From contig OZ244048.1 in NCBI GenBank assembly GCA_965215265.1, positions 4,448,001 through 4,512,000 on the forward strand: 64,000 nt of DNA, read 5' to 3'. The DNA is from Candidatus Poribacteria bacterium (GTDB lineage: Bacteria > Poribacteria > WGA-4E > WGA-3G). Positions 1 to 64,000 of the stretch are shown in pieces; the stretch's first letter is position 1, and every line of letters starts with the position of its first letter. The notes beneath the pieces are model-generated. The model was not told the origin of the DNA. It did no database searches and was given only the letters and a program-made list of their open reading frames with translations. Both the position numbers and the translations under genes were made by a program.

Positions 1-1
1 T

Positions 2-1894
2 GAGCTGCGAGAGGACTTGTTCTGCTGTTTGGGTTTTGAGTCCTGCGCTAATCACTTCATCTTCGCTAATGTCATCAATAAGTTGTTCGGTTTGGCGTGT
101 AGCGGTTTTCGTCTGCTTAGGTTGATGCTCGAGGGGTTGTGAATCGGTTTTCTCTGCGTCGCAGACACCGACAGCGTCAACGATAAAGAAGTGTGTTTTT
201 TGGGTAGCGTCGCCGGTGACGGCTTGCAAGTCGTCTGGGCTGATGGTTCGGGTGCCGCGGCCTTTCATCTGTTCGAAATAGCCGTTAGATCTCACTGCAC
301 GCATGAAGAGGAGGCACTCAAGCGGTTTGATGTCGGTGCCGGTGGCAATCATGTCGACACTGACAGCGACCCGGAATCGGGGGTCTGTTCGGAATTTGGC
401 GATGCGAGCTTCTGGTTTATCGCTCTGGTAGGTAATTTTTTGGCAGAAGTCGTTTCCTTTAGCGAATTCCTCCCGGACGATGTGGACGATATCCTCTGCG
501 TGTGAGTCGTCTTTAGCAAAGATAATGGTTTTAGGGACGACGGTTCTGTCGGGGAAAATATCTGTGAAAAGTTTGGCTTTGAAGGTTTGGATGACGGTGC
601 GGATCTGGTTAACGGAGACTACGTCTCGATCCAACTGCGTTTCGTGGTATTCGACATCTGCGTCGAGTTCTGCCCAGTTGATCTGTCGTGTTTCGCGATT
701 CCGTTTTTGGACGTAATGCCCGGCTTCAATATTGCTACCGGCTTGTGTGATTTTGGTTCGGATGCTATAGACATAATAGCCGACGTTCACATTGTCTGCG
801 ATGGCTTGTTGGTGGCGATATTCGGAGACGAGGTTCTGGTTGAAAAAAGCGAGTGTCTGTTTGTAGGGGGTTGCGGTGAGTCCGACAATGAAAGCGTCGA
901 AGTATTCCAAAACGCGTCTCCATTTGCCGTAGATGGAGCGGTGGCACTCATCGACAATGACGATGTCAAAGGTATCAATCGGGATGTGAGGATTGTAGTT
1001 AAGTAGGGATGGGGGTTCCGTCTCAGTATCGTTCTCAAAAGCGGATTTTTCCTCAGAGGTAGTGTCGTACTCGGTTTCGCTTTTCAGCATGGAGTAGAGG
1101 CGTTGAATGGTAGTAATGCAGACCTGGCTTGTCGAGTCAATGACGTTGCTGGTGAGATGTTGGACGTTGTATAGTTCAGTGAATTTGCGTCCATCGTCGG
1201 GTGCGGTATAGGCTTGGAATTCACGGAGGGTTTGCCTACCGAGGTTACTCCGGTCGACGAGGAAAAGAATTCGCTTTGCACGTGCGAATTGGATAAGCCG
1301 GTATGTTGCAGTGACGGCGGCATAAGTTTTGCCGCTGCCGGTGGCCATCTGTATTAAGGCGCGTGTGCGTGCTTCTGCGAGCGATTTTTCAAGATTTGTG
1401 ATTGCCTCAAGTTGACAGTTCCTGAGGTTTCCGTTTTCTAGGGGCGGGATGTCATTTTTGAGTCTGTACCGGAAGGTTGTCGGTTCGACGATTTCCCGGC
1501 GAAGCGCCTCGGGTGTATGGAACGTAAAGAGTGGGCGTGAGCGGGGTTCCGGGTCGCGTGTATCCCGGAAGCATGTTTCAACGCCGGTGGATTGATATTC
1601 AAAAGGACAGCCGGAAAATATGGGCAGTGCCTCTGGTAAATTGGCGCGGTACCGTTCTGATTGCTGAGAGGCACCACTAAGGGTTGTACCGGCTTTTTTG
1701 GCTTCAAGTAATCCGACTGCGATGCCGTCAACAAAAAGAAGGTAGTCGGCTTTTTCCGCACTGTTCAACCGGTATTCGCGGATGGCGACACCGAGCCCTT
1801 CAGCTGCGGCGCGTTCAGCATAATCATAAATGCGCCATCCGGTTGCTTCAAGCATCTGATCTATATTGCGTCTGGCTTGCTGTTCAGGAGTCAT
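2..1894 (-). CDS. hsdR: Type I restriction enzyme R subunit (HsdR family), running off the left edge
   Basis: Not in the ORF track because there is no stop in the window. Manual translation from ATG 1894: MTPEQQARRNIDQMLEATGW...ADYLLFVDGIAVGLLEAKK (PD-(D/E)xK nuclease), QMATGSGKT (Walker A), IVDECHRSIY (DEAH box), GLTATP, VDMIATGTDIKPLECL, YFEQMKGRGTR. Confidence 0.92.
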   Translation of the reverse strand, partial: MTPEQQARRNIDQMLEATGWRIYDYAERAAAEGLGVAIREYRLNSAEKADYLLFVDGIAVGLLEAKKAGTTLSGASQQSERYRANLPEALPIFSGCPFEYQSTGVETCFRDTRDPEPRSRPLFTFHTPEALRREIVEPTTFRYRLKNDIPPLENGNLRNCQLEAITNLEKSLAEARTRALIQMATGSGKTYAAVTATYRLIQFARAKRILFLVDRSNLGRQTLREFQAYTAPDDGRKFTELYNVQHLTSNVIDSTSQVCITTIQRLYSMLKSETEYDTTSEEKSAFENDTETEPPSLLNYNPHIPIDTFDIVIVDECHRSIYGKWRRVLEYFDAFIVGLTATPYKQTLAFFNQNLVSEYRHQQAIADNVNVGYYVYSIRTKITQAGSNIEAGHYVQKRNRETRQINWAELDADVEYHETQLDRDVVSVNQIRTVIQTFKAKLFTDIFPDRTVVPKTIIFAKDDSHAEDIVHIVREEFAKGNDFCQKITYQSDKPEARIAKFRTDPRFRVAVSVDMIATGTDIKPLECLLFMRAVRSNGYFEQMKGRGTRTISPDDLQAVTGDATQKTHFFIVDAVGVCDAEKTDSQPLEHQPKQTKTATRQTEQLIDDISEDEVISAGLKTQTAEQVLSQL

Positions 1895-2218
1895 TTTTTG
1901 AATGGATTGCGGCAAATCCGCACCGGACAATTGTTAACTTTAGTTGATAAGTTTAGCATAAACTTGATTCGGATGCAAGTTTTTTTTAGAGTTGGCATAT
2001 TCGATTCTATAGTTGTGAGATTTTTGCGTAAGAGAGAACGCATCGCCCTGTCTATACTATGCTATTTTGCACTGCTGAAGCGGACGGATTGTTTCTACTG
2101 TTTCTATAGGCGCATGTTTTGAGAACGGTAGGCTATCGTCTGATATGTTTTGATACGTTTTGATATGTTTCACTCTTCACAAAAATCGGGGGTTCCGCTC
2201 GTCAGGTTCAAAATTTGC

Positions 2219-2248
2219 TTGACATGTATCGGCAATCGGTGTTAGAAT
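2219..2248 (+). promoter_or_regulatory. sigma70-type promoter
   Basis: TTGACA-18 nt-TAGAAT upstream of ORF 2359 and purL. Confidence 0.6.
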
Positions 2249-2358
2249 AAGACTATCTTATAAAAGGTAATTTCCCAATAGTTCCGCTTTTAGGTCCCAG
2301 TTACACCAAACATTTTGAGCCATATAGAGAGCGATGTTTTTTTAGGACTTATACGCAC

Positions 2359-2700
2359 ATGAGTGAGGCACTTTTTACAATCCTGAGGTATTTTCACGCT
2401 CTATGTAGCATAGTCCTTTTAGCTGCAGTTTTTCGGTTTATGTTCCATGTATTCCGTGGGAATTTGAGAGAGTTTCTCAGGCGGAGTCGTACGACGCAAT
2501 TCTTTATGCGTTGGTGGAAACCGATGGCTGCGGGTTACTTGTTATTAGCGTTGTTGCTTGAGGAATTAGAGTGGACGCATGTCTATCTGTTAATATTTCT
2601 GTTAATTCTGACAGGGATTTACATCGTTCTAAGATTGTGGTTAGAACGTCTTGAGCAAGAAGATGACTCTGATGATGATGAGGCACCGCCTTCTCAGTGA
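2359..2700 (+). CDS. small membrane protein (about 3 TM segments, acidic tail)
   Basis: Hydrophobic segments and acidic C-terminus; AGGA upstream of ATG. Confidence 0.7.
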   Translation: MSEALFTILRYFHALCSIVLLAAVFRFMFHVFRGNLREFLRRSRTTQFFMRWWKPMAAGYLLLALLLEELEWTHVYLLIFLLILTGIYIVLRLWLERLEQEDDSDDDEAPPSQ

Positions 2701-2881
2701 AGTTGATGGGGACATTCCCTGGCGTGTTCGGGGGAACTACTTCTCATCAGATCATCGGAACGGATCAGAGAAAACCTGCGGAGCTGTTAGAAGGGACGTA
2801 AGCAGTAAATGGACTCTGTTCGTTAAACAAAAAGATGGGGATGCTTGTTAGCGCGCGTTACCCTTTAGTGACGGAGAAACG

Positions 2882-5314
2882 ATGGCCAGTACCGTGGAAG
2901 AAATTAATATTGTGAATGCGGACGATTCCGAACTGATGCGAATCAGTCAGGACGGCACCTTGTCGCTGAACCTAACAGAGATGCACGCAATTCAGAGGCA
3001 CTTTAGCGGCTTGGGGCGCAACCCGACCGATGTAGAGCTTGAGACGGTTGCACAAACGTGGTCGGAACATTGTGTTCACAAAACCTTTAAAAGTATCATT
3101 AACTATTCCGAACCGGGTAAGGTGCCGGAGCGGATTGATGGATTGTTCAAGACATTCATTCAACGTGCGACGGAGGAGCTTGCAAAGCCGTGGTGTGTTT
3201 CTGTGTTTTCGGATAACGCGGGCATCATTGAGTTCGATGAAACATATAACCTCGTTTTTAAGGTAGAGACGCATAACCATCCGTCGGCGATCGAGCCGTA
3301 CGGTGGGGCTGGTACGGGCATCGGTGGTGTGATTAGAGATTCACTCGGTACGGGGCTCGGTGCGAAACCGATTCTGAACACGGATGTGTTCTGCTTCGGG
3401 TTACCGGATACCTCTTATGCTGCGTTGCCGAAAGGGACGCTTCATCCGAAGCGCGTTTTTAAGGGGGTTGTGGCTGGGGTTCGGGATTATGGTAACCGGA
3501 TGGGCATTCCGACGGCGAATGGGGCGATCTTATTTGATGAGGGCTACACCGCCAACCCGCTTGTTTTTTGTGGAAATGTCGGCTTAATTCCGAGGGACCG
3601 GTGTGAGAAATCTGTTAGTCCTGGTGATCTGATCGTCGCCATTGGGGGGCAGACCGGGCGGGACGGCATCCACGGGGCAACCTTCTCTTCTGCGGAATTG
3701 GATGATACTTCTGAAAATCTCGGTAGCGTTGTCCAGATCGGCAATCCGATTATGGAAAAGAAGATCGTTGATGCGTTGCTCCGGGCGCGCGACCGTAACC
3801 TGTACCGTTCTATTACGGATTGTGGTGCAGGCGGTTTCTCGTCCGCGGTTGGTGAGATGGGACAGGATACCGGGGCAGAGGTGCATTTAGAACGCGTTTC
3901 CCTCAAGTACGCTGGCCTCGCGCCGTGGGAAATCTGGCTTTCCGAAGCACAAGAGCGGATGGTCCTCGCAGTACCACCGGGAAACCTTGCTGAATTGATG
4001 GATATCTGCGATGCTGAAGTGGTTGAGGCGACGGTGTTAGGGACATTCACAGATACGCAGAGACTACAAGTTTTCTATCAAGGCACGATTGTGGCAGATT
4101 TGGAGATGGACTTCTTGCACAACGGGCTCCCGCAGCCTGTGAAAGAAGCGGTTTGGTCTCCGAAGTCTGTTGACGCTAATGTCCGTAATGTCTCTGACGA
4201 GCTGGGGATGGATAGGACACAAATCCTGCATCGGCTGCTTGCGAGCCCAAATATAGCGAGTAAAGAATCTGTTATCCGTCAATATGACCACGAGGTACAA
4301 GGCGGTGTCGTTATCAAACCGCTTGTTGGAGTTGAAAACGATGGACCGGGCGATGCTTGTATCGCTACACCGGTTCTCGGGAGCCGGAAAGGCGTTATTG
4401 TTGCAAACGGAATTAACCCGAAATACAGCGCGCTTGACCCATATCACAGTGCTGCAGGTGCTATCGATGAGGCGTTGCGCAACGTCATCGCTGTTGGCGG
4501 AACGCTTGCTCGGACAGCGTTATTGGATAATTTCTGTTGGGGTAACCCGGATAAAGCGGATCGACTCGGAGAGTTGGTGCGAGCTGCGAAAGCGTGTTAT
4601 GACATCGCGACTGTATACGGCACGCCGTTTATTTCTGGCAAAGACAGTCTCTACAACGAATACCGTGACACGACAACGGGTGAACAGCGTGCAATTCCGG
4701 CGACGTTGCTAATATCTGCAATCTGCGTGATGCCGGATATCAATCGCGCTGTCACGATGGATGTGAAAGCACCCGGTAACTTCATCTACGTTGTCGGCAA
4801 TACTTATCACGAACTGGGTGGTTCGCACTACTTTGGTCTGCAGGGTGTCCTCGGCAACACTGCACCGGTCGTTAGGCCGGAGGCAGGCAAGTTAACGATG
4901 GAGACGCTCAGCGTTGCCATAAGTCGCGGTTTCGTGCGTTCGTGTCACGATTGCTCTGAGGGTGGGCTTGCAGTTGCGGCGGCGGAGATGGCGTTTGCAG
5001 GTGGATACGGGATGCACCTCAATCTCACACACGTCCCTGTCGGCGACAGAGATGTGCCGGACGGTTCTGTTGCACGCGAGATTCCTCTGGACGATGTTCT
5101 CCTGTTTTCTGAGTCAAATAGTCGATTCCTTGTAGAGGTTGAACCGCAACACCGAGAAACGTATGAGGCGTGCATGGCAGATGTGCCGATGGGGTGCATC
5201 GGGACCGTTACAGCAGGACGAGCGTTTATTGTTAACGGCACTGAAGAGGAACGGGTTGTTGAAGCATCTATTGATGCTCTCAAGACGGCGTGGCAGTCCC
5301 CGTTATCCTGGTAA
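2882..5314 (+). CDS. purL: phosphoribosylformylglycinamidine synthase subunit PurL
   Basis: WSEHCVHK, KVETHNHPSAIEPYGGAGTG, DCGAGG, SEAQERM, ISGKDSLYNE motifs. Confidence 0.97.
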   Translation: MASTVEEINIVNADDSELMRISQDGTLSLNLTEMHAIQRHFSGLGRNPTDVELETVAQTWSEHCVHKTFKSIINYSEPGKVPERIDGLFKTFIQRATEELAKPWCVSVFSDNAGIIEFDETYNLVFKVETHNHPSAIEPYGGAGTGIGGVIRDSLGTGLGAKPILNTDVFCFGLPDTSYAALPKGTLHPKRVFKGVVAGVRDYGNRMGIPTANGAILFDEGYTANPLVFCGNVGLIPRDRCEKSVSPGDLIVAIGGQTGRDGIHGATFSSAELDDTSENLGSVVQIGNPIMEKKIVDALLRARDRNLYRSITDCGAGGFSSAVGEMGQDTGAEVHLERVSLKYAGLAPWEIWLSEAQERMVLAVPPGNLAELMDICDAEVVEATVLGTFTDTQRLQVFYQGTIVADLEMDFLHNGLPQPVKEAVWSPKSVDANVRNVSDELGMDRTQILHRLLASPNIASKESVIRQYDHEVQGGVVIKPLVGVENDGPGDACIATPVLGSRKGVIVANGINPKYSALDPYHSAAGAIDEALRNVIAVGGTLARTALLDNFCWGNPDKADRLGELVRAAKACYDIATVYGTPFISGKDSLYNEYRDTTTGEQRAIPATLLISAICVMPDINRAVTMDVKAPGNFIYVVGNTYHELGGSHYFGLQGVLGNTAPVVRPEAGKLTMETLSVAISRGFVRSCHDCSEGGLAVAAAEMAFAGGYGMHLNLTHVPVGDRDVPDGSVAREIPLDDVLLFSESNSRFLVEVEPQHRETYEACMADVPMGCIGTVTAGRAFIVNGTEEERVVEASIDALKTAWQSPLSW

Positions 5315-5397
5315 CTTTTGCGTAGCGTAAGGGTTTAAGATATAGGTTTGTGGTCTGGCGATTCGTCGCCTATGGAAAAAGGGAAAAGGGGGAACCG

Positions 5398-6168
5398 ATG
5401 CTGAAACCGCAGGTTCTCATTTTGAGAACAGCAGGAACGAACTGTGATGGAGAGACCGCAGCTGCCTTCCAATTTGCAGGTGCGGATACGGTTCTCGTCC
5501 ATATCGAACAACTCGTCTCGGGGGGGACCGGGTTAGAGGCTTACCAGATTCTGGCGATTCCGGGTGGATTTTCGTACGGCGATGACATCTCCGCGGGGAT
5601 TCTACTTGCTAACGAGCTCAGGCACAAATTAGCGGATGCGCTCAATCGGTTTATAGAGGATGGTAAGTTAATACTCGGTATCTGCAATGGGTTTCAGGTG
5701 CTTGTCAAGTGCGGGTTGCTGCCGAAACTCGATACGCAGATGACACAGAGCGCGACATTGGCAATGAATACGTCCGGAAAATTTGAGTGTCGCTGGGTTG
5801 AGATGACGGTGCAAGAGAGTCCGTGTGTGTTTACGACCGGCTTGGAGTCGCGTGTCTACCTGCCGGTAGCGCATGCGGAGGGACGCTTTACTGCGCCGCG
5901 AGAGATGCTGGAGCAGATGGAAGCAAACCGTCAGGTTGTCTTTCGATATGAGACGGCGGAGTATCCGTCTAATCCTAACGGTTCGGATTTGAATATCGCG
6001 GGCATCTGCGATCCGACGGGGTGCATTTTCGGGCTGATGCCGCATCCGGAGCGGTTTCTTACCAGATGGAACCATCCTCGCTGGACGCGTGAAAGTCTAC
6101 CGGAAGAAGGGGACGGTTTGGCTATTTTCAAAAACGGTGTCAATTATGCAAGGGCGAATTTTTCATGA
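5398..6168 (+). CDS. purQ: FGAM synthase glutaminase subunit PurQ
   Basis: GTNCD, PGGFSYGD, GICNGFQ, AHAEG, GLMPHPER; ATG 5398 preferred over GTG 5350. Confidence 0.96.
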   Translation: MLKPQVLILRTAGTNCDGETAAAFQFAGADTVLVHIEQLVSGGTGLEAYQILAIPGGFSYGDDISAGILLANELRHKLADALNRFIEDGKLILGICNGFQVLVKCGLLPKLDTQMTQSATLAMNTSGKFECRWVEMTVQESPCVFTTGLESRVYLPVAHAEGRFTAPREMLEQMEANRQVVFRYETAEYPSNPNGSDLNIAGICDPTGCIFGLMPHPERFLTRWNHPRWTRESLPEEGDGLAIFKNGVNYARANFS

Positions 6169-6599
6169 GCAATAAATTATCGCGTCGTCTGCTTCCGTTG
6201 TACATGAAAACCCCGGTTTTATTGGCGTTCATCCTGCTCTCGCTGCTGGGTCAGATACTCTGGGTGGCTGCAGTCTCCCATCATCCGCGGATTGACCTGC
6301 GGTGGTGTGCGTTTGGATTCGCGTTCGGGATTATGCTCGGTTTTATGCAGGGCAAATGGACATCTCGGCTGTGGGGACGTTCATATCTACAGGTCATCAA
6401 GCGAGAATTCACATTTTGGCATGCAGAAGGGGCGAAAAGTCTGACCTGTTATACTGTTTTAGCGCTCGGTGTGCCGATTTTCACTTGCCTCTTCATTCAG
6501 ACGCTCAGCACTTTAGCCGGTTTCCAATGTTATGTTTTCGGTTTTATCAGTGCGATGAATTTTGCGTTGTTGTTGTGGGTGCGCCGGCTCCCGAAATGA
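6165..6599 (+). CDS. hypothetical membrane protein (about 4 TM segments)
   Basis: ATGA overlap with the purQ stop; four hydrophobic stretches. Confidence 0.75.
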   Translation: MSNKLSRRLLPLYMKTPVLLAFILLSLLGQILWVAAVSHHPRIDLRWCAFGFAFGIMLGFMQGKWTSRLWGRSYLQVIKREFTFWHAEGAKSLTCYTVLALGVPIFTCLFIQTLSTLAGFQCYVFGFISAMNFALLLWVRRLPK

Positions 6600-7084
6600 T
6601 TCAAGCGAATTTGAAACGAGCAGACTTTCAAAGTTCATGATACCTCCATCGAAAACGGCAGGACCGTCGTCTCAACTTGTGCGAGATCTATTCACACCTG
6701 AGCCGAGCTTCCTTTTTTTCTCTCGAGCCGCAATAAGGTTTTTGCTCAGCCCCAACTCGGAATTGCCTCTATTACATATATATAATACCACGTACACACT
6801 TAAAATGGAAACTTTTTTTGCTCGCCTGAAATGGGTTTTTAGTAAGTGAAACAGGGCGTTTCACACTTCATTGGATAAAATCGCCGATGAAGGGTGGCAC
6901 CGCGGGGACTCCAAATAGAACGGACATTCTCCTTTATCCGTTCGAAAGTTGGATATACCGGATAGAGAAACAATACAGCCCAGGTTCATAGGGGATTATC
7001 TGAAAGAAAATATAATTGTCTTTTTTTTCTCAGTGTGGTAACCTGAAACAACGGTGTATCGAGATTGGGAGTTCGATTCTAGAG

Positions 7085-8845
7085 ATGAGACTTGATAAAA
7101 ACCAGACAAAAGCGGTTAATCACGTTACCGGTCCTGCGATTGTGGTAGCGGGGCCGGGAAGTGGGAAAACAACGGTCATCGCCGAGCGGATTCTGAACCT
7201 CATCCGTGTCCATAACGTACCGCCGGAGAAGATTCTTGCAATTGCTTTTAATAGAAAAGCAGTTGAAGAGATGGAGAGCCGTATCTTGGCGGGATTAGGT
7301 AAGAACAGCTGTGCTCATGGTGCCTTGTTACCTGAAATCCGGACGCTTCATGCGTTCGGGAAGGATATTATCATCGAGAACTATCGGTACGCCGGATTTG
7401 CGCAGGAGCCGCAGATCTGGTCTGGACACCTTGGGCGAATGATCGTGACGGAGCGGAATCGACTTGAGCAGGAAGCCTCCACGACCACGGTTGCTATCTA
7501 TAAAATTGAGAGTAAGACGACCGGTAGGTGTTACATTGGTCAGAGCGTAGCTCCGGAGCGACGGGAGCGGGAGCATTTCAGCTATTCGTCAAATGATAGG
7601 CTCCGTCAGGCAATCCGGGCTGAAGGCGTGTCCGGATTCAGTTTTGAGGTGCTTGAATGGGTGCTTGGGGCAGATGCGAACCGTCGCGAGGCGTATTGGA
7701 TTGGGGTTTACAAGAACCAGTGCAGTGTCTTTAACCGTGCAGATCCGTTGCGAGAACGGTTTAGTAGTCAGGTGATGCTTGAGATGTTCTGTCAGCATTT
7801 CGGCATTCCTTATGAAGTGCATCTCGACCGGCACCCTGATTTCGAGAATTTGTTTGAACGGTTTGATGCCATCCAATCGGAAGTGATGCGAGCGAAACGG
7901 CAAGTTAAAACGGGGTTGTTCGACCCGAAGACGCTTGAGAACCGGGTTGTACAGGCGTTTGCAGAGAAATACGAGGCGGCGAAAACGGAGGCAAACGCTA
8001 TTGATTTCGAGGATATGCTTATCCATTCCGCGAATCTATTTGAACGGTGCCCGGACATCTGTCAAACCTACTGTGAAAGATATCCATATCTGCTTGTTGA
8101 TGAGTTTCAAGATATTTCGCCTGCAGATTTTCGGCTGATTTCCCGCTTATCAGAAAATCTTTTTGCTGTGGGGGACGATGACCAAGCGATTTACGGTTTT
8201 CGCGGCGGCAATTCGCAAATTATGCTTGAATTTGCCAGCCGTCGGGATGTTTCAAAATATGAGATTACGCGCAATTATCGTTCTACCTCGACACTTGTTG
8301 AGCATGCGAGGACCCTAATTGAACGTAACTTACCACGTATTAAGAAGGATCTCCGGGCGCATAACCCGGTTCGAGGTTGTATAAGCATTGTGGAGGCAAC
8401 GCCTGAAAGGTTAGAAGAGTTGTTATTGGTAGAATTAGCAACCCGCCAAGAGACAGCCGTCCTCGCCCGCACGAACTACGAAGTTGACGTGCTCGAAAAG
8501 ATGTTGAGCGGTAGACATGCTGAACACCGCCTATCGGAAATAACGACTATTCACAAAGCAAAGGGCCGTGAGTATGAGAAGGTTATCCTCATTCACAACG
8601 CATTGGGGCGACACTTCCCGCGTGGAGATAGCGATAGGACAGAGGAACGGCGCGTGCTCTATGTTGCAATGACGCGGGCGAAGTTGGAATTGGTTGTTTT
8701 GGGTGGGGATTGTCCTTTCATTCCGGAGTTTGAAAAGGTGCGTAAAAATTTAGGGTATTATTCGCGGCAGTTTGGGTATTGGTATGCGAGGCGGAAGTTG
8801 AATCAAAAAGAACTTGATTCTGCTAATAAAATGTCGGGGCATTAA
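7085..8845 (+). CDS. UvrD/Rep-family SF1 helicase with an inserted GIY-YIG nuclease domain and no 2B subdomain
   Basis: AGPGSGKT, AIAFNRKA, TLHAF, LVDEFQD, VGDDDQAIYGFRG, NYRS, AVLARTN, TIHKAKGREY, EERRVLYVAMTRAK; insert AIYKIESKTTGRCYIGQS...R..EH...E..WI. Start may be 7016. Confidence 0.9.
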   Translation: MRLDKNQTKAVNHVTGPAIVVAGPGSGKTTVIAERILNLIRVHNVPPEKILAIAFNRKAVEEMESRILAGLGKNSCAHGALLPEIRTLHAFGKDIIIENYRYAGFAQEPQIWSGHLGRMIVTERNRLEQEASTTTVAIYKIESKTTGRCYIGQSVAPERREREHFSYSSNDRLRQAIRAEGVSGFSFEVLEWVLGADANRREAYWIGVYKNQCSVFNRADPLRERFSSQVMLEMFCQHFGIPYEVHLDRHPDFENLFERFDAIQSEVMRAKRQVKTGLFDPKTLENRVVQAFAEKYEAAKTEANAIDFEDMLIHSANLFERCPDICQTYCERYPYLLVDEFQDISPADFRLISRLSENLFAVGDDDQAIYGFRGGNSQIMLEFASRRDVSKYEITRNYRSTSTLVEHARTLIERNLPRIKKDLRAHNPVRGCISIVEATPERLEELLLVELATRQETAVLARTNYEVDVLEKMLSGRHAEHRLSEITTIHKAKGREYEKVILIHNALGRHFPRGDSDRTEERRVLYVAMTRAKLELVVLGGDCPFIPEFEKVRKNLGYYSRQFGYWYARRKLNQKELDSANKMSGH

Positions 8846-8979
8846 AGGCCGAGTCGCACGGATTTTCCTCAGGCGCTTCAGCGGTTTTATGGACACCTAA
8901 AAACGACGCTTTGGGACAGAATCAGACTACTGCCTTGAATCAAGAAAAGGCGAGGCTCTTGGACATGCTGACAATGGCA

Positions 8980-9231
8980 TCAGATCCGCCTCTCGTATTC
9001 ATCGTGTGTTCCAATCCAGAACCAGATGAAATTCCCGTCTTCTTCACGGGCTAACGCTCTGTAACCTCCACTCACCCGTATTGCCCAAAGGTTTCCGACC
9101 TTTTTTAAATGAATTGAAGGGTGTCTGGGATTTTGCCGAAGGCGTTGAAACTTCTGCGGGACGCGGCTTCGGACATTGAACGGAAGTTTCGCGTAAGATT
9201 CCCAAAAATCGTCATCGAGAATATGGTTCAT
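8980..9231 (-). CDS. RelE/ParE-superfamily toxin
   Basis: 83 aa, basic; FWESYAKLP...NPRHPSIHLKKVGNLWAIRVSGGYRALA...WFWIGTHDEYER. Confidence 0.88.
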   Translation of the reverse strand: MNHILDDDFWESYAKLPFNVRSRVPQKFQRLRQNPRHPSIHLKKVGNLWAIRVSGGYRALAREEDGNFIWFWIGTHDEYERRI

Positions 9232-9556
9232 GCTCTAACAGTTTCTGGAGTTCCTCTATGCTACGGCATTTGCCTTCTCGATAATTCTTCACCGCTTTTT
9301 CAGCAAGGGCATCCAGCCGTCCGGCTTTCACATCTTTTTCAAACTGCTGCTCCCATGCTTCTTCTTCTGCGACTAAGGTGTCATGAAGTTTATTTTCAAG
9401 GGTCTTCAGCAGTGCTTTTTCTGTAGGTGCCTCGCATTTAACTTCTGGAACATCTGGAATCCTCCCAAGCCAACTCGTGCTGTTTCTCTGAATGTGAGCG
9501 ATGTAGCTCTCTTCAAAGCCGTTATCATGAATCTCAACCTTCTTTATTTTTTCCAT
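9212..9556 (-). CDS. antitoxin: HicB-like N-terminal domain plus acidic C-terminal helix
   Basis: YIAHIQ...WLGRIPDVPEVKCEAPTEKALLKTL (HicB-like) then EAWEQQFEKDVKAGRLDALAEKA; overlaps the toxin gene. Confidence 0.75.
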   Translation of the reverse strand: MEKIKKVEIHDNGFEESYIAHIQRNSTSWLGRIPDVPEVKCEAPTEKALLKTLENKLHDTLVAEEEAWEQQFEKDVKAGRLDALAEKAVKNYREGKCRSIEELQKLLEHEPYSR

Positions 9557-10010
9557 TGTCTTCTCCTACGGATGAAGTTAGGTAGAGTTTTTCGGTGTCT
9601 GTCTGCAAATCGTGTTCCCAAGTTTTGGCGTTACGAAAAACAGATGGTTCTTCTGCCCACGAGGCGGTCAACAACCACTTAGGGATAAAAGCGACATCAA
9701 CACGTTTTTTAGAGTTCTGTAAATACCAACTTTCTAAACTTTGATGGATGTGTGGTGCAAATTCCCGATTACTGCGGTATGCCCGGAGCTCGCGAATAAG
9801 CGTTCTGCGGACTTGCTTTTGCTGCCTCTTGAAACGCCAGCGAGCGGCGTTACTCCGAAGATACTGTAGGAGATACCGGCGTTCTAAATTATAGCGATGA
9901 TTCCAAGAACGTCGTAACTCCTGAACAAGCAGGTCTTCAAGGGTAACCTTTTCAGGTATCCACTCGCCATTTTCAATACAGTTGAATTCGTAAAGGAATT
10001 GGTTCTTCAT
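9534..10010 (-). CDS. hypothetical Arg/Trp-rich helical protein, first gene of the TA operon
   Basis: 158-aa ORF overlapping the antitoxin start; no recognisable motif. Confidence 0.55.
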   Translation of the reverse strand: MKNQFLYEFNCIENGEWIPEKVTLEDLLVQELRRSWNHRYNLERRYLLQYLRSNAARWRFKRQQKQVRRTLIRELRAYRSNREFAPHIHQSLESWYLQNSKKRVDVAFIPKWLLTASWAEEPSVFRNAKTWEHDLQTDTEKLYLTSSVGEDNGKNKEG

Positions 10011-10114
10011 GTATTAGCTTTGCGGCAACCGGCTTACTTCTATCTCTGTCTGGATAGAGGCACCGGGGACAGAGAACGGCAGTATTAGGAACTCTTTGAA
10101 GGAAGCGTCCCAGA

Positions 10115-10208
10115 GCTTCTGTCTGCTTCTCGTTTTTTGAGCATTCCCGAAAGCATGGGCAATTGAGCAGGGGGCTCCATGCTTCCGTCTGCTTCTCGTT
10201 TTTTGAGC
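10115..10208. repeat. repeat-spacer-repeat unit (28 + 38 + 28 nt); spacer matches 36105-36140
   Basis: GCTTC(T/C)GTCTGCTTCTCGTTTTTTGAGC at 10115-10142 and 10181-10208 (1 mismatch); 10145-10180 equals 36105-36140 at 35/36 nt. Confidence 0.9.
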
Positions 10209-10267
10209 GTCCTCTAGCACTGTAGTTGGCTTTCTTAGATTCTTGCGTTCTTGATGCTTTCTTATAA

Positions 10268-10297
10268 ATTATACCAGCATCTCTATTATTTTGTCAA
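10268..10297 (-). promoter_or_regulatory. strong sigma70 promoter for the repeat-containing leader and TA operon
   Basis: Minus strand TTGACA-18 nt-TATAAT with extended -10 TGG. Confidence 0.75.
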
Positions 10298-10436
10298 CGG
10301 CTTTTTTCTCCCCCAAAACCGACTTCTGGGCCATGGCTCACTTTTCTGCATTGACTTTTTTTCTGTGGTGTAGTAAACTCCCTCTTAACTTTTAGCTGCA
10401 GTCCGCTGCGATGAGGAAGAAAATAACATCAACTTT

Positions 10437-11672
10437 ATGAAAAAGATGCCGCCTCTGAACGTCTCTACACGTGTGCAGTTCTATTTCCTAACGTTTGCGC
10501 ATACCGTTTTGGATTCTTATGCGACACTTTTATCCCACCTATTACCGTTACTGCTGACAAAGCTCGTCTCATCTGCGGCGCGTAACAGTTATGCAGGCAG
10601 ATTCATAGCGGTGTACAGCGTGTTCAGTTCGTTAGGGCAGCTCGTCTTCGGGTGGCTGTCAGACCGGGTGAAAACGGTACATTTCCTAACGTTAGGGGTT
10701 GCGTTCACTGCGATGGGGTTGAGTCTATTGGGGCTGGCGCGTTCTCAATTTGTTGTGTATCTGTTATTGAGTGTTGGTGGGCTGGGTGTGGCGGCTTTTC
10801 ATCCGCAAGCGACGACGTATGCCGGTGCGCTTTCGGCAAAGGGAAGAGGGTTGGGTACCTCCGTTTTTTTGACCGGTGGAAACGTTGGCCGGGCACTCGG
10901 GCCATTGGTGCTGATGCTCCTCCCGTATCGCTTCGGTCTGAAGCACCTTGTCTGGGAGATGATACCGGGAGTTCTGGTGGCGTTGTTAGTGCCCAAGGTT
11001 CTTCGCTTTCCGCGCGAATTGGACGTTACTGCCCGGGCGTTCGGTGCAGAACCGAGTTCTAAGTTGGGGCCGGAGCATCCGTTAGGCACGCGCATCCCGT
11101 TGCGTCGCGGTGTGCTTTTTCCGCTGACGGTGCTATTCGTTATCGCAGCGTTCCGGACGGTTACGTCCGTGGGGTTAGAAAGTTTTCTCTCGATTCATCT
11201 GGCAGATGAGGCATATTCAAACCAGGTGCGTTCTTTGGTTATCGCGCTCTTTATTTTTGCGGGTTCAGTGGGCATCATGATTGGGGGCTGGTTTTCGAGT
11301 CGGATTAATACATACATCCTATTGTTGTTCTCGCTCGTCGGTGCGCCGCCGCTTCTGTATGCGTCGCTTCACACGGATGGGGTGTCTTTCCTTATCTTTC
11401 TGTTTTTAGGCAATGTGGTTCTTTCAAGTTCGATCACGATTAACATTGTGCTTGCACAAATGCTGCTGCGTGGGCATGAAAACATCGCGTCAAGTCTGAT
11501 GATGGGTGCTGTGTGGGGTGTCGGTGGGTTATTGAATATACAAGTTGGGGCATTAGGGGACCGGTTTGGGCTGCCGATAGTGTTAGATGGGTTGGTGATG
11601 CTGCCGGTGGTGATGGCTCCGCTCCTGCTGCTGCTCCGTGCTCAGCCGGATTTGTCAAAGGTGCCGAAATAG
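10437..11672 (+). CDS. MFS transporter (Fsr-like)
   Basis: About 12 TM segments, FGWLSDR motif A, GVAAFHP, GGNVGRALGP. Confidence 0.92.
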   Translation: MKKMPPLNVSTRVQFYFLTFAHTVLDSYATLLSHLLPLLLTKLVSSAARNSYAGRFIAVYSVFSSLGQLVFGWLSDRVKTVHFLTLGVAFTAMGLSLLGLARSQFVVYLLLSVGGLGVAAFHPQATTYAGALSAKGRGLGTSVFLTGGNVGRALGPLVLMLLPYRFGLKHLVWEMIPGVLVALLVPKVLRFPRELDVTARAFGAEPSSKLGPEHPLGTRIPLRRGVLFPLTVLFVIAAFRTVTSVGLESFLSIHLADEAYSNQVRSLVIALFIFAGSVGIMIGGWFSSRINTYILLLFSLVGAPPLLYASLHTDGVSFLIFLFLGNVVLSSSITINIVLAQMLLRGHENIASSLMMGAVWGVGGLLNIQVGALGDRFGLPIVLDGLVMLPVVMAPLLLLLRAQPDLSKVPK

Positions 11673-11719
11673 AAAAGTGCATCGTGTGCGGGCGCTCGCT
11701 TCTACCGTTCTACCGTCCG

Positions 11720-12877
11720 TCAAAAACTCCACAAGAGACTAAGGAAATGGGTGTTGATTAAATCACCTATGAGGAGTGCGTAATCGAGACGGAACCGGCG
11801 AAGCTGAATGCCGATGCCGCTTGTTAAGCGTCCGTCTCGGTAACCGGCCCGGAGTGCCATTAGCACGCTGATATGATATTCAATGCCGATGTGCGTCTGT
11901 CCGCCATAGCGGCTCTGCCACTGATAGGCGAGGATGAGTTTTCGACTGAAAACGTTGGTGTTAAAATATGTAATGCCGAAATTCCAGTTTTCAGGGATGG
12001 ATTCTTTAATGGCGGAGCTGGTATTCCATGTTAAGGTCGTCTTGGAGATGTCTTGTAAATTGAGCCCGAGGGCGAAGCTGCCAACATTTTCAAGTCCGAA
12101 AAGTGCGTTGAGATCGGGTAGGCGGATGAGCATTCCTGCATCGAAGCCGTATCCGCTGTTTCCGTAGTCGCGAGTCTCCTGAGGCGTAGGCGTGGTGAAT
12201 CCGGTGATAGGTTCTGCTGGCGTTTGAGCGAGCGTTGCACTGCCGCCGAGGCGCTGTGAAATCCATTTGGCGTTAATACCGAATAGGAATTCCGGTGGCA
12301 CGGAGTCTCGTCCGAAGTTATCCCACCAAGATTGGCTAACAGCGAAGCGGGTTGCACATGTGAGGAGGTAGGCGTTTTCATTATCGCTGAGGAAGCCGGT
12401 CGGTACGAAGTCTTTCTCTTTAGGACGGTATCTAGTGAGATTTTTCCGTTGTTCGGCAGTGATATTTGGGTCAAACGCGGGTATCGTTGGATAGATAGGG
12501 ATATCGTCAATCCCGGCGCGAATCCACGAGAGCCCGAGTGAAAGGTTGGGTATAATCTGCTTGACGGCGGCTAGATAGTTGAAAGCCCCTAGTCCGGAGC
12601 GACGCGCGGCGTGCATGAAACAGAATTGGTAATTGTGTGAGAGTTTTGCGATTCCGGCGGGGTTCCAGTAGGTTGCAGTGGCATCGTCGGCGATGCTAAC
12701 ATAGGCACCGCCTAAACCGAGCGCACGCGCGCCGACTCCGTTGGTTAAAAAATCGCCGGTGTAATTCTCTGCCGATGCAGTGGCGAGCAGAATAATGCAA
12801 CCGAATCCGATAAGTATGAAGCATTTTAGGTTAACCAATGATTTCCATATCCTTCCTGTTTTGCGAGTCCTTCTCAC
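11720..12877 (-). CDS. PorV/PorQ-family (FadL-like) outer-membrane beta-barrel
   Basis: Signal peptide, FLTNGVGARALGLGGAYVSIADDATATYWNPAG, C-terminal ALRAGY...RLDYA...THFLSLLWSF. Confidence 0.88.
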   Translation of the reverse strand: MRRTRKTGRIWKSLVNLKCFILIGFGCIILLATASAENYTGDFLTNGVGARALGLGGAYVSIADDATATYWNPAGIAKLSHNYQFCFMHAARRSGLGAFNYLAAVKQIIPNLSLGLSWIRAGIDDIPIYPTIPAFDPNITAEQRKNLTRYRPKEKDFVPTGFLSDNENAYLLTCATRFAVSQSWWDNFGRDSVPPEFLFGINAKWISQRLGGSATLAQTPAEPITGFTTPTPQETRDYGNSGYGFDAGMLIRLPDLNALFGLENVGSFALGLNLQDISKTTLTWNTSSAIKESIPENWNFGITYFNTNVFSRKLILAYQWQSRYGGQTHIGIEYHISVLMALRAGYRDGRLTSGIGIQLRRFRLDYALLIGDLINTHFLSLLWSF

Positions 12878-13740
12878 ACAAGATTTAAGTCAAAGACGTT
12901 CCAGTAGTATTGATACTTTGTGGATTTCCATCCGTTATAGATTTCATCCCAACCCATCCGATTGAAATGGGGTAAGAGTGAACCTGCTGTAACGGGTTTT
13001 GAGCATCCTTGGTATCGGTAATCAACCGAAAGACGCATCAGATTTCGCGTCTGATTGGGCAATGCCTTGTGCACGGTGTGGCTGTGAAAGAAGATGGCAT
13101 CGCCAAGTTTGTAATCGCCGGTGGCCCAGTGTAAACCGTCTGCTTCCAAGGGGGCGGTATCGATACCGAGTCCTCCAGCCCCGTGGGCAGGCTTGACCGG
13201 AAGGATGCCGGATCGATGTGAACCGACAAGGATTGACAACCCACCCAAGGCTTGTGGGCAGTCGCCAAGTGGAATCCAACCGGTGTAGGTTTCCTCAGTG
13301 CCGCGGATGTGGATGAAATCCTGATGCGCGGGCGTTGTGTATTTAGTGTTCTCTGGGAACATAATTCTTCCAATATTCCGGGGGTGTACGAGCGTTTTCT
13401 CGGAGAACAATTTATCGCACATGTCGAGAATCGCGGGGTGATGTGCGAAAGCGTGGAAGGATTCGAGAGATTGGAATTTGTCTAAAACCGGCCAATAGCC
13501 GTCATCGCCTTCCATAAGAGGGGTGCCGTTTCGGATGCCGTGCATGAGGTTTTGGCCCCCTTCAACCCAGCCGTGTCGATGACAGATTTCTAAGAATTCT
13601 CGGCGCAAATTGAGAATGGATTCGGTATCGATGAGGCGGCGAAAGTAGAGATAGCCGTCCTGCTGTGCCCGTTGGCGGAGTTTCTCGGCATCATCTAAGA
13701 GGGCATTTGAGACAGTGAAGGGGATAATATTTTTCATCAT
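12874..13740 (-). CDS. phytanoyl-CoA dioxygenase (PhyH) family Fe(II)/2-oxoglutarate oxygenase
   Basis: TPAHQD, WIPLGD, GGLSILVGSH, GDAIFFHSHTVH..PN...RLSVDYRY. Confidence 0.92.
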   Translation of the reverse strand: MMKNIIPFTVSNALLDDAEKLRQRAQQDGYLYFRRLIDTESILNLRREFLEICHRHGWVEGGQNLMHGIRNGTPLMEGDDGYWPVLDKFQSLESFHAFAHHPAILDMCDKLFSEKTLVHPRNIGRIMFPENTKYTTPAHQDFIHIRGTEETYTGWIPLGDCPQALGGLSILVGSHRSGILPVKPAHGAGGLGIDTAPLEADGLHWATGDYKLGDAIFFHSHTVHKALPNQTRNLMRLSVDYRYQGCSKPVTAGSLLPHFNRMGWDEIYNGWKSTKYQYYWNVFDLNLV

Positions 13741-13780
13741 GTGCTTCCTTCTGATATTACTGACGGATTGATTGGAAACA

Positions 13781-13887
13781 TTATATCAACAATATGGGGC
13801 ATCTGTCAACTAAAACTGCGTTTTCCGGTCTGTATGCGATTTATGTTCAAATTTTCAGTTGACGTGTTCTTGGTTTTGGGTTATAGT
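13781..13887. promoter_or_regulatory. back-to-back sigma70 promoters
   Basis: Minus: TTGACA-18-TATAAT (phyH side); plus: TTGACG-17-TATAGT (13930 side). Confidence 0.65.
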
Positions 13888-13929
13888 ATATCATAATCAC
13901 CCGGGCACGTCTATGGAGGAAAACACGCA

Positions 13930-14223
13930 ATGTTATTTGTTATCTTTGTCCTTGTCATTCCTATCACCGTTTGGGTGATTTTACACTTTATGACTCGAGA
14001 AAAATCGAGCGGCGAGTCTCCTGCGGAGGAAGTGAAAGATGTGTGTGCGCTCTGCCACCAAGAATTTCAGATAGACCGGCTGCTCGAGAAAGAGGTCGGG
14101 GAGTATGGGCGCATCTACTGCTTTTGCGGGGCATGTATTAAGGGTTTGTCGCGTGAATATGAAGATACCCGCGAACAGCACGTGCACGCTGGTCCGGAAC
14201 AAAAAGCCTCAGGATTGGAATAA
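13930..14223 (+). CDS. small membrane-anchored protein with CxxC...CxxC putative zinc site
   Basis: GGAGG RBS, N-terminal TM, CALC and CFCGAC. Confidence 0.75.
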   Translation: MLFVIFVLVIPITVWVILHFMTREKSSGESPAEEVKDVCALCHQEFQIDRLLEKEVGEYGRIYCFCGACIKGLSREYEDTREQHVHAGPEQKASGLE

Positions 14224-14234
14224 GGAGTTTTTCT

Positions 14235-15278
14235 ATGTATGATTTGGTAACGTTTGGTGAAGCGATGATTCGGCTGACTGCGCCGGAGTATATGCGGCTG
14301 GAGCAGGCGACATCGCTCGCCATGACAGCAGGCGGCGCAGAGATGAACGTCGCGGTGAACGCTGCGCAGCTCGGTTTGAGAGCCGCCTGGGTATCTCGAT
14401 TGGTTGATAACTGGTCTGGCCGCTATATCTGTAACAAGGGCCGCGAGTACGGCGTGGATATGTCGCATATCGTCTGGGTGGATTTTGACGGGGTTGGGTT
14501 GGAACGCAACGGGTTTTATCACCTTGAATTAGGAGCAGGGCCGCGCGCGAGCAGCGTCACCTATGATAGGGCACATTCGGCAATCTCAAAGGTTCAACCT
14601 GGTGAGATTGATTGGGCATCTCTTTTTAGTAATACGCGGTGGTTTCACCTGAGTGGGATTACGCCAGCATTGTCAGCATCGGCGGCGGCGGTTTCAGCGG
14701 AGGCACTTCAAGCCGCACGGGCAGCAGGTGTCAAAACGAGTTACGATTTGAACTTCCGTTCCAAGTTGTGGAATGCAGAGCAAGCACAAGCCGTGAATCA
14801 GCCGATGATGGAGCATGTTTGTGTGCTCATCGGGAATGAGGAAGATTTTGAGAAATCGCTCGGTTTCGCAGCAGAAGGTACGAATGAGGCGTACAGCAAA
14901 CTGGAGCCGGACAGTTACAAAGTTGTGGCGCAGCGAGTCAAAGAGGCGTTTCCGAACATTGAGATGATCGGCACGACGTTGCGCGATGCGAAAACAGGCT
15001 GGCTCAATGACTGGCGTACGCTTCTATTTGATGGGGCGGAATTCTATCTGTCTCGTATCTATGAAAACTTGGAATTAGTAGACCGGGTTGGTGGCGGTGA
15101 TAGTTTTTCGTCGGGATTAATCTATAGTCTACTGAACGAAAAATCGCCGCAGGAGGCAGTGGATTTCGCCGGTGGTTACTCCGCTTTGGCACATACCTTC
15201 CCCGGCGATTTCAATTGGGCAACGGCAGAAGAGGCAGAAAAAGCGATGCAGGCAGGCAGTGTGCGTATTAGTAGGTAA
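14235..15278 (+). CDS. kdgK: PfkB-family sugar kinase, 2-keto-3-deoxygluconate kinase-like
   Basis: VTFGEAMIRL, GGAEMNVA, HLSGITPAL, SYDLNFRSKLW, DRVGGGDSF. Confidence 0.85.
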   Translation: MYDLVTFGEAMIRLTAPEYMRLEQATSLAMTAGGAEMNVAVNAAQLGLRAAWVSRLVDNWSGRYICNKGREYGVDMSHIVWVDFDGVGLERNGFYHLELGAGPRASSVTYDRAHSAISKVQPGEIDWASLFSNTRWFHLSGITPALSASAAAVSAEALQAARAAGVKTSYDLNFRSKLWNAEQAQAVNQPMMEHVCVLIGNEEDFEKSLGFAAEGTNEAYSKLEPDSYKVVAQRVKEAFPNIEMIGTTLRDAKTGWLNDWRTLLFDGAEFYLSRIYENLELVDRVGGGDSFSSGLIYSLLNEKSPQEAVDFAGGYSALAHTFPGDFNWATAEEAEKAMQAGSVRISR

Positions 15279-15560
15279 ATAAATTTCTTTATCATGTTGT
15301 GAGCTCCGTCTAGAGATATCCTCTTGTTCCGAAAATTCATCCGCCAAATTGGTGGGATTAAAAGGATTCGATGGTTCGATCAACTACGGCGTTTTGATTC
15401 CAAATTGGCACGATTAAAAGTCTTTTGCATTAAGAGCAAAGATGAGCACTATAGTTGCAAGGAGGGTGAGGTTGAGGTGCGATGCATGCTGAAGAGTACG
15501 ATGAAGGCGAAAGTTAAGAGAAGGCGACAGAACGTTATGGCATTTGCAAGCATAACCGGC

Positions 15561-15978
15561 TTATTCCTCCGGTGTGGTTGCGAGATATTTCGGATGGGAT
15601 TGGATGCCGGGGGGATAGTAGATTTCCCAGATTTTCACGAGGCCCTTCTCGAAGTTTTCCGTAGGGTAAATAGGAATGAATGCCTCGCTTGGCTCCCCAC
15701 GTAGAAATGGAGCTGTGGCAGCTTCTTTACCTGTTAACATGAGATGGGTGACAGTATGCGTTTTTAGGAATTCTAATGCCGCTCTCTCGTTTTTAGCGAA
15801 GTTGATCGACTGCTGGTAGAGATGTATCCAATGCGGTATGTAGTGGTCCTGATCCACAATAGTTTTCATCCCTGCCAGGACATTGAGTTGACTTCCGTGG
15901 TTCCAGTGAGCTGCAACGACGGAAGTAGATGGTAGGTTGCTTTTTATCCAATTGAACGCCTGGGCGAGGCTGCCCCTT
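15561..15978 (-). pseudogene. C-terminal fragment of an STT3-like glycosyltransferase (paralog of 46354-48498)
   Basis: Reads AFNWIKSNLPSTSVVAAHWNHGSQLNVLAGMKTIVDQDHYIPHWI...KIWEIYYPPGIQSHPKYL, aligning to the paralog's C-terminus; in-frame TAA just upstream and no TM region. Confidence 0.85.
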
Positions 15979-16034
15979 TAAGAGTGCTAGTGACGATTGC
16001 TGTCCCGATTTTTCGCATCACCCTAAGTTTAGTC

Positions 16035-16292
16035 TCAATCTTTCCGCGTTCGCGAACGTTGCTCATACTTTTTGTCAAGTTGCTTACGGCGTTCAGCATC
16101 TAAGTCAATCGGATCGTAAACGCATTTTAGAAAGGTGGTATCCGTTGAAAAGGCATAGAAGATCCTGTAGAAAAGCATTGGGTCTTGGACCGCAATCCGA
16201 AGCAAAGCCTCTGAGCGTCCATGTTTTTCAAAGAGGGCTTTTATCCATCGAACATCGTGGCGAAGCATCAATGTGGGGCGATTATCACGCAC
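16035..16292 (-). pseudogene. probable C-terminal gene remnant
   Basis: Protein-like helical sequence with no convincing start or RBS, between other fragments. Confidence 0.4.
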
Positions 16293-16384
16293 GGGAACTG
16301 GCAGTTCTACTCTGGCGAGAGATAATGGATAAGCCGTACCTGACGTTTTTCTAAGTCAGAGCAATTTTTTCATCTATCCAAAGC

Positions 16385-16425
16385 AAAAAAAATAGGGGCA
16401 ACCACTTGTGAGGGTGGCTGCCCCT
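16385..16425 (-). terminator. intrinsic terminator
   Basis: AGGGGCAGCCAC/GTGGTTGCCCCT stem followed by a T run on the minus strand. Confidence 0.75.
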
Positions 16426-16474
16426 GGTTAGGTTAGTTTAGTTTAGTTTAACTTAGAGCTCACTGCGGTGATGG

Positions 16475-16609
16475 CTAGCACTGGCGAACGCCGTTCCAGA
16501 TCCAGTTTATCACGATAAGCACTCTCGCGCCGCAGGTTGATGACACGCGCATCAGGGAAGTGAAGTGGCCAGAGGTGCAACCAGTGTCCGAAACGCCTGA
16601 GTCTAACAT
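16475..16609 (-). CDS. putative 44-aa peptide
   Basis: GGAGG RBS then ATG; MLDSGVSDTGCTSGHFTSLMRVSSTCGARVLIVINWIWNGVRQC; terminator follows. Below the ORF-track cut-off. Confidence 0.35.
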   Translation of the reverse strand: MLDSGVSDTGCTSGHFTSLMRVSSTCGARVLIVINWIWNGVRQC

Positions 16610-16628
16610 GACTTTACCTCCATGTTAA

Positions 16629-18485
16629 TTATTGTGACAGGGCTGAAATATTCGACACTTGCGTATCACTGAGATCCAACTTTTTCAAGTTGGTGAGGCC
16701 TGACAGTGCCGAGACATCCGACACTTGCGTACCCCCGAGATCCAGCTCTTCCAAACTAGTGAGCTCTGACAGTGCCGAGATATCCGACACTTGCGTACCC
16801 CCGAGATCCAGCTCTTCCAAACTAGTGAGCTCTGACAGTGCCGAGATATCCGACACTTGCGTTCCCCCGAGATCCAGCTCTTCCAAACTAGTGAGCTCTG
16901 ACAGAGGCGAGATATCTTCTACCGCCGCACCCGCAAGATTCAGCGTTTCTAAGTTGGTTGCGGATTGAAGGAAAGTCAGATCGCTAACGTCTGAGCCACC
17001 TAAATCGAGGCTTGTCAAGCGGAGCATATCTGCCACGGTGACAGACCTCGTCGCGGAGATGTTGAGTGTCTCCTCTATTTTCGCACGGAGCGCCGGAGAT
17101 GGAATGTTCACCACCGTTTGAGGTATGTGTGTCCCGCTGTTTGTTACCCCAAAACCTACCACTCTCAAGTTGGTGAGGTGTGACAGTGCTGAGATATCCG
17201 ACACTGGCGTATTAGTGATATCCAGCGTTATCAAGTTGATGAGGCTTGCCAGTGCCGAGATATCCGACACTCGCGTATTATCGAGATACAGCCTTATCAA
17301 GTTGGTGAGGTTTGCCAGCGGCGAGATATCCGACACTGGCGTTCCCCTGAGATACAGCGTTATCAAGTTGATGAGGCTTGCCAGTGCCGAGATATCCGAC
17401 ACTTGCGTTCCCCCGAGATCCAGCCATGTCAATCTGGTGAGGTTTGCCAGCGGCGAGATATCCGACACTTGCGTACCCCTGAGATCCAGCCTTGTCAAGT
17501 TGGTGAGGTTTGCCAGCGGCGAGAAATCCGACACTTGCGTCCTCGGGAGCTCCAGCGATGTCAAGTTGGTGAGGTTTGCCAGCGGCGAGATATCCGACAC
17601 TTGCGTAACGCTGAGATCCAGCCTTGTCAAGTTGGTGAGGTTTGACAGTGCCGAGATATCCGACACTCGCGTACTCTGGAGATTCAGCGTTATCAAGTTG
17701 GTGAAAGTTGACAGCAGCGAGAAATCCAACACTCGCGTACCCCTGAGATTCAGATATTCTAAGTTGGTGAGGGTTGCCAGCGGCGAGATATCCGACACTT
17801 CCGTACTCTCGAGAATCAGCTCTACCAAGTTGGTGAGGTTTGACAGTGCCGAGATATCCGACACTCGCGTACTAAGGAGATCCAGCCCTGTCAAGTTGGT
17901 GAGGTTTGCCAGCGGCAAGATATCCGACACTTGCGTACCCCTGAGAATCAGCGTTTCCAAGTTGGTGAGGTTTGACAGTGCCGAGATATCCGACACTTCC
18001 GTACTCTCGAGCTCCAGCTCTACCAAGTTGGTGAGGTTTGACAGTGCCGAGATATCCGACACTTGCGTAACCCCGAGCTCCAGCGTTGTCAAGTTGGTGA
18101 GGTTTGACAGTGCCGAGATATCCGACACTTGCGTTCCCCCGAGATACAGCGTTGTCAAGTTGGTTGCGGATTCAAGTCCTGTCAGATTGCTAACGTTTGA
18201 TTCCCTTAGATCGAGGACTGTCAAGCGGAGCATATCTGCCTGGGTGACAGCCGTCCCAGCGGCGATGCCGAGTGTCTCCTTGATTTCCGCAAGGAGCGCC
18301 GCATCCGGAATGTTCACTACTGGACTTTGGCTTACTGCCAGGGGGGCAATGAGTAACGAAAGCGTGATGCAAAATAGAATGGAACAGGTTAAGGGGTGTT
18401 TGTAAACGGCATAACAAGCGCAGCGATGAATAATAGAACTAAAACACTTAACATGTATAGGGGGGGGGTGAATTCTTCTCTTCAT
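16629..18485 (-). CDS. secreted internalin-like leucine-rich repeat protein (two cap + LRR modules, about 22 repeats of 22 aa)
   Basis: Signal-like hydrophobic stretch, cap VVNIPD/SxALxAxI twice, repeats LTNLxxLxLxxTxVSDISxL; 66-bp periodicity in the DNA. Confidence 0.95.
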   Translation of the reverse strand: MKRRIHPPPIHVKCFSSIIHRCACYAVYKHPLTCSILFCITLSLLIAPLAVSQSPVVNIPDAALLAEIKETLGIAAGTAVTQADMLRLTVLDLRESNVSNLTGLESATNLTTLYLGGTQVSDISALSNLTNLTTLELGVTQVSDISALSNLTNLVELELESTEVSDISALSNLTNLETLILRGTQVSDILPLANLTNLTGLDLLSTRVSDISALSNLTNLVELILESTEVSDISPLATLTNLEYLNLRGTRVLDFSLLSTFTNLITLNLQSTRVSDISALSNLTNLTRLDLSVTQVSDISPLANLTNLTSLELPRTQVSDFSPLANLTNLTRLDLRGTQVSDISPLANLTRLTWLDLGGTQVSDISALASLINLITLYLRGTPVSDISPLANLTNLIRLYLDNTRVSDISALASLINLITLDITNTPVSDISALSHLTNLRVVGFGVTNSGTHIPQTVVNIPSPALRAKIEETLNISATRSVTVADMLRLTSLDLGGSDVSDLTFLQSATNLETLNLAGAAVEDISPLSELTSLEELDLGGTQVSDISALSELTSLEELDLGGTQVSDISALSELTSLEELDLGGTQVSDVSALSGLTNLKKLDLSDTQVSNISALSQ

Positions 18486-18780
18486 ATTATCTAATACCTC
18501 GTTATTCTTTATCCCGTTAGGATATAAACTTTACTTTATAGTTCGGACTAAGTTTCCGAACAGACTACGTTTTCAACACTTTTTGCCAATTCGTAAGACG
18601 TGCACACAGGTGTTCAAGAAAAGGAAATCGTATTTGTGAGTCACTTTCCAAAAAATCAAGTGCATTCACAAACTCTCAACGGACACGTCCATTCATTCTT
18701 TCACTTTTAAAGAACACTTTTGCTCTCTTCGCAAAAGGTTATTTGATTTATATAAATTATACCTCAAGAAGAAGTGTTTG

Positions 18781-19506
18781 TCAAATTAAAAATATGTGGA
18801 ATATAGCAAGGTGAAGAAAGAGGATACCATCAAAGGATATGAGACAGAGAGTTGCGGTAATCTCTACGCCAGGGTATGAGAGCACTCTCTCATCTAAGTG
18901 TTCTTGTGCTGTCAGTAAAACAAAAGCGAAAGCGGCTCTTTTACCTTCCCGCTGCTCAAGGATTTTTCTGCCAATCGGTTTAAAAGCCAGTACGTGGCCG
19001 AGGCGGAAGGGTTTGCCTGGCTGTAGTAACGGATACCTGTCCTTACCACGCTGACTGGCTTCACTTGCCCAACTCGAGGTAGCGATGTGATGAATGACGT
19101 ACTGTTCATCATCGGTTATCTCCTCAGCGCTTGGGATGTTCAGATATTCTTGACAGAATTTGAGGTAACGATCTTTAGGGGGCATTACCCGTTTATCGAA
19201 ATCGTGGATATCTAAAAACGGAGCAAATTTTGGGTAGGTTTTCGCTAAGAAGTTGAGGTACTCCGCGCTCGTTTCGAGCGTATTCAGCGTGATGCCGTTA
19301 GGATTCCTCCGAAACCGGCCCACTATCGCCGCGCGAGCCTCTAAATACACATCCTCTACGGCATAAAGCGGCACCTCCCTGCGTACGATACTCATCATAA
19401 GCAGTCTATACTTGGCAATGAGTTCTACGAGGGCGGTATCGTCCCTTTTTTGGATGTGTTCAAGTAAGCGAGCGTCTAAATCCGTTGTCAAAGTTTCAGA
19501 GTTCAA
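18781..19506 (-). pseudogene. chimeric ORF: ECF sigma region-2-like N-terminus fused to unrelated sequence
   Basis: DARLLEHIQKRDDTALVELIAKY...VEDVYLE resembles ECF regions 1.2/2.1-2.2; no region-4 HTH; TTG start. Confidence 0.5.
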
Positions 19507-20032
19507 GTGATATTCTTAAGGTGTCGGAAAAAGTGGAACCGGTCACGCCGTCTTAGAACGGATTAAGTTTGTGGCGGTGAGTTCCCGTTTTTTCACATCT
19601 GGCGATTTCCCGCTCGTATTTTTCTGCGCCTTTCATACAGCAAGACGTAAAAAAAGGCAAACCGGGTCGAACAAAAGACCTTTTTTTCGGAGAAATCCTC
19701 ATTTTTCAACATTTTCTGCTAAAAAAATGCGAATTGGGGTTGCGCGTTTTTTAGTCTATAGGGACTAAAGAATCCTCCAGATAACCGACGCTGTGCCGCA
19801 GGACGGAACGCTTTCAACCTCAATTTCCTACCCTATCCTGAGCAGGCGACAACATTGATCGGAAAAAACTGGTCTCTGAAATTTTCGTTGTATAAATTCA
19901 CAAGTTGTGCTATATTTAACCATGCGGTTTTTACGGATTCAGCACAGCTGACAGGTGCTATTTCTATAGAATACCATGAAATCTTTTATGTGTGCAATGT
20001 TTTTTTTAATCGATAATCCCGGTTCTTTACTC

Positions 20033-20314
20033 TAACCTAAGTTGCCACGAATCTTTAAATCGCATTTTTATATTTGTGGCGATGTGAAATAAAAAGAGCT
20101 GGCGGCGACAAGGGCGGTAGTCATCACTTCTGCATCTGTCATCTGTGTTTGTGGATGCGCTTGATGTCCGAGTGAGAGTAAAAGAGCGGCACAAAGGGTA
20201 TAAACTGCTGCAATAGTTAGGTCCATGGGCGCTGCTTTGGTTTTATTGTGATATAAACACTATAAAGGAAAACCCATGGATTTACAACTTTTTTATAGGT
20301 GGCAACTTAGGTTA
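20033..20314. mobile_element. candidate MITE / non-autonomous IS remnant
   Basis: Perfect 16-bp inverted repeats TAACCTAAGTTGCCAC (20033-20048) and GTGGCAACTTAGGTTA (20299-20314); no transposase inside. Confidence 0.5.
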
Positions 20315-20476
20315 ACGTTGAAGCGACAAGTTGATGAAATTGATGAACTGATAGTCGAGTATGAAATTCAATTACATAACCTGGAGATAGAATCGCAGAT
20401 CGCCTATGAGGTTTCAGAGGCTGCCTTAGCACTGTTTCAAAAACGGTTTGAAGAATTCAAGGCGAGTTGTGACTAA
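20276..20476 (+). CDS. short acidic coiled-coil hypothetical protein
   Basis: AAAGGA RBS; helical composition; 5' end lies inside the candidate MITE. Confidence 0.45.
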   Translation: MDLQLFYRWQLRLTLKRQVDEIDELIVEYEIQLHNLEIESQIAYEVSEAALALFQKRFEEFKASCD

Positions 20477-20518
20477 GGCTTGAACAAAATGACGCGAAAA
20501 TCTGATAAGAGTGAACGG

Positions 20519-21487
20519 ATGAAATATCTTGTTACCGGGTGTGCCGGCTTCATCGGATGGAAAGTGAGTCAATTTTTGCTTGCCGATGGCCACACCGTCG
20601 TTGGGGTGGATAACCTAAACGATGCTTATGATGTGACAGTCAAGCAGTGGAGACTCACGCAACTCCAAGAAAACTCGAATTTTGAGTTTCACCCTTCCGA
20701 TATTTGCGATAGGAGTACATTAACGGCGATATTTAAGACACCTTTTGATGCGGTTATTAATCTCGCCGCGCGTGCCGGTGTCCGACAATCTGTTGAAAAC
20801 CCGTGGGTTTACGTAGAGACGAACGTCACAGGCACGTTGAATCTGCTTGAGTGCTGCCGGGAGTTTGATGTGAAGAAATTCATACTCGCTTCCACCTCAA
20901 GCCTCTACGGAGCTAATAATCCCCTCCCATTCAGTGAAGAATCGAACACAGACGGACCCTTGTCCCCTTACGCTGCATCCAAAAAAGGGGCAGAGGCACT
21001 TTGCCATAGTTACCACCATCTCTATGGGGTTGACGTGACGATATTCCGTTTTTTTACCGTCTACGGGCCAGCTGGACGGCCAGATATGAGTGCGTTCCGA
21101 TTCGTCCAATGGATTAGCGAAGAACAGCCCGTCACGGTTTATGGGGATGGGCAACAGTCCTCGCGGGATTATACCTACGTTGAGGATATTGCCCGGGGGG
21201 TCATCGCCGGACTCGAACCGCTCGGTTACGAGGTTATCAACCTCGGTTCGGATAGCCCCGTTGTATTAATAGAGACCATTCGCTTGATAGAGGAGCTCGT
21301 CGGCAAAAAAGCGAAACTTGAACATCATCCGTTTCATCCTGCCGATGTCCGAGCGACGTGGGCAGATATCCGAAAAGCCGAACGCCTCTTAGGATGGCAC
21401 CCGCGGGTCACGTTTCACCAAGGTATATCCGCATTGGTTGCGTGGTACCAGCAAAATCGCACGTGGGTAAAGGACGTTCAAACCTGA
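20519..21487 (+). CDS. NAD-dependent nucleotide-sugar epimerase (UDP-glucuronate 4-epimerase-like)
   Basis: VTGCAGFIG, NLAARAGVRQS, ASTSSLYG, YAASK, RFFTVYGPAGRPDM. Confidence 0.93.
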   Translation: MKYLVTGCAGFIGWKVSQFLLADGHTVVGVDNLNDAYDVTVKQWRLTQLQENSNFEFHPSDICDRSTLTAIFKTPFDAVINLAARAGVRQSVENPWVYVETNVTGTLNLLECCREFDVKKFILASTSSLYGANNPLPFSEESNTDGPLSPYAASKKGAEALCHSYHHLYGVDVTIFRFFTVYGPAGRPDMSAFRFVQWISEEQPVTVYGDGQQSSRDYTYVEDIARGVIAGLEPLGYEVINLGSDSPVVLIETIRLIEELVGKKAKLEHHPFHPADVRATWADIRKAERLLGWHPRVTFHQGISALVAWYQQNRTWVKDVQT

Positions 21488-21494
21488 GTTGGGT

Positions 21495-22499
21495 TCATAC
21501 AAAAAGCACCCACATCGGATTTTCACCTACTGCATAGTTCTCAAGGGGCGAGAGCGCCCCGGTCTGTTGATTAATTCGGTAGGTAGCGATTCTGCCTGAG
21601 CCTTGCCCTCCGACAAATAGGAAGTTCCCTGTCCCGTCAATGTTGAAAACCCGCGGTGTCGGCTCTGTCAGTTGGTGCCCCGTAGTTGTTATTTCGCCGC
21701 TCTTTTCGTCAATTGCGAAGCCCGCAATGCTATCGTGCCCTCGGTTAGAAACGTACAGGAACCTTGCATCTGGCGTTAGGTGAATCTGAGCACAGGTATT
21801 TCCTTCTTCAAAGTCTGCTGGCAGTGTAGAAACCGTTCGCAGATGCCGCAGGTAGCCCTCGTCTTCGATGAGTTCGTAAGTACTCATGCTGGAGCCCTGT
21901 TCATCTGAAAAGTAAAGCACCGGTTTATCAGGATGAAAGCAGTAATGGCGTGGTCCAATTGGCGTATCCGGATTGAAATGTCCGCGGCTGTTTTCAGTCA
22001 GTGCCCCCGTATCTTCCGAGAAGTAAAACTGGTAGATAGCGTTCCGCGGTACGGTGTGTGGCACGAAAACAAACCGATTTGACGCATCTGTCTCAATACA
22101 ATGCGCGTGCGGTGCTGTCGCAACCGTGTGGACTGGTTCGCCTTGAACAGTTTTATCCTCACCAATTGCATGGACGGTAACTTTGCCTGCCCCATAATAA
22201 GCAGAGAGCAGAAAATTGCCTGTGTTATCCGTTGAAATATAGCACGTATCCGCATCAAGCACAATCGTTCGTAGGTGGGTAAGGCGCTTCGCTTGCTCCG
22301 CAATGCGGAAACTCGCAATTTCACGACTGGATCGAAGCCCCGCGTACAGGTAGTTACCACATGGCGAGAGGGCTAAGGGCCCGGGAGACCCGCTGACATT
22401 AACATTTTCCTGAAATTCAATCTCGCCACTCGCTGCATTGAACATATAGATGGCGATTCTATTCTCTCCAGCAATTGAAAAATAAACGTGAGTTTGCAT
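21495..22499 (-). CDS. pgl: 6-phosphogluconolactonase (7-bladed lactonase family)
   Basis: AHCI, GPRH, LYVSNRGHDSIA, PRVFNID motifs. Confidence 0.85.
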   Translation of the reverse strand: MQTHVYFSIAGENRIAIYMFNAASGEIEFQENVNVSGSPGPLALSPCGNYLYAGLRSSREIASFRIAEQAKRLTHLRTIVLDADTCYISTDNTGNFLLSAYYGAGKVTVHAIGEDKTVQGEPVHTVATAPHAHCIETDASNRFVFVPHTVPRNAIYQFYFSEDTGALTENSRGHFNPDTPIGPRHYCFHPDKPVLYFSDEQGSSMSTYELIEDEGYLRHLRTVSTLPADFEEGNTCAQIHLTPDARFLYVSNRGHDSIAGFAIDEKSGEITTTGHQLTEPTPRVFNIDGTGNFLFVGGQGSGRIATYRINQQTGALSPLENYAVGENPMWVLFV

Positions 22500-22590
22500 G
22501 TTAGTTCCTTTTTTGTAAGCAGCCCAGGCATGGTGCTTTTGGTGCGAAATTCAGACTGCTAATTCGTTGGAGACTTTATGGCACGAAACT

Positions 22591-23760
22591 TTACAAGTAC
22601 TCAAAGATGCCTGCAGCTCCCATGCCGCCCCCGACACACATCGTTACCATACCGTACCGGTGATTTTGTCTACGCATTTCGTTGAGCAAACTCACCGTCA
22701 GCTTTGTTCCAGTGCAACCAAGCGGATGCCCCAGTGCAATCGCGCCACCGTTGGGGTTAACCTTGTCCAATGGCAGTCCTGCTTCCTGAATCACAGCGAG
22801 GGCTTGCACAGCGAATGCCTCGTTGAGTTCAATGACATCTATATCCTCCAGCGTTAATCCGGCTGATTTCAGTGCCTTGGGAATTGCAGAGACGGGCCCG
22901 ATTCCCATAATTTCGGGCGGAACGCCGGCAGTGGCGTAACTCACAAAACGGGCTAAGGGTGTGCATTTCTCTGCCTGCGCGCGTGCCTCGGACATCAAGA
23001 CCACCGCAGCCGCACCGTCGCTCATCTGTGAGGCGTTGCCAGCTGTCACAGTTCCTGTTTCGTGGAAAACAGGTTTAAGCGATGCCAATGTTTCTAACGA
23101 CGTATCCCGGCGCACACCCTCGTCTACGTGAAAACCTACGCAATCCGAGCTGCTTTCCAATAGTACTGTGACAGGCACAATTTCAGAATTGAAATTGCCT
23201 GCATCAACTGCCTTAATAGCTTTCCGATGGCTCTCCAAGGCGAATTCGTCTTGTGCTGCTCGCGAGATATTGTACTTATGCACAAGGTTTTCTGCTGTGA
23301 GCCCCATGCTCAGATAAGCCTCCGGTGCATGTTCCATCAAATAAGGATTCGGCGACAAGTTCGCAGCAAACGGCACGAGACTCATGCTCTCTGTGCCCCC
23401 CGCTACAACTACCTCCGCGCGCCCTGACAAAATTCGCTCAGCTCCCATCGCTATTGATTCCAATCCGGATGCACAGAATCGATTCAGTGTCATTGCCGGT
23501 ACCGAGACAGGGAGTTTCGCCCGTAAACTGGCAATTCGAGCTACGTTGTAACCTTGCGTGCCCTCGGGCGACGCACACCCGAGGATGACATCGTCTATTG
23601 TCTCCAAATTGAGGTCCGGCAGCTTCTCTACTGCACTACGAATAACCACAGCCGCGAGTTCATCTGGACGTGTATTTTTCAGCGTACCTCTGCCTGCTTT
23701 TCCAACGGCGGTTCGCACTGCGGATACGATAACCACGTTTTTATCTCTGTTTCCAAACAT
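22591..23760 (-). CDS. fadA: thiolase (acetyl-CoA C-acyltransferase)
   Basis: [43 protein letters not shown]. Confidence 0.93.
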
Positions 23761-23892
23761 AACACATTTTCCTCAGCGTGAATGTCGGACTTTCGATCTT
23801 TTTGGAGATGCGAGCGATAAGACGGCCTGGCAGTAAGTTCCCATGTCCATCTTGTCAAAGTCTCTTTGGTTAATGTAGATGTACTTTATGCT

Positions 23893-25194
23893 TCACTCGT
23901 TCGAACTTTTTTCGCTTAGCTTTTTTATTTTTTCCGAATAACGACGAAACCGTGTCAGATAATTCCCTAACTCATCTTGGATACGCCGCGCACGCGTCGC
24001 CGGCCCAATATAGTGGCTAATGAAGATGCAAAAGGCTAACACCTCACCATCCGCTGTAATAGTGTAACCAGCAAGAGCAGAGACACCGCTTAATGTTCCT
24101 GTTTTTGCCCGAAGCAGCTTCTCAGCCCGCATCCCTTTCATCCGATTCTTTAATGTTCCATCAACCCCAGCAATCGGCATCGATGATAAGTATTCAGGCA
24201 TGATTTCAAAATTGTCGTAAACGGCAACAAGCAAATCCGTCAACAATTCAGCGTTAACCAAATTGTAACGAGACAATCCAGAACCGTCAAAGATCCGAAA
24301 CGCAGAGGTATTCTCATGACCTATTTCCGATAAAAATTCGGTGATAACCTCTTTCCCTTTTTGCCATGTTCCCGGCTCCCCTTTCACTTCAGCACCGAGC
24401 GTTTTAAAAAGCAGTTCAGCAATACTGTTATTGCTCGGTTTATTCATCCGCCTGAGAATCTCAGCAAGTGGCGGCGATCGATGTGTCTCAAGCGTGGTTA
24501 CAGTTGATGGAACCGTTCCGAGAGAAACCTCTCCATTGACGATAATGCCACTTTGTGTCAGCAGCCTCTCCAACACGAGTCCACACGCAACGGCGCGCCC
24601 TATATCTGGGTTTTCAGGCGAACTTCCGTGGAGAGCCAAAGCACTCAATCGAAGTGGTTTATCATCCCACATCCATCCGGGCCCCTCCCGCACCGTGTCG
24701 AGGTAACTCTCATCAACGACGATATCACCCTTTATCAACTTTACGTCAGCGTCTATTAACGCATGAATCAATTTCGCCAAGTCGTTCTCTTGAAATACCG
24801 GATCTGACCTGCCTTTGAGATAGATATTTCCGGCGACGCATCCATCTACAATAGGAACCTCAGCATAAAGTGTTGTTTCAAACCGATAGTCTGGTGTCAA
24901 TTTCGCCAAAGCCGCAGCCGCTGTTATGAGTTTCATTGTCGAAGCAGGATGGTGTAACTTGTGAACGTTCTTGCCATAAAGTTCTTCTCCTGTCTTCACA
25001 GAAACAACCTTGATGCCGATATGTGCTGCTGTGAAAAGTGAATCCAACAAAACACTGTCAAGTTGGGCATGTAACCTTTTGAGTGAGTCTGCAGGGATTG
25101 CTGGGGGTTGACTTGCACTAGGCTTCGTCGTAGAAATCCCGCAGCTTGATAGGTGCACTACACAACAGCACAAAAAAATAGCAGAAGTTTTCAT
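23893..25194 (-). CDS. dacB: D-alanyl-D-alanine carboxypeptidase/endopeptidase PBP4 (peptidase S13)
   Basis: PASTMK, SNN, DGSGLSR, KTGTL; possible lipobox LSSC. Confidence 0.95.
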   Translation of the reverse strand: MKTSAIFLCCCVVHLSSCGISTTKPSASQPPAIPADSLKRLHAQLDSVLLDSLFTAAHIGIKVVSVKTGEELYGKNVHKLHHPASTMKLITAAAALAKLTPDYRFETTLYAEVPIVDGCVAGNIYLKGRSDPVFQENDLAKLIHALIDADVKLIKGDIVVDESYLDTVREGPGWMWDDKPLRLSALALHGSSPENPDIGRAVACGLVLERLLTQSGIIVNGEVSLGTVPSTVTTLETHRSPPLAEILRRMNKPSNNSIAELLFKTLGAEVKGEPGTWQKGKEVITEFLSEIGHENTSAFRIFDGSGLSRYNLVNAELLTDLLVAVYDNFEIMPEYLSSMPIAGVDGTLKNRMKGMRAEKLLRAKTGTLSGVSALAGYTITADGEVLAFCIFISHYIGPATRARRIQDELGNYLTRFRRYSEKIKKLSEKSSNE

Positions 25195-25428
25195 AAATGT
25201 TTATGATAACACATTTATCTCAATTAGAAAAGAGAAACATAAACGGAGGTACTACTGTTCAAAAATGTTAAAATTAAACGGATTTTAGGGCACTAGGGTA
25301 TGACATGACATTAGAGCATTCCCATTAAACCGTAAATTCAAAATGTTTTCAAGACAGAAAGTGTCAAAAATAGACAAAAAGGTTAAATAAAATTTCAATT
25401 GTTCTGTGGCATTGAATGCTTAACTGAA

Positions 25429-25457
25429 TTTGACTTTTGCACTGAGACATGTTAAAA
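25429..25457 (+). promoter_or_regulatory. sigma70 promoter for cimA
   Basis: TTGACT-17-TAAAAT. Confidence 0.65.
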
Positions 25458-25571
25458 TAGTAGTAGTACTTAATAAGGATTTTGTCAGGGGATTCAATTG
25501 TGAACCCGTGGCATAATTTCAAAACCTGCATATTTTGTTGGCGTTAGTAGAAGGAGACACCGGATTTCAAA

Positions 25572-27146
25572 ATGGTTGAATTTTATGATACAACGCTCAG
25601 GGACGGTAGCCAAGCCGAAGGCGTGGCGTTTTCCGTTGAAGATAAACTTATTATCATAGAAGCATTGGACCAATTAGGTATACACTATATTGAAGGTGGG
25701 TACCCCGGTTCCAATCCCAAAGATATAGAATTTTTTAAAAGGGCGAAAGAGTTAGTATTGGAAAACACCACGGTTGTGCCGTTCGGAAGCACACGGTATC
25801 CTACATATTCGCCTGATGAAGATCCAAACCTCTCAGCACTGCTTGAGACGGGTGCACGCACACTCACCATTTTTGGTAAAAGCTGGCGACTCCACGCCAC
25901 AGATGTTCTACGTGTGACTGCAGCCGATAACTTAGAATTAATTGAGGGCTCTGTCAGCTATCTTGTCGAGAACGGCCGCGAGGTGATTTACGATGCCGAG
26001 CATTTTTTTGACGGGTACGCCGATGACACTGACTATGCCTTGGAGACGGTGAGGGCAGCCGCAGCTGGAGGGGCGAAATGTATTGTTCTCTGTGATACGA
26101 ACGGCGGCAGATTGCCATTGGAAATTCAGGAGGGTGTCAAAGCAGCAATGGATGCTGTAGCACTTCCTATCGGTATCCACGCCCATAACGACGCAGGCAT
26201 GGGCGCTGCGAATTCTGTATTGGCTGTACAAGCCGGGGCAAACCACGTACAAGGCACCTTCAACGGCTACGGAGAACGCTGTGGAAATGCGAATCTCGCT
26301 TCCATCATCCCTACAATTCAACTCAAATTAGGAATAGAATGCCTCACTGAAACGCAATTGAAGGCGTTAACGAGCGTTTCGCGTCTTATCAGCGAATTGG
26401 CGAATCTGCCTCACGACGAACGCCAACCTTACGTTGGACGTTCAGCGTTCGCGCATAAGGGCGGTTTACATACAGATGCTATCCGTAAAAACCGGTTAAC
26501 CTACGAACATATCCAGCCTGAACGCGTCGGAAATACGCAACGCATTCTTATCTCCGATCAGGCGGGACGTGGGACGATTATAAAAAAGATTGAGAAAGAA
26601 TATCCGAATTACGATAAGAATTCACCTGAAGTCCGCCAACTCTTTGAGAACCTCAAAGCAGCGGAACAAGAAGGGTATCAGTACGAGGCTGCCGAAGCCT
26701 CTTTTGAACTTCTTACACGCAGTGTCTTTCACGGATACGAGGCTTTTTTTCACCAGCCCGGTTTCCGCGTCATTGTCGAGAAATTCGGTGACAGATTGCT
26801 GCGCTCCGAAGCGACTGTAAAAGTTACAACACCAGATGGCATCACAATGCACACCGCCGCAGATGGGGACGGACCTGTTAACGCCCTTGATGCTGCACTT
26901 CGGAAGGCATTAGAACAGTTCTACCCCTCTCTACAAACCATCCGACTGATGGATTACAAAGTCCGAGTACTCAATACCAAAGCTGGAACCGGTGCCAAAA
27001 TTCGCGTGCTGATTGAATCCAGCGACGGAGAAATGACGTGGAGAACCGTCGGAGTTTCAGACAATATCATCTCTGCTAGCTGCGAAGCACTCATAGACAG
27101 CTTCGAATACAAACTTTATAAAGACCCGGCGGCAGGAAAAAATTAG
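25572..27146 (+). CDS. cimA: citramalate synthase
   Basis: YDTTLRDGSQAEG, IEGGYPGSNPKD, DAEHFFDG, CDTNGG, AFAHKGG, GPVNALD. Confidence 0.93.
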   Translation: MVEFYDTTLRDGSQAEGVAFSVEDKLIIIEALDQLGIHYIEGGYPGSNPKDIEFFKRAKELVLENTTVVPFGSTRYPTYSPDEDPNLSALLETGARTLTIFGKSWRLHATDVLRVTAADNLELIEGSVSYLVENGREVIYDAEHFFDGYADDTDYALETVRAAAAGGAKCIVLCDTNGGRLPLEIQEGVKAAMDAVALPIGIHAHNDAGMGAANSVLAVQAGANHVQGTFNGYGERCGNANLASIIPTIQLKLGIECLTETQLKALTSVSRLISELANLPHDERQPYVGRSAFAHKGGLHTDAIRKNRLTYEHIQPERVGNTQRILISDQAGRGTIIKKIEKEYPNYDKNSPEVRQLFENLKAAEQEGYQYEAAEASFELLTRSVFHGYEAFFHQPGFRVIVEKFGDRLLRSEATVKVTTPDGITMHTAADGDGPVNALDAALRKALEQFYPSLQTIRLMDYKVRVLNTKAGTGAKIRVLIESSDGEMTWRTVGVSDNIISASCEALIDSFEYKLYKDPAAGKN

Positions 27147-27200
27147 CCAAAAGAGACTTTGGAACTTTACGCCGCCACATTCGCGATATGGAGGGATACG

Positions 27201-27761
27201 ATGGGGAGCTTAGCACAAATTCAAAAAGCCGCTGAGAGAATTATTGCTCTCTGCCGAAAGGAAAAGCTGACCAAAACAGACAAGAAAAAGATGTCGGTCC
27301 TACATGCCGACATTTTTACCGGCATCGAAAAACTTAACGAATGCGAATTCTGTGGTGCAATCAGCGACATCATCGCTACCTTGACACTCGCAGAGATAAC
27401 AGCAAAGTTGTGCAAAGAGTGTGGGGTGAAGGCATTAGAAACTGGCAAAATCCAGGCACCGACAAAAAGGGCATCCCGGAAACAGACTCGCCGCTCGAGA
27501 ACTTCTAAAACGACATCGAAATCTGAACCTGTCGATAAAGAACCTGAGAATCCGGGAGAGTTACACACCCGCGTCGAAGAGCAGACCGGCATCAAAAAAG
27601 CGGATGTAAAACGTTTACATAGAATTTTAACCGATATTGCAACCCCGATGAGCCGTGAACATACGCTCACCTATGTCCAACGCGAGGTAGAAAATGCTAA
27701 ACTAAAGGTTGAGCCACATACCTTGGAAAAAGCCGTTGAACTTTTGATGGCACCCGGTTAA
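27201..27761 (+). CDS. hypothetical protein with CxxC...CxxC and basic linker
   Basis: GGAGG RBS before ATG 27201; CEFC, CKEC. Confidence 0.7.
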   Translation: MGSLAQIQKAAERIIALCRKEKLTKTDKKKMSVLHADIFTGIEKLNECEFCGAISDIIATLTLAEITAKLCKECGVKALETGKIQAPTKRASRKQTRRSRTSKTTSKSEPVDKEPENPGELHTRVEEQTGIKKADVKRLHRILTDIATPMSREHTLTYVQREVENAKLKVEPHTLEKAVELLMAPG

Positions 27762-27882
27762 TGTATAAGACATGTTACTATCATCTACAAGGCATTTCTA
27801 CATTTAGGAGATGCTACATGTTCAAAATTCCGTGTGCCGCCACGACTTTGTCGAAAATAAACCGCACAGTTGAAAATATAAC

Positions 27883-27911
27883 TTGACAAATCGGATTCTA
27901 TGTGGTATTAT
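27883..27911 (+). promoter_or_regulatory. sigma70 promoter for the ferredoxins
   Basis: TTGACA-17-TATTAT with extended TG. Confidence 0.7.
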
Positions 27912-28117
27912 TATAGTGTCCCTGAATTGCAACTCAGTAGACAGTCTTTTTTCTTTCGCAACTCACAGTGCAGCTTCCTGCAACTTTGACGATATTTGTG
28001 GATAATGGCCAAGGTTGCTCTGGCGAGATGGGCATATCTACGCTCACGCCAAACACGCCTTACCGTTTTAATCGACAAAAGCTGTAAGTAAATCAAGAAG
28101 AAAGGAGTTTTTCGCAA

Positions 28118-28375
28118 ATGACGTATGTAATTTGTGAGCCCTGCATTGACGTGAAGGATAGCGCGTGCGTTGACGTATGTCCCGTTGACTGTATACACCC
28201 TTTACCGGATGCTGAAGAGTTTGAAGATGTAAATCAGCTTTACATCGATCCGGAAGAGTGCATCGATTGTGGCGTATGCGAGCCCGAATGTCCCGTTGAA
28301 GCCATCTTTATGGAAGAAGATGTTCCAGAAGAGTGGGAGCATTTTACCGAGCTCAACGCTGAATACTTCCAATAG
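28118..28375 (+). CDS. fdxA: 7Fe-type dicluster ferredoxin, copy 1
   Basis: CIDVKDSACVDVCPVDCI and CIDCGVCEPECP; AAGGAG RBS. Confidence 0.95.
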   Translation: MTYVICEPCIDVKDSACVDVCPVDCIHPLPDAEEFEDVNQLYIDPEECIDCGVCEPECPVEAIFMEEDVPEEWEHFTELNAEYFQ

Positions 28376-28483
28376 AAGGCTATAAAAAAGGTGCAAACGG
28401 TTGTCGGTTTTTGATACTTCTTCAGGTAACACAAAGTGACAGCCGTTTGAACCTTCTCAAAGAAGAAAGGAGTTTTTTCGCAA

Positions 28484-28741
28484 ATGACGTATGTAATTTG
28501 TGAGCCCTGTATTGATGTGAAGGATAGTGCGTGCGTTGACGTGTGTCCTGTTGACTGCATACACCCGGGACCGGATGCTGAAGAGTTTGAAGATGTAAAT
28601 CAACTCTATATAGATCCGGAAGAATGTATCGATTGTAACGTCTGTGTCCCTGAATGTCCCGTTGAAGCCATCTACATGGAAGAAGATGTTCCAGAAGAGT
28701 GGGAACATTTTATCGAGCTCAACGCTGAATACTTCCAATAA
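28484..28741 (+). CDS. fdxA: 7Fe-type dicluster ferredoxin, copy 2
   Basis: 80/85 aa identical to copy 1; CIDCNVCVPECP. Confidence 0.95.
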   Translation: MTYVICEPCIDVKDSACVDVCPVDCIHPGPDAEEFEDVNQLYIDPEECIDCNVCVPECPVEAIYMEEDVPEEWEHFIELNAEYFQ

Positions 28742-28890
28742 GGCACGACAGAAGGTAGGGCAAAAGGTTTAGTTAGCGGCATCTCTATAGATGACGCAAA
28801 GTGTTGATTAGCAGATCTGGTTATTCCGTTCTAGTATCAAAGTGCCTATAGATGTTTGTTTGATGCTATCTTGACAGTGGAGAAATCTCA

Positions 28891-29235
28891 ATGGGTGAGC
28901 AGACTCGCAGTTTAGGCAACAAGCCGTATGAAATCAAAAGAATGGAAGATTACCTGGTAGTACGCTGGACAGATTCACATCTTAGTAGGCTCTCCTATAA
29001 GCTTCTCCGGCAAAAATGCCCTTGTGCAAGGTGTCAAGCCATGCGCGAGGGAAAAAATCATTTTCATATCTTACCCTCTGACACGTTTTTTCAGAACCTT
29101 AATCTAGTGGACATCCAGCCAGTTGGAAATTATGCCGTACGCCTCTTATGGAACGATGGCCATCGCACCGGAATTTATCCCTTTGCTTTTTTGCGAGAAC
29201 TATCTGATGAGGAGAGCAACCCGGCAACAACATAG
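28891..29235 (+). CDS. DUF971 / GBBH-like N-terminal domain protein
   Basis: LRQKCPCARC, PVGNYAVRLLWNDGHRTGIY. Confidence 0.9.
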   Translation: MGEQTRSLGNKPYEIKRMEDYLVVRWTDSHLSRLSYKLLRQKCPCARCQAMREGKNHFHILPSDTFFQNLNLVDIQPVGNYAVRLLWNDGHRTGIYPFAFLRELSDEESNPATT

Positions 29236-29774
29236 CAGTTCGGTTCTTTTCGTTCTACGCCCAATTGCTTACTCACCATTTGACATTCCCGCCAATAGCG
29301 CGTGTAATTGAGCGGTATAAAACGTTGCCGCTGCCCGATGAACGTTTTATGGCAGCAGGCTAATTCATTTCCATTATGCAGCGGGTACCCCCACACCCGG
29401 CAGATGACGGGACGGTGCTCATAAACAGTGCAAACTCCAGCAATAAGCATCGGACATTCGCCTTCACGCTTGCCTTTTATCACCTGAATCGCGTCAAGCC
29501 CTACCTGCGCTGCCATATTTTTAGCGTTGTAACCTTCTGCCTCCAGGGCGCGAATGGTCCGCTCCGCTTTCTGGCGGATATGCATCCGTAACTGTAATGG
29601 GAGCGCGTCTAAACCCACCTTCAAGTCGCGTGCTTCGGCCTCGCTTATCGCCATCGTTGCAGTATTTTTGCAACATTCAAAACAGTCCGCCGGACAGGGA
29701 AAACGCCCATATTCTTTGCGCAACCGCTGAACTTCTTTGGTAATCTCAGCAGTGAGTTCATGATAGGTTTGCAT
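29175..29774 (-). CDS. YkgJ-family CxxCxxCC cysteine-cluster protein
   Basis: CPADCFECC, CPML...CTVYEHRPVICR. Confidence 0.9.
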   Translation of the reverse strand: MQTYHELTAEITKEVQRLRKEYGRFPCPADCFECCKNTATMAISEAEARDLKVGLDALPLQLRMHIRQKAERTIRALEAEGYNAKNMAAQVGLDAIQVIKGKREGECPMLIAGVCTVYEHRPVICRVWGYPLHNGNELACCHKTFIGQRQRFIPLNYTRYWRECQMVSKQLGVERKEPNCYVVAGLLSSSDSSRKKAKG

Positions 29775-29819
29775 AATAGATATTGCAGGAAATGGATTGC
29801 TACGACTTTACCACTTTGA

Positions 29820-30755
29820 CTATAACACCTTCAGTTCGTAGAGCGCGTGCTGGAATAACACAACTTTGGCACCATTATTTAAAATCAATTTGATTTCATA
29901 AGGGCTGACCCAATCTATAATTCCGCGAAATATTTCGCCTTCCCGGAGGGTAACCTCAATTAAATCGCCGCGCTTGCGAGCATTCTGCACTGCTTCTGCA
30001 TCCAATAGATACCCCTCTTCTCCTTTTTGTAACGCGGCCAACTTTCGTGCTTTAACAGCCTCATCAATTTCTACAGATGCCTGAACTTTCTCCGCGTCCA
30101 TATCTTTATAACAGTATTTAACATCTGTTTTGATGATAACCTGTTCATTCCCATTGCTATTGAGCGTCAAACTGGTCAGCGTCATTTCTAAGACGATAGC
30201 TGGGAGTTGCACGTCTCTATACAATGCGAAGAACATAGCGGTTTCAAAATTAATCTGCTTGAGGATGTACAAGTCACCGAAACTGAGTTGTTTAGAGGAT
30301 TGCTCAGCTGGTCGACGTGATGAACCTGTGGAGCGAGGGACCTGTTGCTTCGTACTTTCTACCGCTACCGGCGTATCTGTTTTAAGACGACTGCGAGGCT
30401 TAGTCGTCTCCCGGACTGCAATAGAGGGCCCTCCTGCATCGGATGGGATTGGCTCTTCTTCGGCGAGAAATTGCCCTTGGCCCGGGAAGCCTGAGTACCC
30501 CCTTGGGATAATCGCTTTTCCTTGTCGCAGCCATCGCCGTTCCGTAGGTGTCAGTAAGACTTCAACGTTTTGCGCAACTAGCCCTTTTTCGCCTTCAACG
30601 ATGTTATATTTCACTCGTTGTCCGACGCGCAGCTCCTCGTAGTCAGGATGCTTTATGGCTGAACTGTGTAAGAAGACATCAGTATCACTGCTATCTTGCG
30701 CGATAAATCCGAATCCTTTGTCGAAATTGTAATACTTAATCCGTCCTGTAGGCAT
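29820..30755 (-). CDS. cold-shock domain fused to two Hfq/Sm-like domains
   Basis: KGFGFI (RNP1), VFLH (RNP2); linker; two segments matching the Hfq pattern ending QVIIKTDV and VVLFQHAL. Confidence 0.85.
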   Translation of the reverse strand: MPTGRIKYYNFDKGFGFIAQDSSDTDVFLHSSAIKHPDYEELRVGQRVKYNIVEGEKGLVAQNVEVLLTPTERRWLRQGKAIIPRGYSGFPGQGQFLAEEEPIPSDAGGPSIAVRETTKPRSRLKTDTPVAVESTKQQVPRSTGSSRRPAEQSSKQLSFGDLYILKQINFETAMFFALYRDVQLPAIVLEMTLTSLTLNSNGNEQVIIKTDVKYCYKDMDAEKVQASVEIDEAVKARKLAALQKGEEGYLLDAEAVQNARKRGDLIEVTLREGEIFRGIIDWVSPYEIKLILNNGAKVVLFQHALYELKVL

Positions 30756-30991
30756 TGTCTGCTCCTGAAAATCGTCATAAGATGCTTTTTACTGCAATTC
30801 CGAAATAGCTACCGTTCGCTTACCAACCAATCAGGGAACCTTGCTTGGGTACACACGTATTAGACTGAGAAACCGAAGTACTACAGTATAGGCACCAAAC
30901 CATCTGCAAGGCGAGGAGATTGTTCCAATGCATGTGCAAGTTAACAACTTAAACCACAATAACGTACCTATGACAATAGCGGATGTTTCTC

Positions 30992-31123
30992 TTGACATAA
31001 CACCGGTTCCTTTGTAAAATAATTTGTAGTATACGTTTACGAATTGCGTTCTACATCAAAGGGATTTTGCTGGCAAAACCTGACAATACAAAATATTTTA
31101 TAATACGTGACATGATTTGTCAA
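30992..31123. promoter_or_regulatory. face-to-face sigma70 promoters
   Basis: Plus TTGACA-17-TAAAAT at 30992-31020; minus TTGACA-17-TAAAAT at 31123-31095. Confidence 0.7.
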
Positions 31124-31222
31124 GTTTTTTGTTTAGTTCTTCCATTAACCGCGTTTGGTATACCTATTCACCAGAGACTTTTTGGCTAATTCCAAAATAT
31201 CTTTAAAAGGAGAACTTTCATT

Positions 31223-32509
31223 GTGACAGAACTGACACATCACATTCAAACTATCCGTTTGGTTGACACGCATGAGCACATGCGACGCGAAACCGACTGG
31301 GTTGAAAACGGCCCCGATATCCTACAAGATCTGTTTGGTAACTACGTTCCTGCAGATCTCCACACGGCAGGCGCGTCCCCTGAAGCAATGCGGAATCTCA
31401 TGGATGCATCTCAAGATGTCGCAGGACGTTTTGAGGGAATCCGAACTGCGTGGGAATCAACGCAGTTCACCGGTTACGGTGAAGCGGTGCACCTCATTGC
31501 CGAACATATTTACGCACTTGATGAACTTACACCTCAAAAACTCGCCGACGCGCAAGATGAGGTGAAAAAATTTAGAGCCCCTGGTGAACGTTACCGCATC
31601 CTACACGATATCGCCAAACTCGACCATATCCAGACAGACGATTTCAGTTGGCAGTGTGTACCGGATACCTCCGGATTAGATTTTTTCCTTTACGATCTCT
31701 CGTGGGCAACATTCTGCAATGGGCAAGTCGACCCGAGTGCTATTCATGCCGCCACGGGTGTGGATGTCACCAATCTCGCCTCGCTGAAGCACGGAATGGC
31801 AGCAATTTTTGAAAAACATGCACCGTGTGCCATTGCCGTGAAATCGCAGCACGCTTACAACCGCACACTCAATTGGATTGAACGAAGCGACGACGAAGCA
31901 TCAAAAGCACTTAGCGCTGTATTGACGAAACCCACTGCTGAAATTGATGAAGCAACTCGCAATTGCCTCGGCGATTGGTGTTGGGCACGTGGTGTGGAAC
32001 TCACTATAGAACACAATCTGCCGTTCAAAATTCATACGGGTTACTACGCCGGAAACGACAGAATGCCGGTGCGACGTATCCCCGCCGGGAATATGTGTGC
32101 CTTGTTCGCACGTTACTTAGATGCCAAGTTTGTCCTCATGCACATTGCATATCCGTACAACGATGAACTCGTCGCCCTCGCAAAACATTACCGCAACATC
32201 TGGGTTGACTTCTGTTGGGCATGGAGCATAGATCCGTACAGCTCGCGCGATTTCCTGAGACGGTGTATCCATGCTGTTCCATCAAATAAACTTTTCGCTT
32301 TCGGCGGTGACACCGGATGGCCCACCAGCGCGATGGCATACGCTATCCAAGCGAGAAACGAAATCCGACGCGCACTCGAAGCAGAAATCGCTGACGGATA
32401 CCTAACAGAAAAACAGGCAATAGAATTGGCAACGCGAATTATGCACGATAATCAATACGCCTGCTTCGATCTTGAAAGCACGCGGAACAATATCAAAAAA
32501 GCCGCGTGA
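31223..32509 (+). CDS. amidohydrolase-superfamily protein
   Basis: DTHEH, KIHTG, LMHIAYP, VDFCW, FGGD. Confidence 0.9.
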   Translation: MTELTHHIQTIRLVDTHEHMRRETDWVENGPDILQDLFGNYVPADLHTAGASPEAMRNLMDASQDVAGRFEGIRTAWESTQFTGYGEAVHLIAEHIYALDELTPQKLADAQDEVKKFRAPGERYRILHDIAKLDHIQTDDFSWQCVPDTSGLDFFLYDLSWATFCNGQVDPSAIHAATGVDVTNLASLKHGMAAIFEKHAPCAIAVKSQHAYNRTLNWIERSDDEASKALSAVLTKPTAEIDEATRNCLGDWCWARGVELTIEHNLPFKIHTGYYAGNDRMPVRRIPAGNMCALFARYLDAKFVLMHIAYPYNDELVALAKHYRNIWVDFCWAWSIDPYSSRDFLRRCIHAVPSNKLFAFGGDTGWPTSAMAYAIQARNEIRRALEAEIADGYLTEKQAIELATRIMHDNQYACFDLESTRNNIKKAA

Positions 32510-32525
32510 TAACATCGCCAGATAA

Positions 32526-32565
32526 AAGTTTGTAGCAGCAGTGCAAACTCGCTGCTACAAACTTT
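32526..32565. terminator. bidirectional terminator
   Basis: AAAGTTTGTAGCAGC...GCTGCTACAAACTTT hairpin between convergent genes. Confidence 0.8.
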
Positions 32566-33598
32566 ATCGAAAGGCACTGAGACTGGTTGTATAGGGCGGA
32601 CGGGCCACCCCTTTTTCAGTAATAATTGCTGTAACTAATGCCGCCGGGGTCACATCAAATGCAGGGCTATAAACCTTCACCCCTGCAGGGGCAGTGCTCT
32701 TTCCAAAGCCCTCTGTCACTTCTTCAGCAGCGCGCTGTTCAATCGGAATCTCTTCCCCAGTCTGAAGTGAGAAGTCCAACGTTGAAGTTGGTGCAGCAAC
32801 GTAAAAAGGGATATCGTGTGCCTCTGCAAGGATTGCCACATTGTAAGTCCCGATCTTGTTTGCAGTATCACCGTTCGCGGCGATGCGATCTGCACCGACG
32901 ATAACGCATTGGATTTTGCCTTCTTTCATCACTTGTGCCGCCATGTTGTCACAGATTAACGTGACATCTATACCCGCTTGCATCAGTTCCCACGTTGTCA
33001 GGCGTGCACCTTGTAAAAGTGGACGCGTCTCATCTGCGTAAACCTGTATCTGCATGCCGGCTTCCTGTGCGCTGAACATAATTGCCAGTGCGGTACCATA
33101 ATCCGATGTTGCCAAGCCGCCGGCGTTACAATGCGTGAGAATCGTGTCGTTTTCATTCAACAATTCTATACCGTGCTGACCAATTGCCCGACACATCGCC
33201 CTATCTTCCTCAATAATTTCCAACGCTTCAGAGAGTAACACGTTTTTGAGCTCACGAATCTCCAGATGGCTGTTTTTCTCAGCAGCCCGCGTTATCCTAT
33301 CCAGAGCCCAAAAAAGATTAACAGCTGTTGGGCGCGACGTAGCCAAGTAATCTGTTGCCGATTTTAATTCCGCCGCGAATTCCTCGTACGTTGTCGCTGT
33401 GGAGTGCCAAATGCCGAGGACTGCTCCTAATGCGCCTGCAATACCAATCGCAGGTGCACCGCGCACCCGCAACGATTTAATCGCCTCCCATACTGACTGG
33501 AGCTCATCACAATAGATCTGCTTAAATTCAGCGGGCAGCAATGTCTGATCTATCATCCGAATTCTACCATCTGCCCATTCAATAGTTGAAATTGCCAT
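32564..33598 (-). CDS. mtnA: S-methyl-5-thioribose-1-phosphate isomerase
   Basis: VRGAPAIG, SRPTAVNL, THCNAGGLAT, DETRPLLQGARLT, GDTANKIGTY. Confidence 0.96.
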   Translation of the reverse strand: MAISTIEWADGRIRMIDQTLLPAEFKQIYCDELQSVWEAIKSLRVRGAPAIGIAGALGAVLGIWHSTATTYEEFAAELKSATDYLATSRPTAVNLFWALDRITRAAEKNSHLEIRELKNVLLSEALEIIEEDRAMCRAIGQHGIELLNENDTILTHCNAGGLATSDYGTALAIMFSAQEAGMQIQVYADETRPLLQGARLTTWELMQAGIDVTLICDNMAAQVMKEGKIQCVIVGADRIAANGDTANKIGTYNVAILAEAHDIPFYVAAPTSTLDFSLQTGEEIPIEQRAAEEVTEGFGKSTAPAGVKVYSPAFDVTPAALVTAIITEKGVARPPYTTSLSAFR

Positions 33599-33779
33599 GA
33601 TGTCGTTCGTTTTCTTCCTTTAACTTGAACAGGATAGCTCACTCCCACGTTGACAAAATTACCTGCCCGAAGGTACTTCTACGATATATTATACCATTTT
33701 TGAAATCCCATTGCAACCTATTTTAAAGTTAAAAGAAGTTGCTACTTTATCCAAAAAGCCATCCCTGATAACCGCTTCG

Positions 33780-35417
33780 CTATATTGGGCATGTCAAATT
33801 TCCGAGTGTATCTGTCAGTCGCAGATTTTCGGCATAGCTAACAGGACAGTCAATCACAGAGGGGACCTTTTGGCTGAAAGCATCCTTGAGAATTGGGACG
33901 AGTTCGTCACTTGCCTTCACGCTATAGCCCTTCGCTCCGAAAGCCTCGGCGTACTTTACAAAATCCGGGTTTGTGAAATCAATATGTGCCGGTCTGCCGA
34001 AGACGTTCATCTGCTTCCATTCAATCAAGCCGTATGCCTCATCATTGAAAATGAGTGTGACAAATGGCACGCCGGTCCGAACCGCAGTTTCCAATTCCTG
34101 CGAATTCATAAGGAATCCACCATCGCCACACACTGCCAAGCAGTTACGTTCTGGATAAATCAGCTTCGCCACAAAAGCACCTGGTACTGCAATACCCATG
34201 GCGGCGAATCCGTTAGAGATAATGCACGTGTTCGGTTGATAACACGGATACATCCGCGCAATCCACATCTTATGTGCACCGACATCGGAGATTAGAATGT
34301 CATCTTCAGAGAGAACCGAACGAATATCACTTAAGATCTTCTGCGGTTTCATCGGAAACGCCTTATCATCACGGTGCTCCGTGAGCTGCTCCAATATAAT
34401 TTTCCGTAACGTATTTGAGGCGTAAGCCGGGTCTTTCGCCTCAATTTCCTCATTTAAGAGATGCATAAGACTCTGTTTAATGTTGCCTACCATTTCCACA
34501 TCGGTTACGTAAGCTGCATCCGTTTCGCTGGGTTCTGTATCGATATGGATTATTTTTTTATCATGAGTTGGATTCCAGTGGCGCGGATGGTATTCAACAA
34601 TATCATATCCGATCGCAATCACCAGATCTGCCCGGTCAAATCCGCAGGAGACAAAATCGCGCGCTTGTAGCCCTACAGTCAGTAGGGAAAGCGGGTGGGT
34701 CCACGGGATGCTCCCTTTGCCCATAAATGTGTGGGCGACTGGAATATTGGTCTTCTCCGCAAATTGGGTTAGGATTTTGGATGCACCTTGACGAACGGCA
34801 CCGTTTCCAGCAAGGATAATCGGCTGTTTCGCATCTCTAATCAATTGCACCGCACGTTTCAAACAGGCATCGACCGGTTCCGCCTCGCTCGGGAAATCGT
34901 GCGAAAGCGGTTCTGCATCGATTTGCATTTTGGCCACATCTTCCGGAAAATCGATGTGGGTTGCACCCGGTTTTTCACTCGTGGCAACCTTGAACGCTTT
35001 GCTAATTGATTCCGGGATAATCTCCGGCAAATGAATCAACGTGTTCCACTTCGTCATCGGTTTGAACACAGAGACCACATCCATATATTGGTGAGACTCT
35101 TTGTGCATTCGATCTAATCCTGCTTGTCCGGTGATTGCGACTAGAGGTGCCCTATCCATATTAGCATCTGCAACACCTGTGACGAGGTTCATTGCCCCTG
35201 GACCGAGTGTGGCGAGACATACCCCCGGCCTACCCATCAGCCGTCCATAAACATCCGCCATGAACGCTGCACCGCGTTCATCACGCGTCTGAATAAATTC
35301 AATATCCGATGCCAACAAGGCATCCATCAGATCCAGATTTTCCTCGCCCGGTATCCCAAAAATATACTGTACTTTCTCGTTTTCAAGGCATTTAATAGTC
35401 AATTCCGATGCTTTCAT
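33780..35417 (-). CDS. ilvB: acetolactate synthase large subunit (ThDP enzyme)
   Basis: FGIPGEENL, TLGPGA, ITGQ, DVGAHK, GDGGFLMN; ATG 35417 after AGGAG. Confidence 0.88.
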   Translation of the reverse strand: MKASELTIKCLENEKVQYIFGIPGEENLDLMDALLASDIEFIQTRDERGAAFMADVYGRLMGRPGVCLATLGPGAMNLVTGVADANMDRAPLVAITGQAGLDRMHKESHQYMDVVSVFKPMTKWNTLIHLPEIIPESISKAFKVATSEKPGATHIDFPEDVAKMQIDAEPLSHDFPSEAEPVDACLKRAVQLIRDAKQPIILAGNGAVRQGASKILTQFAEKTNIPVAHTFMGKGSIPWTHPLSLLTVGLQARDFVSCGFDRADLVIAIGYDIVEYHPRHWNPTHDKKIIHIDTEPSETDAAYVTDVEMVGNIKQSLMHLLNEEIEAKDPAYASNTLRKIILEQLTEHRDDKAFPMKPQKILSDIRSVLSEDDILISDVGAHKMWIARMYPCYQPNTCIISNGFAAMGIAVPGAFVAKLIYPERNCLAVCGDGGFLMNSQELETAVRTGVPFVTLIFNDEAYGLIEWKQMNVFGRPAHIDFTNPDFVKYAEAFGAKGYSVKASDELVPILKDAFSQKVPSVIDCPVSYAENLRLTDTLGNLTCPI

Positions 35418-35593
35418 ATTAGTCAACGAGTCTCCTGTTAATGCTTTATTATTAATTGAAGTTTGCCTATTCAACTTTCATCTGATATAATATAATGTAA
35501 TAATTATAACATCTCAGTCTTTTTTTAGCAATTTTAAAATCTGCCAATGAGGCGTTTCTGAAGTACCAATTTTTCGTCTACAGAGCCCGAGGA

Positions 35594-38500
35594 ATGCTCC
35601 TTGGCGTGACACGTGGCTTATACCTTTACAATAATTACAATAACGTGAAAAAAACGCATGTGAATCTTTATCTGCTTTTGCTTTTATCCGCTGCCCTCTC
35701 CATTCTTGGGCAAAACCTACGAGCAGAACAAGTTGTCCAGAGTCCATCCGACACAACACTGTATCAGACCTCCCATGAATTAATTGTGCGGATCCGTGCA
35801 GATACAGACGAGGCGAAGCTACGCACCGTGAGTGCACAACTGGGGGCATCTGCTATCCATCCTGTTTTTTCGCCCCATACCCCTGCCGGTGTACACCCTC
35901 GCCTTCGACGTAATTATCTCATACAGTTTTCCAAACGTTCCATCATACAAAGTACACGCGAACTGCGCAAAAAATACGAAAACTACCAATGGGTGGAAGC
36001 CGTTCAGATGAACTCGCTAAACCAGTTTTTTGCAGAAACAGAATCTAAGGTTACGCCTACAGACCCGGATTACGCAAAGCAGTGGAACCTGAGAATGCTG
36101 AATCTCCCGAAAGCATGGGCAATTGAGCAGGGCGCTCCATCCGTCATCATTGCTGTTGTCGATAGTGGACTTGACATGCAGCATCCTGATCTTCGTTCCC
36201 AACTCTGGCAAAATCGGGGTGAAATACCGGACAACGGTATTGACGATGATGAAAACGGGTACGTTGACGATGTTAAGGGGTGGGATTTTAGCGATGCACC
36301 TACAATGCAAGGGCGCGGCGATTGGACAGAGCGCGACAATCGCCCCGATGACGAAACTGGGCACGGCACCCATGTCGCCGGCATCATCGCTGCCGAACCT
36401 AACAACGGCATTGGTATCGCCGGAGTCGCATGGAACTGCCGACTCATGACTCTCAGAGCAGGCTTTGTTGCAGGTGCTGGGGCGTTTTTACAGAGCGACG
36501 ATGTCGCTGCTGCGATCGTTTATGCCGCTGATAACGGCGCGCAAATCATCAATATGAGCTGGGGCGACCCGGTCAACGTCTTCATTGTGCAAGATGCCGT
36601 TGAATACGCTTATCAGCGCGGGTGTATATTGGTGGCAGCTGCCGGCAACAGCGGTGAAGCTAGCTCTTATTATCCTGCCGCACTGAAATCTGTTATCTCC
36701 GTTGCTGCCCTACAACAAAACGGTCAGCTATGGGGAAATTCTCACTTTGGTGCGACAGTCGATATTGCCGCCCCAGGCGATGAAATTTTCAGTACGGTGC
36801 CCGGTGGAAATTACCGGACCAGATCCGGCACCTCAATGGCTGCGCCGCACGTAGCTGGTGTAACGGCCCTAATACTTTCGACGAATTCGACCTGCCCGAA
36901 CAAGGAAATTCTTCAGTTACTCACTGCAGGTTCACTATATCCACTTGATAGCCTTGGCGGCACCGGTCTACTTGATGCCCATATTGTTCTCATCTCTTCA
37001 ACTGGACTCATCGCGCAACTTGATGTGAAACAAGGGGTTGCAATGCAGAATAACGGTGCAGAAACGCCACGCTCAGTCAATAAAATAGAAATCTTTGGCA
37101 GTGCCGGCGGCACTCGATTTGTCGAATACCACCTCGAGTTCGGAAAGGGCGAAACGCCCGACTTCTGGTATCCTCTCGGAACGTCACATAAGCAGCCGAG
37201 GTTTAATGCCCTCCTCTACGAGTGGGACGTTTCTTATTTGGCAGAAGGCAAGTACACCCTACGTCTCCGCGTTCAACCCGAAACGGGAATTACCGTCACT
37301 GACAAAGCAGTTGTTGAAGTCAGTCGTACTCCACCGGCTATTTCCAAACATGAATCAGAAGGATGGTTTGTGCAGCATCGGATTGAGAATGTTATTATCT
37401 GGCAAACAGATGTGTTGACTATCGGAGCAATAGAGATTGGAGCTGTTGATGTTCTTTCCGTGCTGCAACGCAATGATCTGAACACACGAATAGTACGCTC
37501 AGATTCAGTGAATACACGACACCTGATAGACGTATCCGATTTAGGGTTACCCCCAGGCGAATACTTGTACCGTCTTATCGCACAAAATCGTGCCGGAATT
37601 CAGACATTTGATGACAATAACGGAGAGCTCTATCAAATCACCATGCGTGATGATTACATTCAGCAATCTTACTTGACTCAGGTGGCTTCTCTTAATCGCA
37701 GTTTGCACGCCATTAAGGGAGCAGACATGAATGCAAACGGCAAAATAGAACTCATCACAACGAAGATAGAGGCAGTTGGCTGGACACCTCCGCACGTTTT
37801 TGAGATGGATACTAACGGAGAATACCAGAAACTCTTTACGCTACTGGAACCGATGTACCCGTGGGAAACTGCCGATACAGATATGGATGGGCTCTTTGAA
37901 ATATTGGGTAACGCGTCTGCCGGAACGTTTTTGTTAGAGCAAGCCGAGCCGGGTAAATTTCCGACAGAACGCATCTGGAACGTACCTGAATTATGGGGCG
38001 GAAAAATCGCTGAATTAGATGGAGACGGGACACCCGAAATCTTTTCACGGCACACGCCTACCGAGGCTATCGCCGTCTATGAAGCTGCTGGAAATAATAG
38101 GTATCACAACACCGCGATGCTGAAAAATCCGACACGAGGCAGCAATATCATCGGAACAAATTTTGCCACCGGTGATTTTGATGGCGATGGACGTACGGAA
38201 ATTTTAGCAGGGGACACCGATGCAGATATCTTTGTATACGAAGCAGTTGGAGATAACCAGTACCGACAGAAATGGTACGGCACGCTCACCGAGGGCATAC
38301 CGCAACTCTTTGCTGCAGGAGATATGGATGGCGATGGACGTGATGAGTTCGCTGTTGGCGCAAAGACATGGACAGCCGATTCTGATCCGGCGCGCCACCA
38401 TTGGCGCATCACTCTCTTTAGTGCAGATACACCACAAAAAAACGGTCATTATCGCCCTGCATGGACCCAAAGAATTCGAAATGCCAACAGTGGAGGGAAC

Positions 38501-39583
38501 GGTATTACAATCGCTGACGCTGACAACGACGGTAGAAACGAATTATGTATCGCTGTCCCGCCCAATTTCTATCTCATTCAACACGATGGAACGGACTACG
38601 TCCCTATCTGGCATCATTCCGCCAGCAGCACTTTAAATCCAATCGTCGCAGACCTGGACAGCGACGGCATGAATGAACTCCTATTTAGTGAAAATCAACG
38701 CTTGTCTGTTTTCAATCGAGAGCCCGCACAGCAATCATTCTTGTCTGCACCTTGGGGTATTACTGCAAAGCCTATTGACGAAACCTCCGTTCGTATTGAA
38801 TGGCACGCATCGCCCAATGCACAAACGCATACTATCTACCGTGGATGCACGGCAGAATCGCTTGTTCTGCACGCCATAACCAAAGAAGAATTAACGAAAC
38901 ATTTTATAGATACGGGGCTCAAGACCGGCGAAACCTATTGGTACGCGCTTGCGTCACAAAACTCATATGGACACCCCTCGCCGAAATCTAAACCGGTACC
39001 TGTCATGCCAACCGCGCAGCCGAGGCTGACTTCGGCAAGGTACTCGCCACCCAACCAACTCGCATTACGATTTGATAAATCGATGGAAAGCAGAGCAGCG
39101 CACCCTGGGCGGTACCTGTTGCGAAAACTTGACCCTGCAGATGTTATCAACAGCACTTTTACGCCGCAATCCGCCATTCTTGATAAGTCACGACAGCGAG
39201 TTATCCTAACATTTCCTGCGAGTACCTTTCAGTTATCCAATCGCTACCGAATTGAAACGCTACAACTGAGCGACATACACGGGGCACCCATCGCAGAAGA
39301 TGCAAAGATGCTAACGCTAACCCTCGGTACACAGACACTCACAGACGCAATTGTCTATCCAAATCCAACCCGGTGCAACCAGATTACGTTTGATAAATTA
39401 CCTGAGGGAACCCGCATCGGCATCTACGATTTAGAGGGCAACCGGATCTCCGTGCTTACCACAAAAGCCATTGATCAGGGCAGAAAGGTTTGGCATCCAA
39501 TCAATATCAGCAGTGGCATTTATATCTATGTCCTTGAAACGGATGCGGCGCGGCGCGTGGGTAAACTTGCTATAATCCGCTGA
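35594..39583 (+). CDS. secreted S8 subtilase with FG-GAP repeats, FN3, Ig-like and T9SS-type C-terminal domain
   Basis: VVDSG, HGTHVAG, GTSMAAPHV triad; DFDGDG repeats; C-terminal VYPNP...IYDLEG...SSGIYIY...KLAIIR. True start uncertain. Confidence 0.93.
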   Translation: MLLGVTRGLYLYNNYNNVKKTHVNLYLLLLLSAALSILGQNLRAEQVVQSPSDTTLYQTSHELIVRIRADTDEAKLRTVSAQLGASAIHPVFSPHTPAGVHPRLRRNYLIQFSKRSIIQSTRELRKKYENYQWVEAVQMNSLNQFFAETESKVTPTDPDYAKQWNLRMLNLPKAWAIEQGAPSVIIAVVDSGLDMQHPDLRSQLWQNRGEIPDNGIDDDENGYVDDVKGWDFSDAPTMQGRGDWTERDNRPDDETGHGTHVAGIIAAEPNNGIGIAGVAWNCRLMTLRAGFVAGAGAFLQSDDVAAAIVYAADNGAQIINMSWGDPVNVFIVQDAVEYAYQRGCILVAAAGNSGEASSYYPAALKSVISVAALQQNGQLWGNSHFGATVDIAAPGDEIFSTVPGGNYRTRSGTSMAAPHVAGVTALILSTNSTCPNKEILQLLTAGSLYPLDSLGGTGLLDAHIVLISSTGLIAQLDVKQGVAMQNNGAETPRSVNKIEIFGSAGGTRFVEYHLEFGKGETPDFWYPLGTSHKQPRFNALLYEWDVSYLAEGKYTLRLRVQPETGITVTDKAVVEVSRTPPAISKHESEGWFVQHRIENVIIWQTDVLTIGAIEIGAVDVLSVLQRNDLNTRIVRSDSVNTRHLIDVSDLGLPPGEYLYRLIAQNRAGIQTFDDNNGELYQITMRDDYIQQSYLTQVASLNRSLHAIKGADMNANGKIELITTKIEAVGWTPPHVFEMDTNGEYQKLFTLLEPMYPWETADTDMDGLFEILGNASAGTFLLEQAEPGKFPTERIWNVPELWGGKIAELDGDGTPEIFSRHTPTEAIAVYEAAGNNRYHNTAMLKNPTRGSNIIGTNFATGDFDGDGRTEILAGDTDADIFVYEAVGDNQYRQKWYGTLTEGIPQLFAAGDMDGDGRDEFAVGAKTWTADSDPARHHWRITLFSADTPQKNGHYRPAWTQRIRNANSGGNGITIADADNDGRNELCIAVPPNFYLIQHDGTDYVPIWHHSASSTLNPIVADLDSDGMNELLFSENQRLSVFNREPAQQSFLSAPWGITAKPIDETSVRIEWHASPNAQTHTIYRGCTAESLVLHAITKEELTKHFIDTGLKTGETYWYALASQNSYGHPSPKSKPVPVMPTAQPRLTSARYSPPNQLALRFDKSMESRAAHPGRYLLRKLDPADVINSTFTPQSAILDKSRQRVILTFPASTFQLSNRYRIETLQLSDIHGAPIAEDAKMLTLTLGTQTLTDAIVYPNPTRCNQITFDKLPEGTRIGIYDLEGNRISVLTTKAIDQGRKVWHPINISSGIYIYVLETDAARRVGKLAIIR

Positions 39584-39670
39584 AGCGTTTAGTGTAAGCC
39601 TATTTGCAGCAAGGCACAGCGAAACAATGCAAGGCACTAAACTGAAAATAGCGAAAAAAAGGCTCATCCG

Positions 39671-39830
39671 TCACTCCGATACAAATTGGTAATTATTCTG
39701 ATATAAAGCTTCCTGTCCGGACTCCAAGGCGGATTGTTGGATTTCTCGGAGCATCTCAATATGATCTTGGAGTGCTGCTATAGGTTCAGGGTAGTCGAAT
39801 TTGGAGAGGAGTCTTAGCTGTGCTTCCAAA
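39671..39830 (-). pseudogene. C-terminal gene remnant
   Basis: Reads LEAQLRLLSKFDYPEPIAALQDHIEMLREIQQSALESGQEALYQNNYQFVSE* directly after the truncated leader repeat; no start. Confidence 0.4.
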
Positions 39831-39936
39831 TCTCATCACGTGCGCCGTTGCTAATTCAATAATGTGCAATCTCTATGACAATTCACCGCACTATAAAGTA
39901 GACATCGAAAATGCGTGAGTGCCGCAAGGCAAAACC
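39824..39936 (-). repeat. leader repeat copy D (partial; sigma54 site mutated)
   Basis: Near-identical to 46083-46194; TTGTCATAGAGATTGCA at 39881-39865. Confidence 0.85.
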
Positions 39937-39957
39937 GATTCCTCCAATCGGTTACTT

Positions 39958-40065
39958 CCAGATGTACCAGGCTTCTCCTGGATAATCCACGTCGACTTGA
40001 ATCCAAGCAGTAGTTTTCAACGTGCCAGCTTCATCTTCAGACTTCCGTCTCCCGAACACCCCATG
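39958..40065 (-). pseudogene. internal fragment of the secreted protein at 42799-43353
   Basis: Near-identical to 43129-43236. Confidence 0.85.
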
Positions 40066-40821
40066 CTAAGGTAGGTCTAAAAATGTGTAGGGATGGATAC
40101 CCCCTTCTTCATAGGAAAGCGCTTTTATGTCTAATGGAATGTCCGCTTCGGTGAAACGGACTCCTCTCTCCTCTTCAATAGCTCGAATCCGATCGCAAGC
40201 ATCTGGATCGCCTGACATGTCGCTGATATATTTTCTACGGCCATTGTCTGCCCATTCTACATAGACGGTGTCTGAAATCATTGGGTATACCAAGCCGTTC
40301 TCCATTATAGACCCCATAACATCTACCCCTTGATGTGCCAGTTTTATCTCAACGCGTGCCATGAGTTCATGGTTTGCGGAGATGCATGGCCATGTCTCAT
40401 CGATGGGCCATCCTGCAGGCAATTCGGGATAGGGTCCAAAGCCATAGGGCGAGACCGGTACATCAACTGAGTCTTCATCACCTGTCGCGGTAGATTTAAA
40501 ACCATCCACCGAATCTGTGTGAGCCTCCGATTCCATCGGCGGCGTGTCTGTGCCAGCTACTCCCTCGGGCGTGTCATTAGTTTCAAGAGGCATAGTTTCC
40601 GCTTGTCTAGGGACCTCGGTATCTGTCGGAACACCAACATCTTATGCGGTGCGTGTTTCTTTTTTCGTTTCTAGCTGCTGTAGAAACTGCTGGTGTTTCG
40701 CGTCCGCGTCCTGAATGGCACGGTTTTCATGCCATCTATAGAAGAGGCTTCCGCCAACCATGAGAATGCAAAAAAAGAGACAGACGAGGACCCCTTTATT
40801 TGTGAGAATGTCGCGTAGCAT
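40066..40821 (-). pseudogene. SPYGFGPYPELP-family membrane-anchored protein with in-frame stop
   Basis: MLRDILTNKGVLVCLFFCILMVGG from ATG 40821; in-frame TAA at 40644-40642; continues into ORF 40066-40593. Confidence 0.85.
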
Positions 40822-41071
40822 AAGTCACTCCATAGGGTTATAATTCCCCAGAAGGGAATCGGTTAAAAATCGTAAAGAGACTTCCGTTTTCAAGTTAAGG
40901 CGCTGCATTGTCAAAAGGCATCAGAAGGTTTTTCGAGAACGTGAAAATGCGTTTGTGAATACTAGCTGAGCCGGTATCAGACTCTCCATAAAGGATTGAA
41001 ATGCACCTTCACTTCATTCTCTACGTCCTAGAAGTAGTCCCGTTCCATCAATCAGCGGATGTCTTAAAATA

Positions 41072-41458
41072 TCACTGCTTGAGTTTAGCAAACTTCTTTC
41101 GTAGTGAGCGAAGGTCTAATCTATCCTGTGCTAACCCCCAGATAATCCCGAGTGCTGGACCTACCCATAAGAAACCTATTATTCCCGTGCGAGCGACAAG
41201 CACAAATCTGTCTGCCAGATCTTTGTTGTTGCCTTCATAGCTTTCAAGTTCCTGTGCGATGCTGTAGAATTCAAGTAGATCGCCATCCATTCGTTCATTT
41301 ATATAGTAACCTTCGAGAGTGTTGAGATTGTCTGTTTTAGTATAAAAGATAAAAGCGAGCATGATAAGCCATAGGTACCCCGCTAAAATGCCCAACAAAA
41401 CCCTAATAAAAAAAATTAGGAAAAACAAAGAAATAGATTTGAGTCTCTGTATGAACAT
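41072..41458 (-). CDS. 2-TM membrane protein
   Basis: Two hydrophobic helices around an acidic loop; basic tail. Confidence 0.7.
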   Translation of the reverse strand: MFIQRLKSISLFFLIFFIRVLLGILAGYLWLIMLAFIFYTKTDNLNTLEGYYINERMDGDLLEFYSIAQELESYEGNNKDLADRFVLVARTGIIGFLWVGPALGIIWGLAQDRLDLRSLRKKFAKLKQ

Positions 41459-41543
41459 AATTTTTAGATTTCAAAGAGAATTGAGAGGCGAGTCTCGGAG
41501 AGTTTTCCAGATTCTAAGTAGCCGTCGCCTCTCAGAAATTAGT

Positions 41544-41663
41544 TAACGTCTGCGGCAGATTTATATCCAGAGTTACTCCCAGAACCAGAGTTTCTGTTAT
41601 AGGCCTAAATAGATGTTCCGCCGAGGAGGCCAAGTAATAGAGCATAAGATAGTATGTGTTTCA
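41544..41663 (-). pseudogene. signal-peptide remnant of a paralog of the 43353 secreted protein
   Basis: (CTG)KHILSYALLLGLLGGTSI*AYNRNSGSG versus MKRILSYVLLLALFGGTSIWAYNN. Confidence 0.7.
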
Positions 41664-42413
41664 GGGTTTATTTCCTAAATCTAAAAAAGTGTAGGGGTCA
41701 ATACCCCCTTCTTCGTAAGAAACAATTTGAATGTCTGCCGGAATGTTCGCCTCGTTAAAATTGTCGCCTCTCGCTTCTATGATGCTTTCCGGACGATTAC
41801 AAGCCACCGGATCGCCCGCCATTTCGGAGATATATCTTTCGTCTGTCTCTTCATCCCATCTGATGTAGACTGTGTTGTCAATCGTCGGATATACCAAGCC
41901 GTCTTCCATTATGGCACCGAATGCATTTATCCCTTGGGCGATGAGTTTTATCTGGACTCGGATCATTAATTCATGATCCGGAGATTTTCGAGGCCATATA
42001 TCAGCAGGCCATCCTGCAGGCAATTCGGGATAGGGTCCAAAGCCATAGGGCGAGATGAGCGTCTCCGCCGTATCTTCTTCCGCGTCATCCGGTAAGAACG
42101 GCTCCGCGATGTCAAGGGTCTCGGGCTCGTTGGAGACCGCCTCAGGCTCATCGGACATCGGTGTGTCGGTGTTTTCCTCGGGCATGTCTACAAAACCGGG
42201 TGTCTCATCCGCTGCTGGAACGCTAACCGCTTGTGCAGGGGGCGTCTTGTTTTTATTCTCGAGTGCTTGCACGGTGCGTTTTATCGGTGACAGGTTCGCT
42301 GCCGTGGTGCGCCGGATGTGCCAACTATAAAGTTGAACGCCTCCAACAACCAGCACGAAGAAAAAGAGTCCGGCTTGAATAGCACGGCTTGACAGTAAAT
42401 CCCTCAACATCAT
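41661..42413 (-). CDS. SPYGFGPYPELP-family membrane-anchored protein (TM, acidic linker, globular C-domain)
   Basis: GAGG RBS; paralog of 43364-44110 and 40066-40821; ends GGIDPYTFLDL. Confidence 0.9.
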   Translation of the reverse strand: MMLRDLLSSRAIQAGLFFFVLVVGGVQLYSWHIRRTTAANLSPIKRTVQALENKNKTPPAQAVSVPAADETPGFVDMPEENTDTPMSDEPEAVSNEPETLDIAEPFLPDDAEEDTAETLISPYGFGPYPELPAGWPADIWPRKSPDHELMIRVQIKLIAQGINAFGAIMEDGLVYPTIDNTVYIRWDEETDERYISEMAGDPVACNRPESIIEARGDNFNEANIPADIQIVSYEEGGIDPYTFLDLGNKP

Positions 42414-42798
42414 ATCACCTCTCTCATATTAGCCCTCTGTTTGTGAGATTATAGAAATGTCATATTCGATTCAAATTAGGTTTCTCTACCTTTTCCCTCG
42501 CCATCTCCGACCCCGCCGATTAACCTTTACTGCTATGTTTTGAGTTTCCCCCAACGGGTCGCGAGTTGGTTTATCGGTTGAACAGAATAAATCTTGTTTG
42601 TCCATTCAAGTATTGGCACACCGTCCGGATACATTTCTAAAATTTCTGTTGTGTCAAACCCATCCAGAGACACGGCAAAATATTGACTTTGACACCTACA
42701 TCAGATATGTTGGGGAGAAGCCCCCAATATATCTGATGTAGATAGTCCCCTTGATGGGTCCCTAGAACAACGTAGATGGAGATGTCTGTGACAGAATT

Positions 42799-43353
42799 TT
42801 AATCCACTACAGCGACGGATTGATGTACATAGGACCCACCAGACGGGGAGCGGTATTGGTCAAGACTTGCAAGCCCGTCACATCCAGAATTGTCTAGTTT
42901 AGACTCGATGTCATCATAACTAAAGTTGAGCAGCTGGCTCTCATTGCCACCGCTGTACCTGACAACGTGTGTGTCTCTTATTTTACGATTCACGTACCGC
43001 CTCCATTCTCTGCCCTCATGGAGAGGATACCGATTATTCGCTGACGCAGAGATGGAGTAGTATCCTGATTTACTCCATCCCCAACCGGTATACACTTTAG
43101 CATAGCCTTCATATTCTATGCCGTACCTCCGGATGTACCAGGCTTCTCCTGGATAATCCACGTCGACTTGAGTCCAAGCAGTGGTTTTCAACGTGCCAGC
43201 TTCATCTTCAAACTTCCGTCTCCCGAACACCCCATGCTAAGGTTCTCCCACCATCTTTATGTTATCAACCTCATTCTTCACATTATTGTAAGCCCAGATA
43301 GATGTCCCACCGAACAAGGCTAACAGTAGGACATAAGACAGTATACGTTTCAT
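42799..43353 (-). pseudogene. secreted Tyr/Trp/Gly-rich protein interrupted by an in-frame TAG
   Basis: GGAGG RBS, signal peptide from ATG 43353, TAG at 43239-43237, then in frame with ORF 42799-43230. Confidence 0.85.
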
Positions 43354-43363
43354 AATTTCCCTC

Positions 43364-44110
43364 CTAAGGTAGGTCTAAAAATGTGTAGGGATCAATACCC
43401 CCTTCTTCATAGGAAAGCACTTTTATGTCTGATGGAATGTCCGCTTCGGTGAAACGGACTCCTCTCTCCTCTTCAATAGCTCGAATCCGATCGCAAGCAT
43501 CTGGACCGCCTGACATGTCGCTGATATATTTTCTACGGCCATTGTCAGCCCATTTGACATAGACAGTGCCTAAAATCATTGGGTATACCAAACCGTTCTC
43601 CATTATGGAGCCTATAACATCTACCCCTTGATGTGCCAGTTTTATCTCAACGCGTGCCATGAGTTCATGGTCTGCGGAGATGCATGGCCATGTCTCATCG
43701 ATGGGCCATCCTGCAGGTAATTCGGGATAGGGTCCAAAGCCATAGGGCGAGATGAGCGTCTCCGCCGTATCTTCTTGCACGTCATCCGGTAAGAACGGCT
43801 CCGCGATGTCAAGGGTCTCGGGCTCGTTGGAGACCGCCGCAGGCTCATCGGACATCGGTGTGTCGGTGTTTTCCTCGGGCGTGTCTACAAAACCGGGTGT
43901 CTCATTCGCTGCTGGAACGCTAACCGCTTGTGCAGGGGGCGTCTTGTTTTCATTCTCAAGCGTTTGCACGAGGCGTTTTATCGGTGCCAGTTTCGCTGCC
44001 GTGGTGCGTCTGACGTGCCAACTATAAAGTTGAACGCCTCCAACAACCAGCACGAAGAAAAAGAGTCCGGCTTGAATAGCACGGCTTGAAAACAAATCCC
44101 TCAACATCAT
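43364..44110 (-). CDS. SPYGFGPYPELP-family membrane-anchored protein
   Basis: Paralog; 5' half near-identical to the 42413 gene, 3' half near-identical to the 40066 gene. Confidence 0.9.
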   Translation of the reverse strand: MMLRDLFSSRAIQAGLFFFVLVVGGVQLYSWHVRRTTAAKLAPIKRLVQTLENENKTPPAQAVSVPAANETPGFVDTPEENTDTPMSDEPAAVSNEPETLDIAEPFLPDDVQEDTAETLISPYGFGPYPELPAGWPIDETWPCISADHELMARVEIKLAHQGVDVIGSIMENGLVYPMILGTVYVKWADNGRRKYISDMSGGPDACDRIRAIEEERGVRFTEADIPSDIKVLSYEEGGIDPYTFLDLP

Positions 44111-44390
44111 ATCACCTCTCTCATATTAGCCCTCTGTTTGTGAGATTATAGAAATGTCATATTTGACTTCAAATCTCTATGGATGAAACAGAAAAATCAA
44201 TCCATACCATCCAGCCGGAAACCGCCTGTCCTTTCTCGCGTAGGCAAGAAAGAGCGGACATTTCGTACAAGGGAGTAATCTCCCCATCCCGATACGAGCG
44301 GTGAACCCACTGGTGCAAAATTGAAGTTTCTCTCTTCTCAATTCGCAGGAGATGTAAGAAGTATAACCGCTCTCCTACATTAAATTCAAC

Positions 44391-44731
44391 TAAAAACAAC
44401 AATTCTCGTCTATCTTCTTGTTTTGCGTTCAAAACAGAAGAATATCCGAGGCAACTTAGGGCGCGTAAGGAGTTCTCGTTATCTTGTATTGTATTAGCGA
44501 GATGTCGTTGTTTCCAAATCTCATCACACGCGCCGTTGCTGATTCAATAATATGCAAGCTCTATGCCAATTCGCCTTACGATTCTGGGGACATCGCGAAC
44601 GCACCTCAATTCGGTGCGTTGGGACATCTTAAAAACCTTAGGGCCACGCAGGTTTAGACGAGATGGAGGCATCGCTAGCTGCCGTTGAAGGTTTAGAAGT
44701 GAAATCGGGCCGTTGGACGGATAAAAATGGA
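44391..44731 (-). repeat. leader repeat copy A with intact sigma54 promoter
   Basis: Near-identical to about 51232-51569; TTGGCATAGAGCTTGCA at 44569-44553. Confidence 0.9.
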
Positions 44732-44791
44732 TGCAAAGATAAGCATCATTAGAGGGAAACTGGCCATCACGGATGGGGGTTTCTACACGCG

Positions 44792-45394
44792 TTATTGGAT
44801 TGGCGGAGACTTCTTGATTGCTTTTATCTCTTCTAATCCTTTGCGGTTCGCTTCACTCGGATAGAAAAAGTATAACAATTCATGCAGAACGATCGCTTCA
44901 TCTAGAAGGATACCTTCCTCTTCTTGAGATCTATGATATAAATCAATGAATTGCTCAATTTCTGGAATCTCACCATGTTTTTCTATTAGTCCCTTTCTTA
45001 TAGCCTCTTTATTGGAGGCAGTTGTCGGAGGAAGCTCCCAGGCAGGGACGGCTGGAACCGTGTTTATCTCTTCATCCTTTGTCCACACAGGCTCCTTATC
45101 CGCTGTTAAGGCGGAGGACAATGGGGTGTCGTTGTCTGTCTCTATAGACGGTGTGTCTGTTTCCGCGGTTGATGTCCTATTCGGAGGAGGGTGTGGGGGT
45201 TCACTGATATCTTCATCATCTTCTATAAAGGCAGCATCGGGTTTTTCTGTTGTCCGCTCCTTTACAAGCGGGGTTTGCTCCTTTACAGGGACTATGGGTA
45301 AACTCTTCTCAAAATGTTTATTATCAATATGAATATAGATAGCAAAGGCACTACATAAGAGAATAATAAAAACACAAAGTAAAATGACTCGCAT
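44792..45394 (-). CDS. membrane-anchored protein (TM, acidic Pro/Thr linker, helical C-domain)
   Basis: AAGG RBS; N-terminal hydrophobic helix; LIEKHGEIPEI...FYPSEANRK domain. Confidence 0.85.
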   Translation of the reverse strand: MRVILLCVFIILLCSAFAIYIHIDNKHFEKSLPIVPVKEQTPLVKERTTEKPDAAFIEDDEDISEPPHPPPNRTSTAETDTPSIETDNDTPLSSALTADKEPVWTKDEEINTVPAVPAWELPPTTASNKEAIRKGLIEKHGEIPEIEQFIDLYHRSQEEEGILLDEAIVLHELLYFFYPSEANRKGLEEIKAIKKSPPIQ

Positions 45395-45568
45395 AGGATG
45401 TTTTCCTTGTAAAGCATTAATGCTCGAGGGTCAGGTAAGACACCTTGCAGAGTATCTTACCTGATCTGTTGAGGGTGATAAAATACCATCCTTGTAAAAA
45501 AACAGAGGTTGGTTGTCTGAATCGTCATCCATAGATTGTTACCAGTTCTTTTCACGCGCCTTGGGGTA

Positions 45569-45868
45569 TTAGCCCCACTGGCCCCCGCCATTACACATGG
45601 CACTATTAAATTCGTGGTAGACTACTGTCGTGTATTTAATGTCTGTACTACCATTCGCATGCCACCAATGGGTCGTCGTTGAGTTGTGAGAACCCAGATA
45701 TTGTATGTAACAGACATTGCTACTCTCATTATTACCTACATGATGCTCTTTATAATAGGTTCTAATCCGAATATGATACGTCTCCGCTTCCGCCTCCTTG
45801 ATGTTTACGATAGATGCGAATGGGATTGCGAATAAAACGATTATTAAAATGACAAAAATGCGTTTCAT
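45569..45868 (-). CDS. small secreted His/Tyr-rich protein with two Cys
   Basis: AAGGAG RBS, signal peptide ending AEA, about 71-aa mature part. Confidence 0.85.
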   Translation of the reverse strand: MKRIFVILIIVLFAIPFASIVNIKEAEAETYHIRIRTYYKEHHVGNNESSNVCYIQYLGSHNSTTTHWWHANGSTDIKYTTVVYHEFNSAMCNGGGQWG

Positions 45869-45927
45869 CCTTAAATTCTCCTTTTTATTCCTTGGTTTTC
45901 TCTAATATCAATTTGTAGGAGATGCAA

Positions 45928-46195
45928 ATGATATTATCATATCCCCTACATGAAAGTCAATTAAAAACAACAATTCTCGTCTATCTTCTTGTTTTGCGTT
46001 CAAAACAGAAAAATATCCGAGCCAACCTAGCGCGCGTCAGGAGTTCTCGTTATCTTATATTGTACTAGCGAGATGTCGTTGTTTCCAAATCTCATCACAC
46101 GCGCCGTTGCTAATTGAATAATGTGCAATATCTATGACAATTCACCGCACTATAAAGTAGACATCGAAAACGCGTGGGCACCGCAGGGCAAACCA
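45928..46195 (-). repeat. leader repeat copy B (sigma54 site mutated, sigma70-like promoter present)
   Basis: Matches 51198-51410 and 39824-39936; TTGTCATAGATATTGCA at 46140-46124; TTGACT...TGATAATAT at 45960-45931. Confidence 0.9.
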
Positions 46196-46353
46196 AATTC
46201 CCAATGGCTTAGTTCTCTTGATTATACAGCCTTGAAGCCTCGGCGGTGCCACGTGGATTTAGCAGGAATGGGTAGGCGTGTCTTTTACGGGTTTGGCGAT
46301 GACCTCAAATGTGAAAAGTGTGCGAGTGAAGGTGAGAGGGTTTGCGAGCATGT

Positions 46354-48498
46354 TTATTGCCGTTGTAACTCCTTGTCTATTTCAGGGAAGCCTGTTTTGA
46401 GGTATTTTGGATGGCTTTCGATGTCCGGCGGGTAGTGTATCTCCCATATCTTCACGTCCGATTCCGCAAAATTACGGGACGGGTAAACTGGGACAAACGC
46501 ATCGCTCAATTGCTGCCGCAGAACCGAGTCCCTTGAATCCTTTTTTGTTAGCAGCACGTGTGTTGCACCGTGTGTTTTTAGGAATTCAAGCACTTCTCGC
46601 TCTTCCTGTGCATTGTGGACATGCTGGTTATAGAGATATATCCAATGCTGGAGGTAGGTGTCCTGGTCTATGATGGTTTTGACACCTGCGATGACGTTGA
46701 GTTGGCTACCATACGCCCAATGTGCGGCGACAATAGGGAGGTCTTTCTCCATCACTTTCCGCACGAGAAACGTCTTCATCCAGAGGAACGCCGCGTTGAC
46801 TCGTGTGTATCCGGGTATCGGTTTACGCATCTGTTTTGCTGCATAGAGTGAACGATAGGTGTGTGCATGTTGCAGTGGCAGGAACATCAGCAGGATGGAG
46901 AGTATCGTGGCGGTTCCTGTTTTTAGAACAATCGGTTTGAAGGTTTCCCGAAACTTATCTGTGACATACACAGAATGCCAGAGCCGTTCACTGAGCGTCT
47001 CTCCGATGCAATGAATCAACGCCGCGGCCCCAAACGCAAGGGCAACACCGATAAAGAAGTCATAGCGTTTCGCGTCACGGGAGAGTGACACCCAAACAAG
47101 AAACCAGACAGTGAAAGCAATGAAAATGATTTCTGATGAGTTGAGCTTGTTTTTACATTGCCATGCGACAAACAGGAGTGCGATGACACATCCACCCATC
47201 GCAACGCAAAAAAGGGCGTTGCCAAAAGGTTCGCCCCAGAGTTTATCTAACGGTTGCCGAAAAAAGGAAAAGGCTGTAAAGAGTGCCATCGGTATAGAGA
47301 AGATAAGCCCCAGTTTTTTCCACAGAAGCAGGGGGATAATGACGAATCCGAGACTTCCGAAAATAAAGACGGTGCCGTAGCGGGCGACCCAATACCTGAA
47401 ATGTGGTGCCCTGAGCTCTGTCATCTTTTGCATAAGTGCGTTTTGGCTCAAGGAGACGGTGGTATCGGCGAAGGTGCTGTGTTGTATGTAAATATAACTG
47501 AGTGCGAGGCTGATGCTTCCAAGTGTTAATCCAAGTGCGAGGGTGCGGGCGTGTGGGAGAAAGAAGTCTACTTTTGACAGGATCAGGTGCCGGAGTGCAC
47601 GCATCCCTAATAAAATAAGTGGGGATACAAGCACAAAAACAGCGAGGTGCTCGGAAAAGCCATATCCGCTCCGATAGGCAGGGGAAGCGAAGTAGAGCGT
47701 TGGGACAAAGCTCAACACCCAAAGCAGGTAGTGCCCTAAGCCCGCCTCTGTTTCGGAAGCGAGAAACCGCCAGAGTTCAACACAAAGCATGATGCTGAGG
47801 AATACGCCAAAACCTTCCCAAGAGATACCACCGAGGAAGACAGTAAAACCACTGGCGAGTGTCCACAATAGCTTGTGGTGAGGACGCTCAGTGCATACAG
47901 ACATCAGATAAATTATGAGAGCGAGAATGCCAATCATCAGACAAAATGCGTCTCTATCTCCGAATCCGGCGGTACTGCGTTCAATGCTGCCAGGGAGCGT
48001 TGCCAAAAGCACCCCTGCGACGCTGGAAAAGAGAAATCCGTAGGCGTAGTAAAGAAACAGGCAGAGTGCACCGAGGCCGACGCAAAAGCAGACAACAGGC
48101 ATGTAGAGGGCAACGTGATAAAGTGTGACGTTGGGAAACCCCGGGGCAATGGCTTTATGGGTGTAAGCGAGGACGTAACCGTAGAGGTTTAGCGTCTGGC
48201 CTAAATCTCTACCGAGGGGTAGCCATCGGTGCATATCCCGTTCGGGGAGCCGCCCGTGTTCGGAGACAAGTTGTGCCTGCCAATAGTAGAAATAGGCATC
48301 GGTTTCGGTGAATTGCCCGGGAGGGAATTGTTCTACGCCTTGGATGCGTATCCAGAACGCGAGCAGCACAACGCAGAGGAAAAACGCAGCCAAGCTTATG
48401 TTAAGGAGTGACGGAGTGTTTTTGGATGAAACTTTCAAGTTGTGTGGCAATCTCCAGGTCTGATTGTTTGATCCGGCGGAGTCCCTCTTCGAGTCCAT
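46354..48498 (-). CDS. STT3/PglB/AglB-like GT-C glycosyltransferase
   Basis: About 13 TM segments; TDAYFY (DPYY-like), RWLPLGRD, RSTAGFGDRD (DxD), KMTE (TIxE-like), soluble domain VAAHWAYGSQL (WWDYG position). Confidence 0.85.
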   Translation of the reverse strand: MDSKRDSAGSNNQTWRLPHNLKVSSKNTPSLLNISLAAFFLCVVLLAFWIRIQGVEQFPPGQFTETDAYFYYWQAQLVSEHGRLPERDMHRWLPLGRDLGQTLNLYGYVLAYTHKAIAPGFPNVTLYHVALYMPVVCFCVGLGALCLFLYYAYGFLFSSVAGVLLATLPGSIERSTAGFGDRDAFCLMIGILALIIYLMSVCTERPHHKLLWTLASGFTVFLGGISWEGFGVFLSIMLCVELWRFLASETEAGLGHYLLWVLSFVPTLYFASPAYRSGYGFSEHLAVFVLVSPLILLGMRALRHLILSKVDFFLPHARTLALGLTLGSISLALSYIYIQHSTFADTTVSLSQNALMQKMTELRAPHFRYWVARYGTVFIFGSLGFVIIPLLLWKKLGLIFSIPMALFTAFSFFRQPLDKLWGEPFGNALFCVAMGGCVIALLFVAWQCKNKLNSSEIIFIAFTVWFLVWVSLSRDAKRYDFFIGVALAFGAAALIHCIGETLSERLWHSVYVTDKFRETFKPIVLKTGTATILSILLMFLPLQHAHTYRSLYAAKQMRKPIPGYTRVNAAFLWMKTFLVRKVMEKDLPIVAAHWAYGSQLNVIAGVKTIIDQDTYLQHWIYLYNQHVHNAQEEREVLEFLKTHGATHVLLTKKDSRDSVLRQQLSDAFVPVYPSRNFAESDVKIWEIHYPPDIESHPKYLKTGFPEIDKELQRQ

Positions 48499-48809
48499 AT
48501 TGCTTTATCAGTTCAGCGGGTTTTCGGTACGCAGTCGCCTGTTTTTGCAGTTTTTCGTGACGTTGTCGAAATGCCGCCAACTCTTGGGGGGATCTCTCGG
48601 CGCAGTACCCGCAGTTTTTCGAGGCTGTCTTTGCGGGGGAGTGTCTGTCTGCACGAAGTCCGAACACAGCCGGTGCCGGTGCGATGACAGCCGTTGACGT
48701 GCGGTGTGTGCATTGGAAGTGTACCGGTGGCATAACTGACAAAGATTGCGATGATGCTGCCGAGTGCAGCGTGGCGATACTGTATAAAAAATGCGTGTCT
48801 TTCATTCAA
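48401..48809 (-). pseudogene. frameshifted small protein with CGxCAER motif
   Basis: AAGGA RBS and hydrophobic N-terminus in the 48809 frame; KNCGYCAER...LIKQYGLEEGLRRI helical C-terminus in the 48805 frame. Confidence 0.55.
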
Positions 48810-48818
48810 AATTCCTTC

Positions 48819-49433
48819 TTAATCGGGCGGTGTATAGCCGTATTCGGCAAGTCGATCTAAAAAGGTTTTCCAGGCCTGGTCTAGAAGTTCAGGATTTTCG
48901 GTGACGATGGTTTGAAGTTCAGGAGGGAAGGAACTCTCCAAATTTCTATAAACTTGGTTTAGAAAAACCTTTCGTTTGGCCTCCTCAGCAAGTTTGCGGG
49001 TTGCCTCCGCATCAGATTCTTGCTCAGAAGATGTCGGAGAATCTGATGTACTTTGAGTTGTTGATGTGGAGGTTTCATTTTTTTGGGTGGAGTTGCTAAC
49101 CTCCTCAATGAAAGATCCCCTTGTCGATATCGGGGTTGTAGGAGTTTCAGAACCTGAATCTGCATTCGTAATTACCACGGTGCTTCCGGCGGTAAACCTC
49201 TTTTCTTCCACCGTGCCAGCTAGCGGCAGCGATACAGTTCCCTTATATACCTTTATCGGTTCTGTGGATTTCAGCTGAATGAGTCTAGGATAACGGCTTA
49301 AAATCACAGAGAAAGAAAGGGGAAGAAGAGAGATGTCTAACAAAATGCAAAAGTGTAGAGGTATCCGTTTTATCCGTATCCTGAACGGCGCGAGTTCGGA
49401 CTCTGGGCGATCCCGTAATTTACGTAAATCTAT
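48819..49433 (-). pseudogene. membrane-anchored protein, paralog of 49938-50654, start codon apparently ATG->ATA
   Basis: AAGGAG then ATA in frame; PIKVYK motif; C-terminus PPELQTIVTENPELLDQAWKTFLDRLAEYGYTPP. Confidence 0.7.
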
Positions 49434-49508
49434 TTTTCTCCTTTGTAGAAGGGCAGCGAGACGTATCAGTCTGTCTCACCGCCCTCACAAAAAAACTAAA
49501 GAAAGTCA

Positions 49509-49920
49509 TTAACTACAACCACCGCTGTCGGCCCCATCGTCAAGGTGTTCCTCTAAACAGTCATTATAAGTGCACAATTTGTTCAAATATGTGGTTCCGG
49601 CAATGGCTAAATTGATTGTGGCGGCGGTAAAAGCTGCGGCTGCTATGGCTATAGCTTTTGGATTAAACGATTTTTATCGCCGCCGCGAGTATGGCTTCTG
49701 CCGTTATATAGGCTATTATTGCTGTGGCGTAACTTCCAGAAGCCTCTACCATCGCCTCATATTCGGATAGACAAATCTGCCCGTCCTCGTTTTCACAATC
49801 CGCTTCAATTAGAGTCGTGGCGGCGGTAAAAAACATGATACATAACACGAAAAAACTTATCGTGCTGAGTAGGTTTGAATTCACCTTTGGCAATTGTATG
49901 GGCCTAAAGCCACAAGTTAA
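49509..49920 (-). pseudogene. secreted Ala-rich helical-hairpin protein, frameshifted paralog of 50747-51166
   Basis: RPIQLPKVNSNLL leader; removing one base of the run at 49671-49675 restores ...KSFNPKAIAIAAAAFTAA...YNDCLEEHLDDGADSGGCS*; no ATG. Confidence 0.8.
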
Positions 49921-49937
49921 TGGACCTTTCTCGGAAT

Positions 49938-50654
49938 TTACCGTGGAGGTTTATATCCTTGCTCAACGAGTAACTGTAAAAAGATTTTCCACCCTTGTTC
50001 GACAAGTTCAGGATTTTGGTTAACGTGCTCTTGAAGTCCGGGCGGTGCTTGACTAACCATTCTGTCTTTTGTCTCTCTCAAGAACGCACGTTGTTCTTGC
50101 GGAGAAAGCGTGTTTAAATGCTCCAAAATGTAAGGAACGACTTCAGCTATTGCAGCTTTAGCCTCTTCTTGTATCTCAACACTTTCTGCTAAAGCCTCGT
50201 CAATTTCCGCATTCCACGCTTCCAAAGCTGCCCGTTCAGCACCCCTTCTTTCGTTTGCAACTTCATCATCCGTGTTTGCAGCTTCATCGTCCGCGTTTAC
50301 AGATTCGTTTGGAATTGTTGGTGTCCTTTCACTATCCGTTTCTCGCGATTCCTGATTTAAAGGCATTTCTACGTCTTCTGTTTCTCGCGATTCCTGATTT
50401 AAAGGCATTTCTACGTCTTCTGTTTCGATGAGAACCTCTTCACTTGAATTTACCGATGTTTCCTCATCCACATTCGGCGGGGATTTTTGAATTATCTTAT
50501 ACACCTTTCTCGGAGCCCTTGTTTGGTTTCTCTTTTCGAGATGACCTTGAATGAAAATCCAACTCATTGTGATTAACATAACGGGAGTTAGAATTATGAA
50601 TACAGGTCTCCATTTTTTTTTAATTCTTTTTTCGTATTCCTGACTAGTCTCCAT
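49938..50654 (-). CDS. membrane-anchored acidic protein
   Basis: AAAGGA RBS; TM, PRKVYK, acidic linker with a 14-aa duplication, PPGLQEHVNQNPELVEQGWKIF. Confidence 0.88.
   Translation of the reverse strand: METSQEYEKRIKKKWRPVFIILTPVMLITMSWIFIQGHLEKRNQTRAPRKVYKIIQKSPPNVDEETSVNSSEEVLIETEDVEMPLNQESRETEDVEMPLNQESRETDSERTPTIPNESVNADDEAANTDDEVANERRGAERAALEAWNAEIDEALAESVEIQEEAKAAIAEVVPYILEHLNTLSPQEQRAFLRETKDRMVSQAPPGLQEHVNQNPELVEQGWKIFLQLLVEQGYKPPR
50338..50426. repeat. 42-bp in-frame tandem duplication
   Basis: ETEDVEMPLNQESR twice. Confidence 0.9.
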
Positions 50655-50746
50655 GCTTATGATTCCTTTCTAAATTTTAGGTTGAACGTATTCTCTCTAC
50701 CTAGAGTAGAGAGAATACTCTAGATGGTTTTCTAGCGTGAGGGTTG

Positions 50747-51166
50747 TTAAAATGTGACTCTAAGTATTAGAATCACAGCCCCAGAATCATCTACCTCGGG
50801 CGGATCGTGTTCGTTTTCGCAGTCATAAAGAGCTCGGCGTGCAGTTTCAAGTTTCGCAGACTCATTAGCAAGATGTGCCACGGCGAGTGCTTTGGCTGCA
50901 GCAAGCCCGGCTACTGCCCACCACTGCCCAGATGCTATAGCCGCCATGAGTGCTACATGCGCAGCTAGCACGTACCCTCCCGCGATATATACAGCGTTTT
51001 CTGCATCCTTTACTGCTTGTCTTTCAGTTTCGCAATGCTCCGCAATCACAGAGCCTATGAGAAACGCCATCGTAAATAGAACAATCAGGCTAATTACCGC
51101 AAGCAGGTTTGAGTTCACCTTTGGCAATTGTATGGGTCTAAGTACCCAAGTTAATGTGTTTGTCAT
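50747..51166 (-). CDS. secreted Ala-rich helical-hairpin protein bracketed by two Cys
   Basis: AGGAG RBS; signal region; C...hydrophobic core...C; probable 1-nt loss near 50779-50782. Confidence 0.85.
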   Translation of the reverse strand: MTNTLTWVLRPIQLPKVNSNLLAVISLIVLFTMAFLIGSVIAEHCETERQAVKDAENAVYIAGGYVLAAHVALMAAIASGQWWAVAGLAAAKALAVAHLANESAKLETARRALYDCENEHDPPEVDDSGAVILILRVTF

Positions 51167-51197
51167 GAGATTCTCCTATTATTTTCTAGGAGATACG

Positions 51198-51569
51198 AAT
51201 GATATTATCATATCCCCTACATGAAAGTCAACAAAAGACTACAATTCTTATCTTCTTGTTTTGCGTTCAAAACAGAAGAATATCCGAGGCAACCTAGCAC
51301 GCGTAAGGAGTTCTCGTTATCTTATATTGTACTAGCGAGATGTCGTTGTTTCCAAATCTCATCACACGCGCCGTTGCTGATTCAATAATAAGCAATCTCT
51401 ATGCCAATTTGCCTTACGATTCTGGGGACATCGCGAACGCACCTCAATTCGGTGCGTTGGGACATCTTAAAAACCTTAGGGCCACGCAGGTTTATACGAG
51501 ATGGAGGCATCGTTAGCTGCCGTTGAAAGTTTAGAAGTGAAATCGGTCCGTTGGACGGATAAAAATGGA
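51198..51569 (-). repeat. leader repeat copy C (full length) with intact sigma54 and sigma70-like promoters
   Basis: TTGGCATAGAGATTGCT at 51407-51391; hairpin TCTTCTTGTTTTG/CAAAACAGAAGA; palindrome AACGCACC-N7-GGTGCGTT. Confidence 0.9.
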
Positions 51570-51572
51570 AAC

Positions 51573-51673
51573 CCGCAAAAATTGTAGGGTGTCCGGTAAG
51601 AATAGGTGTCCATTCTGCAAAAATTGTAGGTTATTTTGCGAGAAGGGGATGTGTGGCCCGCAAAAATTGCTGG
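51573..51673. promoter_or_regulatory. candidate upstream activator sequences (three direct repeats)
   Basis: GCAAAAATTG starting at 51575, 51617 and 51660, between two divergent sigma54 promoters. Confidence 0.6.
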
Positions 51674-51964
51674 TTTATGCGAGACTTTTGGGCGGTTCAC
51701 TGTTTTTTCCAAGGTAAAATCACTTCTGAAGGTCTCATCTGTTGTGTTGGGTTACAGGATCGGGCAAGGCGGCTTGGTCGTGCAGACAGAAGTTGAGTTT
51801 CCTATTCAATCAGAAGCCACCGTGGAAAAGACTTTCCGCAGCGTTTGTGAGACATGAGATGCTCTGCTCCCTTAGGAAATTAACGCTCAGTGTAATACTA
51901 ATATCAGATATGCTTCTCTCGGCGTTAGAGAGAGAAGTTCTCTATTAAACTCGGCGACAAGATA

Positions 51965-51980
51965 TGGCACAAAATTTGCT
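51965..51980 (+). promoter_or_regulatory. sigma54 (-24/-12) promoter of the activator gene
   Basis: TGGCACAAAATTTGCT matches TGGCAC-N5-TTGCW. Confidence 0.85.
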
Positions 51981-52078
51981 AATTAACAATGAAGAGCCCT
52001 ATGAATGGAGCTCGGGAGCTTGTTGCCACTGTAGAAAAACGACACAAATCCGAGTAATCTGAATATGGGAGGAGGATT

Positions 52079-53209
52079 ATGAATGAATCTACCGTTACCC
52101 TTAAATCTCCACAGATGCGAGCGGTTTACCGCGCCATCCAGCGGGTTGCACAGACGAACGTCTCGGTTCTCATTACAGGTGAAACCGGGGTCGGTAAAGA
52201 GATAATTGCACAAGCGATTCATAACCAGAGTTTGAGAAGGGACAAACCGTTTAAAGTGGTGAATTGCGGTGCGTTTCACCGGGAGCTTCTGTCTAGTGAG
52301 CTCTTTGGGCACGAGAAGGGTGCGTTTACCGGGGCGACTGCCCAAAGACGTGGCATGTTGGAACAGGCAGACGGCGGCACGTTGTTTCTGGATGAGGTAG
52401 GCGAAATGTTTCCTGAACTGCAGCCCATGTTCCTCCGCACCTTAGAAACACAGACGTTTACGCGGCTCGGTGGAAATAGAGAGATTAGAGTGGATGTCCG
52501 TGTTATCGCGGCGACAAATAGTGATATGGAGACAGCGATTTATAACAAGCAGTTCCGGGAAGATCTTTACTTTCGGCTCAATGGATTTCAGATTCATATC
52601 CCGCCGTTGTGGGAACGTCCTGAGGATATTCCGCCACTGGTTTCTACTTTCATTTCTCAATTAAGTATGAAATATGGGAAGAAAGTGGTGAGGATGACCC
52701 CGGAAGCCCTCTATTTCCTGAAACAGGCGGCATGGCCGGGCAATATCCGTGAACTCAAAAATGTGATTGGCAGAGCTATCCTTGAAACCGACGCATCCGT
52801 TGTCGGAATCTCGGAGGTCTCTTTGGCACTATTTGGAAAGCCAGCGACAGGCATACTCCTATCTCAGGTAGGTTCTTCTGTTAAGGAAGCGTTCTACCCT
52901 CTTCTGACGCATATCTCCTTGACAGAGTTTATCCAGATTTTTGCGGGGATTTCGCCCGATATATGGAAGTTAGTTCCTAAGCAGGTGCAACGCGGCGTTA
53001 TCCGTGAAGCATCTTTCTATTTATCGCGACTTTTGGATGGCCATCAAGGCCCTATCCGTCTTGATAGCATGACGAAAGACGAGATTTTATCTGTGGTTGC
53101 TGGGCAGCGCCTAGAAGCATGTGGCTCCTTAGCGCGAGCAGCAGCGTCGCTGGATGTAGATGTTCGGACACTCAAGGAATATCTAGCAGTAGGCGAAGCA
53201 GAGGCATAA
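52079..53209 (+). CDS. sigma54-dependent enhancer-binding protein without an N-terminal sensor domain
   Basis: GGAGGAGG RBS; GETGVGKE, ELFGHEKGAFTGA, LFLDEV, FREDLYFRL, WPGNIREL; C-terminal Fis-type HTH LARAAASLDVDVRTL. Confidence 0.93.
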   Translation: MNESTVTLKSPQMRAVYRAIQRVAQTNVSVLITGETGVGKEIIAQAIHNQSLRRDKPFKVVNCGAFHRELLSSELFGHEKGAFTGATAQRRGMLEQADGGTLFLDEVGEMFPELQPMFLRTLETQTFTRLGGNREIRVDVRVIAATNSDMETAIYNKQFREDLYFRLNGFQIHIPPLWERPEDIPPLVSTFISQLSMKYGKKVVRMTPEALYFLKQAAWPGNIRELKNVIGRAILETDASVVGISEVSLALFGKPATGILLSQVGSSVKEAFYPLLTHISLTEFIQIFAGISPDIWKLVPKQVQRGVIREASFYLSRLLDGHQGPIRLDSMTKDEILSVVAGQRLEACGSLARAAASLDVDVRTLKEYLAVGEAEA

Positions 53210-53373
53210 GACCTAATTATCGTAATTTCTCGGTGCTAAGACACGTTCTAGAGGGACTTGACACTAATTTGAATGCTATTATTTTCATCAGGCAGTTTTT
53301 CCTCGCCTGCCTCGCGTCCAATTTCATCAACATGCGGCAACAGTGGAGTGGAGACGAAACCCCGAAGCTGCAG

Positions 53374-53826
53374 TCAGGAATCGTCTCTACCAGAGGAACA
53401 TTTTTTTAAATTGTCTGCGAGCCGAGTGATGATTTCCGACTCTAATTGCCCGATTGCTCCGGAATTTTCGTTGTCCGCTATTGTATTTAGGAGCATCTCG
53501 ATATCTTGTTGCTCCATTAACGTGAATGGCTTATGCTGTTGCATAATTCGGATTAATCGCGGTAACACATAAGTTCTGAAAAGAGGTTCTTCCCAGCAGA
53601 GCTCGTCGGTAATTCTGCAGAGCTCCTCGGTGCACATTTTCACTTGCCTCTCCAAGTTTTCCAGGTCACGATGTTTCTCGGTGTCCAGATTTTTGGAAAT
53701 GTCGGCACGTTGGTGCCCTATCTCTCGTGCCGTGAGGATTTTGTCTTCCATGACCATTAAGGCTTCTACCTTTTCTATAAAAGTATCGGCACGATTTTTG
53801 GCCTTGATAATGTTGCTTTCACTCAC
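53374..53826 (-). CDS. hypothetical helical/coiled-coil protein
   Basis: GAGG RBS, GTG start, convergent with the activator. Confidence 0.7.
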   Translation of the reverse strand: MSESNIIKAKNRADTFIEKVEALMVMEDKILTAREIGHQRADISKNLDTEKHRDLENLERQVKMCTEELCRITDELCWEEPLFRTYVLPRLIRIMQQHKPFTLMEQQDIEMLLNTIADNENSGAIGQLESEIITRLADNLKKCSSGRDDS

Positions 53827-54368
53827 CTATTTACCTCATTTTTATCATAGATTTTAGAATACGGATACGTTTGAAAAACTTGCTCAACGGTTAAGCTCCG
53901 GAAAATGATATAGGGCAATGCTTTTTGTCAGCAATTGCACCTCTAACCAGCCAGAAATGCACAAATCACGTTTTTGCTGAAAGAAAATACGTGCATTTTG
54001 AGATACTATTGCTAGCTGCCTGTACACACTTTACGATATTTTACGAATAAAATCCTGTCAATTTTGTGTCAATAATATTCTTAATAGTTATATCAAAAAA
54101 AACAGAAAAGTCAAATTTATTTTTTGGCGTACTGCCTGATAGATCGATTTAGGATATAATCTCACTAACAGAAAAAAGGGCAGCAAATTCGATCCGTTGT
54201 GATGGGGGTAGATAGCCTTCACGTTCGTGTGACATGCGGTAGAAAATTCTTTACAATTGTGCGTGCTAGATTAGATTTGAGAATATGAATAAACTTGCTG
54301 CGCCATCAAGGAGTGAGGGGACTGTTGTTCCAAAAAACTGTAGTTGAAATGACGCAAAGGCGGATTTT

Positions 54369-56264
54369 CTACGATTGAAAATTGAGATGCACGAAGGCCG
54401 GATCGAGTTTCAGCACCGTTTGAATCGCTTTTATCGCCTTTTTCCGTTTGTTGGCTTTCATCGCAACTAACGCCAAGTGGTAGTGTGCCTCAATATAATC
54501 GCTCTGAAGGCGGATTACGCGCTCTAACGTGTTGATGGCTCTGTTCGTCTGTCCCCGCTGAGACTGGATCCAGCCCAACGTGTCATGATATGCTGCAACG
54601 TCTGGGTTGAGCAGAACCGCTTTATATGCTAACGCTTCAGCCAATAACAATTTCTGTCGGTACCCATTCACATATAAACGGGCTAAGTTATTGTAGGCCT
54701 GTCCATCTTCAGGTGTCATCGCGAGTGCTTTTTCATAAACGCGTTGCGCATCCGAGAGGCGACCGAGTTTCATATACGCTGTACCGAGGGCATTATACGT
54801 TTTGTAATCTGGATACCTAGATGTTCGCATCGAGGCTTGTGCTTCAAACGGATCGTGAGTCTCATTTGCATGGGCCGCTAAAAAGAATTCATACGCCTTA
54901 ACTGCAAGCGCGTACTGATTTTCCATCAAGTACGCAAAACCTAATTTCTTATAGTAGTGAATCGGAATTGGACCGAGATGCCGGCTCAATTCGTACGAAT
55001 CAATCGCTTGCCTATAATAGCCTTCTTGGATGTAGAAGTCCCCTGCGGCAAGGGAGCGTTTTACTTCCGCAGACGGATCGCCAACAATAAACCCGAGCTG
55101 ACTCATACCTCTTGTATCTGATCCATCATGACCTTGATAAAGGATTGCGCCAATTGTTATTCCTACGAGAACGCACCATAATACAATGTAGGTTCGGGTT
55201 CGGGATACCCAACGTTTAGAGAAATAGGTATCCGGGCGTAGCAATAGTGCAAAAAGGTTGGGCCGTGGTTGTTCAGCAATCGGGCTATAGGCACCCATCG
55301 GGCTGTACCACACTGCAGGCGAGCTCGGTGCTAATACAGGAAGATTTGTAGTCTGTCCGGCTAATCGGGGCGATTGGGAGATCGATGCCGATGATTTCTC
55401 TAGCTCGGCATCCTCGGCTGTTGGGACATCATCTAATGTTTCTGTCTCTGTGAGGATATCCTCACTCAGTTCTTCATCTGTCTGTTCTGCTGAGACATCT
55501 ATTGGCGTGTCGATGTCCAACGGCTCTGTTTCTGTGAATTCAACTTCATTTCCTTCTTCACTGTTTTCAGGGCTCTCTTGCAAATGTCCCTCGCCAGAAA
55601 CTGTTGAGTCCGTTTCTGACGGACTTGACACAGATAGAACATCATCTACCGATGTGGTTGTGGGTTCTTTTGTGGCTGTGGATTCTTTAACGTCCTGTGT
55701 ATCTTCCGGAACGTTCGTCTTCACTTGCGTAGGCAAATTCGCTGGTTCCGGAGATTCTTCTGCGAAAGTCTCTTGTCCGGTTGTTGTTTCTGAACGGTGA
55801 GCTGATAAGTCATCGGTGATGTTCGTACCGGGCGTTACCTCGGGAAAACGTTCCTCAATCCGGGCAACGCACTTATTCGCTTCCAGTCGCGTTAACAGTG
55901 AATCTACATTTTGGAATAATTGCAGTGTTGGTAGCACACTGCGAGTACCAAGTTCTGCGACCGCTTCCATCATTGCCCAGGCGGTTAGATCATTTGACTC
56001 GGTTTTCAAGGCATGCAGAAGTGGTTCCAGGGATGCTGTCGCGTTCAGTTGCTGGAGTGCCTTTGCTGCTTCCCGCCGCACCGTTGAATCCGCATCTGCG
56101 AGTGCATCCGTTAAAAACGGCACTGCTTCCGTCTCAGCCTGCTCGGCGAGGTTTGCAACAGCCGCCCTCCGGAGCCCACTCGGCAGCGTTAGATCTTTTA
56201 ATGTTTGTATAGATTGCTCAAAAGATAACATAACAGTCTTCATGTTTTGCCGGTAATGTAACAT
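54369..56264 (-). CDS. HEAT-repeat, acidic linker, TM and TPR-repeat protein
   Basis: VPFLTDALAD...VRREAAKAL HEAT repeats; single TM; YNALGTAY, AYNNLA, AHYHLA TPRs. Start may be 56243. Confidence 0.88.
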   Translation of the reverse strand: MLHYRQNMKTVMLSFEQSIQTLKDLTLPSGLRRAAVANLAEQAETEAVPFLTDALADADSTVRREAAKALQQLNATASLEPLLHALKTESNDLTAWAMMEAVAELGTRSVLPTLQLFQNVDSLLTRLEANKCVARIEERFPEVTPGTNITDDLSAHRSETTTGQETFAEESPEPANLPTQVKTNVPEDTQDVKESTATKEPTTTSVDDVLSVSSPSETDSTVSGEGHLQESPENSEEGNEVEFTETEPLDIDTPIDVSAEQTDEELSEDILTETETLDDVPTAEDAELEKSSASISQSPRLAGQTTNLPVLAPSSPAVWYSPMGAYSPIAEQPRPNLFALLLRPDTYFSKRWVSRTRTYIVLWCVLVGITIGAILYQGHDGSDTRGMSQLGFIVGDPSAEVKRSLAAGDFYIQEGYYRQAIDSYELSRHLGPIPIHYYKKLGFAYLMENQYALAVKAYEFFLAAHANETHDPFEAQASMRTSRYPDYKTYNALGTAYMKLGRLSDAQRVYEKALAMTPEDGQAYNNLARLYVNGYRQKLLLAEALAYKAVLLNPDVAAYHDTLGWIQSQRGQTNRAINTLERVIRLQSDYIEAHYHLALVAMKANKRKKAIKAIQTVLKLDPAFVHLNFQS

Positions 56265-56476
56265 CCACTGTCAGTTTACGCGCGCCGTGAAAACATAAGA
56301 CGCCAATTAACAAAACGAATTATCCTTTAAAAAGATTCACGTTTTTATTTTGCTTGACGGATTAGAGAAATAAGTGTATCATGCTATAAAGTCTGATAGG
56401 AATTATAAATCAGTTTTTTCAATTTCAATAGAGACTTTCAAACTGCATCATCCTTAACAGAGGAGATTTAAAGATA

Positions 56477-58135
56477 ATGGCAAAAAAGACTTGTATGAAA
56501 TGTACACAACGAATTTCGCCGCTAATTATCCAGAACACTAAGATTGGCATAAGCAAGATATGGGGTGCTTCTTATGTCATAACAATTCTTGTGATTTTAG
56601 GGGTGTTGGTTATGCACGGCAGTGCGGACTCCCTCCATCGCGGCGGCACCCTAATCTTCGGCCGCGGAGGAGATTCCATCGGGCTTGATCCGGGACATGA
56701 AATGGACGGTGAATCCTTTAAAGTCTGCGACAATATCTATGATACACTCGTTCAATATAGCGACGAAGGGACGGAGCTGACCCCCGGACTCGCCGCATCC
56801 TGGGACAGCTCAGCAGATGGATTAACATGGACGTTCCATCTGCGACAAGGCGTGAAATTTCATGACGGTACACCTTTTAACGCTGAGGCTGTGCTGTTTT
56901 CACTCAACCGCCAGCATGAACCAACACACCCATTTCATAGAGTCGGGGGTCCGTATGGATATTGGATAGATGCAGGATTAGCCGGTATCGTTGATAAGAT
57001 TACCGCTTCTGATGATTGGACCGTTCAAATTCACCTAAAACAACCTTACGCACCCTTTATCTATACCATGGCAATGACAGCATTTGCGATTGTCAGTCCG
57101 ACAGCCGCCAAAAAGTGGGGTGCTGAGTTTACCAATCATCCTGTCGGAACAGGTCCCTTCAAATTTATCCGATGGGATAGAAATGATAAAATCGTCTTGG
57201 AAGCAAACGAGGACTATTGGAACGGGCCGCCGAACTTGGATAGAATTATTTTTCGTTCCATTCCGGACAATGCCGTCCGATTTATCAAACTTCAAGAAGG
57301 AAGTCTTCACGTCATCCAATTTCCAAACCCCGACGACCTGCCTCTCATTCAAGAGGATGCCAACCTGCAACTCATCGCGCAGCCCGGCCTGAGTATCGGC
57401 TACCTCGCGATGAATATGGATAAGCAACCCTTCGACAACAAAAAGGTACGGCTCGCTATTAACCATGCTGTTAATAAAACCGCAATCGTTGAACATTTGT
57501 ACCAAGGCACCGGAATTGCTGCCAAAAATCCGATCCCGCCGACGCTCTGGAGTTATGATGATACCCTCGAAGATTATGACTACAATCCAGAGAAGGCAAA
57601 GCAGCTTCTCGCTGAGGCAGGTTATCCCAACGGTTTTGAAACCACACTCTGGGCACTACCTGTACCGCGCCCATACATACCTGATGGACGCATGCTCGCT
57701 GAAGTCGTACAATCCAACCTCCGGGACATTAACATTGAGACGAAGATTGTTACTTTTGACTGGGGAACGTATCTTGAAAAAACGAAGAACGGTGAGCACG
57801 ATATGGCATTCTTAGGCTGGTTCGCTGACTTCGGAGACCCGGATAACTTCTTGTACTATCTTTTAAGCAAGACCGCAGCGGAAAAGCCTGCAGGCAATAT
57901 CGCCTTTTACCGTAGTGATGAGATGCAGGATGTACTGGAACGTGCCAGAGTTACCAACGACCGCGACGAACGCATTGCTCTCTATAAACAGGCACAGGCG
58001 ATATTTCATCGGGATGTCCCCTGGGTCCCCATAGCGCACGCACAAAATATTTTAGTTATTAACAAAAAGGTACAAAATCTCAAACTCCATCCGTTAACGT
58101 GGAAATATCTCCGTCATATTTCACTTGCTGAATAG
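56477..58135 (+). CDS. dppA: dipeptide/oligopeptide ABC transporter substrate-binding protein (family 5)
   Basis: PGLAASW...FHLRQGVKFHDGTPF, PVGTGPF, RPY, GDPDNFL. Confidence 0.92.
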   Translation: MAKKTCMKCTQRISPLIIQNTKIGISKIWGASYVITILVILGVLVMHGSADSLHRGGTLIFGRGGDSIGLDPGHEMDGESFKVCDNIYDTLVQYSDEGTELTPGLAASWDSSADGLTWTFHLRQGVKFHDGTPFNAEAVLFSLNRQHEPTHPFHRVGGPYGYWIDAGLAGIVDKITASDDWTVQIHLKQPYAPFIYTMAMTAFAIVSPTAAKKWGAEFTNHPVGTGPFKFIRWDRNDKIVLEANEDYWNGPPNLDRIIFRSIPDNAVRFIKLQEGSLHVIQFPNPDDLPLIQEDANLQLIAQPGLSIGYLAMNMDKQPFDNKKVRLAINHAVNKTAIVEHLYQGTGIAAKNPIPPTLWSYDDTLEDYDYNPEKAKQLLAEAGYPNGFETTLWALPVPRPYIPDGRMLAEVVQSNLRDINIETKIVTFDWGTYLEKTKNGEHDMAFLGWFADFGDPDNFLYYLLSKTAAEKPAGNIAFYRSDEMQDVLERARVTNDRDERIALYKQAQAIFHRDVPWVPIAHAQNILVINKKVQNLKLHPLTWKYLRHISLAE

Positions 58136-58136
58136 G

Positions 58137-58309
58137 ACAACATCAGCCGTTGACGTGCTGCAATATACGAAGAAAACCTCTGGTGAGAAAGGATTCACCC
58201 CGCTGGCGGGGGAAGGGAAGTTCTCCCCGCGGAGGGGATGAATTCCGATCCTTCTTTTTTGAAAAAGTATCATCACAACATCAGCCGTTGACGTGCTGCA
58301 GTATACGAA
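58137..58309. repeat. 35-bp direct repeats enclosing a GC-rich hairpin
   Basis: ACAACATCAGCCGTTGACGTGCTGCA(A/G)TATACGAA at 58137-58171 and 58275-58309. Confidence 0.9.
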
Positions 58310-58353
58310 AAGCGGAATTGTTCTTCCGGCACTCACATTATGCGGGAAAAAAT

Positions 58354-59388
58354 ATGAACCAAAAATTTCGTATCGGGGTCACGCGTGACTTCCTAAAACC
58401 CGACGGTACCTCTGATTTTGAAAACATCGGTGCACCATACTTCGACGAGGCAGGATTGCATTGGGAATACCTCGCAGAATTAGCCCCTACCTTGACCAAG
58501 CAGCAAGTACACGATTATGACGCGCTCTTAGTACTCGGTGGCGGCATTACTGCTGAGACACTCACGGATGTAACTCGCTTAACAATCATCGCCAGATTTG
58601 GAGTCGGTTATGATAAAGTTGACGTGCAAGCATGCACCGAAAACGGGGTGATTTTGACAATCGCACCTGATGGCGTTCGCCGTCCGGTTGCCACCTCCGT
58701 TATAACTTTTATACTATCTTTGAGTCATCTGTTACTAATAAAAGACAAACTCACCCGCACGGGCGGATGGGCTAAAGCGATGGGGCACATGGGGATGGGA
58801 CTTGTCGGACGCACTCTCGGACTTGTCGGAGTGGGCAACATCGGCGCAGAGGTTTTCAAATTGGCACAACCGTTTGGAATGCGGCATATCGCCTTCGATC
58901 CTTACGTCAGTCCTGCGGAAGCAAAAGAAGTTGGCGTAGAATTAGTAGATCTGGATAGTTTGATGCGAACCGCTGACTTTGTCTGTATCTGCTGCCCCTT
59001 GAATGAAGAGACGCGAGGACTCATTGATGAAAGACGCATCGGACTTATGAAGTCTACTGCTTACTTGATTAACACCGCGCGCGGTCCCATCGTTAAACAA
59101 CAGGCACTTACAAAAGCACTGCGCGACCGGTCCATCCAAGGTGCGGGTCTGGATGTCTTCGAGGAAGAACCCATTCATCAGGAAGACCCGCTGTTGGAAT
59201 TAGACAACGTCATCCTTACACCTCACAGCCTCTGCTGGACTGATGAGTGTTTCCAACGCATTAGCCAGAGTGCATGTCAAAATATTGCACGGGTCGCTCG
59301 GGGACAGATACCTTCTTGGATTGTCAATGCTGACGTTGTGGACAGTCCAAAACTGCACCAAAAATTAGAACAGTGGCGAACAACTTAA
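58354..59388 (+). CDS. D-2-hydroxyacid dehydrogenase (SerA-like)
   Basis: RFGVGYD, GVGNIG, INTARG, GLDVFEEEP, LTPH; ATG 58354 preferred over TTG 58150. Confidence 0.92.
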   Translation: MNQKFRIGVTRDFLKPDGTSDFENIGAPYFDEAGLHWEYLAELAPTLTKQQVHDYDALLVLGGGITAETLTDVTRLTIIARFGVGYDKVDVQACTENGVILTIAPDGVRRPVATSVITFILSLSHLLLIKDKLTRTGGWAKAMGHMGMGLVGRTLGLVGVGNIGAEVFKLAQPFGMRHIAFDPYVSPAEAKEVGVELVDLDSLMRTADFVCICCPLNEETRGLIDERRIGLMKSTAYLINTARGPIVKQQALTKALRDRSIQGAGLDVFEEEPIHQEDPLLELDNVILTPHSLCWTDECFQRISQSACQNIARVARGQIPSWIVNADVVDSPKLHQKLEQWRTT

Positions 59389-59420
59389 CTATAAGATGAG
59401 CAGTATACGAAAAAAAACAG

Positions 59421-59482
59421 TGGCGAGATAGGTTTTCTTTATCTCTCCTTTCAGGAGAGATAAGAATACTTTTTACTCGCCA
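59421..59482. repeat. intergenic long hairpin, related to the one at 60668-60724
   Basis: TGGCGAG...TTATCTCTCCT-TTC-AGGAGAGATAA...CTCGCCA. Confidence 0.75.
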
Positions 59483-59507
59483 CCCACAGGGAAAGGAGAA
59501 AGAAGAA

Positions 59508-60647
59508 CTGGCACACGCATATACACCCGGACTTAAAGTGACAGAACAGATGACGATTCGGAAAGAGAGATGTCTCCCCTTACAAGGCGAAGTTCTCGTA
59601 CAAGTCGGAGACATCGTAACAGCCGAAGATGTCATCGCAAAAACCGATTTGCCCGGTAACGTTCAACTGCTAAATATTGCGAATCTGCTCAGTATTCCGC
59701 CTGCTGACATCGCAGAATACATGGTAAAACCTGTCGGCGAAACCGTCGCGAAAGATGAGATTATCGCCATGACAAAAGGGCTCTTCGGACTTTTCAAATC
59801 GCAGGCACGTTCACCAATTGATGGTACCATTGAAGCAGTATCCGATGTCACTGGACAGGCGATCTTGCGTGAACCGCCCATTCCAGTTGAGGTGATGGCA
59901 CATATAGATGGCACCATCATTGAAACGGACGCACAGGAGGGTGCTACTGTGGAAACTTACGGTACCTATATTCAAGGTATCTTCGGAGTCGGTGGCGAAA
60001 CGATAGGGCAACTTATTAGTGCGGTTGGTTCACCAGACGATACTTTGACAGATGCGCAAATACAATCCGCGCATCGGCACGCTATTTTAGTCGGTGGTTC
60101 CCTAGTCACCACATCTGCAATTCACGCTGCAATTCAGCACGGTGTTAAAGGCATCATCGCCGGCGGTATTGATGATGCCGACCTGCGGGAACTCCTCGGA
60201 TATGAGCTCGGTGTCGCTATTACAGGTTCTGAAAATATCGGGCTCACGCTGGTTATCACTGAAGGGTTCGGTGACATCGCAATGGCGGAGCAGACCTTCG
60301 CGCTCCTAAAGGCGCGAGAAGGCATGAAAACTTCTATCAACGGAGCAACACAGATTCGAGCCGGCGTTGTCAGACCAGAGATTCTCATTCCATTGCCACC
60401 GGATACTCGTGAAGGAACCTCAGAACCAACCCGCATTGCATCTACCGAAGGCATTTTGGAAATTGGGACACCTGTGCGGATTATTCGCGAACCCTACTTC
60501 GGAAGATTAGGCAATGTCACGGAACTACCGGTAGCACTTCAAAAATTGGAAACAGAAGCAGACGTTCGGGTGTTGCAAGTTAAGCTCGCAGAAGGACAAA
60601 CGATTACCTTGCCGCGTGCGAATGTTGAAACAATTTTTCGTATATAG
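59508..60647 (+). CDS. conserved hypothetical protein (barrel-sandwich repeats, C-terminal KOW-like), family I recall beside GlmL-type genes
   Basis: (CTG)AHAYTPGLKV after GGAG RBS; QGIFGVGGE, TEGFG, QIRAGVVRPEI, VRIIREPYFG. Family link is from memory. Confidence 0.8.
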   Translation: MAHAYTPGLKVTEQMTIRKERCLPLQGEVLVQVGDIVTAEDVIAKTDLPGNVQLLNIANLLSIPPADIAEYMVKPVGETVAKDEIIAMTKGLFGLFKSQARSPIDGTIEAVSDVTGQAILREPPIPVEVMAHIDGTIIETDAQEGATVETYGTYIQGIFGVGGETIGQLISAVGSPDDTLTDAQIQSAHRHAILVGGSLVTTSAIHAAIQHGVKGIIAGGIDDADLRELLGYELGVAITGSENIGLTLVITEGFGDIAMAEQTFALLKAREGMKTSINGATQIRAGVVRPEILIPLPPDTREGTSEPTRIASTEGILEIGTPVRIIREPYFGRLGNVTELPVALQKLETEADVRVLQVKLAEGQTITLPRANVETIFRI

Positions 60648-60667
60648 GAGCCCAATACGGATTGATG

Positions 60668-60724
60668 TGGCAGGATAGGTTTTCTTTTTCTGTCCATGAG
60701 AAAAGATTACCTTTTACCTGCCAT
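60668..60724. repeat. intergenic hairpin related to 59421-59482
   Basis: TGGCAGGATAGGTTTTCTTT...CCTGCCA. Confidence 0.7.
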
Positions 60725-60942
60725 CTATAGATATTGATAACCTTAGCATAAATCTCGTTCTTCTGTATACAGAAGCCCAATAAAGGCTGCTGCTATGTTC
60801 TTGTATATCTCCGTACCATTAACGTCTATGTAATGATAGCTCGTGTGTAAATCTCGTCGGAGCCTTCCGATGTTTAGATTTAAAAGACTATACCGAGTTA
60901 ACCTCCGCCGAGATGTACATCGGATTTAACAATACATAACCC

Positions 60943-61953
60943 TTGATGGGGCTGAAAGATACAAAAAACGGAGATATACAGATAGTGCTACATTCGACAT
61001 CGAAAGTCACAGTCGTTGGAAGTTTGAACGCCGACCTGGTTATTCAAGCCGACCGTCACCCATTCAAAGGGGAAACCCTCATCGGCGATGGATTTGACAT
61101 CTTCACCGGAGGAAAAGGGTTTAATCAAGCAACTGCAGCGGCGAGACTTGGAGCCGACATCACCCTTATCGGTAGCGTTGGTACAGATCTTTTCGGAGAT
61201 ATGCTCCTCGCAGCGACTGCTGCTGAGCAGATGAATACCCGAATCCGACGGGTGGAAGAAGGCACCGGTGTGGCAAGTATCGTCATTGAGCCAGATGGGG
61301 ACAATAGCATCATCGTTGTACCACGCGCCAACATGGCACTAACAATAGCAGATATAAACGCAGCGACAGACACTATTGCTGAATCAGATGTCCTGCTTTT
61401 ACAATTAGAGACACCGATTACGGCTTCTGAATCCGCTGCACAAATTGCAAAGGCGAACGGCACAACCGTGCTACTCAATCCAGCACCCGCACAACCTTTG
61501 CCGGACAGCCTACTCACAAACGTTGATATTATCATTCCAAACCAATCTGAAACAGAACTGTTAACAGGGATGCAGGCGAACACACTTAAAGAGGCGTGCC
61601 GCGCTGCACAAGCACTCATCACCCGATTAGATGATGCTGCACCCGCCGCTATTGTGTTGACGCTTGGAGCGCATGGTGCCTTACTGATGACACCCACAAT
61701 GTCCGAAACCATTGATGCCCTCGCAGTTGATGCAGTCGATACCACAGGTGCGGGCGATGCTTTCTGCGGTGCATTGGCCACGGCACTCGCACGGGGGGAA
61801 CAGATACGCGAAGCTGTCGCTTACGCGAATGCAGCTGGCGCAGCAGCTGTTACCGTACTTGGAGCAACTCCCTCAATGCCGACATCCGAAAAAATTCAAC
61901 AGCTATTGGCTGATTCCAAGAAACGTAGCATAGAAACAGGAGAAAAACCATGA
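60943..61953 (+). CDS. rbsK: ribokinase
   Basis: VVGSLNAD, GGKGFNQA, LLQLE, LNPAP, PNQSE, DTTGAGDAF; start may be GTG near 60984. Confidence 0.93.
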   Translation: MMGLKDTKNGDIQIVLHSTSKVTVVGSLNADLVIQADRHPFKGETLIGDGFDIFTGGKGFNQATAAARLGADITLIGSVGTDLFGDMLLAATAAEQMNTRIRRVEEGTGVASIVIEPDGDNSIIVVPRANMALTIADINAATDTIAESDVLLLQLETPITASESAAQIAKANGTTVLLNPAPAQPLPDSLLTNVDIIIPNQSETELLTGMQANTLKEACRAAQALITRLDDAAPAAIVLTLGAHGALLMTPTMSETIDALAVDAVDTTGAGDAFCGALATALARGEQIREAVAYANAAGAAAVTVLGATPSMPTSEKIQQLLADSKKRSIETGEKP

Positions 61954-64000
61954 ACAGAAAAGCAGTCTGGCTTATCCTCTCAATATTGCTTTTGGCAATT
62001 GCTCTTGCAACCGCGGAAGAGAAATGGCAAGCGAATCTCAAAAAAGATTTCGCAAAGGTGTTAAGAGAAAAGAAAAAGCCGATAGAAAAACATCGCGAGC
62101 TCATCCGAAAGTATGAGAAAAAGGGGCAGCTTCACTACCTGATAACGCTGTACGAGGCAGAAAAACCGAATCATTCAAACGATGCGCCCTTCTATTACGG
62201 GATGGGTTACACCTATGCACTACAGACGGACAATCCCATCGAAAACCGCGATACCGCCATTACCTACTTTCAACACGCAATCCTAATTGACCCGGCACTA
62301 TTTTGGCCACACTTTAATCTCGGTGCTATCTATCAGCAGCGCAGCCAAGACGAATTAGCACTTGCTGAATTTGAGACCTGCACCCGATTAAACCCTAGCT
62401 ACTATCCTGTTTACTATCGAATGGGTGAGATTCAACTCAAACAGCACAACTACGCCGAGGCACTCCGTGCCTTTGAAACGGCGAATAACTTGAATCGGAA
62501 GTGGGAATATCCACGCTACGGCATCGGCTTGGTTCACTTCGCACAAGGTGATATCAACCTTGCGCGTGAAACGTTTGAGCAACTCACAAAAAAGAAGGAA
62601 AAATTTGCACCTGCCTATTTCAAACTCGGGCAGGTGCTGGCTACAGAAGGGTTCTTTGATGCCGCATTGGCAGAATACGCCAAGGGCGCGAAATATCAAG
62701 CATACTCTGCTCAAGAGGTCTACGAACTCGCCTCTATCTTTGATGAAGGTGGAAATTCGAAAGGGGCTATTAAATTGTATCAACGAACGCTTGAGCTCGA
62801 ATCCGATGAACGGCACGCCCAGGTGAATTGGAAGGCTAAAGCACATTTCGCACTTGGAGATAAACTCTATGCAAGCGGCGATACATTAACTGCCATCCAA
62901 CATTACCAACTAGCCATCGCTGATGTGCCATCGCTCAAGAATGTGCTCTTTGAACCGCTAGCAGCTTACTTTGATCGAACGATGTCTACGGGTGAAGCAA
63001 GAACGCTCCTAGATAAAACGATGGGTGTGTTACCTAACGATGCCCGTTCCTATTTTTACGCCGGTGTCATCGAAACAGATGCAGGCAACCTGGAACTCGC
63101 GATTGAGCATTACCAAAAAATAGTTGAAATCATAGAGGCGGATCCGAGTTATCTACAGATGGAACTCCTATCACAGACCGCTGCAAATTTGAATGAGGTT
63201 TACTTCAAACTCGGTGAGCTCTATCACCAGCAAGGCGATGCTGAATTGGCGCGCACCTACTTTAAGCGGGCAATAGAAATAAACCCTGAATTGGCAAACA
63301 TGTTTTTTGACGACGGACAGCGTGCTTTTGACGGCGGCAATTACGAGAAGGGGATTGAACCCTTAAACATCCATCTCCTCTTGTTTCCAGATGATATGGA
63401 TGCCCTCTATCTACTAGGGCAGAGTTACGAGGAGACCGGCGATGCAGAACGCGCCATACTGTTTTACGAACGGACACTCGCTTTAAATCCAGCGCGGCCG
63501 GACGTGCTTTTCAAGATGGTTCACATCTATCGGAAACAGCATGCGCACCAAAACGCCGTGGACGTTTTACTCAAAATCATTGCAATTGAATCTGACAATG
63601 CAGAGGCACACTATCTCTCTGCCCAGTCTTACCTTGAACTTAAGCAGCACGATGCGGCCCTCGCAGCGTTTATGGAAACGATACGCGTCGCACCTGAGAA
63701 TGTGGACGCGCACTATCAAGCAGGTCTATTATTTCAACACAAGGGTGATATTGACAACGCTATTGTGCAATATGAGCACACGATTCTGCTTGAGCCTACC
63801 GTAGCCGAACCATTTTTCCGACTCGGTGCTATCTATCGTGAACGTAACGACGAGGATAACATCATTCGCATTTATCAACCTGCATTGGAACTTGAACCGA
63901 ACCATCCTAAGCTTCAGTATCTGCTCGCAGGCATCTTTGACAAACGCGACGAGCGCGAAAAAGCGATTCACTACTACGGTTTGGCAAACCACTATGCCAC
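61950..64000 (+). CDS. secreted multi-TPR protein, running off the right edge
   Basis: Not in the ORF track. ATGA overlap with rbsK; MNRKAVWLILSILLLAIALATA signal; repeated AHFNLG, VYYRMG, AYFKLG, AHFALG, VYFKLG TPR motifs. Confidence 0.9.
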   Translation, partial: MNRKAVWLILSILLLAIALATAEEKWQANLKKDFAKVLREKKKPIEKHRELIRKYEKKGQLHYLITLYEAEKPNHSNDAPFYYGMGYTYALQTDNPIENRDTAITYFQHAILIDPALFWPHFNLGAIYQQRSQDELALAEFETCTRLNPSYYPVYYRMGEIQLKQHNYAEALRAFETANNLNRKWEYPRYGIGLVHFAQGDINLARETFEQLTKKKEKFAPAYFKLGQVLATEGFFDAALAEYAKGAKYQAYSAQEVYELASIFDEGGNSKGAIKLYQRTLELESDERHAQVNWKAKAHFALGDKLYASGDTLTAIQHYQLAIADVPSLKNVLFEPLAAYFDRTMSTGEARTLLDKTMGVLPNDARSYFYAGVIETDAGNLELAIEHYQKIVEIIEADPSYLQMELLSQTAANLNEVYFKLGELYHQQGDAELARTYFKRAIEINPELANMFFDDGQRAFDGGNYEKGIEPLNIHLLLFPDDMDALYLLGQSYEETGDAERAILFYERTLALNPARPDVLFKMVHIYRKQHAHQNAVDVLLKIIAIESDNAEAHYLSAQSYLELKQHDAALAAFMETIRVAPENVDAHYQAGLLFQHKGDIDNAIVQYEHTILLEPTVAEPFFRLGAIYRERNDEDNIIRIYQPALELEPNHPKLQYLLAGIFDKRDEREKAIHYYGLANHYA

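Follow-up and report, generated by a model that had tools for sequence, protein, structure and literature searches.

A solitary repeat-spacer-repeat unit in the genome of a Candidatus Poribacteria bacterium is a 66-nt insertion with a duplication of its target, and we consider it highly probable that the unit is a product of off-target (i.e., noncanonical) CRISPR spacer integration, a "neo-CRISPR" unit. It occupies positions 10115 to 10208 of the window, by which we mean the whole stretch of 64,000 nt that was analyzed (G000:C1:4448001-4512000 in a single-contig genome of 4.83 Mb); the unit thus lies at 4.458 Mb of the genome. Events of this kind have been described before; the novelty lies in their occurrence, about 23 times and in fixed form, in a natural genome that also offers clean empty sites.

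The unit and the gene copy that carries it

The features of the window to which the argument refers are as follows.

10115-10142, no strand: first copy of the duplicated target (neo-repeat), 28 nt, or 30 nt (to 10144) with 2 mismatches
10143-10180, no strand: inserted spacer, of which 10145-10180 (36 nt) is the copy of the subtilase gene
10181-10208, no strand: second copy of the duplicated target (to 10210 in the 30-nt reading)
36105-36140, plus strand: protospacer (source of the insert), in the 1,329-aa subtilase open reading frame (ORF) at 35594-39583
10021-10297, minus strand: diverged (80 to 84%) remnant of an 18-copy family gene, namely, its promoter and initial ~45 codons, with the 66-nt insert in frame
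10014-10220, minus strand: 68-aa open frame, the remnant N terminus of the family gene (tblastn; residues 26 to 67 match 18 paralogues)
10268-10297, minus strand: sigma-70-type consensus promoter (TTGACA, 18 nt, TATAAT, TG), conserved in the paralogues
8980-10010, minus strand: downstream ORFs of 158, 114, and 83 aa (family searches and genome comparison)

As the initial annotation of this DNA had described, two 28-nt direct repeats with one mismatch (27/28 identical) enclose 38 nt. The letters at 10143-10144 can be taken either as spacer or as the mutated end of a 30-nt duplication, in which case 10115-10144 and 10181-10210 agree at 28 of 30 positions; the total is 66 nt in both readings, i.e., 28 + 38 or 30 + 36. 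In the 30 + 36 reading, the 36-nt insert is exactly the stretch that matches the subtilase gene, and the match stops right at the repeat border. The 28-mer itself is found at just two positions in the 4.83-Mb genome when up to 3 mismatches are allowed. The same repeat search had been proposed for relatives, where a constant repeat with variable spacers might have been seen, and there it had nothing to work on: positions 9900-10440 gave one match only among 40 relatives, a subtilase-derived stretch of 31 nt in a same-genus genome (G001), and no orthologous locus.

The source of the spacer is equally clear. Positions 10145-10180 match 36105-36140 at 35 of 36 letters, and this is the sole other genomic copy (blastn of 9700-10700 against the whole genome, E 2e-9). 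The source lies in cis, 26 kb from the unit, and begins 511 nt into the coding sequence of the 1,329-aa ORF (plus strand), which carries Peptidase_S8, FG-GAP, and Por_Secre_tail domains; the match and the subtilase assignment made at first reading are thus both borne out, by blastn and by domain matches. The protospacer is flanked by gaatc and ccgtc, and CCA adjoins neither side on either strand.

Positions 10021-10141 and 10264-10297 are 80 to 84% identical to a gene family with 18 other full copies in the genome (blastn). In an alignment of all 19 sequences, the 28-mer has a single homologue in each of the 18 paralogues, and exactly 66 nt are missing from each of them opposite 10115-10180; therefore, the unit is an insertion with target duplication. 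What the window copy has gained is a second copy of the 28- to 30-mer plus a filler derived from the subtilase gene. At the single mismatch, it is the second repeat copy that retains the C found in most of the 18 paralogues. A captured host fragment had been one of the two options first offered for the unit, and the 66-nt insertion, the 18 empty paralogues, and the about 23 units of the same size described below all support it.

An insert between direct repeats, within sequence that belongs to a multicopy and possibly mobile gene family, also brings to mind the target-site duplication of a transposable element or the footprint left by its excision. We regard such an origin as extremely unlikely. 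The insert is 36 to 38 nt of an ordinary host gene in which no terminal inverted repeats were found, all of the units in the genome have different inserts, and the 28- to 30-nt duplication is far longer than any that we know transposases to make.

Nor is the unit an assembly chimera. The probability that we would assign to an assembly artefact is close to nil, because the unit stands unchanged, with 0 differing letters and an invariant spacer, in the contigs of public runs from 4 studies. Single contigs span it in three independent runs (X1, 10038-10600; X6, 10072-10600; X7, 9987-10278), and two overlapping contigs cover it in a fourth (X5). Read mapping had been suggested as a safeguard, and on this evidence the suspicion can be laid to rest; what spoke for a chimera was the a priori possibility of one in a repeat-rich leader and a 13-nt indel at 10230 relative to the public contigs. 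A search of metagenome_contigs with the second repeat copy plus its right flank (50 nt) returned no match and thus no empty-site strain from that collection.

The indel at 10230 is an observation in its own right. The contigs of all four public runs have 13 extra nucleotides (ATCATCCATCCCG) behind 10230, and the homologue of ATCATCCATCCCG in the 18-copy family is the region of the start codon. The genome to which the window belongs is without ATCATCCATCCCG, and with it the ATG of the remnant ORF is absent too.

The alignment also revises how the surroundings of the unit are read. The roughly 250-nt leader of the initial annotation is in part a 5' coding remnant of a multicopy gene; in the paralogues, the region of the unit is the promoter and first codons of a 385-aa ORF, not a leader. 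The 68-aa frame continues through the insert, which adds 22 codons in frame, and ends at a stop codon 3 nt before the ATG of the 158-aa ORF. The promoter call at 10297-10268 (minus) was right, with a score of 12/12 and an extended TG. Downstream, the predicted operon stands as far as its three minus-strand ORFs and its toxin are concerned: the 83-aa product has a ParE_like match (E 5.8e-6) and a weak RelE-like match in PHROGs, which is the only match to phage gene families beside the unit. The 158-aa ORF is unique in the genome and matches no family. The 114-aa ORF has one paralogue and again no family match, and its name of "antitoxin" derives from position alone.

Members of the 18-copy family, e.g., L006 at 492-1649 (minus), are 385-aa genes with the same conserved consensus promoter. 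In Pfam, the 385-aa protein matches MgtE_N repeats only, in its C-terminal part; NCBIfam and PHROGs gave no match, and PADLOC gave one insignificant match. A D...ExK-like motif can be seen by eye in the N-terminal part, supported by no library, and an identity as a PD-(D/E)XK/Rpn-like nuclease was considered for the family and set aside as unconfirmed by Pfam, NCBIfam, PHROGs, and PADLOC. Copies of the family are adjoined by a hairpin terminator and by runs of the pentanucleotides TAGGT/TTAGG. Elsewhere in the window, 7016-8845 (plus) encodes a 609-aa UvrD/REP-type helicase with a GIY-YIG nuclease domain inserted at residues 161 to 234.

Resident CRISPR-Cas systems and arrays

The unit had been called Cas-less. 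This is true of the window and not of the genome, which has two cas1 loci and several arrays, with all cas1 genes far from the window. Locus 1 (genome 0.506-0.524 Mb) combines a type III-A csm set with a type I-B set made up of cas8b1, cas7, cas5b, cas3, cas4, cas1b (TIGR03641, 453 bits), and cas2 (54 bits), and the type I-B set adjoins array A1. Locus 2 (1.47-1.49 Mb) is of type I-D, with a cas4/cas1 fusion, cas2, cas6, and an array with a 37-nt repeat. The unit is remote from both: cas1b and array A1 are ~3.9 Mb away, and the type I-D locus is ~3.0 Mb away. Two arrays have repeats of 30 nt.

G000:C1:524241-535579: array A1, 170 repeats of 30 nt; spacers of 36 nt (62), 37 nt (39), 38 nt (33), and 35 nt (14)
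G000:C1:622351-624111: array A2, 27 repeats of 30 nt, in sequence unlike those of A1; spacers of 36 nt (10) and 37 nt (9)

The size of the unit, 66 nt, is the modal unit of A1 and A2 (30 + 36), with the 30-nt reading of the duplication taking 2 mismatches; the CRISPR-like dimensions noticed at the outset are therefore those of the genome's own 30-nt-repeat arrays. The leaders of A1 and A2 both terminate in ATAGC, the canonical repeats terminate in AAC, and the A2 repeat begins with GT. Because spacers A1_96 and A2_11 are nearly identical, the data suggest that one machinery supplies both arrays; spacer A1_11 overlaps the same hairpin-like target, which suggests that A1 and A2, with their different repeats, sampled the same element.

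The unit's own repeat is no relative of these. It agrees with the canonical repeats at 6 to 11 of 29 to 30 positions, no better than shuffled sequences do, and its ends are GC...GC, not GT/AC. With one spacer and no resident repeat family, it is not a canonical CRISPR array. An AGAGC near the unit resembles the leader end ATAGC when judged by eye, as an offset look-alike whose overlap with the duplication is 2 nt.

Comparison of A1 with 80 family genomes gave array-to-array matches only (the A1 repeat is common to 61 of the 80), and no protospacers of A1 spacers were found in these genomes. Against their own genome, the canonical spacers gave only partial matches of 17 to 32 nt, on hairpin-like sequences.

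Three further places in the genome carry array-like sequence. An array of 6 repeats (29 to 30 nt, spacing 65 to 67) at G000:C1:4319417-4319917 has a repeat unrelated to that of A1 and adjoins a copy of the A1 leader with 95% identity. The two meet behind ...ATAGC, just as leader and array do in A1, and the arrangement may represent a neo-array that arose next to a duplicated leader. A mini-array of 3 A1 repeats lies ~730 to 890 nt from the 6-repeat array, at 4318526-4318690. Apart from 4318526 and 4319417, a scan of the genome for more arrays with novel repeats (at least 3 copies) found none. At G000:C1:4751050-4751420, a degenerate cluster of A1-like repeats accompanies a 78% identical copy of the A1 leader.

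A genome-wide class of solitary units

If the unit is a misplaced spacer, does the genome hold others of its kind? The scan for solitary pairs kept repeats identical at 23 or more of 24 positions, with nonmatching flanks, no third copy, and a start-to-start spacing of 40 to 130 nt. Pairs with matching flanks or a third copy were removed because coding arrays share the 66-nt period; one such array, a tandem leucine-rich-repeat-like coding sequence with a period of 66 nt (22 codons), lies in the window at 17301-18164, and the genome has several. At spacings of 65, 66, 67, and 68 nt, the scan counted 2, 10, 10, and 3 pairs, or 25 in total. The 87 other spacings together held 50 pairs, i.e., ~0.57 each, with a maximum of 5 at spacing 61 (a REP-like family). 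The peak at 65 to 68 is thus expected to contain ~2 background pairs (0.57 x 4), and so any single unit within it could be a coincidence. At about 75 nt, where units the size of those in the type I-D array (37-nt repeat) would fall, the scan showed no peak.

After removal of one 47-nt repeat with a 19-nt multicopy "spacer" and of one double listing, 23 units remained, at separate sites. Every repeat is different, and so is every insert. When the borders were reread with the help of the self-matching spacers, all fit a duplication of 30 to 31 nt plus a spacer of 36 to 37 nt. An empty site can be seen for a second unit, at genome 4190756 in a tandem-domain gene: all 4 of the paralogous domain copies whose alignment spans the site are without exactly 66 nt (one more domain copy fell short of the site and was not counted).

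The spacers of these units are self-derived in 7 of the 23 cases, in that a genomic copy of 35 to 39 nt ends at the repeat borders; two of the 7 match multicopy elements. A further 15 have no genomic match, and one has partial matches of 17 to 22 nt only. Compared with the 259 canonical spacers, the spacers of the neo-units share chance words of 9 to 13 nt only. Four of them had no exact match in viral_contigs, and one had no match in metagenome_contigs. No foreign source came to light for any of the spacers so searched. As a control, the "spacers" of pairs at other spacings match elsewhere in 31 of 46 cases, mostly as parts of multicopy REP/MITE-like elements, so that the control is not a clean one.

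Two further properties link the class to CRISPR adaptation. The exact repeat core begins with GT or ends with AC in 14 of the 23 units, compared with 4 of the 50 pairs at other spacings. Of the 7 self-derived spacers, 3 have a protospacer with CCA immediately on its 5' side, and in a fourth the motif is 1 nt off; all 4 CCA-bearing ends face the repeat end that terminates in AC or TC. Type I-B systems use CCN-type protospacer-adjacent motifs (PAMs), and this polarity of CCA to repeat end is that expected of type I arrays. The reading of CCA as the system's PAM draws only on the solitary units and on these known type I-B motifs, because the canonical spacers gave no protospacer.

Only 3 of the 23 units lie in a spanning frame of at least 150 aa, compared with 80% of 300 random sites, and these 3 in-frame units, like the window unit, have a spacing of 66, a multiple of 3.

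The window unit is not typical of this class: its exact duplication measures 28 nt, no CCA adjoins the protospacer, the ends are GC...GC, and the repeat is unlike the canonical ones. It thus lacks the end and PAM features that most of its sister units bear. A PAM is not obligatory for integration.

The same properties bear on a more mundane account, namely, a one-off repair or template-switch scar, in which repair of a break or a stalled fork drew on 36 to 38 nt of the subtilase gene as filler and slippage produced the 28-nt duplication. The missing CCA, the missing GT/AC ends, and the 28 rather than 30 nt of exact duplication would fit such a scar, as would a source in cis only 26 kb away, the ~2 background pairs expected in the 65-68 bin, and the occurrence of a 5-nt CCGTC both just past the source stretch and within the second repeat copy, offset by 4 nt. 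Yet the shared CCGTC does not abut the junction, and a repair scar leaves unexplained both the 66-nt total, which is the modal unit of A1 and A2, and the ~22 other solitary units of the same size, in a class in which 15 of 23 spacers have no genomic copy that could have served as template. On balance, we find a repair scar unlikely, and off-target integration remains by far the better account.

Two features of the class concern where units sit. At G000:C1:3283204-3283470, two solitary units with different repeats adjoin each other directly, with repeat copy 2 of the first unit touching repeat copy 1 of the following one, which suggests that a local feature attracts integration there; in 80 family genomes, the units 3283204 and 3283304 matched through the self-derived spacer only. 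Several solitary units (e.g., G000:C1:555344, 1680509, 2322503, 4311496, and 4332991) lie inside REP/MITE-like elements with inverted repeats of the CGAGATTTGTA type. In these CGAGATTTGTA-type elements, related positions of different copies were independently targeted, and the same family makes up the minor peak at spacing 61.

Origin, precedents, and possible function of the unit

Based on the observations outlined so far, we infer that Cas1-Cas2 was the agent of the insertion, and we propose the following sequence of events. The type I-B adaptation complex (Cas1b-Cas2, with Cas4), whose genes are all present in this genome, would have taken up a 36-nt fragment of the subtilase gene. Two staggered strand-transfer attacks, ~30 bp apart, would then have struck outside the CRISPR arrays, in the 5' end of a family gene copy undergoing decay, and gap repair would have duplicated the 28 to 30 bp between the attacks, yielding the repeat-spacer-repeat arrangement.

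Off-target integration has precedents. Nivala, Shipman, and Church (2018, Nat Microbiol 3:310) are said to have described off-target integration and neo-CRISPR loci made by E. coli Cas1-Cas2. Off-target integration with a duplication of repeat length is reported for the E. coli proteins (bioRxiv 10.1101/148544, PMC7054753, PMC6698737), and evidence in nature is called "circumstantial" only, from two other species (bioRxiv 10.1101/148544). The unit resembles neo-CRISPR loci in its spacer-sized insert, its repeat-length duplication, its nonarray site, and the presence of an adaptation module in the genome. The experiments differ from our case in that they used over-produced E. coli type I-E Cas1-Cas2, or were done in vitro, whereas here the events are fixed, natural, about 23 in number, and of type I-B. 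For P. furiosus Cas1-Cas2 in vitro, off-target sites that share end features with true repeats are reported (PMC6698737), and the sites of the present class do the same.

Isolated or orphan mini-arrays are a second point of comparison: they, too, are repeat-spacer-repeat sequences away from cas genes, with cas genes elsewhere in the genome. In such arrays the repeat is usually that of a system still resident or since lost, whereas here the repeat of each unit is its own and unrelated. A study by Shmakov et al. (2020, CRISPR J) reportedly underlies one proposal for their origin. In a preprint, that proposed origin is given as "off-target spacer acquisition events" (bioRxiv 10.64898/2026.04.27.721218).

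Could the unit nevertheless be functional? One view holds that it is a small-RNA cassette, i.e., a crRNA-like or antisense RNA directed at the subtilase mRNA, either of the CreTA/crlRNA kind or serving the type III-A Csm complex, and possibly linked to the toxin-antitoxin genes. This view is compatible with an origin in off-target integration. Several points could be cited in its favor: the 12/12 promoter would transcribe the unit in the antisense direction, the transcript would be complementary to the subtilase mRNA at 35/36 positions, contigs of 4 studies show the unit without change, the genome has a PAM-independent type III-A csm locus, and, read on the minus strand, the upstream repeat ends in 8 nt that agree with the end of the A1 repeat at 5 of 8 positions. 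The repeats as a whole are nonetheless unlike the resident ones, within the range of shuffles, and the promoter and flanks are those of an 18-copy family that is without the unit. The unit is megabases from the cas1b locus and A1 and from the type I-D cas locus, the target lies 511 nt inside the coding sequence and not at a promoter or ribosome-binding site, and a search of Rfam with 9900-10400 (both strands, E<=1) gave no match. A type III guide that worked against one of the host's own mRNAs would presumably harm the cell, and the 22 sister units with unrelated spacers point to a by-product. We give a dedicated cassette very little credence.

The known systems invoked for such a role fit poorly. 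CreTA and crlRNA mini-arrays (bioRxiv 10.1101/2023.03.03.530964, 10.1101/2024.10.29.618823) share with the unit a single spacer between repeat-like sequences, a toxin gene nearby, and a host gene as apparent target; their resident-like repeats, location in or beside cas loci, and partial match to a promoter have no counterpart in the window unit. Virus-borne mini-CRISPR arrays (Medvedeva 2019 and Faure 2019, as summarized in PMC8616872) likewise have one spacer between two repeats, and there the repeats are identical or nearly so to those of the host and lie in viruses or proviruses, whereas the repeat of the window unit is unrelated to host repeats. A canonical array, a CreTA/crlRNA mini-array, and an RNA anti-CRISPR were each considered and rejected, the repeats of the unit being not resident-like. 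The reading as a minimal guide, CreTA-like, or anti-CRISPR RNA, raised in the initial annotation, thus finds no support: the repeat is unlike resident repeats, the cas loci are far away, Rfam is silent, and the spacer does not vary among the contigs of the 4 studies.

We conclude that the unit, as a product of off-target integration, is probably an inert scar. Processing into crRNA is not expected, because its repeats are unrelated to the resident repeats. The unit is presumably transcribed as part of the mRNA that starts at the consensus promoter, which belongs to the gene family and not to the unit; the strand logic of the earlier prediction was right, in that a transcript from the 10297-10268 promoter would carry a 36-nt complement of the subtilase mRNA. 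That it would act on this mRNA by antisense, whether incidentally or through exaptation, seems very unlikely. It is similarly improbable that the scar now serves to tune the type IX secretion system (T9SS)-sorted subtilase, whether by acting in trans as an antisense RNA or by guiding the PAM-independent type III-A complex in the manner of a crRNA. Were this true, the exapted scar would be a case of off-target CRISPR integration turned to the regulation of a host gene and coupled to a toxin-antitoxin operon.

For those who annotate genomes, the unit counsels caution: when a solitary repeat-spacer-repeat matches its own genome through the spacer, it is not necessarily a regulatory RNA or an anti-CRISPR. 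More broadly, the origin of new CRISPR arrays and the natural misfire rate of the spacer integrase are poorly documented, and the experimental case of misfiring used over-produced E. coli proteins. In the present genome, one type I-B module appears to have left about 23 fixed misfires, and for several of these the empty site serves as a clean control. As such, the genome is a natural data set on the rules for target sites (GT/AC ends), on the length of the ruler (30 to 31 bp), on the choice of spacers (self-derived or absent from the genome, with CCA), and on the sites at which integration is tolerated (noncoding or in frame).
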